Shown one piece after another: positions 1-58,837 of a stretch of DNA of 58,837 nucleotides; position 1 is the stretch's first letter; every line of letters starts with the position of its first letter. Below the pieces are notes generated by a model, which was not told the DNA's origin, did no database searches, and was given only the letters and a program-made list of their open reading frames with translations. Both the position numbers and the translations under genes were made by a program. Source of the stretch: Thermoanaerobaculia bacterium (lineage in GTDB: Bacteria > Acidobacteriota > Thermoanaerobaculia > UBA5066); NCBI GenBank assembly GCA_041482235.1, contig JBGPDK010000003.1, forward strand, positions 1-58,837, written 5' to 3'.

Positions 1-508
1 GGCCGTCCGCATGGCGCGGCGACGCCACGTATTGGATTCCGAACCGCCCGAGGTCCCAGCCGATCGTCCCGAGGACGTTGACGTCGGCGCTGCAGGCGTT
101 GCAGTCGCCCGCGCTCACGACGCGCAGTTTCAGCGACCGCCCGAAGAGGCTCCGGAGCTTCTCGTCAAGCGCTTCCGCGAGGGGAAGCGGCTCCCCCCGG
201 AGCACGAGGTCCTCCCGCCGGCGTGTCGCGAGCCGGTAGTCCCGCGTGAATGCGATCGCCCCCTCCGGGCAGGCGGTGACGCACTCGACGCAGAAGAGAC
301 ACCGGCCGAGGTCGAGAGCCAACGAGCCGTCCCCGGGGATGGCGTCGGTCGGACAGACGTCGGCGCACGACCGGCACCCGTCCGGGCACTTCGAGGGGTC
401 GAGGGCGGGCAGCCCGCGAAACCGCTCCGGCATCGGCGGCGGGTCACCCGCCGGGTACGCCGTCGTGCGGTGCCCCTGGTGCGCGCGCGCGAGGAACGCT
501 TTCAGCAT
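1..508 (-). CDS. Ehr/group-4 hydrogenase-related small subunit: 2x[4Fe-4S] ferredoxin (NuoI/HyfH-like) fused to a NuoB/HyfI-like domain; 3' end runs off the window
   Basis: Not in the ORF track. Hand translation from ATG 508 gives MLKAFLAR...CPDGCRSCADVCP...CLFCVECVTACP...SAGDCNACSADVNVLG...ASPRHADG. Starts 10 nt after the large-subunit stop. Confidence 0.88.
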   Translation of the reverse strand, partial: MLKAFLARAHQGHRTTAYPAGDPPPMPERFRGLPALDPSKCPDGCRSCADVCPTDAIPGDGSLALDLGRCLFCVECVTACPEGAIAFTRDYRLATRRREDLVLRGEPLPLAEALDEKLRSLFGRSLKLRVVSAGDCNACSADVNVLGTIGWDLGRFGIQYVASPRHADG

Positions 509-518
509 GAGTTCTCTC

Positions 519-2057
519 TCACAGGTCGTGGCCGCAATAGGACAGGTTGAAGCTCTTGTTGCAGAGAGGAAAGTCGGAGATCTGGCCGTCGCGGAGGGCG
601 AGCGCGAGAGCGAACCAGTTGTGGAAGGACGGATCGATGATCTTGTACCGGGAAAAGCGTCCCGCCGCGTCCGTCATCGCGACGTGGCAGATCTCCCCGC
701 GCCAACCTTCGGTCAGCGAGACGACGAGCGAGTCCGGCCTCAGCGCCCCGGCCACGGCGCGCGTCCCGCTCGCCGGCAGCCCGTCGAGCTGGCTCAGGAT
801 GAACGAGATCGACTGCTGGATCTCGAGCCAGCGGACGTACGCGCGGGAGTTGACGTCGCCGTGATGCGCGGTCACGACGGGAAGGTGGACGAAGCGGTAG
901 ATGCCCGCGGGGAAGTCGTGCCTCACGTCCCGCTGAATCCCGCACGCTCGCGCCGTGGGGCCGACGAGCCCGAGGGCCTCCGCGTCATCGGGGCTGACGA
1001 TGCCGGTGCCCTCGAACCGCTCCCTCACGCTCGGCGTCTCCCAGAGCAGCTCGACCGCTTCCGTCACATCGGTCCGCGCGACGGTGAGGCGCGATCTCAG
1101 ATCGCGGACCTGGGTGGGCGAGAGATCGAATCCGACGCCGCCGGGCCGGATGAGCCCGCGCCCGAAGCGCGAGCCGCAAAGCTCCGCCGTCATGTTCAGG
1201 AAGTCTCCGCGCAGCCGCCCGCAGTAGGACGCCGTCGGGAGATAGGCGATGTCGCCGGCGAGCGCTCCGAGGTCGCCGACGTGGTTCGCAAGGCGCTCGA
1301 GCTCCAGCGCGATGCCGCGGACGGCGTGGGCGTGCGCGGAGACCACGGCGCCGGAGAGGGCCTCGACCGCCTGGCCGTATGCCATTGCATGGCCGATCGT
1401 CGTATCGCCCGCGGCGGTCTCCACGTAGGGCAGCGTCCGCTTCGTCGGCCCTCCCATGAGAGCCCGCTCGATGCCGCGATGCTGGTAGCCGAGCGCGATC
1501 TCGAGGTGAAAGACCTGCTCGCCGTGGCACTGGAACCGGAAATGCCCGGGCTCGATCACGCCGGCGTGGACCGGGCCGACCGCGACCTCGTGGACCTCGT
1601 CCCCTTCGACCCTGAAGAAATCCGTCCCCCCGGGCGGAATCGCCGCGTCCTTCGATCGGCCCCAGGCGTCGTGGCCCTCCCGATACGAGTGATGAAACCG
1701 GACCGGCTTCAACCACGGATGGCCCTCGAACCCCACGCCGTACTGCTCGGCGATCTCGCGCTCGAAGAGCTGCGCCTGTGGGACCTCGGGAGCGACCGAC
1801 TCGAACATCGTTCCGTCGGAGATCGTGCGCGCGACGTGAAGCCGCCCGTTCGCGTCGTCCGCGAGCACCGCCGTGAGCGGGACGCCTTCGACCCTTTCAT
1901 CGGTCGAGCCGAAGTAGGCCGCGAGGCGCTGTCCCTTGTCGCGGACGCCATGGACGAGCCACTCGCGGAATCCTGAAGCTGGAAACCACGGCACATCCCG
2001 GAGTGAGAGGGCGCGAGAGTTCCGCGCCGTGGCCGCAATCCCTGCCGTCCCCGTCAC
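519..2057 (-). CDS. Ehr large subunit (NuoCD/HyfG-like fusion) lacking NiFe-binding motifs
   Basis: NuoC-like FEREIAEQYG..F.GHPW; GPVHAGVIEPGHFRF, GYQHRGIE, ELERLANH, EGWRGE, DPSFHNW. The ligand positions read ETAAGDTTIGH and DFPLCNKSFNLSYCGHDL. Start moved to GTG 2057, which forms a GTGA overlap with the upstream stop. Confidence 0.88.
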   Translation of the reverse strand: MTGTAGIAATARNSRALSLRDVPWFPASGFREWLVHGVRDKGQRLAAYFGSTDERVEGVPLTAVLADDANGRLHVARTISDGTMFESVAPEVPQAQLFEREIAEQYGVGFEGHPWLKPVRFHHSYREGHDAWGRSKDAAIPPGGTDFFRVEGDEVHEVAVGPVHAGVIEPGHFRFQCHGEQVFHLEIALGYQHRGIERALMGGPTKRTLPYVETAAGDTTIGHAMAYGQAVEALSGAVVSAHAHAVRGIALELERLANHVGDLGALAGDIAYLPTASYCGRLRGDFLNMTAELCGSRFGRGLIRPGGVGFDLSPTQVRDLRSRLTVARTDVTEAVELLWETPSVRERFEGTGIVSPDDAEALGLVGPTARACGIQRDVRHDFPAGIYRFVHLPVVTAHHGDVNSRAYVRWLEIQQSISFILSQLDGLPASGTRAVAGALRPDSLVVSLTEGWRGEICHVAMTDAAGRFSRYKIIDPSFHNWFALALALRDGQISDFPLCNKSFNLSYCGHDL

Positions 2058-3487
2058 GAGGCGCCCTCCAGTGCCTTCGCGGCCGCGAGGACCAGGTCGT
2101 AAACGTCGCCCGGGATCCACACGCCCATGATCACGACCATGGCGAGAGCGGCCAGCATCGGCGCGGTCTTCCAGAAGCTGTCGCGAAAGTCGGTCGTTCC
2201 GCCTGCCGGGGAGATCGGCCCCTGGACGACCGCGAGGACCGTCGAGCCCATGCCGATGAAGATGACGGCGAGGAAGACGAGGAAGAGGGCCGCCGTGACG
2301 AAGAGGCGCCCCGTCATGACGCCCGTGAGGATCGTGAATTCGCTGATGAACGGCCCGAACGGCGGCGAGCCCGTGATCGCGAGGAAGCCGGCGAGGAAGA
2401 GAGCGCCGGACAGCGGGACGCGGCGAAGCGCGCCGCTCACGCTGTCGATCGTCTTGCTCCCGTACGCGCGGTGGATATTTCCCGCGGAGAGGAAGAGGAC
2501 GACCTTCGTCAGGGAGTTGTTGATGACGTGCAGGAGCGCGCCGAGCACCGCGACGCCGCCGGCGCCGATGCCCAGGACCAGGATTCCCATGTGCTCGACG
2601 CTGGAGTACGCGAGCATCCGCTTGAAGTCGCGTTGCCCGACCATGAACGCCGCCGCGACCGCCATGGAGAGAAGCCCCAGAGCGAGAAAGAGCTCGCGCG
2701 CGAACGCCCCTTCTCCGGCCGCTTGCATCACCCGGTAGACCCTGAGGAGCGCGAGGAACGCGCAGTTCGTCATTCCGCCGGCGAGGAGCGCCCCGATGAT
2801 CCCCGGGGCCTCACCGTAGGCGTCGGGCTTCCAGGTATGCATCGGCGCGAGCCCCATCTTCGTCCCGTAGCCGACGAGGAGGAGGACGAAACCCGCCCTG
2901 AGCCATGGCCTGGACAGCCCGTCCGCGTGCTCCAGCAGGGCCCCGAAGAGGAGGCTCTCGTCCCCGGAGGCGCCGTGGAGCGCGGCGTACGCCACGAAGA
3001 GCGAGCCGAGGAGCGCGAGCGCGATCCCGACCGACCCGATCATGAGGTACTTCCACGCCGCCTCGAGCGAGCGGGCGTTCTGGTTGAAGTAGATGAGGAT
3101 GGCCGTCGAGAGCGTCGCCCCCTCGACGGCGACCCAGACGACCGCCAGGTGCTGCGCCACGCTGATCGCCGTCGTCATCGAAAGGAACGTGAGGAGGCAG
3201 ACGCAGAAGATGCGGTTCGTCCGTTCCTTCCGGATCCGCAGGTACTCGACGCCGTAGAGCGCGCAGAGCGTGAAGAGGACGGACACCACGTCGAGAATCA
3301 GATGTCCGAGCGCGTCGACGGCGAACCAGCCTCCGAGCGTCGCGTCGCCGGACCGCACGGTGAGCGAGCCGATCAGGTGAAGAACGGCCGCACCGGCGAC
3401 GATCAGGGGAGCCGCCCTCTCCGAGCGCGTCACGAACACCGCGAGAGCGGCGAGGAGCGGCAGGACGATGAGAGCGAGAAGCAGCAT
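2054..3487 (-). CDS. HyfF-like proton-translocating antiporter subunit (NuoL/M/N, MrpD family)
   Basis: Polytopic; EAAWKY, GYGTKMGLAPMHTWKPDAYGEAP, KRMLAYSSVEHMG, PPFGPFISE. Confidence 0.9.
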   Translation of the reverse strand: MLLLALIVLPLLAALAVFVTRSERAAPLIVAGAAVLHLIGSLTVRSGDATLGGWFAVDALGHLILDVVSVLFTLCALYGVEYLRIRKERTNRIFCVCLLTFLSMTTAISVAQHLAVVWVAVEGATLSTAILIYFNQNARSLEAAWKYLMIGSVGIALALLGSLFVAYAALHGASGDESLLFGALLEHADGLSRPWLRAGFVLLLVGYGTKMGLAPMHTWKPDAYGEAPGIIGALLAGGMTNCAFLALLRVYRVMQAAGEGAFARELFLALGLLSMAVAAAFMVGQRDFKRMLAYSSVEHMGILVLGIGAGGVAVLGALLHVINNSLTKVVLFLSAGNIHRAYGSKTIDSVSGALRRVPLSGALFLAGFLAITGSPPFGPFISEFTILTGVMTGRLFVTAALFLVFLAVIFIGMGSTVLAVVQGPISPAGGTTDFRDSFWKTAPMLAALAMVVIMGVWIPGDVYDLVLAAAKALEGAS

Positions 3488-3491
3488 CCCG

Positions 3492-4133
3492 TCAGTCCCT
3501 GAGCTCCGAGAGCCGCTCCGTGTCGAGCGAGCCGAACTCCCGCTGGATGTGGTTCATGACGATTCCCATGACGAAGATCCCGACGAGGAGGTCGAGGAGG
3601 ACGCCCACCTCCACGAGCGCCGGCATGGCCTCGTGGAGAAGCTGCGCGAAGACGAAGATCCCGTTCTCGAGGATCAGGTAGCCCGTGACCTGGGAGATGG
3701 CCTTGCGGCGGGTCGTCAGGAGGAGAAATCCGGCGAAGAGCGTCGCGAGCGCCACCGGTACCACGAGGAGGTCCCGGTGTGTCGGCAGGAGCGGAAGCCG
3801 GCTCGCAAAGAGCGTCGTGGCTCCCGTCCCGACGGCGCAGAGAAGAACGGAGGGAACGAGTCCCAAATAGGGCTCCACTTCGTGCTGGATGTGCACCTCG
3901 CGGAGGGCCCGATACAGCATGCCTGGAATCACGAAGGTCTTGACCACCCCCGCCACGATCACGAGGCCGAGGAGACGCAGGGACGGTGCCGGGGTGAAGA
4001 GCAGCGGGAACACGCTCACGAAAAGGCCCTGCAGGGCGGCGGCACGGATGCACGCCTTCAGGTTCGAGGTGCCGAGGGCGAGGAAGTTCATCGTGACGGC
4101 GAGGATCAGGGCGGTCGCAGCGGCTTCTCGCAT
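3492..4133 (-). CDS. HyfE-like membrane subunit
   Basis: 213 aa hydrophobic protein with GYLILENGIF and VEVGVLLDL; sits between the HyfC- and HyfF-like genes. Confidence 0.85.
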   Translation of the reverse strand: MREAAATALILAVTMNFLALGTSNLKACIRAAALQGLFVSVFPLLFTPAPSLRLLGLVIVAGVVKTFVIPGMLYRALREVHIQHEVEPYLGLVPSVLLCAVGTGATTLFASRLPLLPTHRDLLVVPVALATLFAGFLLLTTRRKAISQVTGYLILENGIFVFAQLLHEAMPALVEVGVLLDLLVGIFVMGIVMNHIQREFGSLDTERLSELRD

Positions 4134-4136
4134 CGC

Positions 4137-5042
4137 CTACCTGACGAGGAGAACCACGGCGAAGCCCGCGAGAAGCGTCGCGGTGACCAGGAGCTGGGGG
4201 ACACGAACGAGCCGGAGCCGCGCCATGCTCGACTCGACGAGCCCGACGACCACACCGACTCCGAGGAGGCCGCCCGCGAAGAGGGCGAGGTCGAAGGCGC
4301 CTCCTCCCGAGCGGGCCGGAATCAGGAGCGTCACGAGCAGCGCCGCGAACACGGTGAGCTTGAGGGCGACGCCGTAGAGGATGAAGGCGAGCGCCGGTCC
4401 GGCGTGATCGAGGACCATCGCCTCGTGGATCATCGTGAGCTCGAGATGGGTGTTCGGGTCGTCGAACGGCACACGCGCGTTCTCGGCGAGGAGGACGATG
4501 AACCAGCTCGCCAGGATGAGGACGATCGATGCGCTCGCCTTCTGCCAGGCTCCCGCGGCGCGGATGTCGAGCATGTGCGTCAGCGACAGGGAGCCCGACA
4601 GGCGCGTGAGCGCGAGCATTCCGAAGAGGAGTGCCGGCTCCGCGAGGGCCGCGAACGTCGTTTCGCGCGCCGCGCCCATCCCCTCGAAGGGCGAGCCCGT
4701 GTCCATGGCCGCCGCGGCGACGAAGAATCGCGCGAGCGCGAAGACGGAGACGAAGAGGAGCATGTCTCCCGTGAACGAGAGGGACGCGGGCCGGCCTCCG
4801 AGGGGCAACAGGAGCGCGGCGACGATCGGCGCCACGGCGGAAAGGACCGGCCCGGCGAGAAACACCCACGTCGTCGTGCGGCTGACGACGAACCCCTTGC
4901 GGAGGAGCTTCGCGAGGTCGTAATAGGCCTGAAGCACCGGCGGCCCCGCGCGCCCCGCCACGAAGGCCTTCGTCTTGCCGATCACGCCGGGGAGGAGCGG
5001 CGCGAACGCGAGCACGACGAGGAGGTTCGCGATCGAATTCAC
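4137..5042 (-). CDS. HyfC/HycD (NuoH-like) membrane subunit
   Basis: C-terminal part of ORF 4137..6890. GRAGPPVLQAYYDLAKLLRK, ENARVPFDDPNTHLELTMIHE. GTG 5042 overlaps the upstream stop (GTGA). Confidence 0.9.
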   Translation of the reverse strand: MNSIANLLVVLAFAPLLPGVIGKTKAFVAGRAGPPVLQAYYDLAKLLRKGFVVSRTTTWVFLAGPVLSAVAPIVAALLLPLGGRPASLSFTGDMLLFVSVFALARFFVAAAAMDTGSPFEGMGAARETTFAALAEPALLFGMLALTRLSGSLSLTHMLDIRAAGAWQKASASIVLILASWFIVLLAENARVPFDDPNTHLELTMIHEAMVLDHAGPALAFILYGVALKLTVFAALLVTLLIPARSGGGAFDLALFAGGLLGVGVVVGLVESSMARLRLVRVPQLLVTATLLAGFAVVLLVR

Positions 5043-7015
5043 CACGACCAGCTCCACGCGAGGAGAAGCACCAGCGTGACGACGATGTACAGGATGTAGG
5101 CCTGGATGCGGCCGGCCTGGATGACGTGCAGCAGGCCGAGGAGCGACTTCCCGCGCGAAAGACCCGGCAGCACGAAACGGTCGAGCGCCGGATCGGGCGT
5201 ATGAGTTTCGAAGCGCTGGCCCGCCGCGGGGAATGGGCCCTTCAGGCGCGGCCTGTGCTCGTCCGGCAGCACGGCCCAGCGAAACATCCCCACCAGCATC
5301 TCGGCGAACGACGAGGCCGTGTACTGAATCCGTGGGCCGCTCAAGGAGTATCCGCAGTCCCAGGTCGTCGTCAGCGCGGCCTTGCGCGTCAAGACCACGG
5401 CGACGATGCCGGCCGCCGTGATGACGCCGAGCAGGAAGAGCGGCATCCCGCCGAGGGCGCCGAGGTCGGCGTTCGCGATCGGTGAGGCGCGCGTACCGAG
5501 GAGGGCCTCCCCCGCGCGACGGCTGATGCCGGCCGCTCCCGTCGGCCAGAGACCTATCACGGCACAGGCCAGGGCGAGGGAACCCATCGAAAAACGCATC
5601 GATCGGCTCGCGTCGCCGGCGCCGTGCTTCCCGTCGGGACGCCGCGGCCTCCCGAGGAACACGGCGGAAAAAGCCTTTACGAAACACGCGACGGCCAGCG
5701 CTCCGATGAACGCGAGCGCCGGCGCGCCGGCGGCGGCGCCGAGCATCTCCACGCCTCCGCTCTCGTGCGTGAGCGCGCGGAAGCTCGCGAGAGCGATCAG
5801 CCACTCGCTCACGAAGCCGTTCAGGGGAGGCAGGCCGCAGATCGCAACGGCGCCGACCAGGAAGGCGGCTCCCGTGAAGCGCATGCGCCGGAAGAGGCCG
5901 CCGAGCGCGTCGATCTCCCTGGTCCCGGTGGCATGGATCACGGCCCCGGCCGAATAGAAGAGGAGCGACTTGAACGCGGCGTGGTTCCAGACGTGAAGCA
6001 GGCCGCCGGCGAACCCCAGCACGGCCCAGTCGAGCCGGTGCTGCGCCATCCCCAGGGCGCCGACGCCGAGCCCGATCAGGATGATGCCGATGTTCTCGAT
6101 GCTGTGGTACGCGAGGAGGCGCTTGAGGTCGTGCTGAGCGAGCGCCATGACGACGCCGAGCACGCCGGACGTGATCCCGAGGGCCACGAGAGCGAGGCCG
6201 AGCCACGTCGGATACGCCGGCAGCATCGAGAGCAGGCGAACGAGCCCGTAGATCCCCAGCTTCAGGACGATGCCCGACAGCAGGGCCGAGACGTGACCCG
6301 GGGCCGCCGCATGCGCGTCCGGGAGCCAGATGTGAAACGGGATCATTCCCGCCTTGAAGCCGAAGCCGGCGAGCGCGAGAAGGAGGATCGGCCGGAGCAG
6401 CGGGGATGCGCCCAGGGCGTCCGAGGGCGCGAGAAGCCACCCGCCGGTCGCGTCGCGGAGCAGCGCGAACATCGCGAACAGGACCAACGTGCCCGCGTGG
6501 GCCGACACGAGGTAGATCCAACCCGCGCGGAGCGCTCCGGCGTCGTCCTGGTCGGTCGTGACGAGGAAGAACGCCGCGAGGGAGACGATCTCCCAGCCGA
6601 CGAGGAAGGACCAGGCATCGCCGGCGACCAGCACGAGAGCGAGACCGGCCGTCGCGACGCCGTAGAAACAGCGGAGCTTGCGGCCGTTTTTCGGATGGTG
6701 CTCCTCCGCCCAGTAGCCCTCGCCGTAGATCGAGCCGAGGCCGGACACGACGAAGACCGGCACGAGGAAGAACGCCGAGAGGCGGTCCAGCGCGAAGGTC
6801 GCCGTGCCCGGAGGCCACGACCAGGTCAAACGAACGGTCACGGCGTCGCCGGCGAGCGCCAGGGCCGCCGCGGCGGCGCCCGCGGCGCATCCGAGCACGT
6901 GGAGCACGGTCGCGACCCGCTGCGCCGCCGCGCTGCCCGGCGGGAGCAGCAGGCCGGGGAGCCCGCTGAACCCGACGAGCAGCGCCGCGGCGGCCAGAAG
7001 GTCGAGCGCCGTCAT
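5039..7015 (-). CDS. HyfB-like proton-translocating antiporter subunit
   Basis: 658 aa polytopic; GFKAGMIPFHIWLPDAHAAAP, LKRLLAYHSIENIG, LPPLNGFVSEW, TWDCGY...QYT. Confidence 0.9.
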   Translation of the reverse strand: MTALDLLAAAALLVGFSGLPGLLLPPGSAAAQRVATVLHVLGCAAGAAAAALALAGDAVTVRLTWSWPPGTATFALDRLSAFFLVPVFVVSGLGSIYGEGYWAEEHHPKNGRKLRCFYGVATAGLALVLVAGDAWSFLVGWEIVSLAAFFLVTTDQDDAGALRAGWIYLVSAHAGTLVLFAMFALLRDATGGWLLAPSDALGASPLLRPILLLALAGFGFKAGMIPFHIWLPDAHAAAPGHVSALLSGIVLKLGIYGLVRLLSMLPAYPTWLGLALVALGITSGVLGVVMALAQHDLKRLLAYHSIENIGIILIGLGVGALGMAQHRLDWAVLGFAGGLLHVWNHAAFKSLLFYSAGAVIHATGTREIDALGGLFRRMRFTGAAFLVGAVAICGLPPLNGFVSEWLIALASFRALTHESGGVEMLGAAAGAPALAFIGALAVACFVKAFSAVFLGRPRRPDGKHGAGDASRSMRFSMGSLALACAVIGLWPTGAAGISRRAGEALLGTRASPIANADLGALGGMPLFLLGVITAAGIVAVVLTRKAALTTTWDCGYSLSGPRIQYTASSFAEMLVGMFRWAVLPDEHRPRLKGPFPAAGQRFETHTPDPALDRFVLPGLSRGKSLLGLLHVIQAGRIQAYILYIVVTLVLLLAWSWSW

Positions 7016-7683
7016 GGCGCGGCCTGCTCGATGCTCCGTGCGACGTCGATCAGGCGGGCGGCGGATTCGCGGCCTCGGATCGCGCCTCGGAACGCCGGGT
7101 TGCGAAGGAGATAGGCGACCTTGGCGAGCATCTGGAGATGGACGCGCGTCGTCGGGCTGACGAGGAAGAACAGCGCGAAGACCGGTTGACCGTCCGGCGC
7201 GCCGAAATCGACCGGCTGTCGAAGAAAGCAGAGGGTGAGGGACGGCTCGTCCAGGGAGAGGGCGATCGGATTCCTCACGTGGGGGATCGCGATCCCGTCG
7301 CCGACCGGCACGACCGCCGCGGCATCGCGGGCGAGGAGGAGATCGAGCAGGGTCTCCCGGTCTCCTTCGTCGTCGAGCTTGAGCAGGGCGATGATCGAGC
7401 GGAGGGCTTCCTCGCGGGTGCTGCCGCCGACCTCGTGGAAGACACCGCCACGTTCGAGGCTCTCGGCGATCGACGGGACGCGCTCGTCCTCCTCCTCACC
7501 GTGGAACAACCCGGGGTCTATGGAGAGCTTTCTCACCGTGGCCCACTCGAGGAGCTCGCTTCGGTTGATGCGGTACTGGTCGTTGATTCGATGCGCCGGC
7601 AGGTCGCGGGATTCGATCCACTCGTACACCTTCGCCTCGGGGGCGTTCAGGAGCGTCGCTGCTTCCCGGACCGTCACGCGCAT
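7012..7683 (-). CDS. Excisionase-type HTH fused to a PTS EIIA (Fru/Ntr-type) domain
   Basis: N-terminal TVREAATLL...VYEWI...LPAHRINDQYR; C-terminal GDGIAIPHVR (phospho-His motif) and VDFGAPDGQPV. ATGA overlap with the HyfB-like gene. Confidence 0.88.
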   Translation of the reverse strand: MRVTVREAATLLNAPEAKVYEWIESRDLPAHRINDQYRINRSELLEWATVRKLSIDPGLFHGEEEDERVPSIAESLERGGVFHEVGGSTREEALRSIIALLKLDDEGDRETLLDLLLARDAAAVVPVGDGIAIPHVRNPIALSLDEPSLTLCFLRQPVDFGAPDGQPVFALFFLVSPTTRVHLQMLAKVAYLLRNPAFRGAIRGRESAARLIDVARSIEQAAP

Positions 7684-7698
7684 GTCTGGAGCTTCCCG

Positions 7699-8877
7699 TC
7701 AATACCTCGGCACGGTCGGGTCGATCTCCACGGCCCAACGGTCGATGCCGCCCGTCAGGTTCCAGACTTTGCGAAAGCCCGCGGCCATCAGGAATTCCAC
7801 CGCCTTCGCGCTGCGAACTCCGGTGCGGCAGTGGACCACGATGGCGTCGGCCGTGGAGAGCTTGTTCACGTTCGCGGGAAGGGTTCCGAGCGGGATCTTG
7901 AGCGAGCCCGGAAGGTGTGAGATCGCGAACTCCTGCGGCTCGCGCACGTCCACCAGGACGAACGCGTCGCCCTTGTCCATCTTCGCCTTCAGGTCCTGCA
8001 CGGTGATCGCGGGTACGCCCATCTCTCGCTTCTCCTCTTCCTTCGCCCGAGGGATACCACAGAACTCCTCGTAATCGATGAGCCGCGTCACCGAGGGATT
8101 CGGGCCGCAGACCACGCAGTCGGGGTCCTTGCGCAGCCTGAGCTGGCGGAAGCTCATGCCGAGCGCGTCCACGAGGAGCAGCCGTCCGACGAGCGATTCG
8201 CCCGCTCCGAGGATGAGCTTGATCGTCTCCGTCGCCTGAATCACGCCGAGGAGGCCCGGCAGGATGCCGAGCACGCCGCCTTCGGCGCAGGACGGAACGA
8301 GCCCCGGCGGAGGCGGCTCCTGATACAGGCAGCGGTAGCACGGGCCCTTCGCCGCCCAGAAGACCGACGCCTGCCCCTCGAAGCGGTAGATCGAGGCGTA
8401 GACGTTCGGCTTCCCGAGGAGGACGCACGCGTCGTTCACGAGGTAGCGCGTCGGGAAGTTGTCGGTGCCGTCGGCGATCACGTCGTAGTCGCGGAAGAGG
8501 TCGAGCGCGTTGTCCGACGAGAGGCGCAGTTCGTGCGGGACGAACTTCACGTTCGGGTTGACGTCGCTCAGCCGTTCGGCCGCGGACTCGAGCTTCTTTC
8601 GCCCGACGTCCTTCGTGCCGTGCAGGATCTGCCGCTGCAGGTTCGAAGAGTCCACGACGTCGAAGTCCACGAGGCCGAGCGTGCCGACGCCCGCCGCCGC
8701 AAGGTAGAGCGCGAGGGGCGATCCGAGCCCGCCCGCTCCCACACACAGCACGCGCGCCGCCTTCAGCTTCTTCTGACCGTCGAGGCCGACCTCCGGCATG
8801 ATGAGGTGGCGCGCATAGCGCTGGACCTCCTCGCGGGTGAGGTCGCCGGCCGGCGGGGAGGTCGCGCTCGGGTTCAT
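7699..8877 (-). CDS. moeB: MoeB/MoeZ-type adenylyltransferase with a C-terminal rhodanese domain
   Basis: RYARH, GAGGLG, SNLQRQ, DGTDNF, CYRC, PSCAEGG, CVVC; rhodanese DVREP and HCRTGVRS. Start placed at ATG 8877 after a GGAG RBS. Confidence 0.93.
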   Translation of the reverse strand: MNPSATSPPAGDLTREEVQRYARHLIMPEVGLDGQKKLKAARVLCVGAGGLGSPLALYLAAAGVGTLGLVDFDVVDSSNLQRQILHGTKDVGRKKLESAAERLSDVNPNVKFVPHELRLSSDNALDLFRDYDVIADGTDNFPTRYLVNDACVLLGKPNVYASIYRFEGQASVFWAAKGPCYRCLYQEPPPPGLVPSCAEGGVLGILPGLLGVIQATETIKLILGAGESLVGRLLLVDALGMSFRQLRLRKDPDCVVCGPNPSVTRLIDYEEFCGIPRAKEEEKREMGVPAITVQDLKAKMDKGDAFVLVDVREPQEFAISHLPGSLKIPLGTLPANVNKLSTADAIVVHCRTGVRSAKAVEFLMAAGFRKVWNLTGGIDRWAVEIDPTVPRY

Positions 8878-8923
8878 GGGATCTCCTTCCAGAAAAAGTT
8901 CAGGCAGACCGGGGAGGGGTCCT

Positions 8924-10111
8924 TCAGGACGAAACGGCGAACGCGTTCCCCAGGTCTGCGATGAGGTCGGCGGCATCCTCGATGCCCACGGCCAACCGGA
9001 CCAGATTATCGAAGATGCCGATCGCCCGGCGCTCTTCGGTGGTCAGCTCATAGAAGGACATCAGGGCCGGCTGCTCGATGAGGCTCTCGACGCCCCCCAG
9101 CGACGGCGCGATGATGGGCAGCGTCGTGGCGTCGATGAAGCGGGAGGCCGCGTCGAGGTCCCCTTTCACGAGGAAGCTCACAACGCCGCCGAAGCCCGAC
9201 ATCTGGCGGGCGGCGGCCTCGTGGTCGGGGTGGCTCGGCAGGCCGGGATAGAAGACGCGCTCCACGCGGGGATGCGCCTCGAGCCAGGTCGCGACGCGGA
9301 GAGCCGTCTCGTTCTGACGACGGACGCGCAGATCCAGGGTCTTGACTCCGCGCAGGAGAAGGTACGCCGCGTGCGGATCGAGAACGCCGCCGAGGACTCC
9401 GCGGAGGTCGCGCAGGCCGGAGACGAGGGACGCCTTCCCCGAGAGCGAGCCGGCGAGGAGGTCGTTGTGGCCGCCGAGGTACTTCGTGGCCGAGTGGAGG
9501 ACGAGATTCACGCCGAACTCCAGCGGCCGCTGGTTGACGGGCGTCGCGAACGTCGAATCGATGAGGATCTTCACGCCCGGATGCCGGTCGCGGATCGCGA
9601 CGAGGCGCGGCAGGTCCGCCACGCGCAGGTACGGGTTCGTGGGCGACTCGGCGAGGATGAGGCGCGTCTTCCCCGGCCGGATCGCGGCTTCGAGCGCTTC
9701 GTAGTCGCCCGGCTCGACGAAGGTATTCTCGATTCCATACCGTGGAAGCGTCCGGGCCACGAACTGCCGCGTCCTTCGGTAACAGTCCGATGTCATCACG
9801 ACGTGCTGACCGCTCTTCAGCAGGGCGAGAAGCGCGGTCGTGGCCGCCGCCATCCCGCTCGAGAAGAGGACGCAATCCTCGGCTCCGTCCAGCTCCGCGA
9901 TCTTCCTCTCCGCCGTCCGGACTGTCGGGTTGCCGTACCGGCCGTATTCCTCGCGCTGGATCCGGCCCTCGAAGTGGTCGCGGATCTCCGCGGTGTCGTC
10001 GAAGGCGTAGGTGGCCGTGCAGACGATCGGTTGCGCGACGGCGTCGAACGCCTTCTTCCGCCCTTCGCCGCCGCGCGCGGCGCGCGTTCCGGGACCGGGC
10101 GGCGAGGTCAT
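8924..10111 (-). CDS. Cys/Met metabolism PLP enzyme, cystathionine gamma-synthase-like (resembles the plant type)
   Basis: YGRYGNPT, SGMAA, ESPTNP, DSTFATP, HSATKYLGGHND (PLP lysine), SLGGVESL. Confidence 0.88.
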   Translation of the reverse strand: MTSPPGPGTRAARGGEGRKKAFDAVAQPIVCTATYAFDDTAEIRDHFEGRIQREEYGRYGNPTVRTAERKIAELDGAEDCVLFSSGMAAATTALLALLKSGQHVVMTSDCYRRTRQFVARTLPRYGIENTFVEPGDYEALEAAIRPGKTRLILAESPTNPYLRVADLPRLVAIRDRHPGVKILIDSTFATPVNQRPLEFGVNLVLHSATKYLGGHNDLLAGSLSGKASLVSGLRDLRGVLGGVLDPHAAYLLLRGVKTLDLRVRRQNETALRVATWLEAHPRVERVFYPGLPSHPDHEAAARQMSGFGGVVSFLVKGDLDAASRFIDATTLPIIAPSLGGVESLIEQPALMSFYELTTEERRAIGIFDNLVRLAVGIEDAADLIADLGNAFAVSS

Positions 10112-10389
10112 CGCGCCCCGCCCGCGATGGCGGGAACAATGGAGACCGAGTCACCGTCCCCGACGGGCGTTTTCAGGCCGTCGAGGAAGCGGATGTCCTC
10201 GTCGTTGACGTAGATGTTCACGAAGGCCCGGAGCGTGAGGTCCTCGTTCAGGAGATGCGACCTCAGTCCCGGATATTCCTCGAAGAGGCGCTCCAGGACG
10301 GACGAAACCTGCGCCGCCTCGACGCGGATCTCGGCGCGGTCGCCCGTGAACCGCCGCAGGGGAGTGGGGATTCGGACGGGAACGGGCAT
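10108..10389 (-). CDS. Ubiquitin-like sulfur carrier (MoaD/ThiS/CysO family), 93 aa, ending GG-AR
   Basis: C-terminal part of ORF 10108..10869: MPVPVRIPTPLRRFTG...FVNIYVNDEDIRFL...VSIVPAIAGGAR. Overlaps both neighbours. Confidence 0.92.
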   Translation of the reverse strand: MPVPVRIPTPLRRFTGDRAEIRVEAAQVSSVLERLFEEYPGLRSHLLNEDLTLRAFVNIYVNDEDIRFLDGLKTPVGDGDSVSIVPAIAGGAR

Positions 10390-10850
10390 CAATTCTCTCC
10401 TTCTCTCCAAAGCGTCGTGACGTACTCGTCCGAAAAGTCCGAGCTTTCGATCGTCACGGGCTCGAACGGAAGTTCCGGGCCGTAGATCTCCCACGCCCCG
10501 ATGTCCCGCGCATGGCCTTTCTGCACCGAGACGATGACGGTCAGGAGCCCCTCCCAGGCGTGCGTCCTGTCCGTGTCGGAAGGGCGCGCGGGATGGTCCG
10601 GATGACTGTGCCAGAAGCCAAGAAGGCGGAGGCCCTGCGAGTCGGCCTCGCGCTCGGCGCGCAGGTAGTCCCCCGGAGAGACCTCGAACCTCACGCGCGG
10701 ACTGCCTTTCTCCGTGTTGGGGAGAAGAAGCGTGACGCGCACATGGTCTCTCTCGCCCAGGAGCGCGCCGCAGCCCTCGTACGGATACGCGGCCGACGCC
10801 GCGCGGGCGATGTCCTCGAGGACGGCGCGATCGAAGCGAATGGCGCTCAC
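10389..10850 (-). CDS. JAMM/MPN+ (M67, Mec-like) metallopeptidase
   Basis: YPYEGCG and HSHPDHPARPSDTD (HxHx7Sx2D). GTG 10850 overlaps the upstream stop. Confidence 0.92.
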   Translation of the reverse strand: MSAIRFDRAVLEDIARAASAAYPYEGCGALLGERDHVRVTLLLPNTEKGSPRVRFEVSPGDYLRAEREADSQGLRLLGFWHSHPDHPARPSDTDRTHAWEGLLTVIVSVQKGHARDIGAWEIYGPELPFEPVTIESSDFSDEYVTTLWREGEN

Positions 10851-11446
10851 AGCCCGAGGTGCCGCGCAACCTCTTCCGGGCTCGCGAGGAGCGCTCCGGC
10901 CTGCCGCTTCTTCACGCGATTGTCGGGGCCCGTGACGAGGAAGTAGGGCACGCCGCGGATGCTCATCTTCCTGGCCCACGCACCCGAGCTGTCGACGAGG
11001 ACCTCGCGTACGATCCTGCGGGCCATCTCCGCGCATTTAGGCATCGCATCCATGCCCACGACGAACGTGGTCTCGATGCCGCGTTCCTTCACGAGGTCGG
11101 CGAGCGCGCGATCGCCCGGGAGCGACTCCTTGCACGGGCCGCACCACGGCGCGACGTAGATGATGAGGCAGCCCTTCGCGCCGGCGCACTGCCCGGCGGG
11201 AGCATCGCCCGCCGGAGTTCCGTCCGCGGCAAGGCGCGGCAGCGAGGCTGCCCCGAGCCTGGTCGGCGCGCGCATCAGCAGCCAGGCTGCGGCCGCGAGG
11301 GCGACGAGCCCGAGGAGCACCGTTCGCCCCGGCGGACCCATCGGGGCTGCGGGGCGTCCCGTGTCGAAGCGCGACGGCGGTGCGGGCCGCGGTGTGGGGG
11401 CGTATCCGGGCGGGGGTGACTGGGTTCCCATGCCGCTCATTCTCAC
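10847..11446 (-). CDS. Membrane-anchored thioredoxin-fold protein (TlpA-like); start uncertain
   Basis: One N-terminal hydrophobic helix, APWCGPC active site, cis-Pro GVP. Confidence 0.75.
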   Translation of the reverse strand: MRMSGMGTQSPPPGYAPTPRPAPPSRFDTGRPAAPMGPPGRTVLLGLVALAAAAWLLMRAPTRLGAASLPRLAADGTPAGDAPAGQCAGAKGCLIIYVAPWCGPCKESLPGDRALADLVKERGIETTFVVGMDAMPKCAEMARRIVREVLVDSSGAWARKMSIRGVPYFLVTGPDNRVKKRQAGALLASPEEVARHLGL

Positions 11447-11487
11447 CCGGGGGCGCGATCATTCCCTAGAATGTCCGGGAGAGCGTC

Positions 11488-12423
11488 ATGGAAGAAGGTC
11501 GAAACTCCCTCCGCGTCCTCACCTTCGCGCCGAAGCCGGGCGATGCGCCGCGCGTGGGCGCTCTCGCGGCGAACGGGCGGATCGTCGATCTGGGAGCGGC
11601 CGCCTCGAAGGCGAAAACGAAGCTCTCCTTCGACTCCGCGCGGATGGTCTCGCTCATCGCCGCCGGCGAACCGGCGCTCGCCGAGGTGCGAGCCCTCCTC
11701 CTGTCGGCTCCACTGGACGGCCCCCGCGCCGAGGACGTGAGGCTTCTCGCCCCGATTCCCGACCCCGTGAGAAACGTCTACGCCGTCGGGTGGAACTACC
11801 TGGACCACTTCGAGGAGGGGAAGGGACTTCGCGACGCGAGCCAGACGCTGCCGGAGCACCCCGTGTTCTTCACGAAAGCCACGCACGCCGTGAACGGCCC
11901 CTATGACCCGATCCCTTACGACCCGAGGGTCTCGACGAGCATCGACTGGGAATGCGAGCTGGCCGTCATCATCGGGCGGCGCGGGCGCAACATCCCCGAA
12001 GAGAAGGCGCTGGAATTCATCTTCGGATTCTCCGTGATCAACGACACGACGGCGCGCGACCTCCAGCAGAAGCAGCACGGGGGGCAGTGGTTCAAGGGGA
12101 AAAGCCTCGACGGGCACGGCCCGATGGGGCCGTGGATCGTGACGGCCGCCGGGTTCGACTACGACAACCAGCACCTCGTGACACGCGTCAACGGCGTCGT
12201 GAAGCAGGACGCGAGCACGCGCCAGATGTACTTCAAGGTGCCCCGCATCGTGTCCGAGCTTTCTCTCGGCCTCACGCTCGAGCCGGGCGACATCATCGCG
12301 ACGGGAACGCCGCCCGGCATCGGCTACGCGCGCAAGCCGCCGGAGTTCCTGAAGCCCGGTGACGTCATGGAGACCGAGATCGCCGGGATCGGGCTACTCC
12401 GAAACGAGATCGTGGCCTCTTGA
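11488..12423 (+). CDS. Fumarylacetoacetate hydrolase family protein
   Basis: VGWNYLDH, DWECELAVIIG, NDTTARDLQ, WFKGKS, PGDIIATGTPPG. Confidence 0.92.
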   Translation: MEEGRNSLRVLTFAPKPGDAPRVGALAANGRIVDLGAAASKAKTKLSFDSARMVSLIAAGEPALAEVRALLLSAPLDGPRAEDVRLLAPIPDPVRNVYAVGWNYLDHFEEGKGLRDASQTLPEHPVFFTKATHAVNGPYDPIPYDPRVSTSIDWECELAVIIGRRGRNIPEEKALEFIFGFSVINDTTARDLQQKQHGGQWFKGKSLDGHGPMGPWIVTAAGFDYDNQHLVTRVNGVVKQDASTRQMYFKVPRIVSELSLGLTLEPGDIIATGTPPGIGYARKPPEFLKPGDVMETEIAGIGLLRNEIVAS

Positions 12424-12496
12424 CGGCGGCGCGCCTGCGAGATGAAGCATCTGCCTCAGGGAATTTCCGGGGGTCTCCTGCGTTATGCTGCTGCTG

Positions 12497-12874
12497 ATGA
12501 GTCGCTCCGGGCCCTCCGTTTTCATCCGCCTTTCGGCCGCCGCGTTCGCGGTTGTGCTCCTTTCGGTCCCGGCTCTCGCGGCTCTCCGGCCCGTGAATAC
12601 GGCTTCGTGCTGCCGGCCGGCGGGAGCGCCGATGGGATGCTGCGTGGGCGGAAACGTTCCGGACTCCTCCGCGAATTGCTGCCGCCCGTCCGCGCCCGAG
12701 GAGGCCGCGCCTTCGCTTCAATCGTCCGCCCCGGCCCACGCGGCGCCTCCCGCGATCCTCCTTGACCAGCCGCTTCCGCCTCTCGCGGCCTCCACCGCGG
12801 GGCCGGCGCGCCGCGTCGCGCCGCGCGCCCGATCGGCTCCTCTCTTTCTCCTTTTCGCGGTCTTTCTGGTCTGA
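12497..12874 (+). CDS. Cys-rich secreted leader ORF upstream of the cus-like operon
   Basis: Signal-peptide-like N-terminus, three CC pairs, Pro/Ala-rich linker, hydrophobic C-terminus RSAPLFLLFAVFLV. ATG 12497 is preferred because TATGCT (12484-12489) lies 7 nt upstream. Confidence 0.7.
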   Translation: MSRSGPSVFIRLSAAAFAVVLLSVPALAALRPVNTASCCRPAGAPMGCCVGGNVPDSSANCCRPSAPEEAAPSLQSSAPAHAAPPAILLDQPLPPLAASTAGPARRVAPRARSAPLFLLFAVFLV

Positions 12875-12942
12875 TCCCTCGTCGAACAGTTCTCCCGCCG
12901 CCCGAAAGGGCGGCTCCGTGAGGCATTTCGACGAGGTGATCA
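12872..12942 (+). promoter_or_regulatory. RBS-sequestering RNA stem-loop between the leader ORF and the cusC-like gene
   Basis: TGATC+CCTCGTCGAA (12872-12886) pairs with TTCGACGAGG-T-GATCA (12927-12942), covering the SD GAGG at 12933-12936. Inner hairpin GCCGCCC-GAAA-GGGCGGC at 12897-12914. Confidence 0.75.
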
Positions 12943-14307
12943 ATGCTGGCGAGAGAAGAAGAAAAGAGAAGATTTCTTAGAGGGTCCCGAGCTGCCGTTG
13001 GACTTGTGCTTTTCCTTTGGTGTCTTGGTTCGGCGAGCGCCCGTGGAGGAGAGACCTCCCCGGGTTCGGCCGCCGCCGAGGTCGAGGCGCTCGTGGCCGA
13101 GGCGCTCGCGAAGAACCCGGATCTCGCCGCGGCGCGCCAGGAGGCCGCCGCCGCCCGTGCGGGCGTCGCTCCGGCGGGCGCGCTGCCGGACCCGATGTTG
13201 AGCGTCACCTACGAGAACGACGGAACGAGCCTGTCTCTGGGCGTCGAGCCGATGACGCGGCTCTCCTTCATGGCTCAACAGGCGTTCCCGTTTCCGGGAA
13301 AGCTCGCGCTCGCCGAGAAGGTCGCGAGCGCCGATGCGGGGCGCGGCGCCACGCGGCCCGAACGCGTGGCCCTGACGCTGGAAGCCGCCGTGCGGCGCGC
13401 CTACGCCGATCTCCTCGAGGCACGCGAGGACCTGAGACTCGTGGACGAGCAGATCGCGACCTGGCGCGACATCGAGGAGGACGTCCGCGTCCGCTATTCG
13501 GCGGGGCTGGGAACGCAGCAGGACGTCCTTCGCGCCCAGGGCGAGAGGACGCGCCTCCTCCAGCAGCGGCGCCGCGACGAGGCTGCAGAGAAGACCGCCG
13601 TGAGCGCCCTGAACCAGCTTCTGTACCGAACCGCGCAGAGCCCCCTTCCGACGAAAAAGGAGCTGACTCCGGGTGCTCTCCCCGGCGTCCCCGCGGGGCG
13701 CGAGGTCGTCGAGGAGGCGCTGAAGGCCACGCCCGAGCTGAAAGACGCGGCGCTCGCGGTGGACCGCGCGAAGCTGTCGGTGGATCTGGCGAGGCACAAT
13801 CTCAAGCCCGACTTCGTGGCTTCGGCCGCCTACATGAACCGCGGAGGGCTTCCTCTCATGTGGTCCGCCGGCGTCGGCGTGTCGATCCCGCTCTGGGCCG
13901 GAAAGAAGCAGAGGCCGCTGATCGTCGAAGCCGAGGCGCTCGGGGAGGCGGCCTCGGCGACCGAAGCCTCGCTGCGCCGCCAGGTGGAGGCACGAACCGA
14001 GGAAAGGTTGATCCGCCTCGAGCAGATTGCGGACGAGGCGAAGCTCGACGCCGAAGGCGTGCTCGTGCAGGACAGGCTGTCCGTCGACTCGGCTCTCGCG
14101 AGCTATCGTACCGGCTCGGTACCCTTCGTCACCGTGCTGGAGGCGCTCGGCACGTACTTCATCGACCGCCGCGCTGCGGTCTCGCGCCTCGCCGGGTTCA
14201 TTCGCGCCGAGGCCGACCTTCGGGAGTTCTCCCTGGACCGCTCCGGGTCCGCCGCGATGGCGTCTTCCCGCAGCCCCTCCTTCAGCGCCGCCGCATCCAG
14301 AATGTAG
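12943..14307 (+). CDS. TolC-family outer-membrane factor (CusC/CzcC-like)
   Basis: Signal peptide, ALAKNPDL, LPDPML, QAFPFPGKL, YRTG; first gene of an RND trio. Confidence 0.9.
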   Translation: MLAREEEKRRFLRGSRAAVGLVLFLWCLGSASARGGETSPGSAAAEVEALVAEALAKNPDLAAARQEAAAARAGVAPAGALPDPMLSVTYENDGTSLSLGVEPMTRLSFMAQQAFPFPGKLALAEKVASADAGRGATRPERVALTLEAAVRRAYADLLEAREDLRLVDEQIATWRDIEEDVRVRYSAGLGTQQDVLRAQGERTRLLQQRRRDEAAEKTAVSALNQLLYRTAQSPLPTKKELTPGALPGVPAGREVVEEALKATPELKDAALAVDRAKLSVDLARHNLKPDFVASAAYMNRGGLPLMWSAGVGVSIPLWAGKKQRPLIVEAEALGEAASATEASLRRQVEARTEERLIRLEQIADEAKLDAEGVLVQDRLSVDSALASYRTGSVPFVTVLEALGTYFIDRRAAVSRLAGFIRAEADLREFSLDRSGSAAMASSRSPSFSAAASRM

Positions 14308-14318
14308 GAAGGACGGAC

Positions 14319-15776
14319 ATGAAAGCACCGCGTCTCGCCCGAGTCCTCCTCGCCTTTGCCGTGGCTGCCGCGCTTCCGCCGGCCGTCGCCCTCCTGACGG
14401 GATGCGCGCCCAAGGGAGCGGACACCTCCGCGGCGAAGAAGTACCAGTGCCCCATGCATCCTCACATCATCCGCGACAAGCCCGGGGATTGCCCCATTTG
14501 CGGCATGAAACTGGTCAAGATCGAAACGCACGCTCAGAGCGGCGCCCCGGAGGGAACGACTCCGGGAGCGGCCGGGGTCCCCCGCCGGATCCTCTTCTAC
14601 CGCTCCCCCATGAACGCCACCGAGACCTCGCCCGTACCGAAGAAGGACTCGATGGGAATGGACTTCGTGCCGGTCTACGCGGACGAAGCGGAGAGCGCCG
14701 CCGGAAGTCCGGAGGGGCTCGCGCCGGTGACGATCGACGCGGCGAAGAGACAGCTCCTCGGGCTGAAGACAGTGGCGGTCAAGCGTGCCCCGTTCGAGAC
14801 GTCGATTCGGACCACCGGCCGGGTGGCTGCGGACGAGCGGCTGATCCATCACGTCCACACGCGCTTCGAAGCGTTCGTCGAGCACGTGACCGCCGACTTC
14901 ACCGGCAAGTACGTCACCAAGGGCGAAGCGCTCGCGTACCTTTACAGCCCCGAGCTCTACGCGACCCAGCAGGAGTATCTCCTCGCTCTCAGGGCGTCGA
15001 AGTCTCTCGGAACGTCCGGGGTCTCCTCGGTCGCGCAGGGAGGCCAGGATCTGCTGTCCGCCGCGCGCCAGCGGCTGATCCTCTGGGAGATCACGCCGGC
15101 CGACATCGAGCGGATCGAGAAGAACGGCCAGCCGATCCGCGCCATTCCGGTCTATGCGCCGATCTCGGGCTACGTGACCGGCCGCACCGCCTATCACGGC
15201 ATGAAGGTGATGCCTGCCGACACGCTGTTCGACATCCTCGACCTCTCGCACGTCTGGGTTCTCGCGGACGTCTACGAGTACGAGTTGCCGCGCCTGACCG
15301 TGGGGCAGCGCGCGACGGTGACGCTCTCGTACTGGCCCGGGCGCGTCTGGAACGGCAAGGTGACGTACGTTTACCCGGCCGTCGACGAGAAAACGCGGAC
15401 CGTGAAGGTGCGCGTCGAGCTCGACAACCCGAAGGGAGAGCTGAAGCCCGAGATGTTCGCCGACGTCACGGTTCACGGTTCGGCTCGGGACGTCCTCCAG
15501 GTTCCGGACGACGCGATCCTGGAGAGCGGGACGCGGAACATCGTCTTCGTGTCCGAGGCCGAAGGGAAACTGTCGCCGCGCGAGGTCTCGGTGGGCGATC
15601 ACGGCGCCGGGGCCGTGGAGATCCGCGACGGGCTGAAGGAGGGCGACGTGGTCGTGCTCGGCGCGAATTTCCTCGTCGATTCCGAATCGCGCCTCAAGGC
15701 CGCGATCTCGGCCATGACGTCGGCCGGCAAGAAGGAGGCGCCGGCACCCCTGCCAGACGCCGGGCAGAAGCGCTGA
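14319..15776 (+). CDS. cusB: CusB-like RND periplasmic adaptor with N-terminal heavy-metal-binding modules
   Basis: Lipobox LTGC; YQCPMHP..CPICGMKL; YRSPMN..KKDSMGMDFVPVY; LYSPEL, LKPEMF, FLVDSES. ATG 14319 is in the frame of ORF 13017..15776. Confidence 0.88.
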   Translation: MKAPRLARVLLAFAVAAALPPAVALLTGCAPKGADTSAAKKYQCPMHPHIIRDKPGDCPICGMKLVKIETHAQSGAPEGTTPGAAGVPRRILFYRSPMNATETSPVPKKDSMGMDFVPVYADEAESAAGSPEGLAPVTIDAAKRQLLGLKTVAVKRAPFETSIRTTGRVAADERLIHHVHTRFEAFVEHVTADFTGKYVTKGEALAYLYSPELYATQQEYLLALRASKSLGTSGVSSVAQGGQDLLSAARQRLILWEITPADIERIEKNGQPIRAIPVYAPISGYVTGRTAYHGMKVMPADTLFDILDLSHVWVLADVYEYELPRLTVGQRATVTLSYWPGRVWNGKVTYVYPAVDEKTRTVKVRVELDNPKGELKPEMFADVTVHGSARDVLQVPDDAILESGTRNIVFVSEAEGKLSPREVSVGDHGAGAVEIRDGLKEGDVVVLGANFLVDSESRLKAAISAMTSAGKKEAPAPLPDAGQKR

Positions 15777-15786
15777 GGAGGATGGA

Positions 15787-18700
15787 ATGAGCGCCTCCCC
15801 GCACGCCGAGCCCGGCCTCATCCAGAAGGTGATCCGTTTCTCGGCCGAGAACAAGTATCTCGTCGTCGCGATTTACGCGATCGTCATCGTTCTAGCGGTC
15901 GGCGTCATTCGGCGCACGCCGCTCGACGCCATCCCCGACCTCTCGGACACGCAGGTCATCATCTATTCCCGCTGGGACAGGAGCCCCGACGTCCTCGAGG
16001 ATCAGGTCACGTATCCGATCGTGACGTCGCTTCTCGGGGCGCCGAAGGTGAAGACGATCCGGGGCTTTTCGGATTTCGGCTTCTCGTACGTCTACGTCAT
16101 CTTCGAGGACGGCACCGACATCTACTGGGCGCGGTCGCGCGTCCTCGAGTACCTGTCGAAGATCCAGTCGCGCCTCCCCGCGGGCGTGAAGACGGAGCTC
16201 GGGCCCGACGCCACGAGCGTCGGCTGGGTCTACCAGTACGCCCTCGTCGACGAGAGCGGGAAGAACGCGACCGACGACATCCGCTCGTATCAGGACTGGT
16301 TCCTGAGGTATGCGGTGCAATCCGTGGCCGGCGTCGCGGAGGTCGCGAGCGTGGGCGGCTCCCAGAAGCAGTACCAGGTGACGCTGGACCCGAACACGCT
16401 CTCGGCGTACGGCCTGCCTCTCGAGTCCGTCGTCGAGGCGATCCGCAAGAGCAACAACGAGATCGGCGGGCGCCTCATCGAGTTCTCGGGGCGCGAATAC
16501 ATGGTTCGGGGCCGCGGCTATCTCAAGACGGCCCTGGACATCGGCAAGATCGTCGTCAAGACGAACGAGAAGGGGACGCCGTTGACGGTCGGCGACGTCG
16601 GGCGCGTGTCGCTCGGTCCCGAGATCAAGAGGGGGATCGCCGACCTCGACGGCAAGGGAGACGCCGTGGGCGGTATCGTCGTGATGCGCAGCGGCGAGAA
16701 CGCTCTCGACGTCATCGAGCGCGTGAAGGCCCGTCTGAAGGAGATCGAGCCGTCGCTTCCGCCGGGCGTGAAGATCGTTCCGACGTACGACCGGTCGGAC
16801 CTGATCAAGCGCTCCGTCGACACGCTGAGGTCGAAGCTGATCGAGGAGATCATCGTCGTCTCGATCGTCATCCTCGTGTTCCTCTGGCACGTTCCGAGCG
16901 CGATCGTCCCGATCGTGACGATTCCGATCTCCGTCGTCCTCGCGTTCATTCCGTTCAACGCGATGGGCCTGAACATCAACATCATGTCGCTGGGCGGCAT
17001 CGCGATCTCCATCGGAATCCTCGTGGACGGCGCGATCGTGGAGGTCGAAAACGCGTATCACAAGCTGCAGCAGTGGAACGACGGCGGCCGGCCCGGCGAC
17101 TTTCACAAGGTCCGGCTCGCGGCGCTCATGGAGGTCGGCCCCTCCGTGTTCTTCTCGCTCCTCGTCATCGCCGTCGCGTTCCTGCCGGTCTTCACGCTCG
17201 TCGACCAGGAAGGGCGGCTCTTCAGGCCGCTCGCGTTCTCGAAGAACCTCGCGATGGCGATCGCGGCGTTCCTCGCCATCACCCTCGATCCGGCGATCCG
17301 GATGATGTTCGCGCGCATGGACGGCTTCTCCTTCCGCCCGAAGTGGCTCGCCTGGATCGTCAACCAACTCGCGGTGGGGAAGTACTACGCCGAGGAGAAG
17401 CATCCGATCAGCGTCGTCCTTCACCGGCTCTACGAGCGGCCCTGCCGCGCCGTGCTCCGCCATCCGAAAACGACGATCGCGATCGCCCTCCTCGTGATGC
17501 TCTCCACGGTCCCGGTCTTTCTGAAGCTCGGCTCCGAGTTCATGCCGCCGCTCTACGAAGGCTCGATTCTCTACATGCCGACGACCCTGCCAGGGATCTC
17601 GGTGACCGAGGCCGAGCACCTGCTGCAGGTGCAGGACCGCGTCCTGAAGTCGTTCCCGGAAGTCGAGCGGGTCTTCGGCAAGGCGGGCCGGGCCGATTCC
17701 TCGACCGATCCGGCGCCGTTCTCGATGATGGAGACGACGGTCATCCTCAAGCCCGAGGCGGAATGGCGGAAGAAGGAACGCTGGTACTCATCCTGGGCGC
17801 CGGAGTGGCTGGCCGGATTCTTCCGCCACGCGTGGGACGACCACATCTCCCACGAGGAGCTCGTGGACGAGATGGACCGCGCGCTGAAGATCCCCGGGAC
17901 GACGAACGCATGGACGATGCCCATCAAGAACCGCATCGACATGCTCTCCACGGGGATCAAGACGCCCATCGGCATCAAGGTCTTCGGTTCGGACCTCAAG
18001 GAGATCGAACGGATCGGCGTGGAAGTCGAGGCGGCCGTGAAGGCCGTTCCGGGCACCCGTTCGGCCTTCGCCGAACGGGTCGCTGGCGGGTACTTCGTCG
18101 ACTTCGACCTGGACCGCGACGCGCTCGCCCGGTACGGCCTCACCGTCGACGACGCGAACGCCGTCATCATGACGGCGATCGGAGGCGAGACGGTCACGAC
18201 GATCATCAAGGGCCGGGAACGCTACTCGGTCAACGTGCGTTACTCGCGCGAGCTGCGCGAAGATCTCGACCTGCTCGCCCGCGTCCTTGTCCCGACGATG
18301 TCCGGCGCCCAGGTGCCGCTCGGCCAGCTCGCCGCGATCCATCAGGTGCGGGGGCCGGCAATGATCCGCAACGAGAATGGTCTCCTCTCGGGCTACGTGT
18401 ACGTGGACTTCGACACCTCCAAGGAGGACGTCGGCGGCTACGTCGAGAAAGCGAAGAAAGCCGTCGCCGAGAACGTCAAGGTGCCACCGGGCTATTCGCT
18501 CCAATGGAGCGGCCAGTACGAGAACATGATTCGCGTCAAGGAGCGCCTGAAGGTCGTCATCCCCGTGACGCTCGTCCTCATCTGGCTGCTGATGTACATG
18601 AACACGAAATCGGCCATGAAGACGATGATCGTCCTCCTCGCCGTGCCGTTCTCGATCATCGGCGCCGTGTGGTTCCTGTACCTTCTCGGCTACAACCTGT

Positions 18701-19104
18701 CCATTGCCGTCTGGGTCGGGATGATCGCGCTCATGGGACTCGACGCCGAAACCGGCATCTTCATGCTCCTGTTTCTCGACCTCGCCCACGCGGAGGCGAA
18801 GGAGAAGGGTCTGCTCCGGAATCGCGCCGACCTGATCGAATCCATCATCCACGGGGCCGTCAAGAGAGTGAGGCCGAAGGCCATGACCGTCTGCGCGGCA
18901 TTTTTCGGGCTGATTCCGATCATGTGGTCGACGGGCGCGGGCGCCGACCTGATGAAGCGCATCGCGGCGCCGATGGTGGGCGGCCTCGTGACCTCGTTCG
19001 CGCTGGAGCTTCTCGTCTACCCGGCCGTCTACATGCTCTGGAAGGAGCGCGAGCTGCCGGGAGCGCAGGGGCCTTCCTTTGTCGTCCCTGCAATCACGAC
19101 CTGA
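15787..19104 (+). CDS. cusA: CusA-type heavy-metal RND efflux pump (Cu+/Ag+)
   Basis: DAIPDLSDTQVII, LGPDATSVGW; Met triad contexts EFMP, SMMET, WTMPI; RVRPKAMT. Confidence 0.93.
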   Translation: MSASPHAEPGLIQKVIRFSAENKYLVVAIYAIVIVLAVGVIRRTPLDAIPDLSDTQVIIYSRWDRSPDVLEDQVTYPIVTSLLGAPKVKTIRGFSDFGFSYVYVIFEDGTDIYWARSRVLEYLSKIQSRLPAGVKTELGPDATSVGWVYQYALVDESGKNATDDIRSYQDWFLRYAVQSVAGVAEVASVGGSQKQYQVTLDPNTLSAYGLPLESVVEAIRKSNNEIGGRLIEFSGREYMVRGRGYLKTALDIGKIVVKTNEKGTPLTVGDVGRVSLGPEIKRGIADLDGKGDAVGGIVVMRSGENALDVIERVKARLKEIEPSLPPGVKIVPTYDRSDLIKRSVDTLRSKLIEEIIVVSIVILVFLWHVPSAIVPIVTIPISVVLAFIPFNAMGLNINIMSLGGIAISIGILVDGAIVEVENAYHKLQQWNDGGRPGDFHKVRLAALMEVGPSVFFSLLVIAVAFLPVFTLVDQEGRLFRPLAFSKNLAMAIAAFLAITLDPAIRMMFARMDGFSFRPKWLAWIVNQLAVGKYYAEEKHPISVVLHRLYERPCRAVLRHPKTTIAIALLVMLSTVPVFLKLGSEFMPPLYEGSILYMPTTLPGISVTEAEHLLQVQDRVLKSFPEVERVFGKAGRADSSTDPAPFSMMETTVILKPEAEWRKKERWYSSWAPEWLAGFFRHAWDDHISHEELVDEMDRALKIPGTTNAWTMPIKNRIDMLSTGIKTPIGIKVFGSDLKEIERIGVEVEAAVKAVPGTRSAFAERVAGGYFVDFDLDRDALARYGLTVDDANAVIMTAIGGETVTTIIKGRERYSVNVRYSRELREDLDLLARVLVPTMSGAQVPLGQLAAIHQVRGPAMIRNENGLLSGYVYVDFDTSKEDVGGYVEKAKKAVAENVKVPPGYSLQWSGQYENMIRVKERLKVVIPVTLVLIWLLMYMNTKSAMKTMIVLLAVPFSIIGAVWFLYLLGYNLSIAVWVGMIALMGLDAETGIFMLLFLDLAHAEAKEKGLLRNRADLIESIIHGAVKRVRPKAMTVCAAFFGLIPIMWSTGAGADLMKRIAAPMVGGLVTSFALELLVYPAVYMLWKERELPGAQGPSFVVPAITT

Positions 19105-19125
19105 ACCCCAAAGGGAAATGTAGAA

Positions 19126-21519
19126 ATGTCGACTCTTCCGACGCTGCCTTCTTCACTGCCGGCCGGGACCGCGAAGGACCTCGTCTGCGGCATGGACGTC
19201 GACCCGGCCCGGACGAAGCATTCCACCGCTCATGAGGGCAAGGGCTACTTCTTCTGCAGCGCGGGCTGCCTCGAGAAATTCCGCCGGGAGCCCGGGAAGT
19301 ATCTGTCGGGCGGCGGTCACGAGCCGATGGAGTCGGCAGCGCCCACGGCGGCCGCGGCGCCAGCCGGCAAGGGCGTCGAGTACACGTGCCCGATGCACCC
19401 CGAGATCGTGCGGCCCTCTCCCGGCTCGTGCCCGATCTGCGGCATGGCGCTCGAACCGCGGACGATCTCGCTGGAAGACGCGCCGAATCCCGAACTCGAC
19501 GACATGAAGCGCCGGCTGCGAGTTGCCGTCGTGCTCACCGTACCGCTGCTTTTCTTCGAAATGAGCGCGATGGTGGCTCCACAGCTCGTCGGCGGAGTCT
19601 CGCCGCGCCTCGGCCTTCTCGCGCAATTGATTCTCGCGACGCCGGTCGTGCTGTGGTGCGGGAAGCCGTTCTTCGAGAGGGGATGGGCGTCCGTGAAGAC
19701 GCGCAACCTGAACATGTTCACACTGATCGCGCTCGGGACGGGCGCGGCTTACACATACAGCCTGGCGAAAACGGCCGAGTTCCTTATTCCCTTTCTAAGC
19801 AGATCTTCTTCTTCGGTCTCTTCGGCACATCCCCCAACGCACGACGTCTACTTCGAAGCGGCGGCGGTCATCACGACGCTCGTCCTTCTCGGGCAAGTTC
19901 TGGAGCTCCGCGCCCGCGAGAAGACGGGCGGCGCGATCCGGGCGCTCCTCGGCATGGCGCCGAAGACGGCGCGGCTCGTGAACGCGGACGGTGCCGACGA
20001 AGACGTTCCGATCGAGCGCCTGAAGAGCGGAGACCGGGTGCGCGTGCGCCCGGGCGAGCGCGTTCCCGTCGACGGCCGCGTCGTCGAGGGTGAGAGCGCG
20101 GTCGACGAATCCATGATTACCGGCGAGCCGGTTCCGGTCGCCAAGAAGGCAGGCGATGCCGTGACGGGCGCGACGGTGAACGGGAACGGCGCCCTCGTCA
20201 TCGAGGCCCTGAAGGTGGGCGGCGACACCGTCCTCGCGCAAATCGTGCGGATGGTGTCCGAGGCCCAGCGGAGCCGCGCGCCGATCCAGCGGCTCGCGGA
20301 CAAGGTCGCCGCCGTCTTCGTTCCCGTCGTGATTCTCGTCGCGGCGGTCACCTTCGCGATCTGGGCGCTCGTCGGGCCCGAGCCGCGCCTGGTTCACGCG
20401 CTCGTGAACGCCGTCGCCGTCCTCATCATCGCCTGCCCGTGCGCTCTGGGCCTCGCGACGCCGATGTCCGTCATGGTCGCGATGGGCCGCGGCGCGGCGG
20501 CGGGAGTTCTCTTCAAGAACGCGGCCGCGCTCGAACGGCTCGAAAAGGTGGACACGCTCGTCGTGGACAAGACGGGCACGTTGACAGAGGGGAAACCGAA
20601 GATCGTTTTAGCAAAACCCGTGGCTGGGTTTCAGGAGGATGCGCTAGTTCGATTCGCCGCTAGCTTAGAAAGGGGGAGTGAGCATCCCCTCGCCGCCGCG
20701 GTCGTCTCGGCGGCGGAGGAGCGTCATCTCCCGCTGGCGCCCCCGAGTGGGTTTCGCGCGATTCCGGGTAAGGGTGCGCAGGCGCGCGTCGAGGGCCGCG
20801 TCGTCGCCGTCGGCTCTCTTTCACTATTCGAAGAGAATTCTCTTCCTCTTTCGTTTCCATTTTCCGCGGATGTTCTCGCCGAGGCCGAGGCCGAACGTGC
20901 TCGTGGCCACACGGTTCTCTTCGTTTCGGTCGACGGCAAGCCAGCCGGATTCCTCGCCGCGGCGGATCCGATCAGGCCTTCCACGCGCGCGGCGATCGCC
21001 GCGATGCATGACCTCGAGATTCGTGTCGTGATGCTCACGGGCGACGCGAAAGCGACCGCGGAGGCCGTGGCGAAGGAGCTTGGGATCGACGAGGTCGTCG
21101 CGGGCGTGCTTCCGGCCGGGAAGGCCGAGACCGTGGCGCGGCTGAAGAGCGAGGGCCGGATCGTCGCGATGGCGGGCGACGGCATCAACGACTCGCCCGC
21201 GCTGGCCGCGGCCGACGTGGGCATCGCGATGGGGACGGGGACCGACGTGGCCATCCAGAGTGCGGGGATCACGCTCGTCGGCGGCGACCTCTCGGGTCTC
21301 CTGCGCGCGCGGCATCTCAGCCGCGCGACGATCCGGAACATCCGGCAGAACCTCTTTTTCGCGTTCGCCTACAACTCGATCGGGGTCCCGCTGGCGGCCG
21401 GCGTTCTCTACCCCTTCTTCGGCCTTCTCCTCTCTCCGATCATCGCGAGCGCCGCGATGAGCCTGAGCTCGGTCTCCGTCATCGCGAACGCCCTGAGGCT
21501 CCGGCGAACCGCCTTGTGA
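19126..21519 (+). CDS. copA: Cu(I)-translocating P1B-type ATPase with YHS and heavy-metal-binding N-terminal domains
   Basis: DLVCGM..FCSAGC, YTCPMHP..CPICGM, TGE, CPC, DKTGT, HP, GDGIND, YN and MSLSS. Confidence 0.95.
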
Positions 21520-21525
21520 CTGAGG

Positions 21526-21541
21526 TGGCAGTGGAATTGCG
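21526..21541 (+). promoter_or_regulatory. Candidate sigma54 (-24/-12) promoter
   Basis: TGGCAGTGGAATTGCG with exact GG-N10-GC spacing; intergenic, about 50 nt before the YHS gene. Confidence 0.6.
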
Positions 21542-21592
21542 TGATTGTTTGGAGGTGCCCAGAGGCACCGCATGCTCGAGGAGGCCCCGGAG

Positions 21593-21769
21593 ATGGCAAA
21601 AGACCCTGTTTGCGGCATGACCGTCGACGACAAAGCCCCGCTGAAAAGCACGCATGCGGGAAAGAACTACGTGTTCTGCTCCCCTTCCTGCAAAGCGAAG
21701 TTCGACAAGGAGCCGGGCCGGTACGCGCCCCCTGCCGGGGGAGAAGCCCTGCGAGAAAAGCGGGCCTGA
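21593..21769 (+). CDS. Small stand-alone YHS/TRASH domain protein (58 aa)
   Basis: MAKDPVCGMTVD...YVFCSPSCKAKFDKEPGRY; GAGGAGG upstream. Confidence 0.88.
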   Translation: MAKDPVCGMTVDDKAPLKSTHAGKNYVFCSPSCKAKFDKEPGRYAPPAGGEALREKRA

Positions 21770-21786
21770 AGCGCGTACGGCTTCGC

Positions 21787-22275
21787 GTGACGTTTTCAGA
21801 GTCGCCCCCGGCGGGACGCCCGGCCGTGTTTTCCGAATTGTCGCGCAGGCTCCCGGAGCTGCCCGTCGTGGTCGTCGGCTTCGGCCTGAACGTGGTATGG
21901 GAATTTCTCCAGTCGCCCCTCTATGCCGATCGCGGCCGGGAGCTCAGCTATCTCGTCCGCTCCCGCCTGCATTGTGCCGGGGGCGATGTGCTGATTCTTC
22001 TCTTAGCGTTCGGCGTCACGTCGCTTATCTTTCGGTCGAGGCGATGGCTCGGCGCCGGCCGCCGCGGGCCCACCGTCCTCTTCGTCGCCCTCGGCTTCGC
22101 GTACACGGTGTGGAGCGAGTGGTTCAACACGCAGGTCGTGCTCTCGTGGCGGTACGCCGACTCCATGCCGCGCGTGTTCGGAGTCGGACTGGCGCCGCTC
22201 GCGCAATGGGTCGTGGTCCCAGTTCTACTCACCCTGATCCTTCGAAATTCCCGCCCAGGCCAAACGTACGTGTGA
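21787..22275 (+). CDS. Uncharacterised multi-pass membrane protein; start uncertain
   Basis: About four hydrophobic segments with conserved-looking polar motifs NVVWEFLQSPLY, HCAGGD, WRYADSMP, PLAQW. Confidence 0.65.
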   Translation: MTFSESPPAGRPAVFSELSRRLPELPVVVVGFGLNVVWEFLQSPLYADRGRELSYLVRSRLHCAGGDVLILLLAFGVTSLIFRSRRWLGAGRRGPTVLFVALGFAYTVWSEWFNTQVVLSWRYADSMPRVFGVGLAPLAQWVVVPVLLTLILRNSRPGQTYV

Positions 22276-22289
22276 CAGCCCGCCGAAGA

Positions 22290-22305
22290 TGGCAGGAGAA
22301 TTGCT
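22290..22305 (+). promoter_or_regulatory. Candidate sigma54 (-24/-12) promoter
   Basis: TGGCAGGAGAATTGCT with exact spacing; intergenic, about 48 nt before the Met/His-rich gene. Confidence 0.65.
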
Positions 22306-22352
22306 CCCTGATGCCTGAACACGCGGTGCCAAAAGGCCGCCAGAAAGAAGAT

Positions 22353-22883
22353 ATGACGATGAAAACTCACCATTTTGGGCTCCTCGTTCCTGGCATCTTC
22401 GCCGCCACCGCTCTTGCGCTGGCCACGAGCGCCGGCGCGCAAACGCCTCCTGCGCCCTCTCCGGCCGCCAAGAGCCCTCAGGCGGCCCCGATGACCGGCC
22501 ACCACAAGGACAGCGCTGCGGCGGCCAAGCATCACGCTGACATGAAGACCGAGTGCGAGGGCATGATGGCGAAGAAGCAGGAGATGCAGGACAAGCTCCA
22601 GGCCATGGACGGGACGCTGGATAAGCTGGTGGCGGAGATGAACGCCGCCAAGGCGTCAAAAGACGTCGACGCCCTCGAGAAACCGATGGCAGCCGTCATC
22701 AACGAGCTCGTCGCCCAGCGCAAGGCTTCCCACTCCATGATGATGGAAATGCAGCCCGCGATGATGTCGCACATGATGCATCACGCGGAGATGCACGGCT
22801 CGAAGGGCGCGATGGAGTGCCCGATGATGAAGATGGACCATGCTCACGAAGCGAAGGCGGAGGAGAAGAAGCCCAAGGCGTGA
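22353..22883 (+). CDS. Secreted Met/His-rich helical protein (putative periplasmic Cu/Ag-binding)
   Basis: C-terminal part of ORF 21654..22883. Signal peptide ending AGA-Q; hand count of about 23 Met and 13 His in 176 aa. Confidence 0.8.
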   Translation: MTMKTHHFGLLVPGIFAATALALATSAGAQTPPAPSPAAKSPQAAPMTGHHKDSAAAAKHHADMKTECEGMMAKKQEMQDKLQAMDGTLDKLVAEMNAAKASKDVDALEKPMAAVINELVAQRKASHSMMMEMQPAMMSHMMHHAEMHGSKGAMECPMMKMDHAHEAKAEEKKPKA

Positions 22884-22964
22884 GCGTCGGTGGATGGAGC
22901 AAGGGGCGACCTGGATTGCAAGTAATGACTGATCTACTATATAACCATATATGAGGTACGCCTG

Positions 22965-23852
22965 ATGACTCTTCTGCCGCGCTCTGCCAGACGCTTGCCC
23001 CTGCTCCTTCTCCTCGGAACGGTCCTTCCGGCCGCCGCCCAGACCGGTGGCATGCAGAACGGCCCCTTCGACGGAATGTCGGCCGAGATCGTCGTTCCGG
23101 CAGCCGTGCGGGTCGACGGGAAGAACGGCGCGTTCTTCCAGACGGATCTCTGGATCCGCTGCCGCACCGTGCCCGTCTCGGCCACGCTCTCCTTCCACCC
23201 CGCGGACGCGGCGAGCGCGGCGCCTGCCGCGACCGTTTCGATGACGCTGACCCAGCCGGTCACCTATCTGCCCGACGTCCTCTCGGCGACGTTCGGCGTC
23301 CCGAAGAGCGCCGGGAACATCCGGATCGTCGCCGGGGCCCCGGTTTCCGCCGTCGTTCGCGTGTACAACAACGGGGGCGGGGGCGCCTACGGCCTTTCGT
23401 TCATGGGCATGCCGTCGACGATGTCGCTCCGCTCGATGCCGATGATGGGCGGCTCTTTCGGCATGGACGATTTCGCCATGTACATGCTCGGCCTGCTTCC
23501 CGGGCCCGGAAACCGCGTGAACGTGAGCGTCGTCAACACGAACTCCGGAACGGTGACCGGTTCCGTCGAGGTCCTGGATTCGGACGGTTCCGCGCCGTCG
23601 GGCACGGGCGTGACGGGCCTCCCGTTCCAGATCGCCGGCTATTCGTCCCACCAGTTCAACGACGTCCTCGCGAACATTCACTCGCGCTTCGGCTCCGGAG
23701 ACACGGGCCTGCAGGTTCGGGTTCGGCTGAACCAGGGTTCGGCCGGGATGGTCATGGCCTACGCGGTCGTCAACGACAACTCGACGAACGACGGCTATGT
23801 CGTGATGGGATCCATGATGAACGGCGGGAGCGGCATGGGGATGATGCCCTGA
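22965..23852 (+). CDS. Secreted beta-rich protein with Met-rich patches, function unknown
   Basis: Signal peptide AAA-Q; VVPAAVRVDGKNGAFFQTDLW and AYAVVNDNSTNDG motifs; about 20 Met in clusters. Confidence 0.78.
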   Translation: MTLLPRSARRLPLLLLLGTVLPAAAQTGGMQNGPFDGMSAEIVVPAAVRVDGKNGAFFQTDLWIRCRTVPVSATLSFHPADAASAAPAATVSMTLTQPVTYLPDVLSATFGVPKSAGNIRIVAGAPVSAVVRVYNNGGGGAYGLSFMGMPSTMSLRSMPMMGGSFGMDDFAMYMLGLLPGPGNRVNVSVVNTNSGTVTGSVEVLDSDGSAPSGTGVTGLPFQIAGYSSHQFNDVLANIHSRFGSGDTGLQVRVRLNQGSAGMVMAYAVVNDNSTNDGYVVMGSMMNGGSGMGMMP

Positions 23853-24140
23853 CCTGACGTTCAGTCCCGGATGCGGGAGCCGTTCCTCCGGAGCGTCTTC
23901 GTTGCGCTAGAGTTCCTGGATTCCCGCCGAGGATGGCGCGAGGAAAGGGACGTGGGTGAGCATGACGCTCGGCGGACTGCTTCGCGCTCTCCGCGCTCGC
24001 CCTGATGAAGCGGAGCTGACAGAGGAGTGGGGCTACTGCTTCTCTGCGCTCTTTTATTTATTGACTGGCGTTCGCTCATTCAAAAGCAAGGATTGCAGTT
24101 GAAATTCAAGATATGGAAGTAAGGATCGAAGGAGGTCCAT

Positions 24141-24263
24141 ATGGAAGGTCCCGGCCGGGGATGTTTGGCTGGATTGATCTCGTGGAAGCTGGGTGGGGGG
24201 TTGCTCTCGACGATTGTCATCTTCATCATTGCCTATGCGTTGCTGGGTCATGTGCACTGCTGA
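24141..24263 (+). CDS. 40-aa small membrane protein (below the ORF-track cutoff)
   Basis: GGAGG 5 nt before the ATG; MEGPGRGCLAGLISWKLGGGLLSTIVIFIIAYALLGHVHC*. Confidence 0.6.
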   Translation: MEGPGRGCLAGLISWKLGGGLLSTIVIFIIAYALLGHVHC

Positions 24264-24287
24264 GGCGTAGCGGAGTTTCCGCCGGGG

Positions 24288-25286
24288 CTAATGCAGAAAC
24301 CTGTCCAGCATGGCCGTGCGCTGCTGGGTCACCCAGGTTTTCCAGCTTTCCGCCGCGACGCGCGGATACTTCTTCCTGCCGAACGTGACCCAGGCGTCCC
24401 GATAGGGGATCCACGCTTGTTGGGCCTTCCTGATCCCCTCCCGTGTCACGGTCCCCCAGTGGGTGCTCGACCCGGTCTGGGTCCGACTGTATGCGGCCTT
24501 CATGGCCGCATCCGCCTTGCGGAAGTCGTCGGACGAGAATCTGGGCAATTCGCCGCGTTCGAACCGCTCGAGCGTGGAGATCAGATCCCGTTCCAGGAAA
24601 GCCACCTCGTGTACTTCGAGGGTTCCGCTCAGGTCGATCTCCATGCCCACTCGAGCTTCGGAGAACTTCTGAGCCTTCGCTCGAAGGGCGCGGGAAGCCC
24701 TCCTGTTCCCCGCACTCCATTTGGCGACAATGGCGTCCAGTCTTCCGCCACGTTCCACCTTGTCGAATCTGTCCTGCAGAATGGCGCACTGCTCGTACAT
24801 GTACTTCCCGGCGCTGTAGTCGCAGATGCTGAACGTGTCGCCGGTCCAGTCTTCCTCTTTGAGACGCGCAAGCCGTCGCACGCGGCCGGCAATGTCGATC
24901 GGTGCGCCGCCTATCTCGCATGCCAGCTTGAGCGCGACATCGAAGTCACGGGCCGCGCCCTTGCCGTTGGCGTAAACCATCATCAGGATGGTTTTTCCGC
25001 CGAAGGCGAGGTGCTCGTCACCCTTTTCCATCTCCACATAGGCGCACTTGCGGGCTTTTACCGGATCAGCCGGCTGCCCGAAACCAAAGTAGAGGTCTGC
25101 CGCGACACAGCTCGCCAGTGTCTTTTTTTCCTCTGAAGTGGGGCGGTCCCCGGAAGGCCATTCGACGTCCTTGAGCGCCGCGCACAGCCGCCGGGTGTCC
25201 GGGTCGAAACTCTGGGATTGTGCAAACGCGGTAAGAACGGGCGAGGTCAGCAGAAGCACGAGCAGCGAAGGTACGTGTCTAGGCAT
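24288..25286 (-). CDS. Secreted protein with a Sel1-like repeat and a C-terminal LprI/DUF1311-like domain
   Basis: Signal peptide AFA-Q; MVYANGKGAARDFDVA; ADAAMKAAY..IRKAQQAWIPYRDAW. Alternative start at 25304. Confidence 0.72.
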   Translation of the reverse strand: MPRHVPSLLVLLLTSPVLTAFAQSQSFDPDTRRLCAALKDVEWPSGDRPTSEEKKTLASCVAADLYFGFGQPADPVKARKCAYVEMEKGDEHLAFGGKTILMMVYANGKGAARDFDVALKLACEIGGAPIDIAGRVRRLARLKEEDWTGDTFSICDYSAGKYMYEQCAILQDRFDKVERGGRLDAIVAKWSAGNRRASRALRAKAQKFSEARVGMEIDLSGTLEVHEVAFLERDLISTLERFERGELPRFSSDDFRKADAAMKAAYSRTQTGSSTHWGTVTREGIRKAQQAWIPYRDAWVTFGRKKYPRVAAESWKTWVTQQRTAMLDRFLH

Positions 25287-25782
25287 GGGGTGGCCCCCGA
25301 CCATTATCGCCCGATTCGGGGGCGGTTCAGGGGACGAGACGAGCTCCTCGCGGAGCTTTTCGGATCGAGGGTTGGAAGCTCTGGAAGTGCCTCCAAAACA
25401 GAGAGTTAATGAAGGAGTGGACCTGATGATTCTTCTGCATCATGGAAAGTGCGACACATCGCGAACCATAGGTTTTCCATTGGACGCGAATACAACTCGC
25501 GAAGAGGCTCTCGAAACGAGGAGTTAAGGAGCGATCGGATTCTCGACTCCATGATGCTTCTGCACCAATGCAATCGCGGGCCGTAAACGATAGGTTATCT
25601 CTCCGGAGATCTAACACATTCGGCCTCCAGGCGACTTGAGCGAGAGGACTCATGGATGTGGACACCCGTGTGGGAGGTGCTTCAAAAGAGGAAGAAGTCG
25701 TCCTTGAATTTTCCGACGCTTCGTGTACGCGCACCGGACGGATCCACTCAAATGGTTACATTTTCTTGCAAAGGATGGTGTT

Positions 25783-28056
25783 ATGTTGAAAAGAACACAG
25801 TTGGCGAATGCAGGCCTCATATTCCTCGGAGTTATTCTCCTCGGGGCCTTCGGAGGCGCCCGCGCGAGCACGCTTGTTACCCAGACGGCGCTGCCGGGGG
25901 ACTGTATCCCGCAGTTCAAGGTCGAGATGCCGGTGTTCGGACCGGCGGGCGATATGCCGAGGGTCGATGCGTTCCGGCATCCCCTGCTCACCGTCAAGAT
26001 GAAAGAGGTCGGCCAGACGGTCCTGCCCGATCCCCTGAAAGTGAAGTATCCCGCCAAGGACAGTTCTGGTCACCCCTGCCCACACGTCGTTTTTCGGGAC
26101 ACCACCGTGTGGGCCTACGAGACGTCGGACTCGCTCACGAAGAAGGTTCTCGGCCCCGCGAACTGGCCCGGGGTGACGCTCGAGGCGAGAAGGTTCGTTC
26201 CGACGGTCGTGAAGTACGAGAACGAATTGCCGGCCTTCGCCGGCGGACTGGGGCTGCAGGGGCTTCTGAGCGTGGACCAGACGATCCACTGGGCCGACCC
26301 TCTGAACATCATGTGCGCCCCAATTGACTGCACGAAATCGGAGAACGCAGGCAATGCGTGCTGCAAACCGTTCGTCGGACGGCCGCCCACCGTGCCGCAC
26401 CTCCATGGCGCCGAGGTGCCGTCGGCCTTCGACGGCAGTCCGACCGCATGGTTCACCGCGGACGGCGGAAAGGGGCCGGGATACAGCACACTCGACCATC
26501 CCGGCGACGGCAAGGCGATCTATCTCTACAACAACACGCAGGAGCCCGGGACCCTGTGGTTCCACGACCACGCGCTCGGCTCGACGCGCACGAACGTCTA
26601 CAGCGGCCTGGCGTCCTTCTACTTCCTCCGTGACGCGTCGAGGGAGCCGAAGAACCTCCCGAGCGGCCCCTACGAGATCGAGATGGCTCTCCAGGACCGC
26701 CAGTTCGACACGCGCAGCCAGCTGTTCTTCCCCGACGGCAGCGGCGACGATGTGGCCACGAGCAACCTGAACGGACCGCCCACGAACCCGGACGTGCACC
26801 CCTTCTGGAACCCCGAGTTCATCGGCGACGTGGCCATCGTGAACGGCGCGCCCTGGCCGTTCCTCGAGGTGGAGCCGCGGCGTTACCTCTTCCGGCTGCT
26901 GGACGGCTCGAACGCGCGTGTGTACAACCTGAAGTTCGGCGCGGCCGCGGTTTATCAGGTCGGCGCGGACGACAACTACCTCGACACGCCGGTCAAGGTC
27001 GACACGGTGTTCATCGCGCCCGGCGAGCGCGCCTACGCGATCGTGGACTTCTCGAACCTGCGCGGTCAGAACGTCGTGGTCACGAATGATGCCCCGATCC
27101 CGTTCCCGGACGGCGCGGTGCCGGGCGTGGACCAGCCGGGCATGGTCAGGATCATGCAGTTCCGGGTCAGCTCGAGGCCGGTGTCGGACGCGAGCTGCAA
27201 CCCCGCCGCCGGGCAGTGCAAGCGCCCGACGCCGGTCCTTCGCCTCACCGATGGCAACGGGAACATCACCCCCGGCGTGAAAGTCGACAAGGTCAGGCAG
27301 CTCGTCCTCAAGGAGCACGCGGGGCCCGGAGGTCCGCTCGAGGTCCTGCTCAACAACACGAGGTGGGATGGAACAGCGGCGCCCAACGTCGAATCTGTTT
27401 TCCCGGACGGCATCAGCGAGCAACCGCGTGTCGGATCGATCGAGCTCTGGGAGATCATCAACGAGACAGGCGATGCCCACCCGATCCACACGCACCTCGT
27501 CCAGTTCGAGATCCTGAACCGGGAGTCGTTCGACTCCGACGGGACGCAGGGGTCGAGCAACCCCTCGGGATTCGGGTATATCGGTATCGAGAATGACGAT
27601 CCGTCGTTGTCGATTCCCGGCGAGTGGCCCAAGGCGTTCGGTTCACCTCTGCCGGCTCAATGCGACGGTGTCGATCCCGTGAACCCCTGCCCCGGCTACG
27701 GCCCGCCGCTGCCCTATGTCATCAACGGGCGGACGACGAATCTGCCGAACGGCCAGCACGGAGTCCCGGTCGTGGGGGGCAACCCGGAGATCCACCCCTA
27801 TCTCCTCGGCGATGCCCAGCCGCCTGCACCTGAGGAGGCCGGCCTGAAGGACACGGCGAAGTCCAACCCCGGCCAGGTGATGAGGATCCTGGCGCGGTGG
27901 GCGCCGACGAGCACCCCGCTGACCCCGAACAAGTCGCTGGCGGGCACCAACCTCTACCCCTTCGATCCCTCCAGTGGTCCCGGTTATGTCTGGCACTGCC
28001 ACATCCTCGACCACGAGGACAACGAGATGATGCGTCCGTACAAGGTCAAGAATTAG
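25783..28056 (+). CDS. Multicopper oxidase (CotA/bilirubin oxidase-like), secreted
   Basis: HLHG, WFHDH, HPIHTH, WHCHILDHEDNEMM; signal peptide starting at ATG 25783. Confidence 0.93.
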   Translation: MLKRTQLANAGLIFLGVILLGAFGGARASTLVTQTALPGDCIPQFKVEMPVFGPAGDMPRVDAFRHPLLTVKMKEVGQTVLPDPLKVKYPAKDSSGHPCPHVVFRDTTVWAYETSDSLTKKVLGPANWPGVTLEARRFVPTVVKYENELPAFAGGLGLQGLLSVDQTIHWADPLNIMCAPIDCTKSENAGNACCKPFVGRPPTVPHLHGAEVPSAFDGSPTAWFTADGGKGPGYSTLDHPGDGKAIYLYNNTQEPGTLWFHDHALGSTRTNVYSGLASFYFLRDASREPKNLPSGPYEIEMALQDRQFDTRSQLFFPDGSGDDVATSNLNGPPTNPDVHPFWNPEFIGDVAIVNGAPWPFLEVEPRRYLFRLLDGSNARVYNLKFGAAAVYQVGADDNYLDTPVKVDTVFIAPGERAYAIVDFSNLRGQNVVVTNDAPIPFPDGAVPGVDQPGMVRIMQFRVSSRPVSDASCNPAAGQCKRPTPVLRLTDGNGNITPGVKVDKVRQLVLKEHAGPGGPLEVLLNNTRWDGTAAPNVESVFPDGISEQPRVGSIELWEIINETGDAHPIHTHLVQFEILNRESFDSDGTQGSSNPSGFGYIGIENDDPSLSIPGEWPKAFGSPLPAQCDGVDPVNPCPGYGPPLPYVINGRTTNLPNGQHGVPVVGGNPEIHPYLLGDAQPPAPEEAGLKDTAKSNPGQVMRILARWAPTSTPLTPNKSLAGTNLYPFDPSSGPGYVWHCHILDHEDNEMMRPYKVKN

Positions 28057-28079
28057 TCGCGCGACACGACACAGGATGG

Positions 28080-28111
28080 AAGAGGGCCGCGAAAGCGGCC
28101 CTCTTGCTTTT
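28080..28111 (+). terminator. Intrinsic terminator-like hairpin after the multicopper oxidase
   Basis: AAGAGGGCCGC-GAAA-GCGGCCCTCTT followed by GCTTTT. Confidence 0.75.
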
Positions 28112-28222
28112 CGAGAGCTTCTCGACGAAAGACCGGCGGATCGCCGCCGCATCGAGGCCGAGCACCACGTCATCGGCGTTGATATCTTTCGCCTGGCGGC
28201 CGGGGAGCATGGCCGGGATCGG

Positions 28223-28999
28223 TCAGAACTTGTAGACGAATGCCGCGATGAGCGCCGTGTCGGTCTTCTTGAGCGTGTCCGGATTGGGCCTGTTCTTCGT
28301 GTCGACGAGATACAGGATCTTCAGCTCGGACGCCTTCGTGATCGACGCCGCGACGCCCATCTCGAAATGGTAGAACGAGTCGGACCAGTGGTTCATCTTC
28401 CAGAGGCCGGTCGCCTTCTCCGTGAACGTGGCGCTCCGTGAGATCTTCCAGGCGAAGCCCTGCCCGATGGAAAGTGCTCCGGAACCCGTCGAGGGGAAGC
28501 CGCTGTCCGACTCGAAAGCCCCGCCGAGCGAGACGTCCGCCGTGAGCTCGAGGGTCTTCTCCTTGATGAAGAAGTACCCGCCGCCCGCCATCGGCGTGAT
28601 GAGGTACAGGACGTTCTTGAAACGGTCGCGTTGGAAGCCGACCTGCGCGAAGGCGTAGGTGCGGTCTGTGACCCCGTACTCGAAACGAAGATTCGCGGCG
28701 GCCTTGTCGGTCGTGGCCGCCCCGTTGTTCGCGGAGCGCAGGTAGAAGGCGTCCGCCCTGAAGAGGCTGTGCGTCTTCGGGTCGTAGACGAGGTTGAACC
28801 CCAGGTTGAAGCTGCTCGTGTCCGTGTTGCCGGACGTGAGAGCGAGGCCGGCACTCAGCGAGCCCTGCAGCGGCGGGGGGGGCGGCTCGGGGCAGGGGCA
28901 TGGGCACGCGCACGGCGGCGGCACGGCTTCCTGTGCGAGGATGGGCGCGGCCGCGAGGAAGGCGAAGGTCGCGCAGCGGGAGAGTTTCTTGAAAGTCAT
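28223..28999 (-). CDS. DUF481/YdiY-like outer-membrane beta-barrel
   Basis: Signal peptide, TSGNTDT, alternating beta-strand pattern, C-terminal VYKF. Confidence 0.8.
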   Translation of the reverse strand: MTFKKLSRCATFAFLAAAPILAQEAVPPPCACPCPCPEPPPPPLQGSLSAGLALTSGNTDTSSFNLGFNLVYDPKTHSLFRADAFYLRSANNGAATTDKAAANLRFEYGVTDRTYAFAQVGFQRDRFKNVLYLITPMAGGGYFFIKEKTLELTADVSLGGAFESDSGFPSTGSGALSIGQGFAWKISRSATFTEKATGLWKMNHWSDSFYHFEMGVAASITKASELKILYLVDTKNRPNPDTLKKTDTALIAAFVYKF

Positions 29000-29045
29000 G
29001 GGGCCTTGAACCTCCGGAGAAGGATTCTCTTTTTTGGAATCGTGA

Positions 29046-29450
29046 CTATTTCTTGAGAAGGTCGCGAATCTCGGTGAGGAGCTGCTGATCCTTCGTGGGC
29101 GCGGGAGCCGGAGCGGGCGCTTCCTTCTTCAGGCGGTTCGCCTGCTTTACGACGAGGAAGATCACGAAGCCCACGATGAGAAAGTCGATGATCGTGTTGA
29201 TAAAGACGCCGTAACTGATGGTCGGGATCCCGGCCGCCTTCGCGGCCGCGAGCGTTTCAGCCGACTTGCCGGAGAGATTGATGAAGAGATTGGAGAAATC
29301 GACCTTTCCGAGGAGGAGACCGATGGGAGGCATGATCACGTCGTTCGTGAACGACGCGACGATCTTGCCGAAGGCGGCGCCGATGACGACGCCGACGGCC
29401 ATGTCGAGGACGTTCCCCTTGCTGATGAATTCCTTGAATTCCTTGATCAT
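29046..29450 (-). CDS. mscL: Large-conductance mechanosensitive channel
   Basis: [31 protein letters not shown]...[11 protein letters not shown]. Confidence 0.97.
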
Positions 29451-29597
29451 GAGTGCTCCTGTCATGGACCCGGAACGCTTCCCGGGAACCGCTGCAAAAT
29501 ATACGAGAAACGCCCGAACGCAAGTGCGATGCCGGTCGGCGCAAAAGGTCCGGCGTGAAGAGGGCGCGAACGCAGCTCCGCGTCCGGCCGTGAACCC

Positions 29598-29984
29598 GTG
29601 AGCGAACGCCCGTATACGCTCGTCTACGATGGCGACTGCCGGTTCTGCGTCCGGTCCGTGGACCTCATCTCCTCGTGGGACCGGGGCGGAGCCGTCGAGC
29701 TGGTGCCGTTCCAGCGCGGCGGTTTCGGCGAGCGCTTTCCCTGGATTCCGGCAGACGCCTACCGTGAGGCCCTGCAGCTCATCGGTCCCGGCCAGGAGAC
29801 CTGGAGCGGCGCGGCCGCGGCCGAGCGCCTCGTGAAGATCCTTCCGGGCGGCAGACCGCTGGGATGCCTCTTCGCGCTGCCCTTCGTGCGGCCCCTCGCC
29901 GACCGTGCGTACCGGCTCGTCGCGCGCAACCGCTACCGGCTCGGCTGCGGCGCGCACTGCGCGCTGCCGGGCCGGAAAGGCTGA
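29598..29984 (+). CDS. DCC-family (DUF393) thiol-disulfide oxidoreductase
   Basis: [10 protein letters not shown] and [10 protein letters not shown]. Confidence 0.88.
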
Positions 29985-29988
29985 GCGC

Positions 29989-30267
29989 TCAGGCGGGCCG
30001 GGACCCGCGCGGGCGGGAGAAGCCGAGCACGCCGGCGAGGGGCGCTCGCGCATCGCGCCGGGCGCCGAAGAACGACTTCGACTCGCGCCTCACGAGGATC
30101 GTCACGGCCGCGGCGAGGATCCAGGGCACGAGCATGAAGAGGCCGACGAGGGGCCAGATGTTCGGGTCCTTCGGCGAAGACGACGCCGTGCAGGAGGGGC
30201 AGGCCATCGCCCCCCGCGCGAGGAGCACGGCGGCGGCGAGGAGCGCGGCGCGGGCGGTCGTCTTCAT
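29989..30267 (-). CDS. Small exported CxxC protein with a membrane anchor; last gene of the oxidase operon
   Basis: [26 protein letters not shown]...[22 protein letters not shown]; starts 7 nt after the subunit IV stop. Confidence 0.65.
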
Positions 30268-30274
30268 GCGCGCC

Positions 30275-30625
30275 TCAGGGATGCGCCCACGGGATCGGCA
30301 CGCCCCTGAGGAGGTTGAACGCGTCGAGCAGGAGGAACACCGCATAGGAGGCCGCGAGAGGCAGGGGCAGGAACGCGAGCCACAGGAGCGAGCGCTTCTC
30401 GTACTTCAGGTGCATGTAGTAGAGACCGACGAACGAGGCCTTCGACAGCGCGAGCGCGATCATGACGGCCGAGATGATCCGCTTGTCGATCTTCGTGTAC
30501 GAGACGGCGACCTCGATGATCGTGAGGACGAGGAGCACCCAGAAGATGCGGAAGTAGTCCCGCCGGTGGTTGGCGTGCGGCGCGTGGGACTCGGCCGCGG
30601 GATGGGTCATGGCGTGCTCGGTCAT
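30275..30625 (-). CDS. Cytochrome c oxidase subunit IV (prokaryotic)
   Basis: LLVLTIIEV and KASFVGLYYMHLKYE. Confidence 0.88.
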   Translation of the reverse strand: MTEHAMTHPAAESHAPHANHRRDYFRIFWVLLVLTIIEVAVSYTKIDKRIISAVMIALALSKASFVGLYYMHLKYEKRSLLWLAFLPLPLAASYAVFLLLDAFNLLRGVPIPWAHP

Positions 30626-30635
30626 GCGGTCCTCT

Positions 30636-31250
30636 TCATGGGATGAGGTAGACGAGGGTGAAGACGAGGATCCAGATGAGGTCCACGAAGTGCCAGAAGA
30701 GCCCCGTGATCTCGACGAAGTTCGCGCCGTTCTCGAGGTACTTCCCGCGCGACACGCCGAAGGCCGTGATCAGCAGGTAGCAGACGCCCGTGAAGACGTG
30801 GCCTCCGTGGAAGCTCGTGATGACGTAGAACGTGGCGGGAAAGTTGCCCGAGGGCAGAGTGAAGCCCTCGTGGATGAGATGCCGGTACTCGTAGACCTGG
30901 CCGAAGAGGAAGAAGACGCCTCCGCCGGCGGTCGCGAGGAGCCACTTCACGGCCCCGCGGCGGTCTCCTCTCTTGGCCGCGTCGAGTCCGAGGACCATCG
31001 TCAGGGAGCTGACGATGAGGACGAACGTCATCACGGCGGTGAACGGGATGCCGAGGACGGTCGTGGGCCCGGGCCATTCCCTATTGCCGGCGCGCAGGAT
31101 GCCGTACGCGAGCAGCAGCCCGCCGAACGTCATCGCGTCCGTGACGAGGAAGATCCACATCCCGACCTTGCCTGTCGTCGCGGCTCCGAACGTGGGCTCC
31201 ACATGGGGGGCGTCACCCGGGGTGTACGTGGCCTCAGAACGAGCGCTCAT
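30636..31250 (-). CDS. Cytochrome c oxidase subunit III family (copy B)
   Basis: KVGMWIFLVTDAMTF, FYVITSFHGGHV, GLFWHFVDLIW. Confidence 0.92.
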   Translation of the reverse strand: MSARSEATYTPGDAPHVEPTFGAATTGKVGMWIFLVTDAMTFGGLLLAYGILRAGNREWPGPTTVLGIPFTAVMTFVLIVSSLTMVLGLDAAKRGDRRGAVKWLLATAGGGVFFLFGQVYEYRHLIHEGFTLPSGNFPATFYVITSFHGGHVFTGVCYLLITAFGVSRGKYLENGANFVEITGLFWHFVDLIWILVFTLVYLIP

Positions 31251-31883
31251 TCACAGTCCTTCCATGTTCACGAGGAGTCCCGTATCGCGCATCATCAGGT
31301 CGATCTCGGCCGGGGTCGGCGCTCCGAGCCGGCGCACGCGGCCGCGCGCGTCGAGGAGGATCAGACGGCCCGCGAGCGTGCCGCCTTCCGGCGCGCCAAT
31401 CGCCTTCAGCGCCGCGGCTTCAAGGGATCTGATGTCGCCGCCCGCGAGCGTCCAGCGCCACGCGCCGGCTCCGGCGCCCTTCGCGAGGGCGGCGAGGGTC
31501 GGGCCGGAGGGTGAGGACGACGTGTCGACGAAGCTCACGAGGTGAACCGCTTCGCCCGTGTTGCGCACGCGCCGCTGGAGCTTCGCGAGGGGCGAGCCGC
31601 CCTCGGCGAGCGCGGCCGCCGTCGTGAACTCGGCGATGACGAGATGCTTCAGAAGGTCGGTATCGCGCACGGGGTGACCGGCCTGGTCCACGAGGGCGAA
31701 CGCCGGAAACGAGCCGAGGACGGGCGGCGCAGGCGGCAGCGCACGGCGGACCGAGCGCACGAGCGGCAGCGCGAACGCGGCCGCCACGAAGAGCGCCCAG
31801 AACCAGCGGCTCCCGGTCGCCCGCGCGGCAACGCGCTGGGGGAAGGCTGCAAAGGCGCTACCGCTGGTGAGAGAAGGGGCCAT
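31251..31883 (-). CDS. Degenerate SCO-like thioredoxin-fold protein without cysteines
   Basis: TM anchor, PAFALVDQAG, LVSF, WRWTLAGG, LILLDARGRVR; contains no Cys. Confidence 0.65.
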   Translation of the reverse strand: MAPSLTSGSAFAAFPQRVAARATGSRWFWALFVAAAFALPLVRSVRRALPPAPPVLGSFPAFALVDQAGHPVRDTDLLKHLVIAEFTTAAALAEGGSPLAKLQRRVRNTGEAVHLVSFVDTSSSPSGPTLAALAKGAGAGAWRWTLAGGDIRSLEAAALKAIGAPEGGTLAGRLILLDARGRVRRLGAPTPAEIDLMMRDTGLLVNMEGL

Positions 31884-31929
31884 CTTGCTGTATTGCTTTC
31901 TAAGAAATTCTTCTTCTTCTCTTTCTTCT

Positions 31930-32898
31930 CTAATTGACGTTCACGGTGTCGTGTGATGCGACTGCGAGCGCAGCGACGAGCTTTTCCCGGCGCGCGTCGG
32001 CCTCCGGCGTGCCCTTGATCTCGATGAGGGAGCGCACGTAGTAGGACATGGCCCAGAGGTCGTCGTCGGGCAACGCGCCTTTCCACGTGGGCATGGCCGT
32101 GCCGCCGATGCCCGAGGCGACCGTGCGGTAGATGTCCTCGAGCGCCTCGCCGGAACGGACGTGGTCGCGCGTGAAGTCGGGCGGCATGAGCTTGTACCCG
32201 TATTCGCTGTCCTTCAGCTCGGCGTGATACGCATCCGGCCGGAGGATCGCCTCGCGTTTGGACAACTCCAGGCTCGCGGCGTTGATCGTCTCCTTCGACT
32301 CGTAGGCCGGATGGCACGAGAGGCACTGCGCGAGCCCGTGATAGACCTTCATGCCGCGCGCCGCGGCCTCGGCCTTGCGCTCGGGGCCCCACGGATCGGC
32401 GCCCGGCACGATCGGCTCGCCGGGCGTCTTGTCCGCCCACTTCGGCGAGAGCGTCTTGATGTACTGGATGATGTCCATGAGCTCCCGCTCGGGGACGTCG
32501 TTCCACGGGAGCATGGCGCTGCCGTGAAGACCCTTCTGGACGATACGCAGGAGGTCCTCGTCGTTCGGGAGCTGGCCGCTCGCGACGGCCGCGAACTTGA
32601 ATTGGCCCTGCGTGAAGTTGCGGGGCGGCGGGCGGAGGCCGATCGACGCGGGCCCCTTCCCGTCTCCGTCGATGCCGTGGCAGGCGGAGCAGTAGGTCAC
32701 GAAGAGGTGCCGGCCATTGTTCAGCCGGCGCGCCGAAACCTTCCTGCCCCCGAGGGTCATCGACTTCGTGAAGGTCTTGCCGGGTCCCGAGCAGCCGGCG
32801 CCGCCCCCCGCCAGCGCGGCCACCAGCAACGCCGCAATCGACGCCGCCGCGATCGTCTGGGGCGCCGCGCCTCCGTCGACGTTCTTTCCGACCTTCAT
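31930..32898 (-). CDS. Diheme cytochrome c, probable lipoprotein
   Basis: CSACH and CLSCH; distal Met contexts GSAMLPW and GTAMPTW; AGC lipobox-like site. Confidence 0.9.
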   Translation of the reverse strand: MKVGKNVDGGAAPQTIAAASIAALLVAALAGGGAGCSGPGKTFTKSMTLGGRKVSARRLNNGRHLFVTYCSACHGIDGDGKGPASIGLRPPPRNFTQGQFKFAAVASGQLPNDEDLLRIVQKGLHGSAMLPWNDVPERELMDIIQYIKTLSPKWADKTPGEPIVPGADPWGPERKAEAAARGMKVYHGLAQCLSCHPAYESKETINAASLELSKREAILRPDAYHAELKDSEYGYKLMPPDFTRDHVRSGEALEDIYRTVASGIGGTAMPTWKGALPDDDLWAMSYYVRSLIEIKGTPEADARREKLVAALAVASHDTVNVN

Positions 32899-32925
32899 GG
32901 AAACCTTCTCTTCTCTTTCTTCTTC

Positions 32926-33519
32926 CTAGAGCAGATAAACCGAGACGAACATGACGACCCAGACGGCGTCGACGAAGTGCCAGAACATGGCCGAGAGGCG
33001 CACCGGGCTCTGGCGGCCCGAGGCGTATCGCCCCGAGAACGCGCCCGGCAGGAGGACGGCCAGCGCCACGAGGCCCGCGAGAACATGGGCCGCATGGAAG
33101 ACGGTAAGGCCGTAGAAGATCGATCCGTACGTCCCGGTGTCGATCCGGAATCCAGAGCGCCAGAGCGGGACCCAGACGGCGAGCTGCAAACCGAGGAAGA
33201 GGCTTCCGAGCGCCATCGTTCCGAGCAGCGCGCGCCGGAGCGCCCCCGGGTTCTTCTCCGCCTCGGGGCGAATGCCGAAGTGCAGGACGACGCTCGACGC
33301 GAGAAGGACGAGCGTGTTGAAAAACGGCAAGGCCCTCGGCAGCGGTTGGAGGCCGTCCGGCGGCCAGGCGGGCGCCCGCAGCCGGAGGACGGCATACGCG
33401 AAGAAAAGCGCGCCGAAGAGCATCGTCCACGAGGCGAGGGCCATCACCATCCCGACGAACGAGGTTCGCCGGGACTCCTCCGGAACGGGGAAGCGCGTGA
33501 CGGCCACGGCCGTGCTCAT
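32926..33519 (-). CDS. Cytochrome c oxidase subunit III family (copy A)
   Basis: C-terminal part of ORF 32926..35175; NTLVLLASS, FYGLTVFHAAHV, FWHFVDAVW. TGATG overlap with subunit I. Confidence 0.9.
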   Translation of the reverse strand: MSTAVAVTRFPVPEESRRTSFVGMVMALASWTMLFGALFFAYAVLRLRAPAWPPDGLQPLPRALPFFNTLVLLASSVVLHFGIRPEAEKNPGALRRALLGTMALGSLFLGLQLAVWVPLWRSGFRIDTGTYGSIFYGLTVFHAAHVLAGLVALAVLLPGAFSGRYASGRQSPVRLSAMFWHFVDAVWVVMFVSVYLL

Positions 33520-35306
33520 CAGTGGCCGACCGCACCGAGCGCGACGGGCTCGTCGCCGATCGGCTCGTCCTGCGCGAGCCAGTCCTTGCCGGCCACGGCC
33601 GGGTTGTTGAACTCGTGCGGCCCGTGGAGAACGATGGGAATCTCGTCGTAGTTGTGGTGCGGCGGCGGCGAGGGAATCGTCCACTCGAGCGTGCCGACCT
33701 CCCACGGATTCTCCGTCGCCTTCTTTCCGGAAATGAGGCTCGAGAGGAAGTTGCCGACGAAGAGGAACTGGGAGGCGCCCAGGAGGAGCGCCGCGCGCGT
33801 GATCCATACGTTGATCGGGTGTAGGTGCTTGAGGAAGTCGTACGCGTCGGCGTTGTAGAGCCGGCGCTGCATGCCGCCGTAGCCGACGACGAGCATCCCG
33901 CAGAAGACGATCGTGATCGGGATGATCGTGAGCCAGAAGTGCCACTTGCCGAGCCTGTCGTTCATCATTTTCCCGAACATCTTCGGGAACCAGAAATAGA
34001 TCGCCGCGAAGGCGCCGAGCAGCACCGAGGCCGCCATCGTGAGGTGGAAGTGCCCGATGACGAAGTACGAGTCGTGGAGGTAGATGTCCGAAGAGATCGC
34101 GCCGAGGTGGAGGCCCGTGAGGCCGCCGAGGCCGAACACGAACACGACGCCGACGGAGAAGAGCATGGGGGTCGCGAAGCGGATCGAGCCCCGCCACATC
34201 GTCCCGAGCCAGTTCAGGAAGAACACGGCCGAGGGAATCGAGATGAGCATCGTGAGCGTCATGAAGCCCTGCGAGAGGAGCGGGCTCATGCCGACGACGA
34301 ACATGTGGTGCCCGTAGACCGCCATCGAGAGGAGCGTGATGACGCTCATCGAGAGAGCCGTCGCCTTGTAGCCGAAGGCGGGCTTGCGCGAGAAGAACGA
34401 CAGGAGGTCGGACACGATGCCCCACGCGGGCAGGATGAGGATGTAGACCTCCGGGTGGCCGAAGATCCAAAACAGGTGCTGGTAGAGCACCGGATCGCCG
34501 CCGCCTTTCGTGATCGAGGCGCCGGCGAGGAAGAAATGGCTGCCGAAGACGCGGTCGAGGAAGAGCAGGAGGACGCCCGCCGCGAGGACCGGCACGAACA
34601 GAGCGTTCAGGATGGCCGTGAGCCAGATCCCCCACACCGAGAGCGGCATCTGGAAGTAGCCCATGCCGGGGGCCCTGAGACGCACGACCGTCGTGATGTA
34701 GTTGACGGCGCCCATGATCGAGCCGCTTCCGGTGAGGAAGATGCCCAGGATCCAGAGCGTCTGGCCGTGGCCGGGGGAGCCCACGAGCGTCGAGAGCGTC
34801 GGGTACGACTGCCAGCCTCCCGCCGCGGCGCCCATCGGGACGAAGAACGAGACGATCATGCAGAGGCCCGCGAGCACGTTCGTCCAGAACGACATCAGGT
34901 TGAGCGTGGGGAACGCCATGTCCCGCGCGCCGATCATCAGGGGGATCAGCAGATTTCCGAATGCGCCGATGAGGATCGGCGTGATCGCGAAGAAGATCAT
35001 GAGTGTCCCGTGCATCGTGAAGAACGAGGCGTAGGACTGCGGGGGCATCACGCCCCCGTTCTGGGGCCACAGGAGCTGGCCGAGGACTGGGAACGGCGTG
35101 CCGGGATACGCGATCTGCCAGCGGATCATCATCGCCATGGCGCCGCCCACCACGAGGAAGAAGAGGCCGTACCACAGGAACTGCTTCGCGATGACCTTGT
35201 GGTCCTTCGAGAAGATGTACCTCTCGAGGAACGAGGTCGGCTCCGGGTGAACGTGCTGCTCGGCGTGGAATTCGGGCCCGACGTGAAGGTGCCGGACGGC
35301 GCTCAC
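33519..35306 (-). CDS. ctaD: Heme-copper oxidase subunit I, A family (GHPEVY type)
   Basis: DHKVI, TMHG, GHPEVY, GHHMF, HDSYFVIGHFH, GMQRR. GTG 35306 overlaps the subunit II stop. Confidence 0.95.
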   Translation of the reverse strand: MSAVRHLHVGPEFHAEQHVHPEPTSFLERYIFSKDHKVIAKQFLWYGLFFLVVGGAMAMMIRWQIAYPGTPFPVLGQLLWPQNGGVMPPQSYASFFTMHGTLMIFFAITPILIGAFGNLLIPLMIGARDMAFPTLNLMSFWTNVLAGLCMIVSFFVPMGAAAGGWQSYPTLSTLVGSPGHGQTLWILGIFLTGSGSIMGAVNYITTVVRLRAPGMGYFQMPLSVWGIWLTAILNALFVPVLAAGVLLLFLDRVFGSHFFLAGASITKGGGDPVLYQHLFWIFGHPEVYILILPAWGIVSDLLSFFSRKPAFGYKATALSMSVITLLSMAVYGHHMFVVGMSPLLSQGFMTLTMLISIPSAVFFLNWLGTMWRGSIRFATPMLFSVGVVFVFGLGGLTGLHLGAISSDIYLHDSYFVIGHFHLTMAASVLLGAFAAIYFWFPKMFGKMMNDRLGKWHFWLTIIPITIVFCGMLVVGYGGMQRRLYNADAYDFLKHLHPINVWITRAALLLGASQFLFVGNFLSSLISGKKATENPWEVGTLEWTIPSPPPHHNYDEIPIVLHGPHEFNNPAVAGKDWLAQDEPIGDEPVALGAVGH

Positions 35307-36055
35307 TGCACCCATTCCCATCCCCACAGTTGTTCCCTATCGGCCGGGTCGAACCGGCGCACCGCGTCGCCCTCGGCCTCTTTCATCCAGCGCACAAAGT
35401 CGGCTTCCGGCTGGACGATGAGGTCGCCCTTCATCTTGTAGTGGGCCCACCCGCACATCTGCGAGCAGGCGATCTCGAAGTTGCCCGGCTTCAGCGCCTG
35501 AAACCACGTGCGCGTAACGTAGCCGGGGTTCGCATCGTGCTTGAGGCGGAAGTTCGGGATGTAGAAGCTGTGGATCACGTCCTTCGCCTTCAGGTTCACC
35601 ATCACCGGCCGTCCCACGGGTACCCGCATCTCGTTCAGCGCGACGACGTCGTCCGGCGTGTTGAAGACGCCGTCGGGGCCCGCGTAGCGGATGTTCCATG
35701 CCCACTGCTGGGGCATCACCTCCACCCGGATCGTGTCGGGCGAAGTGGGCCAGTTGTAGGTGTACTCCTTGACGTCGATCTGCGAGACCCTCACGAGATT
35801 CAAGTCGATCGTGAAGAAGACGAGGGCTGCGAGGATGCCCGTGACGGCGAAGCTCTTGCGATCCGTCCCGTGGGTGTACAGGGCCTTCACGCCCGGCCGC
35901 GCCCGGTACTTCCAGGACGAGTAAACGAGCGCGAACGTGACGAGCGCGAACGCGATGACGCACAGGAGCGTCGTGTACCAGAAGAGGGCCTCCGCCCGCC
36001 AGCCGTCCCGCGAGACGTCCACGGTCGTCAGCCAGGAAAAGGGCCACTGGTGCAT
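35303..36055 (-). CDS. ctaC: Cytochrome c oxidase subunit II (CuA)
   Basis: Two TM helices, QQWAW, DVIHSF, CSQMCGWAHYKM. Confidence 0.93.
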   Translation of the reverse strand: MHQWPFSWLTTVDVSRDGWRAEALFWYTTLLCVIAFALVTFALVYSSWKYRARPGVKALYTHGTDRKSFAVTGILAALVFFTIDLNLVRVSQIDVKEYTYNWPTSPDTIRVEVMPQQWAWNIRYAGPDGVFNTPDDVVALNEMRVPVGRPVMVNLKAKDVIHSFYIPNFRLKHDANPGYVTRTWFQALKPGNFEIACSQMCGWAHYKMKGDLIVQPEADFVRWMKEAEGDAVRRFDPADREQLWGWEWVQ

Positions 36056-36162
36056 TTCGTCCCCTCGGGGGCGGTTATAAGGGGAACAGAGTCTCAGTTC
36101 AAGTCAACCCGCGACTCGTTCTAGAATCCGGACAGAGACTCATTCCAAGGAGGAGCGAAACG

Positions 36163-36411
36163 ATGGGCGACGAGACCTCCCACAAGGGCCACAGGGCGGT
36201 GCTGGTCTTTCTGATCGCGCTCTGCGCCTACGGGGTCCTTCCCGTCTTCGGCATCGGCTTCTACCGGAACGGCTCGGGCCAGCTGTTCTTCCAGCTCTGG
36301 TACCTCGTCGGCTTCATGCTCATCGGCTTCCTGCTCATGCACGAGCTCATCACGCCGCTGCCGCCGAAGGACGCCGATCAGGGGGAAGCGCCTAGTCGAA
36401 CCGGACGCTGA
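36163..36411 (+). CDS. Small two-TM membrane protein of unknown function
   Basis: AAGGAGGAG RBS and TAGAAT at 36122-36127; two hydrophobic helices. Confidence 0.65.
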   Translation: MGDETSHKGHRAVLVFLIALCAYGVLPVFGIGFYRNGSGQLFFQLWYLVGFMLIGFLLMHELITPLPPKDADQGEAPSRTGR

Positions 36412-39400
36412 CGAGCTTCGACACGCCCGGCTCTTCCTGCGTGACTCCGTAGAGGGCCTGCGCGGTCTCCATCGTCCTCTTGTTGTGCGTGATGAGGACG
36501 AACTGCGTCTCCTCGGAAAGCTCCACGAGGAGCGACGTGAAGCGGTCGATGTTCGCCTCGTCGAGCGAGGCGTCGACCTCGTCGAGGATACAGAACGGCG
36601 ACGGCTTGTACTTGAAGATCGCGACGAGGAGCGCGACGGCCGTGAGCGCCTTCTCGCCGCCCGACAGGAGGCCGATCGTCTGGTTCCGCTTGCCGGGAGG
36701 CTGCGCCATGATCTCGAGTCCCGAGTCGAGGGGATCGCCCTCGTCGAGAAGATGCATCGAGGCCGAGCCGCCGCGGAAGAGGCGCTGGAAGACCTGGCCG
36801 AAGTTGAAGTTGACGGCCGCGAAGGCCTCCTGAAAGCGCTCCGACGACGTCACGTTGATCGTCTTGATCGTCTCGAGGATCTGGGCGAGCGACGCCTCGA
36901 GGTCGGCCTTCTGGCCCGACAGCTCCGCGAGCCTCGCGCTTTCGACCTTGTACTCCTCGAGCGCCGCGTGATTGACGGGGCCGAGTCGCTCGAGCGCGAG
37001 TGAACGGGCCGCCACGTCTTCGGCGAGGGCGGCTTCGAGCGCCTCTTCGGTCAGCTCCGCTTCGGCTTCGGTGCGCGGGGCGGCCGGAAGCTCTCCCGGC
37101 ATGCAGCCGAACTCGTTCCGGCACTGCTCGAGGAGGTGATACTGCTCGGCCTTGTGACGCTCGAGGGCGAGTTCGGCCTCGAAGCGCGTCCGGCGCACGG
37201 CGTCGAGGGCCTCGCGGGCGGCGGCAGCCTCCGTTTCGGTGGCCGCGCGCGCCTCGCGCCGCGACGTGGCCGCCTCGTCGTCGGCGGCGCGCCGCCGCTC
37301 GGCCTCGGCCGCGGCGATCGCCGCCGAGGTCCGCGCCGTCCGGGCGGTCTCTCCGGCGGTGAGAGCCTGCGCGCGCCTGCCCCCGACTTCGACGAGCGCG
37401 TCGGCGAGGTCGGCCACGCGGCGCGCCGCGTCGCGGGCGCGGTCTTCGGCCGTCGCCGAGGCGGAGGCGAGGGAGCGGACGCGCTCGACGAGCACGTCCC
37501 GCCCGTTGCGCGCGCCGGCGTCGGCCTCGGCGGCCGCGAGGCGCGCGGAGCGCGCGGTGTCGAGCGCCGTCTCGAGCTCCGACAACGTGCGCTCCACGGT
37601 GGCCACCTCGGACTGCCGCTGCGCGGCGAGGCGGGCCGCCTCGGCGCGGCTTTCGCCGGCTTTCGCGAGATCCTGGCGGAGCGCGCTGTCCTCTTCGGCG
37701 AGGATGCGCACCTCCTGGGCGGCGCGCTCCTCCTCCGTGCGTGCGGCCGCGCGCTTCGTCTCGGCCTCCGAGTGCGCGCGCTCGGCGGCGCCTCTCGCGG
37801 AGAGTGCGGCGTCGAGGGTTGTCGCGAACGTGCCGGCTTGCGCCGCGAGGGCGCCGATCTCGGCGTCTGCCGCCGCGAGCTTCGCCGCGAGGCCGCCGCG
37901 CTCTCCGGCGAGGTGCTGGAGGTCGCGCCGGACCGTGAAGAGGCCCTCGCCGGGGACTTCGGTCCCGGCGGCTTCGACGACGGCGCCGCGCACGACGACG
38001 CCGTCGATCGTGACGAGCGTGCGCTCGGGATGCAGCGCCGCGAGCGCGAGCGCGTCGTCCACGTTAGCCACGACGACGGCATCGGGCAGCGCGGACGCCG
38101 GCGCGCCGGCGGACTTCGCGGCGAGCAGCTCCCGCGCGATCCCGAGGACGCGCGGGTCCTTCGGCTTCAGGGGAAACGGCGTCTCCGGCAGCGGGTGCAC
38201 GAAACGCGCCGCGCCGAGCTTCTTCTCGCGCACGGAGGCGAGGGCGGCGTCGAGCGCAACGCGGCTCTCGAGCACGGGGGCCTCGAGGGCGGAGCCGAGA
38301 GCGGCGTCCAGGGCCACCTCGAAACCGACCGCGGCGTCGAAGTGATCCGCGAGGACCCCCGGCGGCGCGATGCCCGCGGCCTCGAGCGCCCGGCGCGCCG
38401 ACTCGCCCCCGGCTTCGCGCGCGGCGAGCGTCGTCTCGAGCGCGGCGGCGCGGACATCGACGGCGTGAAGGGCCGCGACGTGGGCCTCGCGCGCGGCTTT
38501 GAGTGTCGCGAGGCGGTCCTCGGCGGCACGGCGGCCGTGGCTGGCTTCCTCGAGATGCCGGCGCGCGGCCTCGAGGCCCGACGATGCCGCGCCGAGGAGC
38601 GCGCCGGCGTCGGCGGAAGCGCTCTTCCGCTCTTCCACGAGCGCCTCGCCGCGCGCCCGCCGCTCCTCGAGCTTCGCGAGCGCGAAACCGAGGCGGTCGA
38701 CGAGCAGGGCGGCGTCTCGCTCGCGGTTCGTGGCCTCGGCGGAGCGTCCCGCCGCCGCGAGAAGGTCGCTCCGCGAGCCCTCGCGGCGCCCCGTGACGTC
38801 GGCCTCGCGGGCGGACACCTCGGCAAGAGCCTGGGCAGCCGCCGCTGCTGCCGCTGCCGCCCCGGCGAGCGCGGCCTCCGCCTCCTCCCGGGCCTTCACC
38901 GTGCGCCCCGCTTCCTCGACGAACCGGCCGTGATCGGATTCCGACTCCGTGCGCTGAGCTTCGAGCAGCTCCCGGCGCGCGGCGGCCTCCTCGGCTTCCC
39001 GCGCGGCCGCCGCCACGGCGGCCTCGGCGGCGAGGAGCGCTTCGCGCGCGCGAGCGAGGGCGTCGCCCGCTTCACGGATCGAGCGTTCGTCCTCGTCGGC
39101 GACACGGCGGGCCTCCGTGAGCCGGGCCTCGAGGCGAGCGAGTGCCGCGAGGGCCGCGCCTTCGGCGTCGATCGCGGACGCCAGGGCCGCCTCGCCCCCG
39201 GCGAAGCCGGCCTGAAGCCGATCGGCGCGCAGCCGCGCGAGCTTCTTTTTCTTTTCCAGGAGCAGGTCGGCCTGCTCTTTCCAGCGCGCGGCGCGCGAGG
39301 CCTGGCGCTTCAGCGAAGCGCACGTGCGGTCGATCTCCTGGACGATGTCCGTGAGGCGCAGGAGGTTTCCGCGCGTCTCCTCGAGTCTCACTTCGGCCTG

Positions 39401-39931
39401 GCGCTTGCGGATCTTGTATTTCGAGACGCCCGCCGCCTCCTCGATGAGCCGGCGGCGATCCTGCGGCTTGGTCGAGAGGATCAGGTCGATCTTCTGCTGC
39501 TCGAGGATCGAGTACGCGCGCACGCCGAGGCCGGTGCCGAGGAGAATCTCCTGAACGTCCTTGAGGCGCGACCTCTTGCCGTTGAGGATGTAGTCGCTCT
39601 CGCCGTCGCGCGTGACGCGCCGCGTGATGACCACCTCGCCGCCCGTTTCGGCCCACTGCTCGCCGCTGCGCGACTCGAGCGTGAGCGCGACCTCCGCCAT
39701 CCCGAGCGGGCGCCGGCGGGCGGCTCCGTTGAAGATGACGTCCTCCATCGTCGTGCCGCGCAGATTGCGCGCCGACTGCTCGCCGAGAACCCATTGCACG
39801 GCGTCGCAGATGTTCGACTTGCCCGCCCCGTTGGGGCCGACGATCGCGGTGATGCGCGACGGAAGCGTGACCGACGTGCGGTCCACGAAGGACTTGAAGC
39901 CCTGGATCTCGAGTTTTCTCAGTCGGAACAT
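36392..39931 (-). CDS. smc: Chromosome segregation protein SMC
   Basis: GFKSF, GPNGAGKSN, coiled coils and hinge, LSGGEK, ILDEVDASLD, ITH. Confidence 0.97.
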   Translation of the reverse strand: MFRLRKLEIQGFKSFVDRTSVTLPSRITAIVGPNGAGKSNICDAVQWVLGEQSARNLRGTTMEDVIFNGAARRRPLGMAEVALTLESRSGEQWAETGGEVVITRRVTRDGESDYILNGKRSRLKDVQEILLGTGLGVRAYSILEQQKIDLILSTKPQDRRRLIEEAAGVSKYKIRKRQAEVRLEETRGNLLRLTDIVQEIDRTCASLKRQASRAARWKEQADLLLEKKKKLARLRADRLQAGFAGGEAALASAIDAEGAALAALARLEARLTEARRVADEDERSIREAGDALARAREALLAAEAAVAAAAREAEEAAARRELLEAQRTESESDHGRFVEEAGRTVKAREEAEAALAGAAAAAAAAAQALAEVSAREADVTGRREGSRSDLLAAAGRSAEATNRERDAALLVDRLGFALAKLEERRARGEALVEERKSASADAGALLGAASSGLEAARRHLEEASHGRRAAEDRLATLKAAREAHVAALHAVDVRAAALETTLAAREAGGESARRALEAAGIAPPGVLADHFDAAVGFEVALDAALGSALEAPVLESRVALDAALASVREKKLGAARFVHPLPETPFPLKPKDPRVLGIARELLAAKSAGAPASALPDAVVVANVDDALALAALHPERTLVTIDGVVVRGAVVEAAGTEVPGEGLFTVRRDLQHLAGERGGLAAKLAAADAEIGALAAQAGTFATTLDAALSARGAAERAHSEAETKRAAARTEEERAAQEVRILAEEDSALRQDLAKAGESRAEAARLAAQRQSEVATVERTLSELETALDTARSARLAAAEADAGARNGRDVLVERVRSLASASATAEDRARDAARRVADLADALVEVGGRRAQALTAGETARTARTSAAIAAAEAERRRAADDEAATSRREARAATETEAAAAREALDAVRRTRFEAELALERHKAEQYHLLEQCRNEFGCMPGELPAAPRTEAEAELTEEALEAALAEDVAARSLALERLGPVNHAALEEYKVESARLAELSGQKADLEASLAQILETIKTINVTSSERFQEAFAAVNFNFGQVFQRLFRGGSASMHLLDEGDPLDSGLEIMAQPPGKRNQTIGLLSGGEKALTAVALLVAIFKYKPSPFCILDEVDASLDEANIDRFTSLLVELSEETQFVLITHNKRTMETAQALYGVTQEEPGVSKLVSVRFD

Positions 39932-39950
39932 GAACGTCCCGAGCCTACCA

Positions 39951-40946
39951 CTACATTTTGAGGTATCGCCGGCCCGGGGACGCCACCGGCTGCGGTTTCG
40001 GGGTCGAGCGGGGAGCCGTGTCGAGGGCCTTCAGGAGGCCCGAGCGCGAGCTCACGCCGAGCTTGCAGAAGACGTGCTTCAGGTGGTCCTTGACGGTCCA
40101 CTCCGTGATGAAGAGGCGGCGCGCGATCTCCGCGTTGCGAAGCCCCTCGAGCACCGCGCCCACGACTTCGGCCTCGCGTCCGGAGACTCCGCGCGTGGCG
40201 AGCCTCTCGCGCACGTCCTCGAGAGAGAGAGCCGACTGGACCCTCAGCGTGAGGACGGCGACGTCGTCCTCCTCGTCGTCCGCGAAGCGCGCGACCGAGG
40301 CCTCGAGAGCGCGGCCGTCGGCGAAAGTGGCGCGCAGCTTCTCGCCCGCCGCGGCCCCCGCTCCGAGGCGCGCGATCCACGTCGCGAGCGAGGTTTCGCG
40401 GCCGTCTTGAGGGAGGACGACGAGAGGGCCCCGGGCCGAGAGGAGCGCCGCCGCGGCGCGATTCGCGTAGAGCACGGCGCCCGACGGCCGGATGAGGAGG
40501 ATCGGCGTGGACGCGGCCTCGGCCGCGCTCTCGAGCCGGCGGCGCGCCGCCGCATGGATTTCTGCGGCCGCGGCGCTCTCGAGGAGCTGGGCGAGTAGCG
40601 GCCGGAGGACCTCGAACCGCCGGACCTCGGGCTCCGTCCACGGCCTCCGCGGCCCCCGAAGCAGCGTAAGCGCCCCGCGAAGGAGACCCATCAGGTGGAA
40701 CTCCACGGCCAGGGATTCCGCCGGCCCGGGGCGCCGCCGGGCCAGGCGCACGGGACTCGTCGTGAACACGCGGCTCCGCAGCGCCTGCCAGCGGAAGCGC
40801 TGCCCGGATGGCTCGAAGAGATACTCCATCTCGACGGAATCCGGGTCGAGGACCGAGCGCAGGGTGCCGACGATGCGCGTCAGCGTCGTGGCGTGGCGCC
40901 CCCGGAAGGGCGGTCCGTCGAGCGGGGAAACCTGCATGCCAGACAT
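39951..40946 (-). CDS. LuxR-type HTH regulator with a central PAS-like segment
   Basis: ILLIRPSGAVLYANRAA; SGREAEV...GLRNAEIARRLFITEWTVKDHLKHVFCKLGVSSR. Confidence 0.85.
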   Translation of the reverse strand: MSGMQVSPLDGPPFRGRHATTLTRIVGTLRSVLDPDSVEMEYLFEPSGQRFRWQALRSRVFTTSPVRLARRRPGPAESLAVEFHLMGLLRGALTLLRGPRRPWTEPEVRRFEVLRPLLAQLLESAAAAEIHAAARRRLESAAEAASTPILLIRPSGAVLYANRAAAALLSARGPLVVLPQDGRETSLATWIARLGAGAAAGEKLRATFADGRALEASVARFADDEEDDVAVLTLRVQSALSLEDVRERLATRGVSGREAEVVGAVLEGLRNAEIARRLFITEWTVKDHLKHVFCKLGVSSRSGLLKALDTAPRSTPKPQPVASPGRRYLKM

Positions 40947-41090
40947 TCAGCCCCCCCTGTGATTCTAAGCGCCCCCGATCGACGGCCGTCGTCGTTCAAT
41001 TTGTGTTGACGCCCGGCAGACAACCGCCAGCCCCCGTGATAGACTCCTGCCTGTACAGGCACCTATCTCCCACCGGCGAGGATCCGTTCC

Positions 41091-42998
41091 ATGTTGAGCT
41101 TTGAAGTCCGCAAGACGGGCGGCGAATCGGAAGTTCGCAAGGTCCATCGGGATGTCATCCACATCGGCGCATCGACGGGAAATGATCTCGTTGTGCGCGC
41201 TCGCGGTGTCCTCGGCCGGCACGCCCGAATCTCTGTAGCGGGAGAGGAGCTTCGCCTCGAGGTGCTCGGGAGCGCGCCCGGCTCGGACGTGACCCTGAAC
41301 GGCTCGATCGTCAAGTCCGCCGCCCTCGCGGCCGGCGACCGGATCGCCATCGGCGAGGCCACGATCACGCTTCTGAACGGTCCGGCCCCGAATCCGAACC
41401 GGATCGCGGCGCCCCCGCCGCGCGGGCACGACGCTCTTTCGCTCGCGGCGGCGGCGCTCGCGCCCGCGATCCCCGCGCCGTCACCGGCAACGGCGCTGGC
41501 CGCGGCCGCGACGCGGCCAGCCGCATCGCCCGGCCGGCTGTCCGGGCCGCCCGCCGAGGTGCCGCGCCGCGTAGACGTGCGGCACCCGGCAGACCCCTGG
41601 CCCGGATTCTTCGAGCGCCTCCACCGGCCGGTCCCCTTCGAGGAGCTGCTCCAGGAAGTCGCGTCCTACATCGCGTCCGCGACGCCCGTACACAGCCTCG
41701 CGTTCATCTCCCTCCTCCCTCCGAACGATGGAGAGGCGATCGCGGCGCTCTGGAAGGGAACGCTTCCGCGCCTCTCCGTCCGGGTTCTCGCGGAAGCGCA
41801 CGAGAAATCCGTGTCCTGGGAGGTCCTCGAGTCGGGCGCGCGCCTGCGCGTTTTCCCGGTGCCTCGGCCAGGAGGCGAGCCCGTCGGCCTTCTCCTGGTG
41901 CCGGCCGAGACGGTTTCCGATCCCGTGCTTCTCGATTTCGTCGCCCACGCCGCCTCCGCCATCGGGTTCGCGCACGCCGAGCGGAGCGAGGCGGCCTTTG
42001 GCGAGCGCGGTGCCTCGCCGGCGTTCGTTCCCTCCGCGGGCTCCCTGGAGGATCCGCTCGCGCTCCTCGTCGGCGGGTCCCTGCCGCTGTCGAATCTCAA
42101 GGCCTCGCTGTCGCGTGTGGCGTCGGCGCGCGCGCCAATCCTGCTAGTGGGGGACGTCGGCAGCGGGAAGACCCTCGTGGCCGAGACGCTCCACGCCCTC
42201 TCGCCGCGGCGGGGACGCCCGCTCATGCGGGTGGCGGCCACGGCCGCCAGTCCCCAGGCGCTCGAGGAGGAGCTGCTCGGCGCGCCCGCCGCGGGCGATC
42301 GCCGGCGGCGGGTCGGCCGGCTGTTCGAAGCCGATGGAGGCACGCTTCTCGTCGAGGAGGTGGGTGACCTGCCCGGGCCCACCCAGGCGCTCCTGTTCCG
42401 GCTCCTCGAGGCCCGCGAGGTGACGGCGCCGGGCGGACGGACCGTGCCGGTCGACGTGCGCGTGATCGGCACGACCTCGCGGTCCCTCACGCGCGCCGTC
42501 GAGGACGGCGCCTTCCGGGACGACCTCTACTTCCGCATCTCGGCGCTCACGCTGCGGATTCCGCCGCTCAAGGATCGCAAGGAGGACATTCCGGCCCTCC
42601 TCGACGCGCTCGCGGCGCGCCACGGCGGCCCCGTGGCGGAGCAGTTCGACGTCGAGGCGATGAACGCCCTCCTCAACTACCAGTACCCCGGCAACGTGCG
42701 CGAGCTCGAAAACGAGGTGCGCCGCCTTGCCGCGCAAGTCGGGCCCGGCGCCATCGTTCTGGCCGACCTCGACCAGAAGTTCTCGGGCGAGCACGTGGAG
42801 CTCGCGCTCAAGGAGAGCGACGACCTCAAGGAGATCGTCGAGAAGGTGGAACGGCAGGTCATCGAGCGCGTCATGCGCAAGGTGCGCGGAAACCAGTCGC
42901 TCGGCGCGCGGCTCCTGAACATCTCGCGGGGCAGCCTGATCGCGAAGATGAAGGAGTACGACATCAAAGACTTCCGGTATCTCAAGCGCGGGGAATGA
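41091..42998 (+). CDS. FHA-like + sigma54-activator-type AAA+ + Fis HTH regulator, atypical (no GAFTGA)
   Basis: GDVGSGKT, FRDDLYFR, YPGNVRELEN, GNQSLGARLLNISR. Confidence 0.88.
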   Translation: MLSFEVRKTGGESEVRKVHRDVIHIGASTGNDLVVRARGVLGRHARISVAGEELRLEVLGSAPGSDVTLNGSIVKSAALAAGDRIAIGEATITLLNGPAPNPNRIAAPPPRGHDALSLAAAALAPAIPAPSPATALAAAATRPAASPGRLSGPPAEVPRRVDVRHPADPWPGFFERLHRPVPFEELLQEVASYIASATPVHSLAFISLLPPNDGEAIAALWKGTLPRLSVRVLAEAHEKSVSWEVLESGARLRVFPVPRPGGEPVGLLLVPAETVSDPVLLDFVAHAASAIGFAHAERSEAAFGERGASPAFVPSAGSLEDPLALLVGGSLPLSNLKASLSRVASARAPILLVGDVGSGKTLVAETLHALSPRRGRPLMRVAATAASPQALEEELLGAPAAGDRRRRVGRLFEADGGTLLVEEVGDLPGPTQALLFRLLEAREVTAPGGRTVPVDVRVIGTTSRSLTRAVEDGAFRDDLYFRISALTLRIPPLKDRKEDIPALLDALAARHGGPVAEQFDVEAMNALLNYQYPGNVRELENEVRRLAAQVGPGAIVLADLDQKFSGEHVELALKESDDLKEIVEKVERQVIERVMRKVRGNQSLGARLLNISRGSLIAKMKEYDIKDFRYLKRGE

Positions 42999-43029
42999 TC
43001 CCGGGCGGCCGGGTCGCTAGACTGACGGC

Positions 43030-44412
43030 GTGTCCGATCTCGACACCCGGGCCTTCCGGCGCTCGTTGACCCTCGTCCTCGCGGTGCTCGGCCTGTTGAC
43101 GGCGGGCGCCGTCGTGCTCTTCGGGCATCTCCTCTTCAAGTCGCTCTCACGCGACGTGGTCAACGACGCCATTCTCCACACGAAGCTGGACGCGGAGCGG
43201 CTCGCCCGCGGCATCGCGGAGCGCTCGTCGGGGGACCCGTACGTCCTGAAGCTCAAGCAGACGGAAATCGACCGGCTCGTCTCGACGGGCCTGTCGGAGC
43301 GGCAGATCCTGACGGAGGTCGAGGTCCTCGACAGCGCGAAGAAGGAGGTTCTCTACGCGTATCGGGGCACGCTCACGGTGCCCGACCGCAAGGCCCAACC
43401 CGGCGCCGAGGGACTGAAGGTCCTCGACGTGAAGCCGGCGGAGCCCGGTACGACGGCGCGCAGCTGGAGCCTCGAGACGCCCGAGCCCGATCCGTACGAT
43501 CTGGAGGTTCCCATCAGCGACTTCGCGTGGTTGCGCTTCACGGTCTCCCGGCGCGTGCTCGCCGAGCGGGTCGAGAAGCTGCGGCGCGAGCTCTACCTCA
43601 GGACGTTCGCCGCCGCCGTCGTGTCCCTGCTCGGCATTCTCGCGGCCTCCTCGGCTGTCATCCTGCTTTACCGGCGCACGCGGCGGGTGGAAGCGGCGCG
43701 CCTCGAGGCCGAGCGGCGCGCCGAGCTGGGCGAGGTGGCGGCAGGCCTCGCGCACGAGATCCGGAATCCGTTGAACGCCATGGGCCTCAATCTGGAGCTC
43801 CTCGAAGAGCAGCTCGCGCACGCGGGCCCGGGCTCGGTCGAAAGCGTTCCCAGGGCCTCGGCCGCGGATCTCGCGCAGGCCGCGCGCCTCGAGACGGGCC
43901 GGCTCGCGCGCCTCCTCACGGATTTTCTTTCGTACGCGCGCCCGTCGCCGCTCAGCCCCGTTTCCGCCGACCTGAATGAGGCCGCAGGCGAGGCGGTCGC
44001 CTTCCTCCAGCCCGAGGCGGGGCGCCGCCACATCCTGCTCACGTTCTCGCCTCACGCGGAAGGCGCGCCCGCGCGGCTGGACCCGGCGCGCGTGCGCCAG
44101 GTCGTGCTCAACCTCGTCGGCAACGCGCTCGACGCGGTGGAGGCGGAGGGGGCCGCCGCGCGCGAGGTGGAGGCGCGCGTCGAGGACGCGGGGAGCTTCT
44201 GGCGGCTCACGGTCGCCGACCACGGGCCCGGCGTGCCGACCGCGAGGACGGCCGACCTCTTCAAGCTCTTCGTGTCGACGAAGCCGGCAGGCACGGGCCT
44301 CGGCCTCCCGATCGCCGAGCGCATCGTCCGGGCGCACGGCGGCACGCTGACGCTCTCCTCGTCGCCCGGCGAGCCGACGAGGGCCGTGGCGACGTTCCCG
44401 AAAGGACGCTGA
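43030..44412 (+). CDS. Membrane sensor histidine kinase
   Basis: Two TM helices; LAHEIRNPL, NLVGNALDA, DHGPG, GTGLGL. Confidence 0.93.
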   Translation: MSDLDTRAFRRSLTLVLAVLGLLTAGAVVLFGHLLFKSLSRDVVNDAILHTKLDAERLARGIAERSSGDPYVLKLKQTEIDRLVSTGLSERQILTEVEVLDSAKKEVLYAYRGTLTVPDRKAQPGAEGLKVLDVKPAEPGTTARSWSLETPEPDPYDLEVPISDFAWLRFTVSRRVLAERVEKLRRELYLRTFAAAVVSLLGILAASSAVILLYRRTRRVEAARLEAERRAELGEVAAGLAHEIRNPLNAMGLNLELLEEQLAHAGPGSVESVPRASAADLAQAARLETGRLARLLTDFLSYARPSPLSPVSADLNEAAGEAVAFLQPEAGRRHILLTFSPHAEGAPARLDPARVRQVVLNLVGNALDAVEAEGAAAREVEARVEDAGSFWRLTVADHGPGVPTARTADLFKLFVSTKPAGTGLGLPIAERIVRAHGGTLTLSSSPGEPTRAVATFPKGR

Positions 44413-44415
44413 GGC

Positions 44416-44880
44416 TCAGCGCGGCGGAAGGATCTTCGAGGGGACGGGCCCGGCCTCCCCGCGTTGGAAGGCGAGTATGCGCGCCACGAGCGTCTTCACG
44501 GGCGCCGGGAGCGTCAGCAACAGCTCGCCTTCGGGGTTCAGGATCACCTGCTCCGTCGCGCCGGTCGCGAGCAGCGTCCTCTCCGGCAGGCGGCGAATCT
44601 CGTAGGCCATCGCGAGCCTCGCGGTCTCGGAGGGCGCAAGGACGGCGGAAACTTCCAGCCGGTCGTCCAGCTTCGCGGGCCGCTTGAGGTTCATTTCGAC
44701 CTTCGTGATTGGCACCTTGTAGCCGTGCTCGAGGGCGTCGGCGGGCGTCAGCCCGAACGCCGCACAGAGCGCGTTGCGCGCCACCTCGAAGTACAGCACG
44801 TAATGGCCGTGCCAGACGACACCGTACGAGTCCACTTCGGGAAAACGCACCTCGAAGGAGGTCGAAAACGCGCGCGTCAT
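44416..44880 (-). CDS. Hotdog-fold acyl-CoA/ACP thioesterase (YbgC/4HBT family)
   Basis: VRFPEVDSYGVVWHGHYVLYFEVAR; ATGA overlap with the upstream gene. Confidence 0.9.
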   Translation of the reverse strand: MTRAFSTSFEVRFPEVDSYGVVWHGHYVLYFEVARNALCAAFGLTPADALEHGYKVPITKVEMNLKRPAKLDDRLEVSAVLAPSETARLAMAYEIRRLPERTLLATGATEQVILNPEGELLLTLPAPVKTLVARILAFQRGEAGPVPSKILPPR

Positions 44881-45980
44881 GGCGCCGTGAGGACCGCCGC
44901 GAGAACGTTGCCCCCGGCGCCGAAGGCGTCGACCAGGATGGCGCCGATTTCGGGATTCGCGCGCAGCTCGGCGGCGGCGAGGGCGAGCTGGATCGCGCCG
45001 ATCGCCGGGTTCTCGCCGAGGCCGTCCTTGACGGCCAGCGTGCGCGGCAGCCGGGCGCCGAAGACGTCCGCGAGGGCGGCTTCTTCGGCGGCGTCCGTCG
45101 CGGGCGATCCGTTCCTCGAGAGGTGGACGAGTCCCACGTCGGATGGCGCGAGCCCGGCCTGCTCGAGGGCGTCGCGTACCGCGGCCGCGAGAACAGCCGG
45201 ATGGGCGCGCCGCTTCTGGGGCGAGACGGCCTCGCCGCGCGAGGCGATCCCCGCGACCCGCGCGTCGACCCGGGCCCCGCGCGCGCGGGCCGTCGCCTCG
45301 TCCTCGACGAGGACCACGCCCGCGCCCTCGCCGAGGACGAACCCGGGACGCCGCCCGGTGCGGGTGGCATGCACCCGCTCGTACGCGCGGTGGTAGACGA
45401 GGTTCCATTCGTCGGCCGCGCCCACGATCAGAGCGTCCGCGCGGCCGTCCGCGAGGAGCATTCGGGCGTAAAAGAGCGCGTTCAGGGCGGCCGGATCCTT
45501 CTGGGTGATCGTCACGTTCGGGCCCTTGATGCCGACCTCGATCGCGGCCTGCGAGGCGGGCGCGTTCGCCACCGTGTTCGGGAAGAGAAACGGCGACGCG
45601 GCGTCGGGCGATTCGACCGCCATCTGGCGCTCGAACTCGGTCAGCGGACCGACGCCGGCCGAGCCTGTGCCGAGGAGAATGCCGGTTCGCGCCTCGCGTC
45701 CCGCGAGCGTGTAGCTCGCGTCGGCGAGGAGCTGCCTCACCGCGACGACGGCGTACTGGCTGCCGAGGTCGAGGCGGCGGGCCTTGCTTCTCGGCAGTTC
45801 CGGCTCCGTCGTGAACGGGCCGATGCGCGCCGCGGGGGAGCGGTCGGCCAGAGGCGGCGCGCCGTCCCCTTCGACGGGAGCCACGGCGGAGCGCCCGACG
45901 GCGAGCGCGGCGCGGGTCTCGGCGAGCGTCCGGCCGAGCGCCGTGACCGCGGACTCCCCGGTGATGACAGGCGCCTTCAA
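44877..45980 (-). CDS. Catalytically inactive ketosynthase homologue (chain-length-factor-like)
   Basis: SPFLFPNTVANAPA and LGEGAG; the Cys site reads ITQKDP and the His site reads HLSRNG. TTG 45980 overlaps the KS stop. Confidence 0.8.
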   Translation of the reverse strand: MKAPVITGESAVTALGRTLAETRAALAVGRSAVAPVEGDGAPPLADRSPAARIGPFTTEPELPRSKARRLDLGSQYAVVAVRQLLADASYTLAGREARTGILLGTGSAGVGPLTEFERQMAVESPDAASPFLFPNTVANAPASQAAIEVGIKGPNVTITQKDPAALNALFYARMLLADGRADALIVGAADEWNLVYHRAYERVHATRTGRRPGFVLGEGAGVVLVEDEATARARGARVDARVAGIASRGEAVSPQKRRAHPAVLAAAVRDALEQAGLAPSDVGLVHLSRNGSPATDAAEEAALADVFGARLPRTLAVKDGLGENPAIGAIQLALAAAELRANPEIGAILVDAFGAGGNVLAAVLTAP

Positions 45981-47188
45981 GCGGCCCCGAACGCCACGAC
46001 CGTCGAGTTCCCCCCGAACGCGAACGAGTTCGAGAGCGCTGTCCTCACACGCACCTCGCGGGCGATGTTCGGGACGTAGTCGAGGTCGCACTCGGGATCG
46101 GGCTCCTCGAGGCGGATCGTGGGCGGCACGAGGCCGGTCTCGATCGTGCGGACGGTCGCGACGGCCTCGATGGCGCCCGCCGCGCAGAGGCAGTGTCCGA
46201 GCATGGACTTGATCGAGGAGACGGGGATCTCGCGGGCGCGGTGAGCGAGCGCCCGTTTGATCGAGGCCGTCTCGGCGGAGTCGTTCTGCGGCGTGGCGGT
46301 GCCGTGCGCGTTCACGTAGTCCACGTCCTCGGGGTTCAGGCCGGACGCGAGGAGGCACGCGGCGATCGTGCGCGCGCCCGCCTCGCCGGTGGGCTCGGGC
46401 TGCGTCATGTGGTGTGCGTCGGACGTCACGCCGTAGCCGAGGAAGCGGGCCCGGACGCGCGCTCCGCGGCGGAGAGCGTGGCCTTCGTCCTCGAAGACGA
46501 GGAGTCCGGCGGCCTCGCCGATCGTGAGCCCCTTTCGGCGGCGGTCGAACGGGCGGCAGGGCTCGGGATCGACCGAGCGCAGGGCGTTGAAACCGCCGTG
46601 CGTGAGTCGGGCAAACGTGTCGGCGCCGCCGGTCACGACGACGTCGCAGAAGCCGTGGCGGATCAGGTCGGCGGCGTAGCCGAGGGACGTCGCCGAGGAC
46701 GAGCAAGCCGTCGTGATCGTGGAGCGGGGGCCGAGGAAGCCCCAGCGCTCGGCAATCCGGTCGGTCGTCTGGTCCGGGGGATGGTTGAGAACCTTCGTCG
46801 GGCGCGCGTGGCGCGGCCCCTTCGCGAGAAGGTCCCGGAAATAGTTCTCGCTGTCGAGGAGGCCCGACACGCCTCCTCCGAGGACGACGCCGATGCGCGA
46901 GGGATTTTCACGATCGAGGTCGAGCCCCGCGTCGTCAAGGGCTTCGGCCGCCGCCGTGAGGCCGATGACGTCGGTGCGCGAGAGGCGGCGTCGCAGGGCC
47001 GGTTCGAGCCCCAGGGGCAGCACCTTGACCTCGGCCGCGAGCTTCGTGCGGAAGGCCGACGCGTCGAAGAGCGTGATCGGACCGATGCCCGAGCGGCCGG
47101 TGACGAGGCCTTCCCAGGTCGACGCGAGGTCGTTCCCGAGCGAGGTCACGGCCCCGAGGCCCGTCACGACGATGCGGCGTTCGTCCAT
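45977..47188 (-). CDS. FabF-like beta-ketoacyl-ACP synthase
   Basis: TACSSS, NAHGTAT, KSMLGH, SNSFAFGG. Confidence 0.93.
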   Translation of the reverse strand: MDERRIVVTGLGAVTSLGNDLASTWEGLVTGRSGIGPITLFDASAFRTKLAAEVKVLPLGLEPALRRRLSRTDVIGLTAAAEALDDAGLDLDRENPSRIGVVLGGGVSGLLDSENYFRDLLAKGPRHARPTKVLNHPPDQTTDRIAERWGFLGPRSTITTACSSSATSLGYAADLIRHGFCDVVVTGGADTFARLTHGGFNALRSVDPEPCRPFDRRRKGLTIGEAAGLLVFEDEGHALRRGARVRARFLGYGVTSDAHHMTQPEPTGEAGARTIAACLLASGLNPEDVDYVNAHGTATPQNDSAETASIKRALAHRAREIPVSSIKSMLGHCLCAAGAIEAVATVRTIETGLVPPTIRLEEPDPECDLDYVPNIAREVRVRTALSNSFAFGGNSTVVAFGAA

Positions 47189-47223
47189 TCGGCGGATCTT
47201 ACTGAGATTGTTAGCATGCGGGC
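47189..47223. promoter_or_regulatory. Back-to-back -10 elements, candidate bidirectional leaderless promoter
   Basis: TAAGAT (- strand, 47196-47201) 7 nt from ATG 47188; TAGCAT (+ strand, 47212-47217) 6 nt from ATG 47224; no SD on either side. Confidence 0.55.
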
Positions 47224-49026
47224 ATGCTTGACCGCCGCGCGCTCGCCCTGACCGTCCTCTGCTTCGCCTTTCCAGCCGCAGCCGAGGGGCCGCCGACCGC
47301 CGCCGAGGCGGAAGTGTTCCTGAAGAACGCAGAGCAGCGCCTCCTGCAGCTCTCCGTGGAGGCCGGACGCGCTGACTGGGTGAAGCTCAACTTCATCACC
47401 GAGGACACCGAGCTTCTGGCCGCGAAGGCCGACGAGCGCGCGATCAACGCGGCTGTCGAGCTGGCCAAGCAGGCCGTGCGGTTCGACACGCTCGCGTTGC
47501 CGGAGGAGCTCGCCCGCAAGATGAAGCTCCTGAAGAACTCTCTCACGCTCGCGACGCCGTCGGACCCGAAGGAGAGCGAGCAGCTCACGCGCATCGCGTC
47601 GTCGATGGAAGGCCTGTACGGCAAAGGCAAGGACTGCCGGCAGGGCAAGGACGGGAAAGAAGAGTGCCGCGACCTCGGGGAGCTGTCGAAGATCCTGGCC
47701 ACGAGCCGCAGCTACGACGAGCTGCTCGACGCCTGGACGGGATGGCACGCCATCTCGCGGCCCATGAGAAAGGACTTCGTCACGTACGTCGCGCTGGCGA
47801 ACAAGGGCGCGAAGGAGCTGGGTTTCGCCGACACCGGCGCGATGTGGCGCTCGAAATACGACATGCCGCCGGATGCGTTCGAGAAGGAGCTGGACCGCCT
47901 GTGGGAGCAGGTGAAGCCGCTCTACATCTCGCTCCACGCCTATGTGCGCACGAAGCTGCACGAAAAGTACGGCGACCGCGTGAGCACGAGCGGACCCATC
48001 CCCGCGCATCTCCTCGGCAACATGTGGGCACAGGAATGGGGAAACATCTACCCGCTCGTGGCTCCGGCGGGCGCGGATCCCGGTTACGACCTGACGCAGA
48101 TTTTGAAGAGCCGCAAGACGAACGACCAGCAGATGGTCAGGTACGGCGAGGCGTTCTTCACGTCGCTGGGCTTCGCGCCCTTGCCCGGGACGTTCTGGAA
48201 GCGTTCTCTTTTTCTGAAGCCCCGTGACCGTGAGGTCGTGTGTCATGCGAGCGCGTGGGACGTGGACTCCGCGAACGACCTGCGCATCAAGATGTGCATC
48301 GACATCACCGCCGAGGACTTCAGCACCATCCATCACGAGCTGGGCCACAACTTCTACCAGCGCGCTTACAACGAGCAGCCGTACCTCTTTCGCGACAGTG
48401 CCGACGACGGTTTCCACGAGGCCGTCGGCGACACGATCGCGCTCTCCGTGACGCCCGAATACCTCGTGAAGCTCGGGCTCCTCGAGAAGGCGCCGGACAC
48501 GTCGAAGGACATCGGCCTGCTCCTCGACAAGGCGCTGGAGAAGATCGCCTTCCTGCCTTTCGGGCTCGTGATCGACCAGTGGCGCTGGAAGGTGTTCTCG
48601 GGCCAGATCCCGCCGGAGAAATACAACGAGGCGTGGTGGGAGCTCCGGAAGAAATACCAGGGGATCGCACCGCCCGCTGCGCGGAACGAGCAGGATTTCG
48701 ATCCCGGCGCGAAGTTCCACGTGGCCGGCAACGTTCCCTACATGCGGTACTTCCTGGCGGACATCCTCCAGTTCCAGTTTCACCGCGCGCTGGCCGGAAT
48801 CGCCGGCTGCAAGGGCCCGCTCAACCGCTGCTCGATTTACGGCAACAAGGAGGCCGGGAGCCGGCTGAATGCGATGCTGTCGATGGGCGCGAGCCGCCCC
48901 TGGCCGGAGGCGCTCGCGGCGCTGACCGGGCAGAAGCAGATGGATGCGACCGCCATCCGCGACTACTTCGCCCCGCTGAAGACGTGGCTCGACGAGCAGA
49001 ACAAAGGCAAGCCCGTCGGCTGGTAG
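47224..49026 (+). CDS. Secreted M2-family peptidyl-dipeptidase (ACE homologue)
   Basis: PAHLLGNMWAQEW, CHASAWD, HHELGH, FHEAVGD, FDPGAKFHV. Confidence 0.95.
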   Translation: MLDRRALALTVLCFAFPAAAEGPPTAAEAEVFLKNAEQRLLQLSVEAGRADWVKLNFITEDTELLAAKADERAINAAVELAKQAVRFDTLALPEELARKMKLLKNSLTLATPSDPKESEQLTRIASSMEGLYGKGKDCRQGKDGKEECRDLGELSKILATSRSYDELLDAWTGWHAISRPMRKDFVTYVALANKGAKELGFADTGAMWRSKYDMPPDAFEKELDRLWEQVKPLYISLHAYVRTKLHEKYGDRVSTSGPIPAHLLGNMWAQEWGNIYPLVAPAGADPGYDLTQILKSRKTNDQQMVRYGEAFFTSLGFAPLPGTFWKRSLFLKPRDREVVCHASAWDVDSANDLRIKMCIDITAEDFSTIHHELGHNFYQRAYNEQPYLFRDSADDGFHEAVGDTIALSVTPEYLVKLGLLEKAPDTSKDIGLLLDKALEKIAFLPFGLVIDQWRWKVFSGQIPPEKYNEAWWELRKKYQGIAPPAARNEQDFDPGAKFHVAGNVPYMRYFLADILQFQFHRALAGIAGCKGPLNRCSIYGNKEAGSRLNAMLSMGASRPWPEALAALTGQKQMDATAIRDYFAPLKTWLDEQNKGKPVGW

Positions 49027-49067
49027 CGCGCCCCCGGGCGCGGCGGGGTCTGTATCATTCCGGCCTC

Positions 49068-49517
49068 GTGGCCGAGCGCGTCGACTGGCATCGCTACTTC
49101 ATGAACATCGCCGAGGAAGTGGCGAGGCGGGCCACGTGCCCGCGCAAGCACGTCGGCGCGGTCGTCGTGCGAGACAAGCGGCTCCTCTCCACGGGCTACA
49201 ACGGCTCGCTCCGGGGCCTCCCGCACTGTGACGAGGTCGGCTGCCTGATGGAGGACGGCCACTGCATCGCGACGGTTCATGCCGAGGCGAACGCGATTCT
49301 CCAGGCCGCGATGAACGGCGTCCGCATCGAGGGCGGCGAGATCTACACCACGGCCTCGCCCTGCTGGAGCTGCTTCAAGCTCATCGCAAACGCGGGGCTC
49401 GTCGCCGTGTACTTCGGCGAGTTCTACCGCGAGCCGCGCATCCACGACTACGCCGACCGCGTCGGGATCCGCCTCTTCGACCTGTCGGCCCGCTCGGACT
49501 TCTCAGAGCCCCGCTAG
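49068..49517 (+). CDS. dCMP deaminase family protein
   Basis: WHRYFM, STGYNG, HAEANA, PCWSC; C-terminal part of ORF 48240..49517. Confidence 0.92.
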   Translation: MAERVDWHRYFMNIAEEVARRATCPRKHVGAVVVRDKRLLSTGYNGSLRGLPHCDEVGCLMEDGHCIATVHAEANAILQAAMNGVRIEGGEIYTTASPCWSCFKLIANAGLVAVYFGEFYREPRIHDYADRVGIRLFDLSARSDFSEPR

Positions 49518-50194
49518 GTCGAGGCTCGGCCGAGCCGCAGTCGTGTTGAAAGGTAGTCGTCGATGAGGAGGCGCGCGTTCTCGGAAAGCCGGAAGAAGCG
49601 GGCGCCGAAGCCGGAGAGCGCCCCCGGGGCGCGCCGGACGACGATCACTTCGCCCGTCACGATCTTGCCGGCCCGGTCGTGCGGAAGCCTGAAGCTCACC
49701 TCGAGGCGTGCGCCAACGGGCTGAACCTCGCTCGCCGTCGTGAAGAATCCCGACGAGGAGATGTCGATCAGGCGCCCTTCCGTGGGGCGGCCGCCCCTCC
49801 AGAAGGCCACGGGGGCGTCGACCGGCACGCGCGGCGCGGCGCGCTCGAAGAGGTCGAGGAGCCGCCGGACCTCGGCGAGCACGACGTCCGGCGCGGCCCC
49901 GCCGGCCAGGACATGGACCGACCCCGCGCCGCGCGCCTCGTCGGCACGATCCGGAGAGGCGAGGACGAGGAACGGCACCGCGTGGGCGGCGCGAAGGGCC
50001 CGGAGCGCCTCGAGCGCGGCCTCCGGATTCCGCTCGAGGTCCGCGATGACGAGAACGGGGCGGCTCGCCACGACGGCGTCGAGTGCCTCTCCCGCCGTCG
50101 CGGCGTCGAGGAGCGTGACATCGCTCGTCGAGCGCCAGGAGGGCTCTTCGGGCAGGCGCCGCCGGGCGCCGTCGAGAAGAAGAATCGTCGGCAT
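49514..50194 (-). CDS. Atypical receiver-like domain + PilZ domain protein
   Basis: RAAPR (RxxxR) and DISSSG (DxSxxG); degenerate REC-like N-terminus. Confidence 0.82.
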   Translation of the reverse strand: MPTILLLDGARRRLPEEPSWRSTSDVTLLDAATAGEALDAVVASRPVLVIADLERNPEAALEALRALRAAHAVPFLVLASPDRADEARGAGSVHVLAGGAAPDVVLAEVRRLLDLFERAAPRVPVDAPVAFWRGGRPTEGRLIDISSSGFFTTASEVQPVGARLEVSFRLPHDRAGKIVTGEVIVVRRAPGALSGFGARFFRLSENARLLIDDYLSTRLRLGRAST

Positions 50195-50236
50195 GGAGTG
50201 ATCGAGAACGAGTCTCGATCGGCTAGTTTACCGCCT

Positions 50237-52117
50237 TCACCAGGTCAGATTGAAACCGCCGAAGAACGTGCGGCGCGGCAGCGGAACGCCCGCGACCTCC
50301 TCGTAGCGCACGTTGCCGAAGTTGTTCCCATCCACGAAGAATTCGAGGATGCGCCCCTGAAACGCCTGCCACGAAAGGCGCGCCGAAAGGAGCCAGACGC
50401 CGTCGGCGAAGCTCGGGCGGGAAAGGTACGAAAGGCGTGAGGTCGCCGAGAGGTCGAAAGGAAGGGCGACGCCGGCGGCGACGTCCCATTTCACGTGAAG
50501 GGGGTCGAGGATGTACTTGCCCTGCGTCGCTCCGTCCGCTGCCGCCGAAAGGCTCGCGAGATCGACGAACAGGTACGCGACCTGAACGCGGAGCTGCGTC
50601 AGGAAGGAAGGCCGGCCGCGAGTCCAGTCCGCCGAGGCCTCGACGCCGTCCGTATCGGCCTGCCGCACGTTCCGGGCGCGGAAGGGCTCGCTCGAGGACG
50701 AGCGCACGAAGTCGATGAGGTCGGTCGCATGCCTGTGAAAGTACGCCGCGTCGAGCGTGACGGCTCCGGCGGCGAGCGCGGCCCCCACTTCGGCGTTCCA
50801 CGCCTTCTCGGGGCGCAGGTCGGGATTGCCCACGTTCTGAGGGTCGACGTAGTAGAGCTCCGTGAAGGATGGGACTCGGAAGCTCGTCCCGAACGAGGCG
50901 CGGAGGGTGACGCCGGGCTGGGCGTCCCAGGCGGCGCCGGCGTAGGGCGAGAGCCGCGAACCATAGCCCTCGTACATGTCCAGACGGAGACCCGCGCGCA
51001 CGCCGCCCGCGGCGGGCGTGTCCGGGGCCCAACCGTGCGCGAGCTCGGCGAAGAGCGCGCCGTGGCCCCGGCCGTGGCTCCCGAGATTCGTGGACGAAAT
51101 CGTCTCGCGTCCGGCTTCCACGCCGAACGCGAGTGTGCCGCCGAGAAGCGCGTGTCGGGCGGCCGCGCGGACGAGCCCCGTGACGGTGTCGTGAAGGTTC
51201 TCGTAGAACGACGGGTCGTTCCTTTCGAGCACGAAGTCGTCGTGGTGGGCGCGCGCGAATGCGGACGGCGTCAGCGTCCAGCCGCCGAGGGTGAGAGTCG
51301 AAGAGAGGGTGGCCGTGCGCGTGCGCGTCGACTCCTGCTGATTCGGAAATGTCGTGCCGTAGAAGCCGTAGGCGCCGAAGTTGCGGCTCGCGTAACCGAG
51401 GCCGAGCGCCACGGGCCCAGCGCCCGTGTCCCAGCGGCCGGAGACGCGAAGAAGGCCGGATGCGGATTCCGTGTCGTCGCGAAAACCCGCGTTCTCCGTC
51501 CGCTCCCAGTCGACCGCCGCCGAGACGGAGTCGCTGAGGCGCATCGCGACGCGGGAGCCGCCGGCGTCGAGGGAATCGCTGCCGTGCCCGTAGTGAGCCT
51601 CGAGGTGCATGTTCGACCGCCCGAGATCGGCCCCGCGCGTCACGATGTTCACGACGCCGCCCACCGCGTTCGAGCCCCACAGCGCGGAGCCGCCTCCGGA
51701 CAGGACCTCGATCCTCTCGACGGCCCCGAGCGGCACGTCGAAGTCCGCCGAGAGATGTCCGCTCTCGGGGTCGGTCGCGGGCTGGCCGTCGACGAGGAGG
51801 AGGGTGCCGTTGAAATCCGAGCCGCGGATCCCGATGTCCGCCTGCGTCCCGTTCAGGCCCCGCCGGCGCACGTCGATTCCGACGAGCGTCAGGAGGACGT
51901 CGGGCAGCGCGCGCGCTCCCGGCATCGCCGCGATCTCCTCGCGCGTCACGACGCGGACCGTGGCGGAGGCCGGCGCCACGTCGAGGCGCGTCGCGACGAC
52001 GGCGACCTCCTGCTTGATGCGCGGGGCGGCGGTCTCGTCCGTCGGAAGCGTTTCCTGCGCGACGAGGGGCGCCGCGCCGAGCGCCGCGGCGAGGGAAGCG
52101 CGGGCGATCCCGGTCAT
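50237..52117 (-). CDS. TonB-dependent receptor
   Basis: Signal peptide from ATG 52117; plug IRGS..LLVDG..ERIEVL..SALWGSNAVGGVVNIVT; NPDLRPE; terminal W. Confidence 0.92.
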   Translation of the reverse strand: MTGIARASLAAALGAAPLVAQETLPTDETAAPRIKQEVAVVATRLDVAPASATVRVVTREEIAAMPGARALPDVLLTLVGIDVRRRGLNGTQADIGIRGSDFNGTLLLVDGQPATDPESGHLSADFDVPLGAVERIEVLSGGGSALWGSNAVGGVVNIVTRGADLGRSNMHLEAHYGHGSDSLDAGGSRVAMRLSDSVSAAVDWERTENAGFRDDTESASGLLRVSGRWDTGAGPVALGLGYASRNFGAYGFYGTTFPNQQESTRTRTATLSSTLTLGGWTLTPSAFARAHHDDFVLERNDPSFYENLHDTVTGLVRAAARHALLGGTLAFGVEAGRETISSTNLGSHGRGHGALFAELAHGWAPDTPAAGGVRAGLRLDMYEGYGSRLSPYAGAAWDAQPGVTLRASFGTSFRVPSFTELYYVDPQNVGNPDLRPEKAWNAEVGAALAAGAVTLDAAYFHRHATDLIDFVRSSSSEPFRARNVRQADTDGVEASADWTRGRPSFLTQLRVQVAYLFVDLASLSAAADGATQGKYILDPLHVKWDVAAGVALPFDLSATSRLSYLSRPSFADGVWLLSARLSWQAFQGRILEFFVDGNNFGNVRYEEVAGVPLPRRTFFGGFNLTW

Positions 52118-52162
52118 GGCGCGAGGATAACGGAAACGGAAGCGCGCTAAAGTCGCGCGGCG
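52118..52162. promoter_or_regulatory. Back-to-back -10 elements, candidate bidirectional leaderless promoter
   Basis: TATCCT (- strand, 52124-52129) 6 nt from ATG 52117; TAAAGT (+ strand, 52148-52153) 9 nt from ATG 52163. Confidence 0.5.
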
Positions 52163-53305
52163 ATGGACACGCTCACGCACGGCCTCGCGGGCGCGCTGCT
52201 CGCCCGCGCCCTGCCGTCCACCGGGGACGAAGTCCTCGACCGCGCGCTCGCGCGGCGCGAGACGTGGGCCGGCTTCGCGGCGGCCGTGTTCCCCGACGCC
52301 GACGTCTTCGTGTCGCCTTTCTCGGCCGAGTTCTACATCACGCAGCACCGCGCGCTGACGCACTCGTTCGTGACGCTTCCGGTGTGGATCGTCGTGCTCA
52401 CGGCCGTCGCCGTGCTCCGGCTCTCGCCCGCGCTCGGTCCTCCCGGCGCCTCCGCGCGCCGCACGGCCGTGGGGCGGATGGGCGCGGTCGTCGGGCTCGG
52501 CCTCCTGTCGCACATCCTGCTCGACTGGATCACGTCCTGGGGCACGATGTTCCTTTCGCCGCTCTCGTGGACGCGGTTCGCGCTCGACTGGACCTTCATC
52601 CTCGACGCGACGCTCTCGGGGCTTCTCGCGCTCTCGCTCGTCGGGGTCCGTGCGGTCTCGCGGCGCTCTCACGCGCGCTCGCGGACCGCGGCGCGCGCGG
52701 GCCTCCTGGCCGCGGCCGCGTACGTCGGGCTCTGCGCCGTCCGCCACGCCGAAGCGCTGCATCTCGCCGACGCGCTCGCGCCAGGCGCCGCAAAGCGGGC
52801 CGCGATCCCTCAGCCGCTTTCGCCCGACCGCTGGCTCCTCCTCTCGGACGACGGGCCCGCCGTGACGGCGACCTTCCTGGATCTCGGCAAGCGCGGGAGG
52901 GAGGGCGCGCCCTCGCCGGACACCGAGGAGCTCGCCCGTACGGGATTCCGCGGCGGCGCCCTGGGTCTGCTTCGTCATCTGGACGGCGTCTACCGTTCAC
53001 GCGACGACCTCGCGCCGCGCGCGATCGAGAAAGTGAACGGCCCGTTCGCGCGGCGCACGCTCGAGAGCGGGATCGCCGGGGTGTTCGGCCGCTTCGCGCG
53101 GTTTCCCGCCGCGCGAGAGAGGATGCGGGGAGCCACCGTGGAGGTTCTCCTTCGGGACGTGCGCTTCGGCTACCTCTCGAACGAGGTCGATCCGTTCACC
53201 TACATCGTCCGGTACTCCCGTGAAGGCGACGTCCTCTCGGCGGGCTTCCCGTCCTCGCGCTGGAGCCGCGAGAGAGCGCCCAGCCCCGTCGGCGCGGCGC
53301 GATAG
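52163..53305 (+). CDS. Membrane-bound metal-dependent hydrolase (YdjM family)
   Basis: MDTLTHG, PDAD, HRALTHS, SHILLDWITSWGT. Confidence 0.88.
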   Translation: MDTLTHGLAGALLARALPSTGDEVLDRALARRETWAGFAAAVFPDADVFVSPFSAEFYITQHRALTHSFVTLPVWIVVLTAVAVLRLSPALGPPGASARRTAVGRMGAVVGLGLLSHILLDWITSWGTMFLSPLSWTRFALDWTFILDATLSGLLALSLVGVRAVSRRSHARSRTAARAGLLAAAAYVGLCAVRHAEALHLADALAPGAAKRAAIPQPLSPDRWLLLSDDGPAVTATFLDLGKRGREGAPSPDTEELARTGFRGGALGLLRHLDGVYRSRDDLAPRAIEKVNGPFARRTLESGIAGVFGRFARFPAARERMRGATVEVLLRDVRFGYLSNEVDPFTYIVRYSREGDVLSAGFPSSRWSRERAPSPVGAAR

Positions 53306-53315
53306 GCGGCCCGCC

Positions 53316-54092
53316 ATGGCGCGCATGCCCGTCCTCTTCGTCGGCCACGGCTCGCCGATGAACGCGATCGAGGACAACGAGTGGAGCCGCGGCTTCTCCG
53401 CCCTCGCGTCCCTCGTGCCGGCCCCGCTCGCGATCCTCGCGGTGTCGGCGCACTGGTTCGTGCGGGGAACGTTCACGACCGGTGGCGCGAAGCCGCGGAC
53501 GATTCACGACTTTGGCGGCTTTCCGGCGCCGCTCTATGAAATCCGGTATCCCGCGCCCGGGAGCCCCGCGCTCGCGCATCGCGTCGCGGCTCTTCTCGGC
53601 GAGCGCGCCTCGGTCAGCCTCGAGTGGGGGCTCGATCACGGCACGTGGTCCGTGCTGCGTCACCTCCGCCCCGCCTCCGACGTGCCCGTCGTTCAGCTCA
53701 GCCTCGACGCGCATCTCGCCCCGGCGGCGCATCTCGCCCTCGGTCGCACGCTCGCGCCATTGCGCGAAGAGGGCGTGCTCGTGATGGGGAGCGGCAACAT
53801 CACGCACAACCTGAGAGACGCGTTCTCGAGGCTTCACCGCGGTGACCGCGCCACTCCCGAGTGGGCGGGGCGGTTCGACGCGGACGTCGCGCGCGCCCTC
53901 GAGGAGAGGGACGACGACTTCCTCGTGCGGGCTCCGGAGACAGACACAGGCCGCCTCTCGCACCCGACGCTCGACCACTACCTGCCGCTCCTCTACGCCG
54001 CCGGAGCCGCGGACGCGGGCGATGCCGTGCGCTTTCCCATCTCGGGCTTCGATCTGGGGTCGCTGTCCATGCGCGCGGTCTTGTTCGGGTGA
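53316..54092 (+). CDS. ygiD: 4,5-DOPA extradiol dioxygenase (LigB family)
   Basis: LFVGHGSPMN, SAHW, IHDFGGFP, GLDHGTW, GSGNITHN, HPTLDHYLPL. Confidence 0.9.
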   Translation: MARMPVLFVGHGSPMNAIEDNEWSRGFSALASLVPAPLAILAVSAHWFVRGTFTTGGAKPRTIHDFGGFPAPLYEIRYPAPGSPALAHRVAALLGERASVSLEWGLDHGTWSVLRHLRPASDVPVVQLSLDAHLAPAAHLALGRTLAPLREEGVLVMGSGNITHNLRDAFSRLHRGDRATPEWAGRFDADVARALEERDDDFLVRAPETDTGRLSHPTLDHYLPLLYAAGAADAGDAVRFPISGFDLGSLSMRAVLFG

Positions 54093-54114
54093 AAGGCCGT
54101 TTCGGAGCTCCCCT

Positions 54115-54714
54115 CTACGCGGCCCCGTGGACCGCGACCTCGACCTTCGCCGGGTGAGCGAGGGCTCGGGCCTCGACGTCGAGAAGCTCGTCGAGCCTCC
54201 TGACCGCCGCCTCCTCGCTTGCGTGTGCGACCGCAAGCTCGAGGTAGATCGGGCCGTGCCGGGCCTCGGCGTGGACGAGCTCGGCGTAGAGCTTCGCGAG
54301 GCGCGGGTCGGCCACATGGCCGAGAAGGCGTTCGAAGCGCTCGTGGCTGCGCGCCTCGATGAGCGCGGCGACGAGGAGGAGGTCGAGACCCTTGTCGGGC
54401 TCCCGCTCCTTCCGGCACACGGCGCGGAGCTCGGCCACGTAGAAATTGCGTCGCGTCGTGAGCATCGGCGCGCCGAGGCGGCGCGCCTCGCGCGAGACCC
54501 TGCGGAAGTGGCGCAGCTCCTCGGCCGCCAGCGCCGAGAGCCGGTCGACGAGCGCCGCGTTGCGCGGGTACGTCCCGACGAGCGACAACGCCTGCACCGA
54601 GGCCTGCAGCTCGCACACGGCGTGGTCGGCCACGAAGGCGGGCAGGTTTTCCACCGCCGTGATGCGCGCGGCCCACGACTCGGGCGTTTCCGACCGGAGG
54701 CGAATGGGAATCAC
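54115..54714 (-). CDS. miaE: tRNA-(ms2io6A37) hydroxylase MiaE-like diiron protein
   Basis: DHAVCE, EELRHF, ALIEARSHERF, EARH; GTG 54714 overlaps the upstream stop. Confidence 0.82.
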   Translation of the reverse strand: MIPIRLRSETPESWAARITAVENLPAFVADHAVCELQASVQALSLVGTYPRNAALVDRLSALAAEELRHFRRVSREARRLGAPMLTTRRNFYVAELRAVCRKEREPDKGLDLLLVAALIEARSHERFERLLGHVADPRLAKLYAELVHAEARHGPIYLELAVAHASEEAAVRRLDELLDVEARALAHPAKVEVAVHGAA

Positions 54715-55766
54715 AGCAGGGGCGCGGGCGACGGCTCCGCGTCGGGTGCGGGTTGCGGGGCTTCCGGAGTCGTCGAGGCCGGGGCCGAAGCGCGGGCCTC
54801 CTTCGAGCGCGTGAGATAAGCCGAGGCCGCGCCGAGGTGCCCCGCGCGCGTGAGAATCCGGAGCAGGACGACGAGCTGCTGGCCGGCGAGAATCAGGGCG
54901 AAATCGCCGAGCTCTTTGCCATCCCATACGGGACCGACGAACAGCCACACCAGGAGTGGGAGGACACCGAGCGCGGCAAAGAGGATCTCGAGCGCCAGGG
55001 TGCGCACGGGCCGCCCGAGGACGAACCCGAAGCCGGTCATCAGGGCGGCGAACGGATTCGTGGTCCCCTGGCCCAGCGCCGCGCGCGCGTAGAGCACGAC
55101 GAGCCGCAGGTATCCCGCCGCGAGTAGGAAAGCCCCGAGGCGGAGGAGGAGAAGCCCGACAGCCTCCCATTCGTAGCGCAGCTCGTCCGGTTCGTAGAGC
55201 GTGCCCGGCGCCGCGTAGATCCAGCGGTACGCGGCGAGGAGGCCCGCGAGCGAAAGCGCTCCGTAAAGGAGAGAAGGGACCGCAAGACGCGCGGCGTCGG
55301 CCCCGAACGCCGCGAGGCTCTTCCGATCGCGCTCGGCGCCGAAGCGTCCGGCGAAGCCGCCGGAGAAGAGGGCGGCGAGGAGCGCCGCGAGCGCTCCGAA
55401 GCCCACCGCGGACCCCGACATGCCGGTCGTGCGGAAGAAGCCCGAGAGCGGCGCCTGCCGCCCCGGCGAGCGGCGCTCTTCTCCCTCGCCCGTCACGACC
55501 TCGTCCCACTTCGAGAGGTCGCCGAGGACGTCCGGCCTCGTGCGCGCGAACGCCATGAAGAACGTGTGAAGGTCAGCGTCCTTCGCCGACAGCCGCTCCG
55601 CCCAGGCGCTCTTGTCCAGCGTTTGGCGGAGCGCGGACGTGAGCGGGTGCGTGAAGGCGGCCGCGAGCGCCGCGTTCAGGACGAGGAGGAGCAGGAGCGC
55701 TTTCCACGTCTCGAGCGCCGAGAAGAGGCCGCGCGCCGCGAGCACGAGCACGGAATCGCGTTTCAA
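54711..55766 (-). CDS. Uncharacterised polytopic membrane protein
   Basis: C-terminal part of ORF 54711..56339; about six hydrophobic helices; TTG 55766 overlaps the M1 stop. Confidence 0.72.
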   Translation of the reverse strand: MKRDSVLVLAARGLFSALETWKALLLLLVLNAALAAAFTHPLTSALRQTLDKSAWAERLSAKDADLHTFFMAFARTRPDVLGDLSKWDEVVTGEGEERRSPGRQAPLSGFFRTTGMSGSAVGFGALAALLAALFSGGFAGRFGAERDRKSLAAFGADAARLAVPSLLYGALSLAGLLAAYRWIYAAPGTLYEPDELRYEWEAVGLLLLRLGAFLLAAGYLRLVVLYARAALGQGTTNPFAALMTGFGFVLGRPVRTLALEILFAALGVLPLLVWLFVGPVWDGKELGDFALILAGQQLVVLLRILTRAGHLGAASAYLTRSKEARASAPASTTPEAPQPAPDAEPSPAPLL

Positions 55767-57775
55767 GAGGCTCCCGCGAAACCGAGGAGCGCGAAAATCT
55801 CGAGGGCGTTCTGCGCCCAGAAGCGCAGGCGCGCCGCCCAGCGGCGCGACGCCGCGGGCGCCTCCTCCGTGAGGCGTCCGTTGTTGAGCGGGTTCGCGTC
55901 GAGGAGGCACTTGCGATCCGGGTCGACCTCCGCCGCGACGAGCTTCGGCCCGGTGATTCGGTAGCGGATCCAGCGCTCGTCGCCGTTCCAGGGGCGGCGC
56001 ATCCGGCTGCCGTCGGCAAAGCGCAGCTCGACCTCCACCGGCCAGGACGCCTCCCCGAGGCGCTGCACGACGGCGAGCGACTCCCAGCCGCCCGCGTCGT
56101 CCTTCGGCGCCACGAGCGCCCGCGCATCTCCTTCGCCCGTGTACCCGGTGACGGGCCGTGCCCGATGCGTGGACGCCGACGTCACGGCATAGTCGAGGGG
56201 GCCGGCCGAGCTCCAGATCCCCGCAATCGCGCGCGCGGGCGCCTCTCCAGCGACCTCGCGGACCACCGCGAGAAAGTCGGCCGAGGTCGGGTGCTTGAAC
56301 GCCCAGCGGGTGGCGTACGTCTTCATGACCCTTGCCCACGAGTCCTCGCCGAACGTGCGCTCGGCGGACGCGAGAAGGAGCGCCGTGCGGCTGTAAGCGT
56401 TGACGCGCACGGCGTCTCCGTCGAGCTGACGGAAGGACGGCACGTCCGTCGCATCCGACGACGAGGACTGCGCCCAGCGGTGATAGCGCTCGTTCGGGGC
56501 GACGGGGTACGGGACGGACACGGACGGAAACACGACGGGGAGTCCGAAGAACCGCACGACGAGCGAGGGATCGCCGAACGCCGTCTTCAGCGCGCGGAGC
56601 GTCGCCCAGGTGTTGAAGCCCTCGTCGAGGTGCGCCTCCTCGAATTCGTTCGAGGCGAGGATTCCGTAGAACACCTGATGGCCGAACTCGTGCACCGTCA
56701 CGCTTTCGGGCGAATGCCCGGCCGCGGGCGCGAGCCAGTGCGCGCCGCCCGTGAAGAGCGTCGGGTACTCCATGCCCCCGGTGTGGCTGCCCCAGGGCGG
56801 ATCCACGACGGTGACCATGGGGTAGGGATACGGGAGGTAGCGCGTGCCGTAGCCCGCGAGGGCGGCCTTCACGGCCTTGAGATAGCGGTCCCGCACGCGG
56901 CGGTGGTCCGGCTGCAGGAGAAGGACGATGTCGACGTTCGGAAGGCCGACCGTGCTGAACGTGTCGCGCACGACCTCGAATCGCGGGCAGGCCGTGAACG
57001 CGAAGTCGTGCACGTCCTCGGCCGTGAAATGCACGCGCACGAGGTCGCCGGGGAGGTCGGCCTCGTCCTTGAGGACGCCGGTCGCTCCGACGTGCCCTTT
57101 CACCGCCTTCGGCAGCGTGAGCGTCACGTCGTAGTCACCGAAGTCGGCGAAAAACTCGGTCGCGGCGTGGAATTGGTGCGCGTTCCAGCCGCGGTCGGTG
57201 GCCACGCCCAGTTTCGGAAACCACTGAGCGCCGAAAAGGTAGTCGTCCTTCCAGCCCGTGCGCGCCACCGCGCGGGGAAACCGGCCTTCCCAGTCGACGC
57301 GGAAGACGAGCGTCTCGCCGGGCGACACGGGGCGCGGCAGTGCGACGGCGACGAGCGTCCGGTCGTCGGGATTGCCGTCGTCGGGCGAGACGTACTTCAG
57401 CGACGGCGTCAGGTCGGTGCCGTCCTCGAGGGCGATCCGGTGAATCTCGGTGAAGCTCCACCGACTCGCGTCCTTCGCGCGCATCCCGCGGTCGTTCCGC
57501 CCGCCGCCGCGCGACTGCTCGGTGAGCCACGTGGAGCGGTCGTTTTTCCAGGCGTTGAGGTAGAGGTGGAGCCTGAGGTCTTCGAACGAGAACTGTGTTC
57601 GGTTCGTGAAGCGCACCGTCTCTCGCCCCGTCAGGCCGTGAGCGGCGTTCACCTGCGCCTCGATCGTGTACGACGCGACGGCGGCGGCGCGTGGCCCCGC
57701 CTCGGCGCGGGCCGGGACGAGAGTGGAGGCGAGAGCGGCGGCGAGAGAAAGAGTCCGCGGGCGCAGGGGCGTCAC
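55763..57775 (-). CDS. Secreted M1-family zinc aminopeptidase
   Basis: GGMEYP; HEFGH followed 18 residues later by E (LDEG); signal peptide. Confidence 0.92.
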   Translation of the reverse strand: MTPLRPRTLSLAAALASTLVPARAEAGPRAAAVASYTIEAQVNAAHGLTGRETVRFTNRTQFSFEDLRLHLYLNAWKNDRSTWLTEQSRGGGRNDRGMRAKDASRWSFTEIHRIALEDGTDLTPSLKYVSPDDGNPDDRTLVAVALPRPVSPGETLVFRVDWEGRFPRAVARTGWKDDYLFGAQWFPKLGVATDRGWNAHQFHAATEFFADFGDYDVTLTLPKAVKGHVGATGVLKDEADLPGDLVRVHFTAEDVHDFAFTACPRFEVVRDTFSTVGLPNVDIVLLLQPDHRRVRDRYLKAVKAALAGYGTRYLPYPYPMVTVVDPPWGSHTGGMEYPTLFTGGAHWLAPAAGHSPESVTVHEFGHQVFYGILASNEFEEAHLDEGFNTWATLRALKTAFGDPSLVVRFFGLPVVFPSVSVPYPVAPNERYHRWAQSSSSDATDVPSFRQLDGDAVRVNAYSRTALLLASAERTFGEDSWARVMKTYATRWAFKHPTSADFLAVVREVAGEAPARAIAGIWSSAGPLDYAVTSASTHRARPVTGYTGEGDARALVAPKDDAGGWESLAVVQRLGEASWPVEVELRFADGSRMRRPWNGDERWIRYRITGPKLVAAEVDPDRKCLLDANPLNNGRLTEEAPAASRRWAARLRFWAQNALEIFALLGFAGAS

Positions 57776-58837
<1,062 letters not shown>

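Follow-up and report, generated by a model that had tools for sequence, protein, structure and literature searches.

To our knowledge, CutF and CruR are the only exported metal-sensing leaders dissected so far. Both are described as DUF2946 proteins of Proteobacteria with proline-based arrest motifs (PMC9973294, PMC9426467). CutF of Rhodobacter capsulatus is the exported first cistron of cutFOG and carries a Cys motif; a stem-loop with an anti-SD sequence shields the SD of the next gene (PMC9973294; bioRxiv 10.1101/2025.02.05.636593). The most common downstream neighbour of CutF-like genes is an OEP (CusC/CzcC/SilC) (PMC9973294). CopL of Xanthomonas and Stenotrophomonas belongs to the CutF-like network and is set apart from the locus studied here, on its description, by its sequence cluster and by its copper-oxidase target. 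In CruR (Bp2923 of Bordetella pertussis), a 45-residue spacing between CXXC and RAPP is conserved within one or two residues, and the addition of five residues abolishes regulation (PMC9426467). In SecM-secA of Escherichia coli, ribosome occupancy near the 3' end of an exported leader opens a stem-loop that hides an SD, and how long the ribosome dwells depends on the force that pulls the nascent chain (bioRxiv 10.1101/2025.02.05.636593).

We analysed a window of 58,837 nucleotides from a Thermoanaerobaculia bacterium (Acidobacteriota), in which a small Cys-rich ORF precedes a set of heavy-metal efflux genes. The leader ORF has the following parts:

12497-12874, plus strand: leader ORF with homologues, 125 aa plus TGA, from the in-frame ATG at 12497.
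12497-12580, plus strand: Sec-type signal peptide with a predicted cut after ALA (n-region, h-region and AxA inspected in alignments).
12608-12682, plus strand: Cys cluster CC-x8-(M-x-)CC-x11-CC, the putative periplasmic metal- or thiol-sensing part.
12683-12814, plus strand: Pro/Ala-rich linker, or 'ruler', whose length is kept in alignments and whose sequence is not; AlphaFold2 predicts no structure.
12815-12871, plus strand: conserved 19-residue C-terminal tail VAPRARSAPLFLLFAVFLV, with invariant residues encoded by varied codons.

The genes downstream are as follows:

12943-14307, plus strand: tolC/cusC-like outer-membrane efflux gene, the one proposed to be gated (Pfam OEP, 2.4e-34).
12951-12972, plus strand: purine-only tract over tolC codons 3-10, seen in codon usage.
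14319-15776, plus strand: cusB-like membrane-fusion gene with an N-terminal heavy-metal-binding domain (Pfam HlyD_D23, 1.6e-79; HMBD, 1.4e-15).
15787-19104, plus strand: CusA/CzcA-type heavy-metal RND pump gene (TIGR00914, 1051 bits).
19126-21519, plus strand: copA-like copper-type P1B ATPase gene with YHS and HMBD domains (Pfam and NCBIfam profiles).

We first concentrated on the leader itself. The mechanical ORF covers 12485-12874 (129 aa), and its TGA stop occupies 12872-12874. The initial annotation had described an ORF of about 125 aa with a signal-like N-terminus, three CC pairs and a Pro/Ala linker, all of which we recovered in the sequence and its translation. The N-terminus is signal-peptide-like (MSRSGPSVFIRLSAAAFAVVLLSVPALA, followed after the predicted cut by AL), and all full-length relatives show, by eye in the alignments, a basic n-region, 12-15 hydrophobic residues and an AxA-like site. 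The three CC pairs of the window leader lie at residues 42-43, 52-53 and 65-66 (129-aa numbering). They do not all hold across the family, where the first CC varies and invariance is limited to the middle CC and one Cys of the last pair. The conserved cysteines of the alignments form adjacent pairs (M-x-CC, CC) or C-x-C, and neither CXXC nor CxxxC is conserved among them.

Homologues of the leader fall into 23 clear clusters. Of 28 additional genomes of the genus, a first profile detected it in 20; four of five genomes that scored as negative carry a divergent copy. With a broader profile, matches were found in 30 of 401 genomes of the class Thermoanaerobaculia, distributed over 7 of 133 sampled genera. 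The dN/dS is 0.24 in the tail and 0.43 in the linker. Residues R-14, A-12, P-11 and L-10 are invariant in all 36 genus-level sequences, and each uses three to five synonymous codons. Hence, selection acts on the peptide and not on the RNA alone. The leader ORF is a real gene under selection.

The window leader ends in the tail RSAPLFLLFAVFLV, directly followed by the stop. The tail consensus is P-L-[FHY]-x-L-[FYH]-[AS]-x-[FL]-L-[VI], within a longer pattern V-x-P-R-A-R-S-A-P-L-[FH]-L-L-[FY]-[AS]-V-[FL]-L-[VI]-stop. The hydrophobic tail of the initial annotation is correct for the window leader, but not uniformly so for its distant relatives (e.g. ...APTLALLETFRN). We recognised no known arrest motif in the tail. 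PP is absent from the last 15 residues of all 36 genus-level sequences, and so is RAPP, as had been noted for the window leader; one distant relative, L100 (...SPPPLFSLHSSLLI), does have PP in this segment. We also considered the tail as a membrane anchor or C-terminal sorting signal and discarded this reading: basic residues precede the hydrophobic run and none closes it, the run spans only about 12 residues, and in one genus of the family (g2) it is interrupted by charges.

The distance between the last Cys and the C-terminus, which the initial annotation had not mentioned, is 61-64 residues in 36 of 36 genus-level and 18 of 18 divergent sequences (54/54). The linkers themselves differ in sequence, and on the N-terminal side the distances are variable. 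This ruler favours a sensing model, by analogy with the spacing that CruR is described as requiring.

The profile searches were consistently negative. The window leader has no match in Pfam at E ≤ 0.01 or in NCBIfam at E ≤ 1. DUF2946 matches none of 24 family members at E ≤ 10 and none of 10 divergent members at E ≤ 1, and a search with PF11162 over the six translated frames of the genome that includes the window returned nothing at E ≤ 10. The 10 divergent members gave two chance-level NCBIfam matches (E of 0.83 and 0.067), to unrelated families and far under the curated cut-offs. A full-text search for the HYC_CC_PP-type name suggested earlier retrieved no paper. Protein Atlas leads to DUF8199, DUF6769 and DUF6660 were rejected (scores of at most 0.94, without HMM support), the nearest clusters being unnamed. 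By sequence comparison, the leader belongs to a separate, undescribed family, apart from CutF. The initial annotation had proposed the same logic built from different parts, and the leader, with no DUF2946, Pfam or NCBIfam match, agrees with this.

The similarities with CutF, as far as it is described, are in the architecture. In both cases the first cistron is small, exported and endowed with a Cys motif, the intergenic region is shorter than 100 nt and contains an anti-SD stem-loop, and a conserved C-terminal segment adjoins the stop codon. In both, the stretch between metal motif and C-terminus is of a length that would bring the motif to the periplasmic face of SecY. The differences are in the parts. 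The leader lacks DUF2946 similarity, and it has CC pairs or CxC where CutF has CxxxC. In none of the 36 genus-level sequences do the last 15 residues contain PP or PPP, so the CutF-like filter, as published, would have discarded these leaders. The ruler measures 61-64 residues to the C-terminus here and 45 to the motif in the accounts of CruR and CutF. The host belongs to the Acidobacteriota, translation of the leader probably starts on a leaderless mRNA, and the target is a whole efflux operon, whereas that described for CutF is a multicopper oxidase. CruR is described as encoded by an upstream ORF and as carrying an export signal, a Cys motif and a C-terminal arrest motif, and its type of ruler recurs in the leader. 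Its motifs are CXXC and RAPP, and the leader has no RAPP. It is also described as acting by Rho-dependent termination, with copper relieving the arrest and an uptake target, whereas here an SD is masked and the target is efflux. An exported leader whose 3'-end occupancy would open an SD-hiding stem-loop also recalls SecM-secA, but SecM, as reported, responds to secretion activity and not to a ligand in the periplasm, has an arrest motif ending in RAGP and has no Cys cluster.

We then analysed the region between the leader and tolC, whose ATG is at 12943-12945. The fold of 12840-12960 contains these elements:

12872-12942, plus strand: intergenic hairpin from the leader stop to the tolC ATG, supported by folding, conservation and covariation.
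12872-12886 with 12927-12942, plus strand: outer stem of 15 bp, with T12937 bulged.
12891-12896 with 12918-12923, plus strand: middle stem.
12897-12914, plus strand: inner GC hairpin with a GAAA loop and no U-tract.
12877-12880 with 12933-12936, plus strand: anti-SD CCTC paired with the tolC SD GAGG.

A 15-bp stem with one bulge covering the SD GAGG had been proposed from the sequence, and this fold agrees with it to the base; the GAAA-capped hairpin without a U-tract lies inside, also as described. T12872-A12886 pairs with T12927-A12942, such that the leader TGA opens the stem and the stem ends at the tolC ATG. The minimum free energy of 12840-12960 is -53.5 kcal/mol (z = -3.64), and none of 200 dinucleotide shuffles folds as well. 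We examined 50 distinct intergenic regions and found the hairpin in every one, and the 37 distinct genus-level sequences share one fold. Indels put the outer arms out of register in a plain MAFFT alignment, and RNAalifold accordingly recovers the inner hairpin alone; the compensatory pairs that it reports there are CG to UA (7 sequences) and CG to GC (4 sequences). We therefore built a covariance model of the hairpin from 12 gap-free sequences. In the resulting alignment of 38 sequences, 92.3% of the cells are paired, and sliding the partners lowers this to 39-52%. Both positions vary in 10 of the 30 pairs. The covariation score of 0.156 (against 0.108) is reached by none of 500 shuffles, with the qualification that these covariation counts rest partly on the model-fitted alignment and on related sequences.

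The covariance model scores distant relatives weakly (8.6-22 bits), and these were therefore analysed by single-sequence folding. Their arm sequences differ (ACCTCGGGA/TCCCGAGGT; AGCTCC/GGAGGAGC), and the pairing of anti-SD with SD is kept in 10 of 10 divergent loci. Intergenic lengths are 68-78 nt in 49 tabulated regions and 69-78 nt in the divergent loci. Averaged over the 49 regions, the SD is paired with the 23-nt segment that begins at the stop codon with a probability of 0.88, and of 0.40 after shuffling, a control that discriminates only moderately because C-rich RNA often pairs with GAGG. The leader stop codon is always inside the 5' arm, and the anti-SD begins 1-5 nt past it in 47 of 50 regions. 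The tolC SD is buried in a hairpin that shows both conservation and covariation. The initial annotation held that its model would fall if the stem were not conserved in homologues; since the stem is both conserved and covarying, the model stands on this point.

Other identities for the hairpin were searched. A scan of both strands of 12380-13100 against Rfam 15 was negative at E ≤ 1. A dispersed repeat of the REP or MITE kind was rejected because the 3.33-Mb genome has a single copy of the 91-nt element. An intrinsic terminator was likewise rejected: a terminator scan found no such site, and the CTTTTC that follows the inner hairpin is lost in divergent loci. As a side observation, assembled contigs of relatives from RNA libraries include sequence from the 3' end of the leader and from the intergenic region; they are uninformative on starts, ends and transcription. 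The purine tract of tolC encodes Arg as AGR in 106 of 138 cases, compared with 72 of 848 in background genes. A duplex of this tract with the pyrimidine-rich leader tail is predicted on thermodynamic grounds, with 21.7 expected pairs against 14.6 when the tail is shuffled. In a fixed register it shows no covariation: 64.3% of its cells are paired against 63.5% in shuffles, and 172 of 500 shuffles reach its covariation score.

Upstream of the leader, two further elements were found:

12443-12464, plus strand: conserved DNA element TGAAGCATCTGCCTCAGGGAAT with an imperfect dyad TGAAGC-N4-GCNTCA, identified by frame-independent nucleotide conservation in the main group.
12484-12489, plus strand: -10-like hexamer TATGCT (family TAnnnT), 7 nt before the ATG at 12497.

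The distance from the conserved element to the hexamer is constant, at 39-40 nt, in main-group loci. A TAnnnT hexamer lies 5-9 nt before an ATG or GTG in 26 of 33 distinct upstream regions, mostly 7-8 nt before the inferred start, and four loci of a divergent subgroup have, by eye, TAGAAT 7 nt before the start. There is no SD-like sequence before the leader start. The position of the hexamer implies an mRNA that is probably leaderless or nearly so, and the element at 12443-12464 is probably a promoter or activator site. We considered whether the dyad could be the operator of a regulon and could show none: a pattern search of the window's own genome gives 18+11 matches, compared with 15+11 for the reversed control, and the only three near-copies (1-2 mismatches) are in unrelated contexts.

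None of the 29 window ORFs scanned against Pfam is a classical Cu regulator. The initial annotation was right about this absence, but the argument that it drew from it in favour of its model is weak, because the conserved promoter-proximal element makes transcriptional control, by a factor encoded elsewhere, likely as well. Each of the 8 divergent loci tested has an OEP gene immediately after the leader, and a gene for a periplasmic thioredoxin-like protein is found on the opposite strand, at most 1.5 kb upstream of the leader, in 19 of 30 distinct upstream regions.

The arrangement of these parts suggests how the locus could work. When the leader is untranslated, the intergenic RNA of about 70 nt would fold, and the anti-SD, 3 nt past the stop, would pair with the tolC SD. 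With the SD paired and the stem reaching the AUG, tolC would therefore be closed to free ribosomes. A ribosome at the leader UGA would take the whole 5' arm into its mRNA channel and free the SD. The inner GC hairpin would stay folded as a spacer, so that a second ribosome could load at tolC with the first still on the stop. The output of tolC would then be set by how often, and for how long, ribosomes stay at the end of the leader. Such obligatory translational coupling between leader and tolC is in our view likely.

The metal response would be added to this coupling through the nascent chain. The leader would be exported co-translationally, and during decoding of the stop codon its 19-residue tail would sit in the ribosome exit tunnel. 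At termination the Cys cluster, 61-64 residues upstream, would just have cleared the translocon on its periplasmic side. The thiol/disulfide state of the cluster, or its binding of metal, could alter the pull on the chain and hence the dwell time at the stop codon, such that higher periplasmic Cu(I) or Ag(I) would lead to longer dwelling and more efflux pump. We put the chances of a modulation by metal or thiol state, which is argued by analogy with the known leaders, at about even. The leader, the hairpin and tolC may thus form one translational gate for a tolC-cusB-cusA-copA heavy-metal efflux operon, with metal sensing via the nascent chain, a reading that we find evenly balanced as a whole. 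The gate would probably resemble CutF while being assembled from unrelated parts, and in it we infer both the metal response and the ribosome dwelling. More tentatively, and with less than even confidence, the tail could be a termination-slowing peptide independent of proline repeats. The ruler, spanning the exit tunnel and SecYEG, would link it to a CC-type sensor of Cu(I) or thiols in the periplasm, and the whole device would start from a leaderless mRNA. This would make the device an independently evolved acidobacterial nascent-chain sensor that switches a whole efflux operon without a dedicated regulator.

The main rival of the sensing model is plain structure-mediated coupling, in which the leader is a working periplasmic protein (e.g. 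a Cu(I)-binding chaperone or accessory), its nascent chain senses nothing, and any regulation is transcriptional through the upstream element. A stop in the 5' arm and an SD in the 3' arm suffice for this, and the structural data fit it equally well. The conserved Cys cluster and the syntenic periplasmic thioredoxin-like gene suit a working metal-binding protein, the conserved promoter-proximal element points to transcriptional control, and the tail has neither a known arrest motif nor the polyproline or RAPP of the known examples. On the other hand, the mature leader is predicted by AlphaFold2 to be non-globular (pLDDT of 56, pTM of 0.17), with the tail alone helical. Its linker has a fixed length (61-64) and a divergent sequence, a constraint that the flexible tether of a finished protein does not need. 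Finally, peptide-level conservation is strongest in the last 19 residues, a segment that is not a membrane anchor. We regard plain coupling without sensing as unlikely on balance, albeit a serious competitor.

The sensing model must also be weighed against control of transcription as in CruR, where arrest or release of the ribosome would decide termination before tolC, by Rho or weakly at the inner hairpin, with SD masking being secondary. CruR offers a precedent, since it is described as a Cys-motif leader that is exported, has a conserved ruler and works via Rho (PMC9426467), and within the genus a CTTTTC comes after the inner GC hairpin. But this short T-run is lost in divergent loci and the scan found no terminator-like site. 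The intergenic region, at 68-78 nt and nearly all paired, leaves little free C-rich RNA for Rho, and what the divergent loci conserve is the pairing of anti-SD with SD. Such a mechanism is therefore very improbable. A last rival takes the ORF as a by-product of high G+C and the hairpin as a chance palindrome or as an element of RNA stability or processing. It has in its favour the many long spurious ORFs of this 68% G+C window and a leader GC3 (0.785) only modestly above that of alternative frames, but is hardly credible given a frame and protein conserved over 7 genera, synonymous variation under invariant residues with dN/dS of 0.24-0.43, a stop always within the 5' arm and an anti-SD within 1-5 nt of it in 47 of 50 regions.

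The leader family shares the architecture of CutF and CruR (signal, Cys cluster, ruler and C-terminal segment) together with an anti-SD hairpin that starts from the stop, and none of their sequence. It does so in a different phylum, where it precedes, and would gate, a complete tolC-cusBA-copA efflux operon. Reporter design can draw on a ready mutational series of natural variants, 50 of the intergenic region and 54 of the leader. If the locus is only a coupling device, it provides a clean, covariation-backed case of hairpin-mediated translational coupling with class-wide conservation. If the leader senses metal, nascent-chain sensing across the membrane evolved more than once, there is a new arrest or termination-pausing sequence to study, and published searches that require PP miss whole families.

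The leader ORF lies upstream of an efflux operon in DNA of 68% G+C, with the following features around it.

10847-11446, minus strand: membrane-anchored thioredoxin-like gene with a WCGPC motif (Pfam Thioredoxin)
11488-12423: fumarylacetoacetate-hydrolase gene (Pfam), the upstream flank of the leader
12485-12874: leader ORF, ending at the stop TGA (12872-12874)
12943-14307: outer-membrane efflux gene, tolC (Pfam OEP, 2.4e-34)
12951-12972: purine-only tract AGAGAAGAAGAAAAGAGAAGA, tolC codons 3-10, right after the start
14319-15776: CusB-like fusion protein with a heavy-metal-binding domain, downstream of tolC
15787-19104: CusA/CzcA pump, downstream of the CusB-like gene
19126-21519: CopA-type ATPase, downstream of the pump
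21545-21769, plus strand: small YHS-domain protein (74 aa), directly after copA
25723-28056, plus strand: multicopper-oxidase-domain protein, 4 kb beyond the YHS protein

From tolC to the YHS protein the intergenic gaps are only 10-25 nt. Given the positions of the YHS and multicopper-oxidase-domain proteins, the copper-related island reaches past the efflux operon; the ORFs at 21.8-25.7 kb matched no family apart from one LprI domain. The initial annotation had described the leader as an ORF of about 125 aa with a signal-like N-terminus, three CC pairs, a Pro/Ala stretch and a tail, and we recover all of these. Counted from the second in-frame ATG (12497) the leader has 125 aa. Its N-terminus resembles a signal peptide when judged by eye, the CC pairs are at residues 42-43, 52-53 and 65-66, and the Pro/Ala-rich stretch is followed by the C-terminal end RSAPLFLLFAVFLV and the TGA.

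The leader is genuine and conserved as a gene, and its family is undescribed. Of 24 matches at E ≤ 0.01 in a word-seeded search of 5.8 billion proteins, 23 are clear homologues, all derived from metagenomes or MAGs and all without a name; public contigs carrying homologues come from organisms in Thermoanaerobaculia (Acidobacteriota). An exhaustive profile search of 1.84 billion representatives gave only 32 clusters at E ≤ 0.001. With our first profile, the gene was found in 20 of the 28 other genomes of the genus, in none of eight genomes from other genera of the family and in none of 24 from two other families of the order. Five of the genus genomes missed by this profile were checked: four have a TolC orthologue, preceded in every case by the leader-tolC intergenic hairpin (47-61 bits with the covariance model) and by a divergent leader, and the fifth has no TolC orthologue. 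A broader profile matched 30 of the 401 genomes sampled in the class, i.e. 7 of 133 genera: 17/18 genomes in the genus itself, 3/3 and 4/10 in two sister genera, and five genomes from three other families. No relevant Pfam or NCBIfam family matched the leader members, a few of which gave scattered, unrelated, sub-threshold matches once the cut-off was relaxed (E as high as 10), and PF11162 (DUF2946) retrieved nothing at E ≤ 10 from the window's own genome.

The peptide itself is under selection, since tail residues R-14, A-12, P-11 and L-10 are unchanging across 36 distinct sequences despite the use of 5, 3, 3 and 3 different codons, and dN/dS among 24 main-group sequences is 0.24 in the last 19 codons and 0.43 in the linker. 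One genus subgroup follows the pattern ...SCC...APMxCC...SSAGCCRLSAPEEAAPSLQS..., another ...PCxGxxxMxCCAGMGDDxAPPCHCSLNPVPPAP..., and more distant forms read ...PCCR[LI]T.P.P.... Throughout the family the middle CC, a single Cys of the last pair and, in the tail, an Arg, a Pro and a Leu never change; the first of the three CC pairs initially annotated is present in the window but is not conserved in the family. The family's most telling feature is the distance from the last Cys of the cluster to the C-terminus, hereafter the ruler. It is 61-64 residues in 36 of 36 distinct sequences from the genus (64 residues in 25 of them, 63 in 2, 62 in 6 and 61 in 3, excluding the locus L016, a frameshifted copy from an error-prone assembly) and in 18 of 18 divergent representatives. 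One of the latter, P0040, has an additional lone Cys at 50. The ruler is kept though the Pro/Ala-rich intervening sequence cannot be aligned between subgroups without compensating gaps; on the N-terminal side spacing is variable, the first Cys lying 81-100 residues from the leader end. AlphaFold2, given a 36-row alignment, leaves the mature leader without a predicted fold (mean pLDDT 56, pTM 0.17) and confines helix to tail residues 91-98 of 100. The tail is not a membrane anchor: its length is a mere 12 residues or so, it comes after the basic residues, and in one genus its sequence is APTLALLETFRN. Two genomes show frame defects: in G007 (loci L016 and L023) the reading frame is lost in the central part of the leader and an in-frame stop interrupts the start region of tolC, while in G008 (L011) a shift of one frame affects that region. 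As both were assembled in few contigs, indel errors, and not real decay, may account for these defects.

Folding of 12840-12960 reproduced, base for base, the stem proposed in the initial annotation. The outer stem joins 12872-12886 to 12927-12942 with T12937 bulged, and pairs the anti-SD CCTC (12877-12880) with the SD GAGG (12933-12936). Enclosed by it is a GC hairpin (12897-12914) with a GAAA cap. With an MFE of -53.5 kcal/mol (z = -3.64), the fold was equalled by 0/200 dinucleotide shuffles. The element occurs once in the 3.33-Mb, 267-contig genome and matched no Rfam family at E ≤ 1, no terminator and no sigma-70 consensus.

This stem is conserved and covaries in homologues. We gathered the stop-to-start regions from all loci (52 regions, 36 distinct sequences, plus that of locus L022), and in 37/37 genus-level regions the same long hairpin (-29.3 to -44.5 kcal/mol) closes the last leader codon and the TGA onto the SD and AUG. 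When 38 sequences were aligned to a covariance model built from 12 gap-free ones, standard pairs made up 92.3% of cells, against 39-52% with partners slid by 1-3 columns, both-side changes occurred in 10 of 30 pairs (a count reached by 2/500 shuffles) and in 30 cells (0/500), and the covariation score was 0.156 versus 0.108 (0/500). As the alignment is model-fitted and its members are related, these counts are biased towards the structure and overstate independence. The near-palindromic nature of the hairpin explains weak model scores on the minus strand of 12869-12945 (22-28 bits in 6 loci); these reverse-strand rows were taken out before counting. On an unfitted MAFFT alignment, RNAalifold recovered the inner hairpin, with CG-to-UA changes in 7 sequences and CG-to-GC in 4. 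Compensation is also visible by eye between loci L015 (CTGAATC/GATTCAG) and L012 (CTGATTC/GAATCAG), and between L038 (TGACG/CGTCA) and the window (TGATC/GATCA). L038 and L077 carry a variant of the module, in which the stop-proximal TGACG pairs with CGTCA at the start codon and the OEP gene lacks the purine tract and differs at its N-terminus; the L038 leader is otherwise of the main type.

Distant relatives provide the strongest evidence for conservation of the hairpin. Ten of ten loci in other genera and families have an intergenic region of 69-78 nt, an MFE structure that pairs CCTC/CTCC just past the stop with the SD of the next gene, and an inner GC hairpin. The arms are unlike in sequence (e.g. 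ACCTCGGGA/TCCCGAGGT and AGCTCC.../GGAGGAGC), the stop is sometimes TAG, and the gene that follows is an OEP in 8/8 loci tested. An SD core could be recognised in 49 of 50 distinct regions, and across these the mean probability of its pairing with the 23 nt that begin at the stop codon is 0.88. Dinucleotide shuffling of the intervening sequence lowers this value to 0.40; the control is only moderately sharp. The anti-SD starts 1-5 nt past the stop in 47/50 regions, and at 3 nt in 34.

Past the start codon, the purine tract is followed by a conserved TTTCTTAGAGGGTCCCGAG, at the same place in genus loci. Arginine is encoded by AGR in 106 of 138 cases within the tract versus 72 of 848 in background genes, and therefore selection there acts on the RNA. 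The tolC genes of distant genera have no such tract. Upstream of the leader, main-group loci (the 24 upstream regions carrying both signals) have a conserved element TGAAGCATCTGCNTCAGGAAT, at 12443-12464 in the window, and a TAnnnT hexamer (in the window TATGCT, 12484-12489) at a constant spacing of 39-40 nt from it. The hexamer precedes the leader ATG by 7-8 nt, and in the divergent subgroup a TAGAAT stands 7 nt ahead of that codon. Judged from sequence, this layout suggests a leaderless mRNA and a putative activator or sigma-factor site. Near-copies of the element occur elsewhere in the window's genome, at C151:1087 (1 mismatch) and C19:4456 (2 mismatches). Purely translational control had been argued from the absence of a nearby regulator. 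A Pfam scan of 29 window ORFs (2-33 kb) for DNA-binding domains indeed found only an HTH_17-EIIA protein, in an unrelated cluster, but the conserved element and hexamer weaken the argument.

A ribosome decoding a stop codon covers roughly the next dozen nucleotides in the mRNA channel. At the leader stop it would occupy the whole 5' arm (12872-12886), which would free the SD and AUG for as long as it remains there; the inner hairpin, with 35-40 nt between the arms, may prevent a clash between the terminating ribosome and the initiating 30S. It is probable that tolC translation depends on leader translation. We give about even chances to the full sensing model, in which the metal or thiol state is read via the nascent leader chain. 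Three features argue for something beyond plain coupling: the peptide-selected tail, which would occupy the exit tunnel at termination, the unstructured mature part and the ruler. At a distance of sixty-odd residues from the peptidyl-transferase centre, the Cys cluster would sit immediately beyond the translocon.

The thioredoxin-like gene is divergent from the leader, on the opposite strand, in 19 of 30 distinct upstream regions. Loci with it upstream include L003, L005, L006, L008, L010, L012, L014, L017, L038, L039, L041, L043, L048 and L050; the window is one of five loci in which it is far upstream, at the limit of the searched stretch, and in the window the fumarylacetoacetate-hydrolase gene separates it from the leader. 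Such a syntenic periplasmic gene is compatible with a thiol-based signal. It suits as well a leader that is a working protein, and that explanation fits equally well.

Sensing through the nascent chain has precedents. In CruR, the CXXC-RAPP spacing is 45 residues, constant to within 1-2 residues across >2000 DUF2946 proteins, and five added residues abolish copper control (PMC9426467). For CutF, it is argued that the 45-residue distance brings the Cu motif into SecY's periplasmic vestibule (PMC9973294), and the model is that metal binding or failed disulfides lower the pull on the nascent chain, prolong the pause and melt the stem (bioRxiv 10.1101/2025.02.05.636593). The ruler matches this precedent, and the CutF model transfers naturally to the leader: metal binding or absent disulfides would mean less pull, a longer pause and a melted stem. 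Apart from incidental mentions, full-text literature searches on the family names yielded the CutF and CruR papers alone. The leader is not a DUF2946 member, as it matches neither the HMM nor the CXXC/CxxxC and PP/RAPP motifs, but it shares with DUF2946/CutF-like leaders an export signal (by eye), a ruler, the operon position and an SD-shielding stem-loop. The functional design is the same as that of CutF. The published survey of CutF-like proteins admitted only sequences with a PP motif among their last 15 residues and found mostly Pseudomonadota and Bacteroidota (PMC9973294); this filter would have excluded the leader family.
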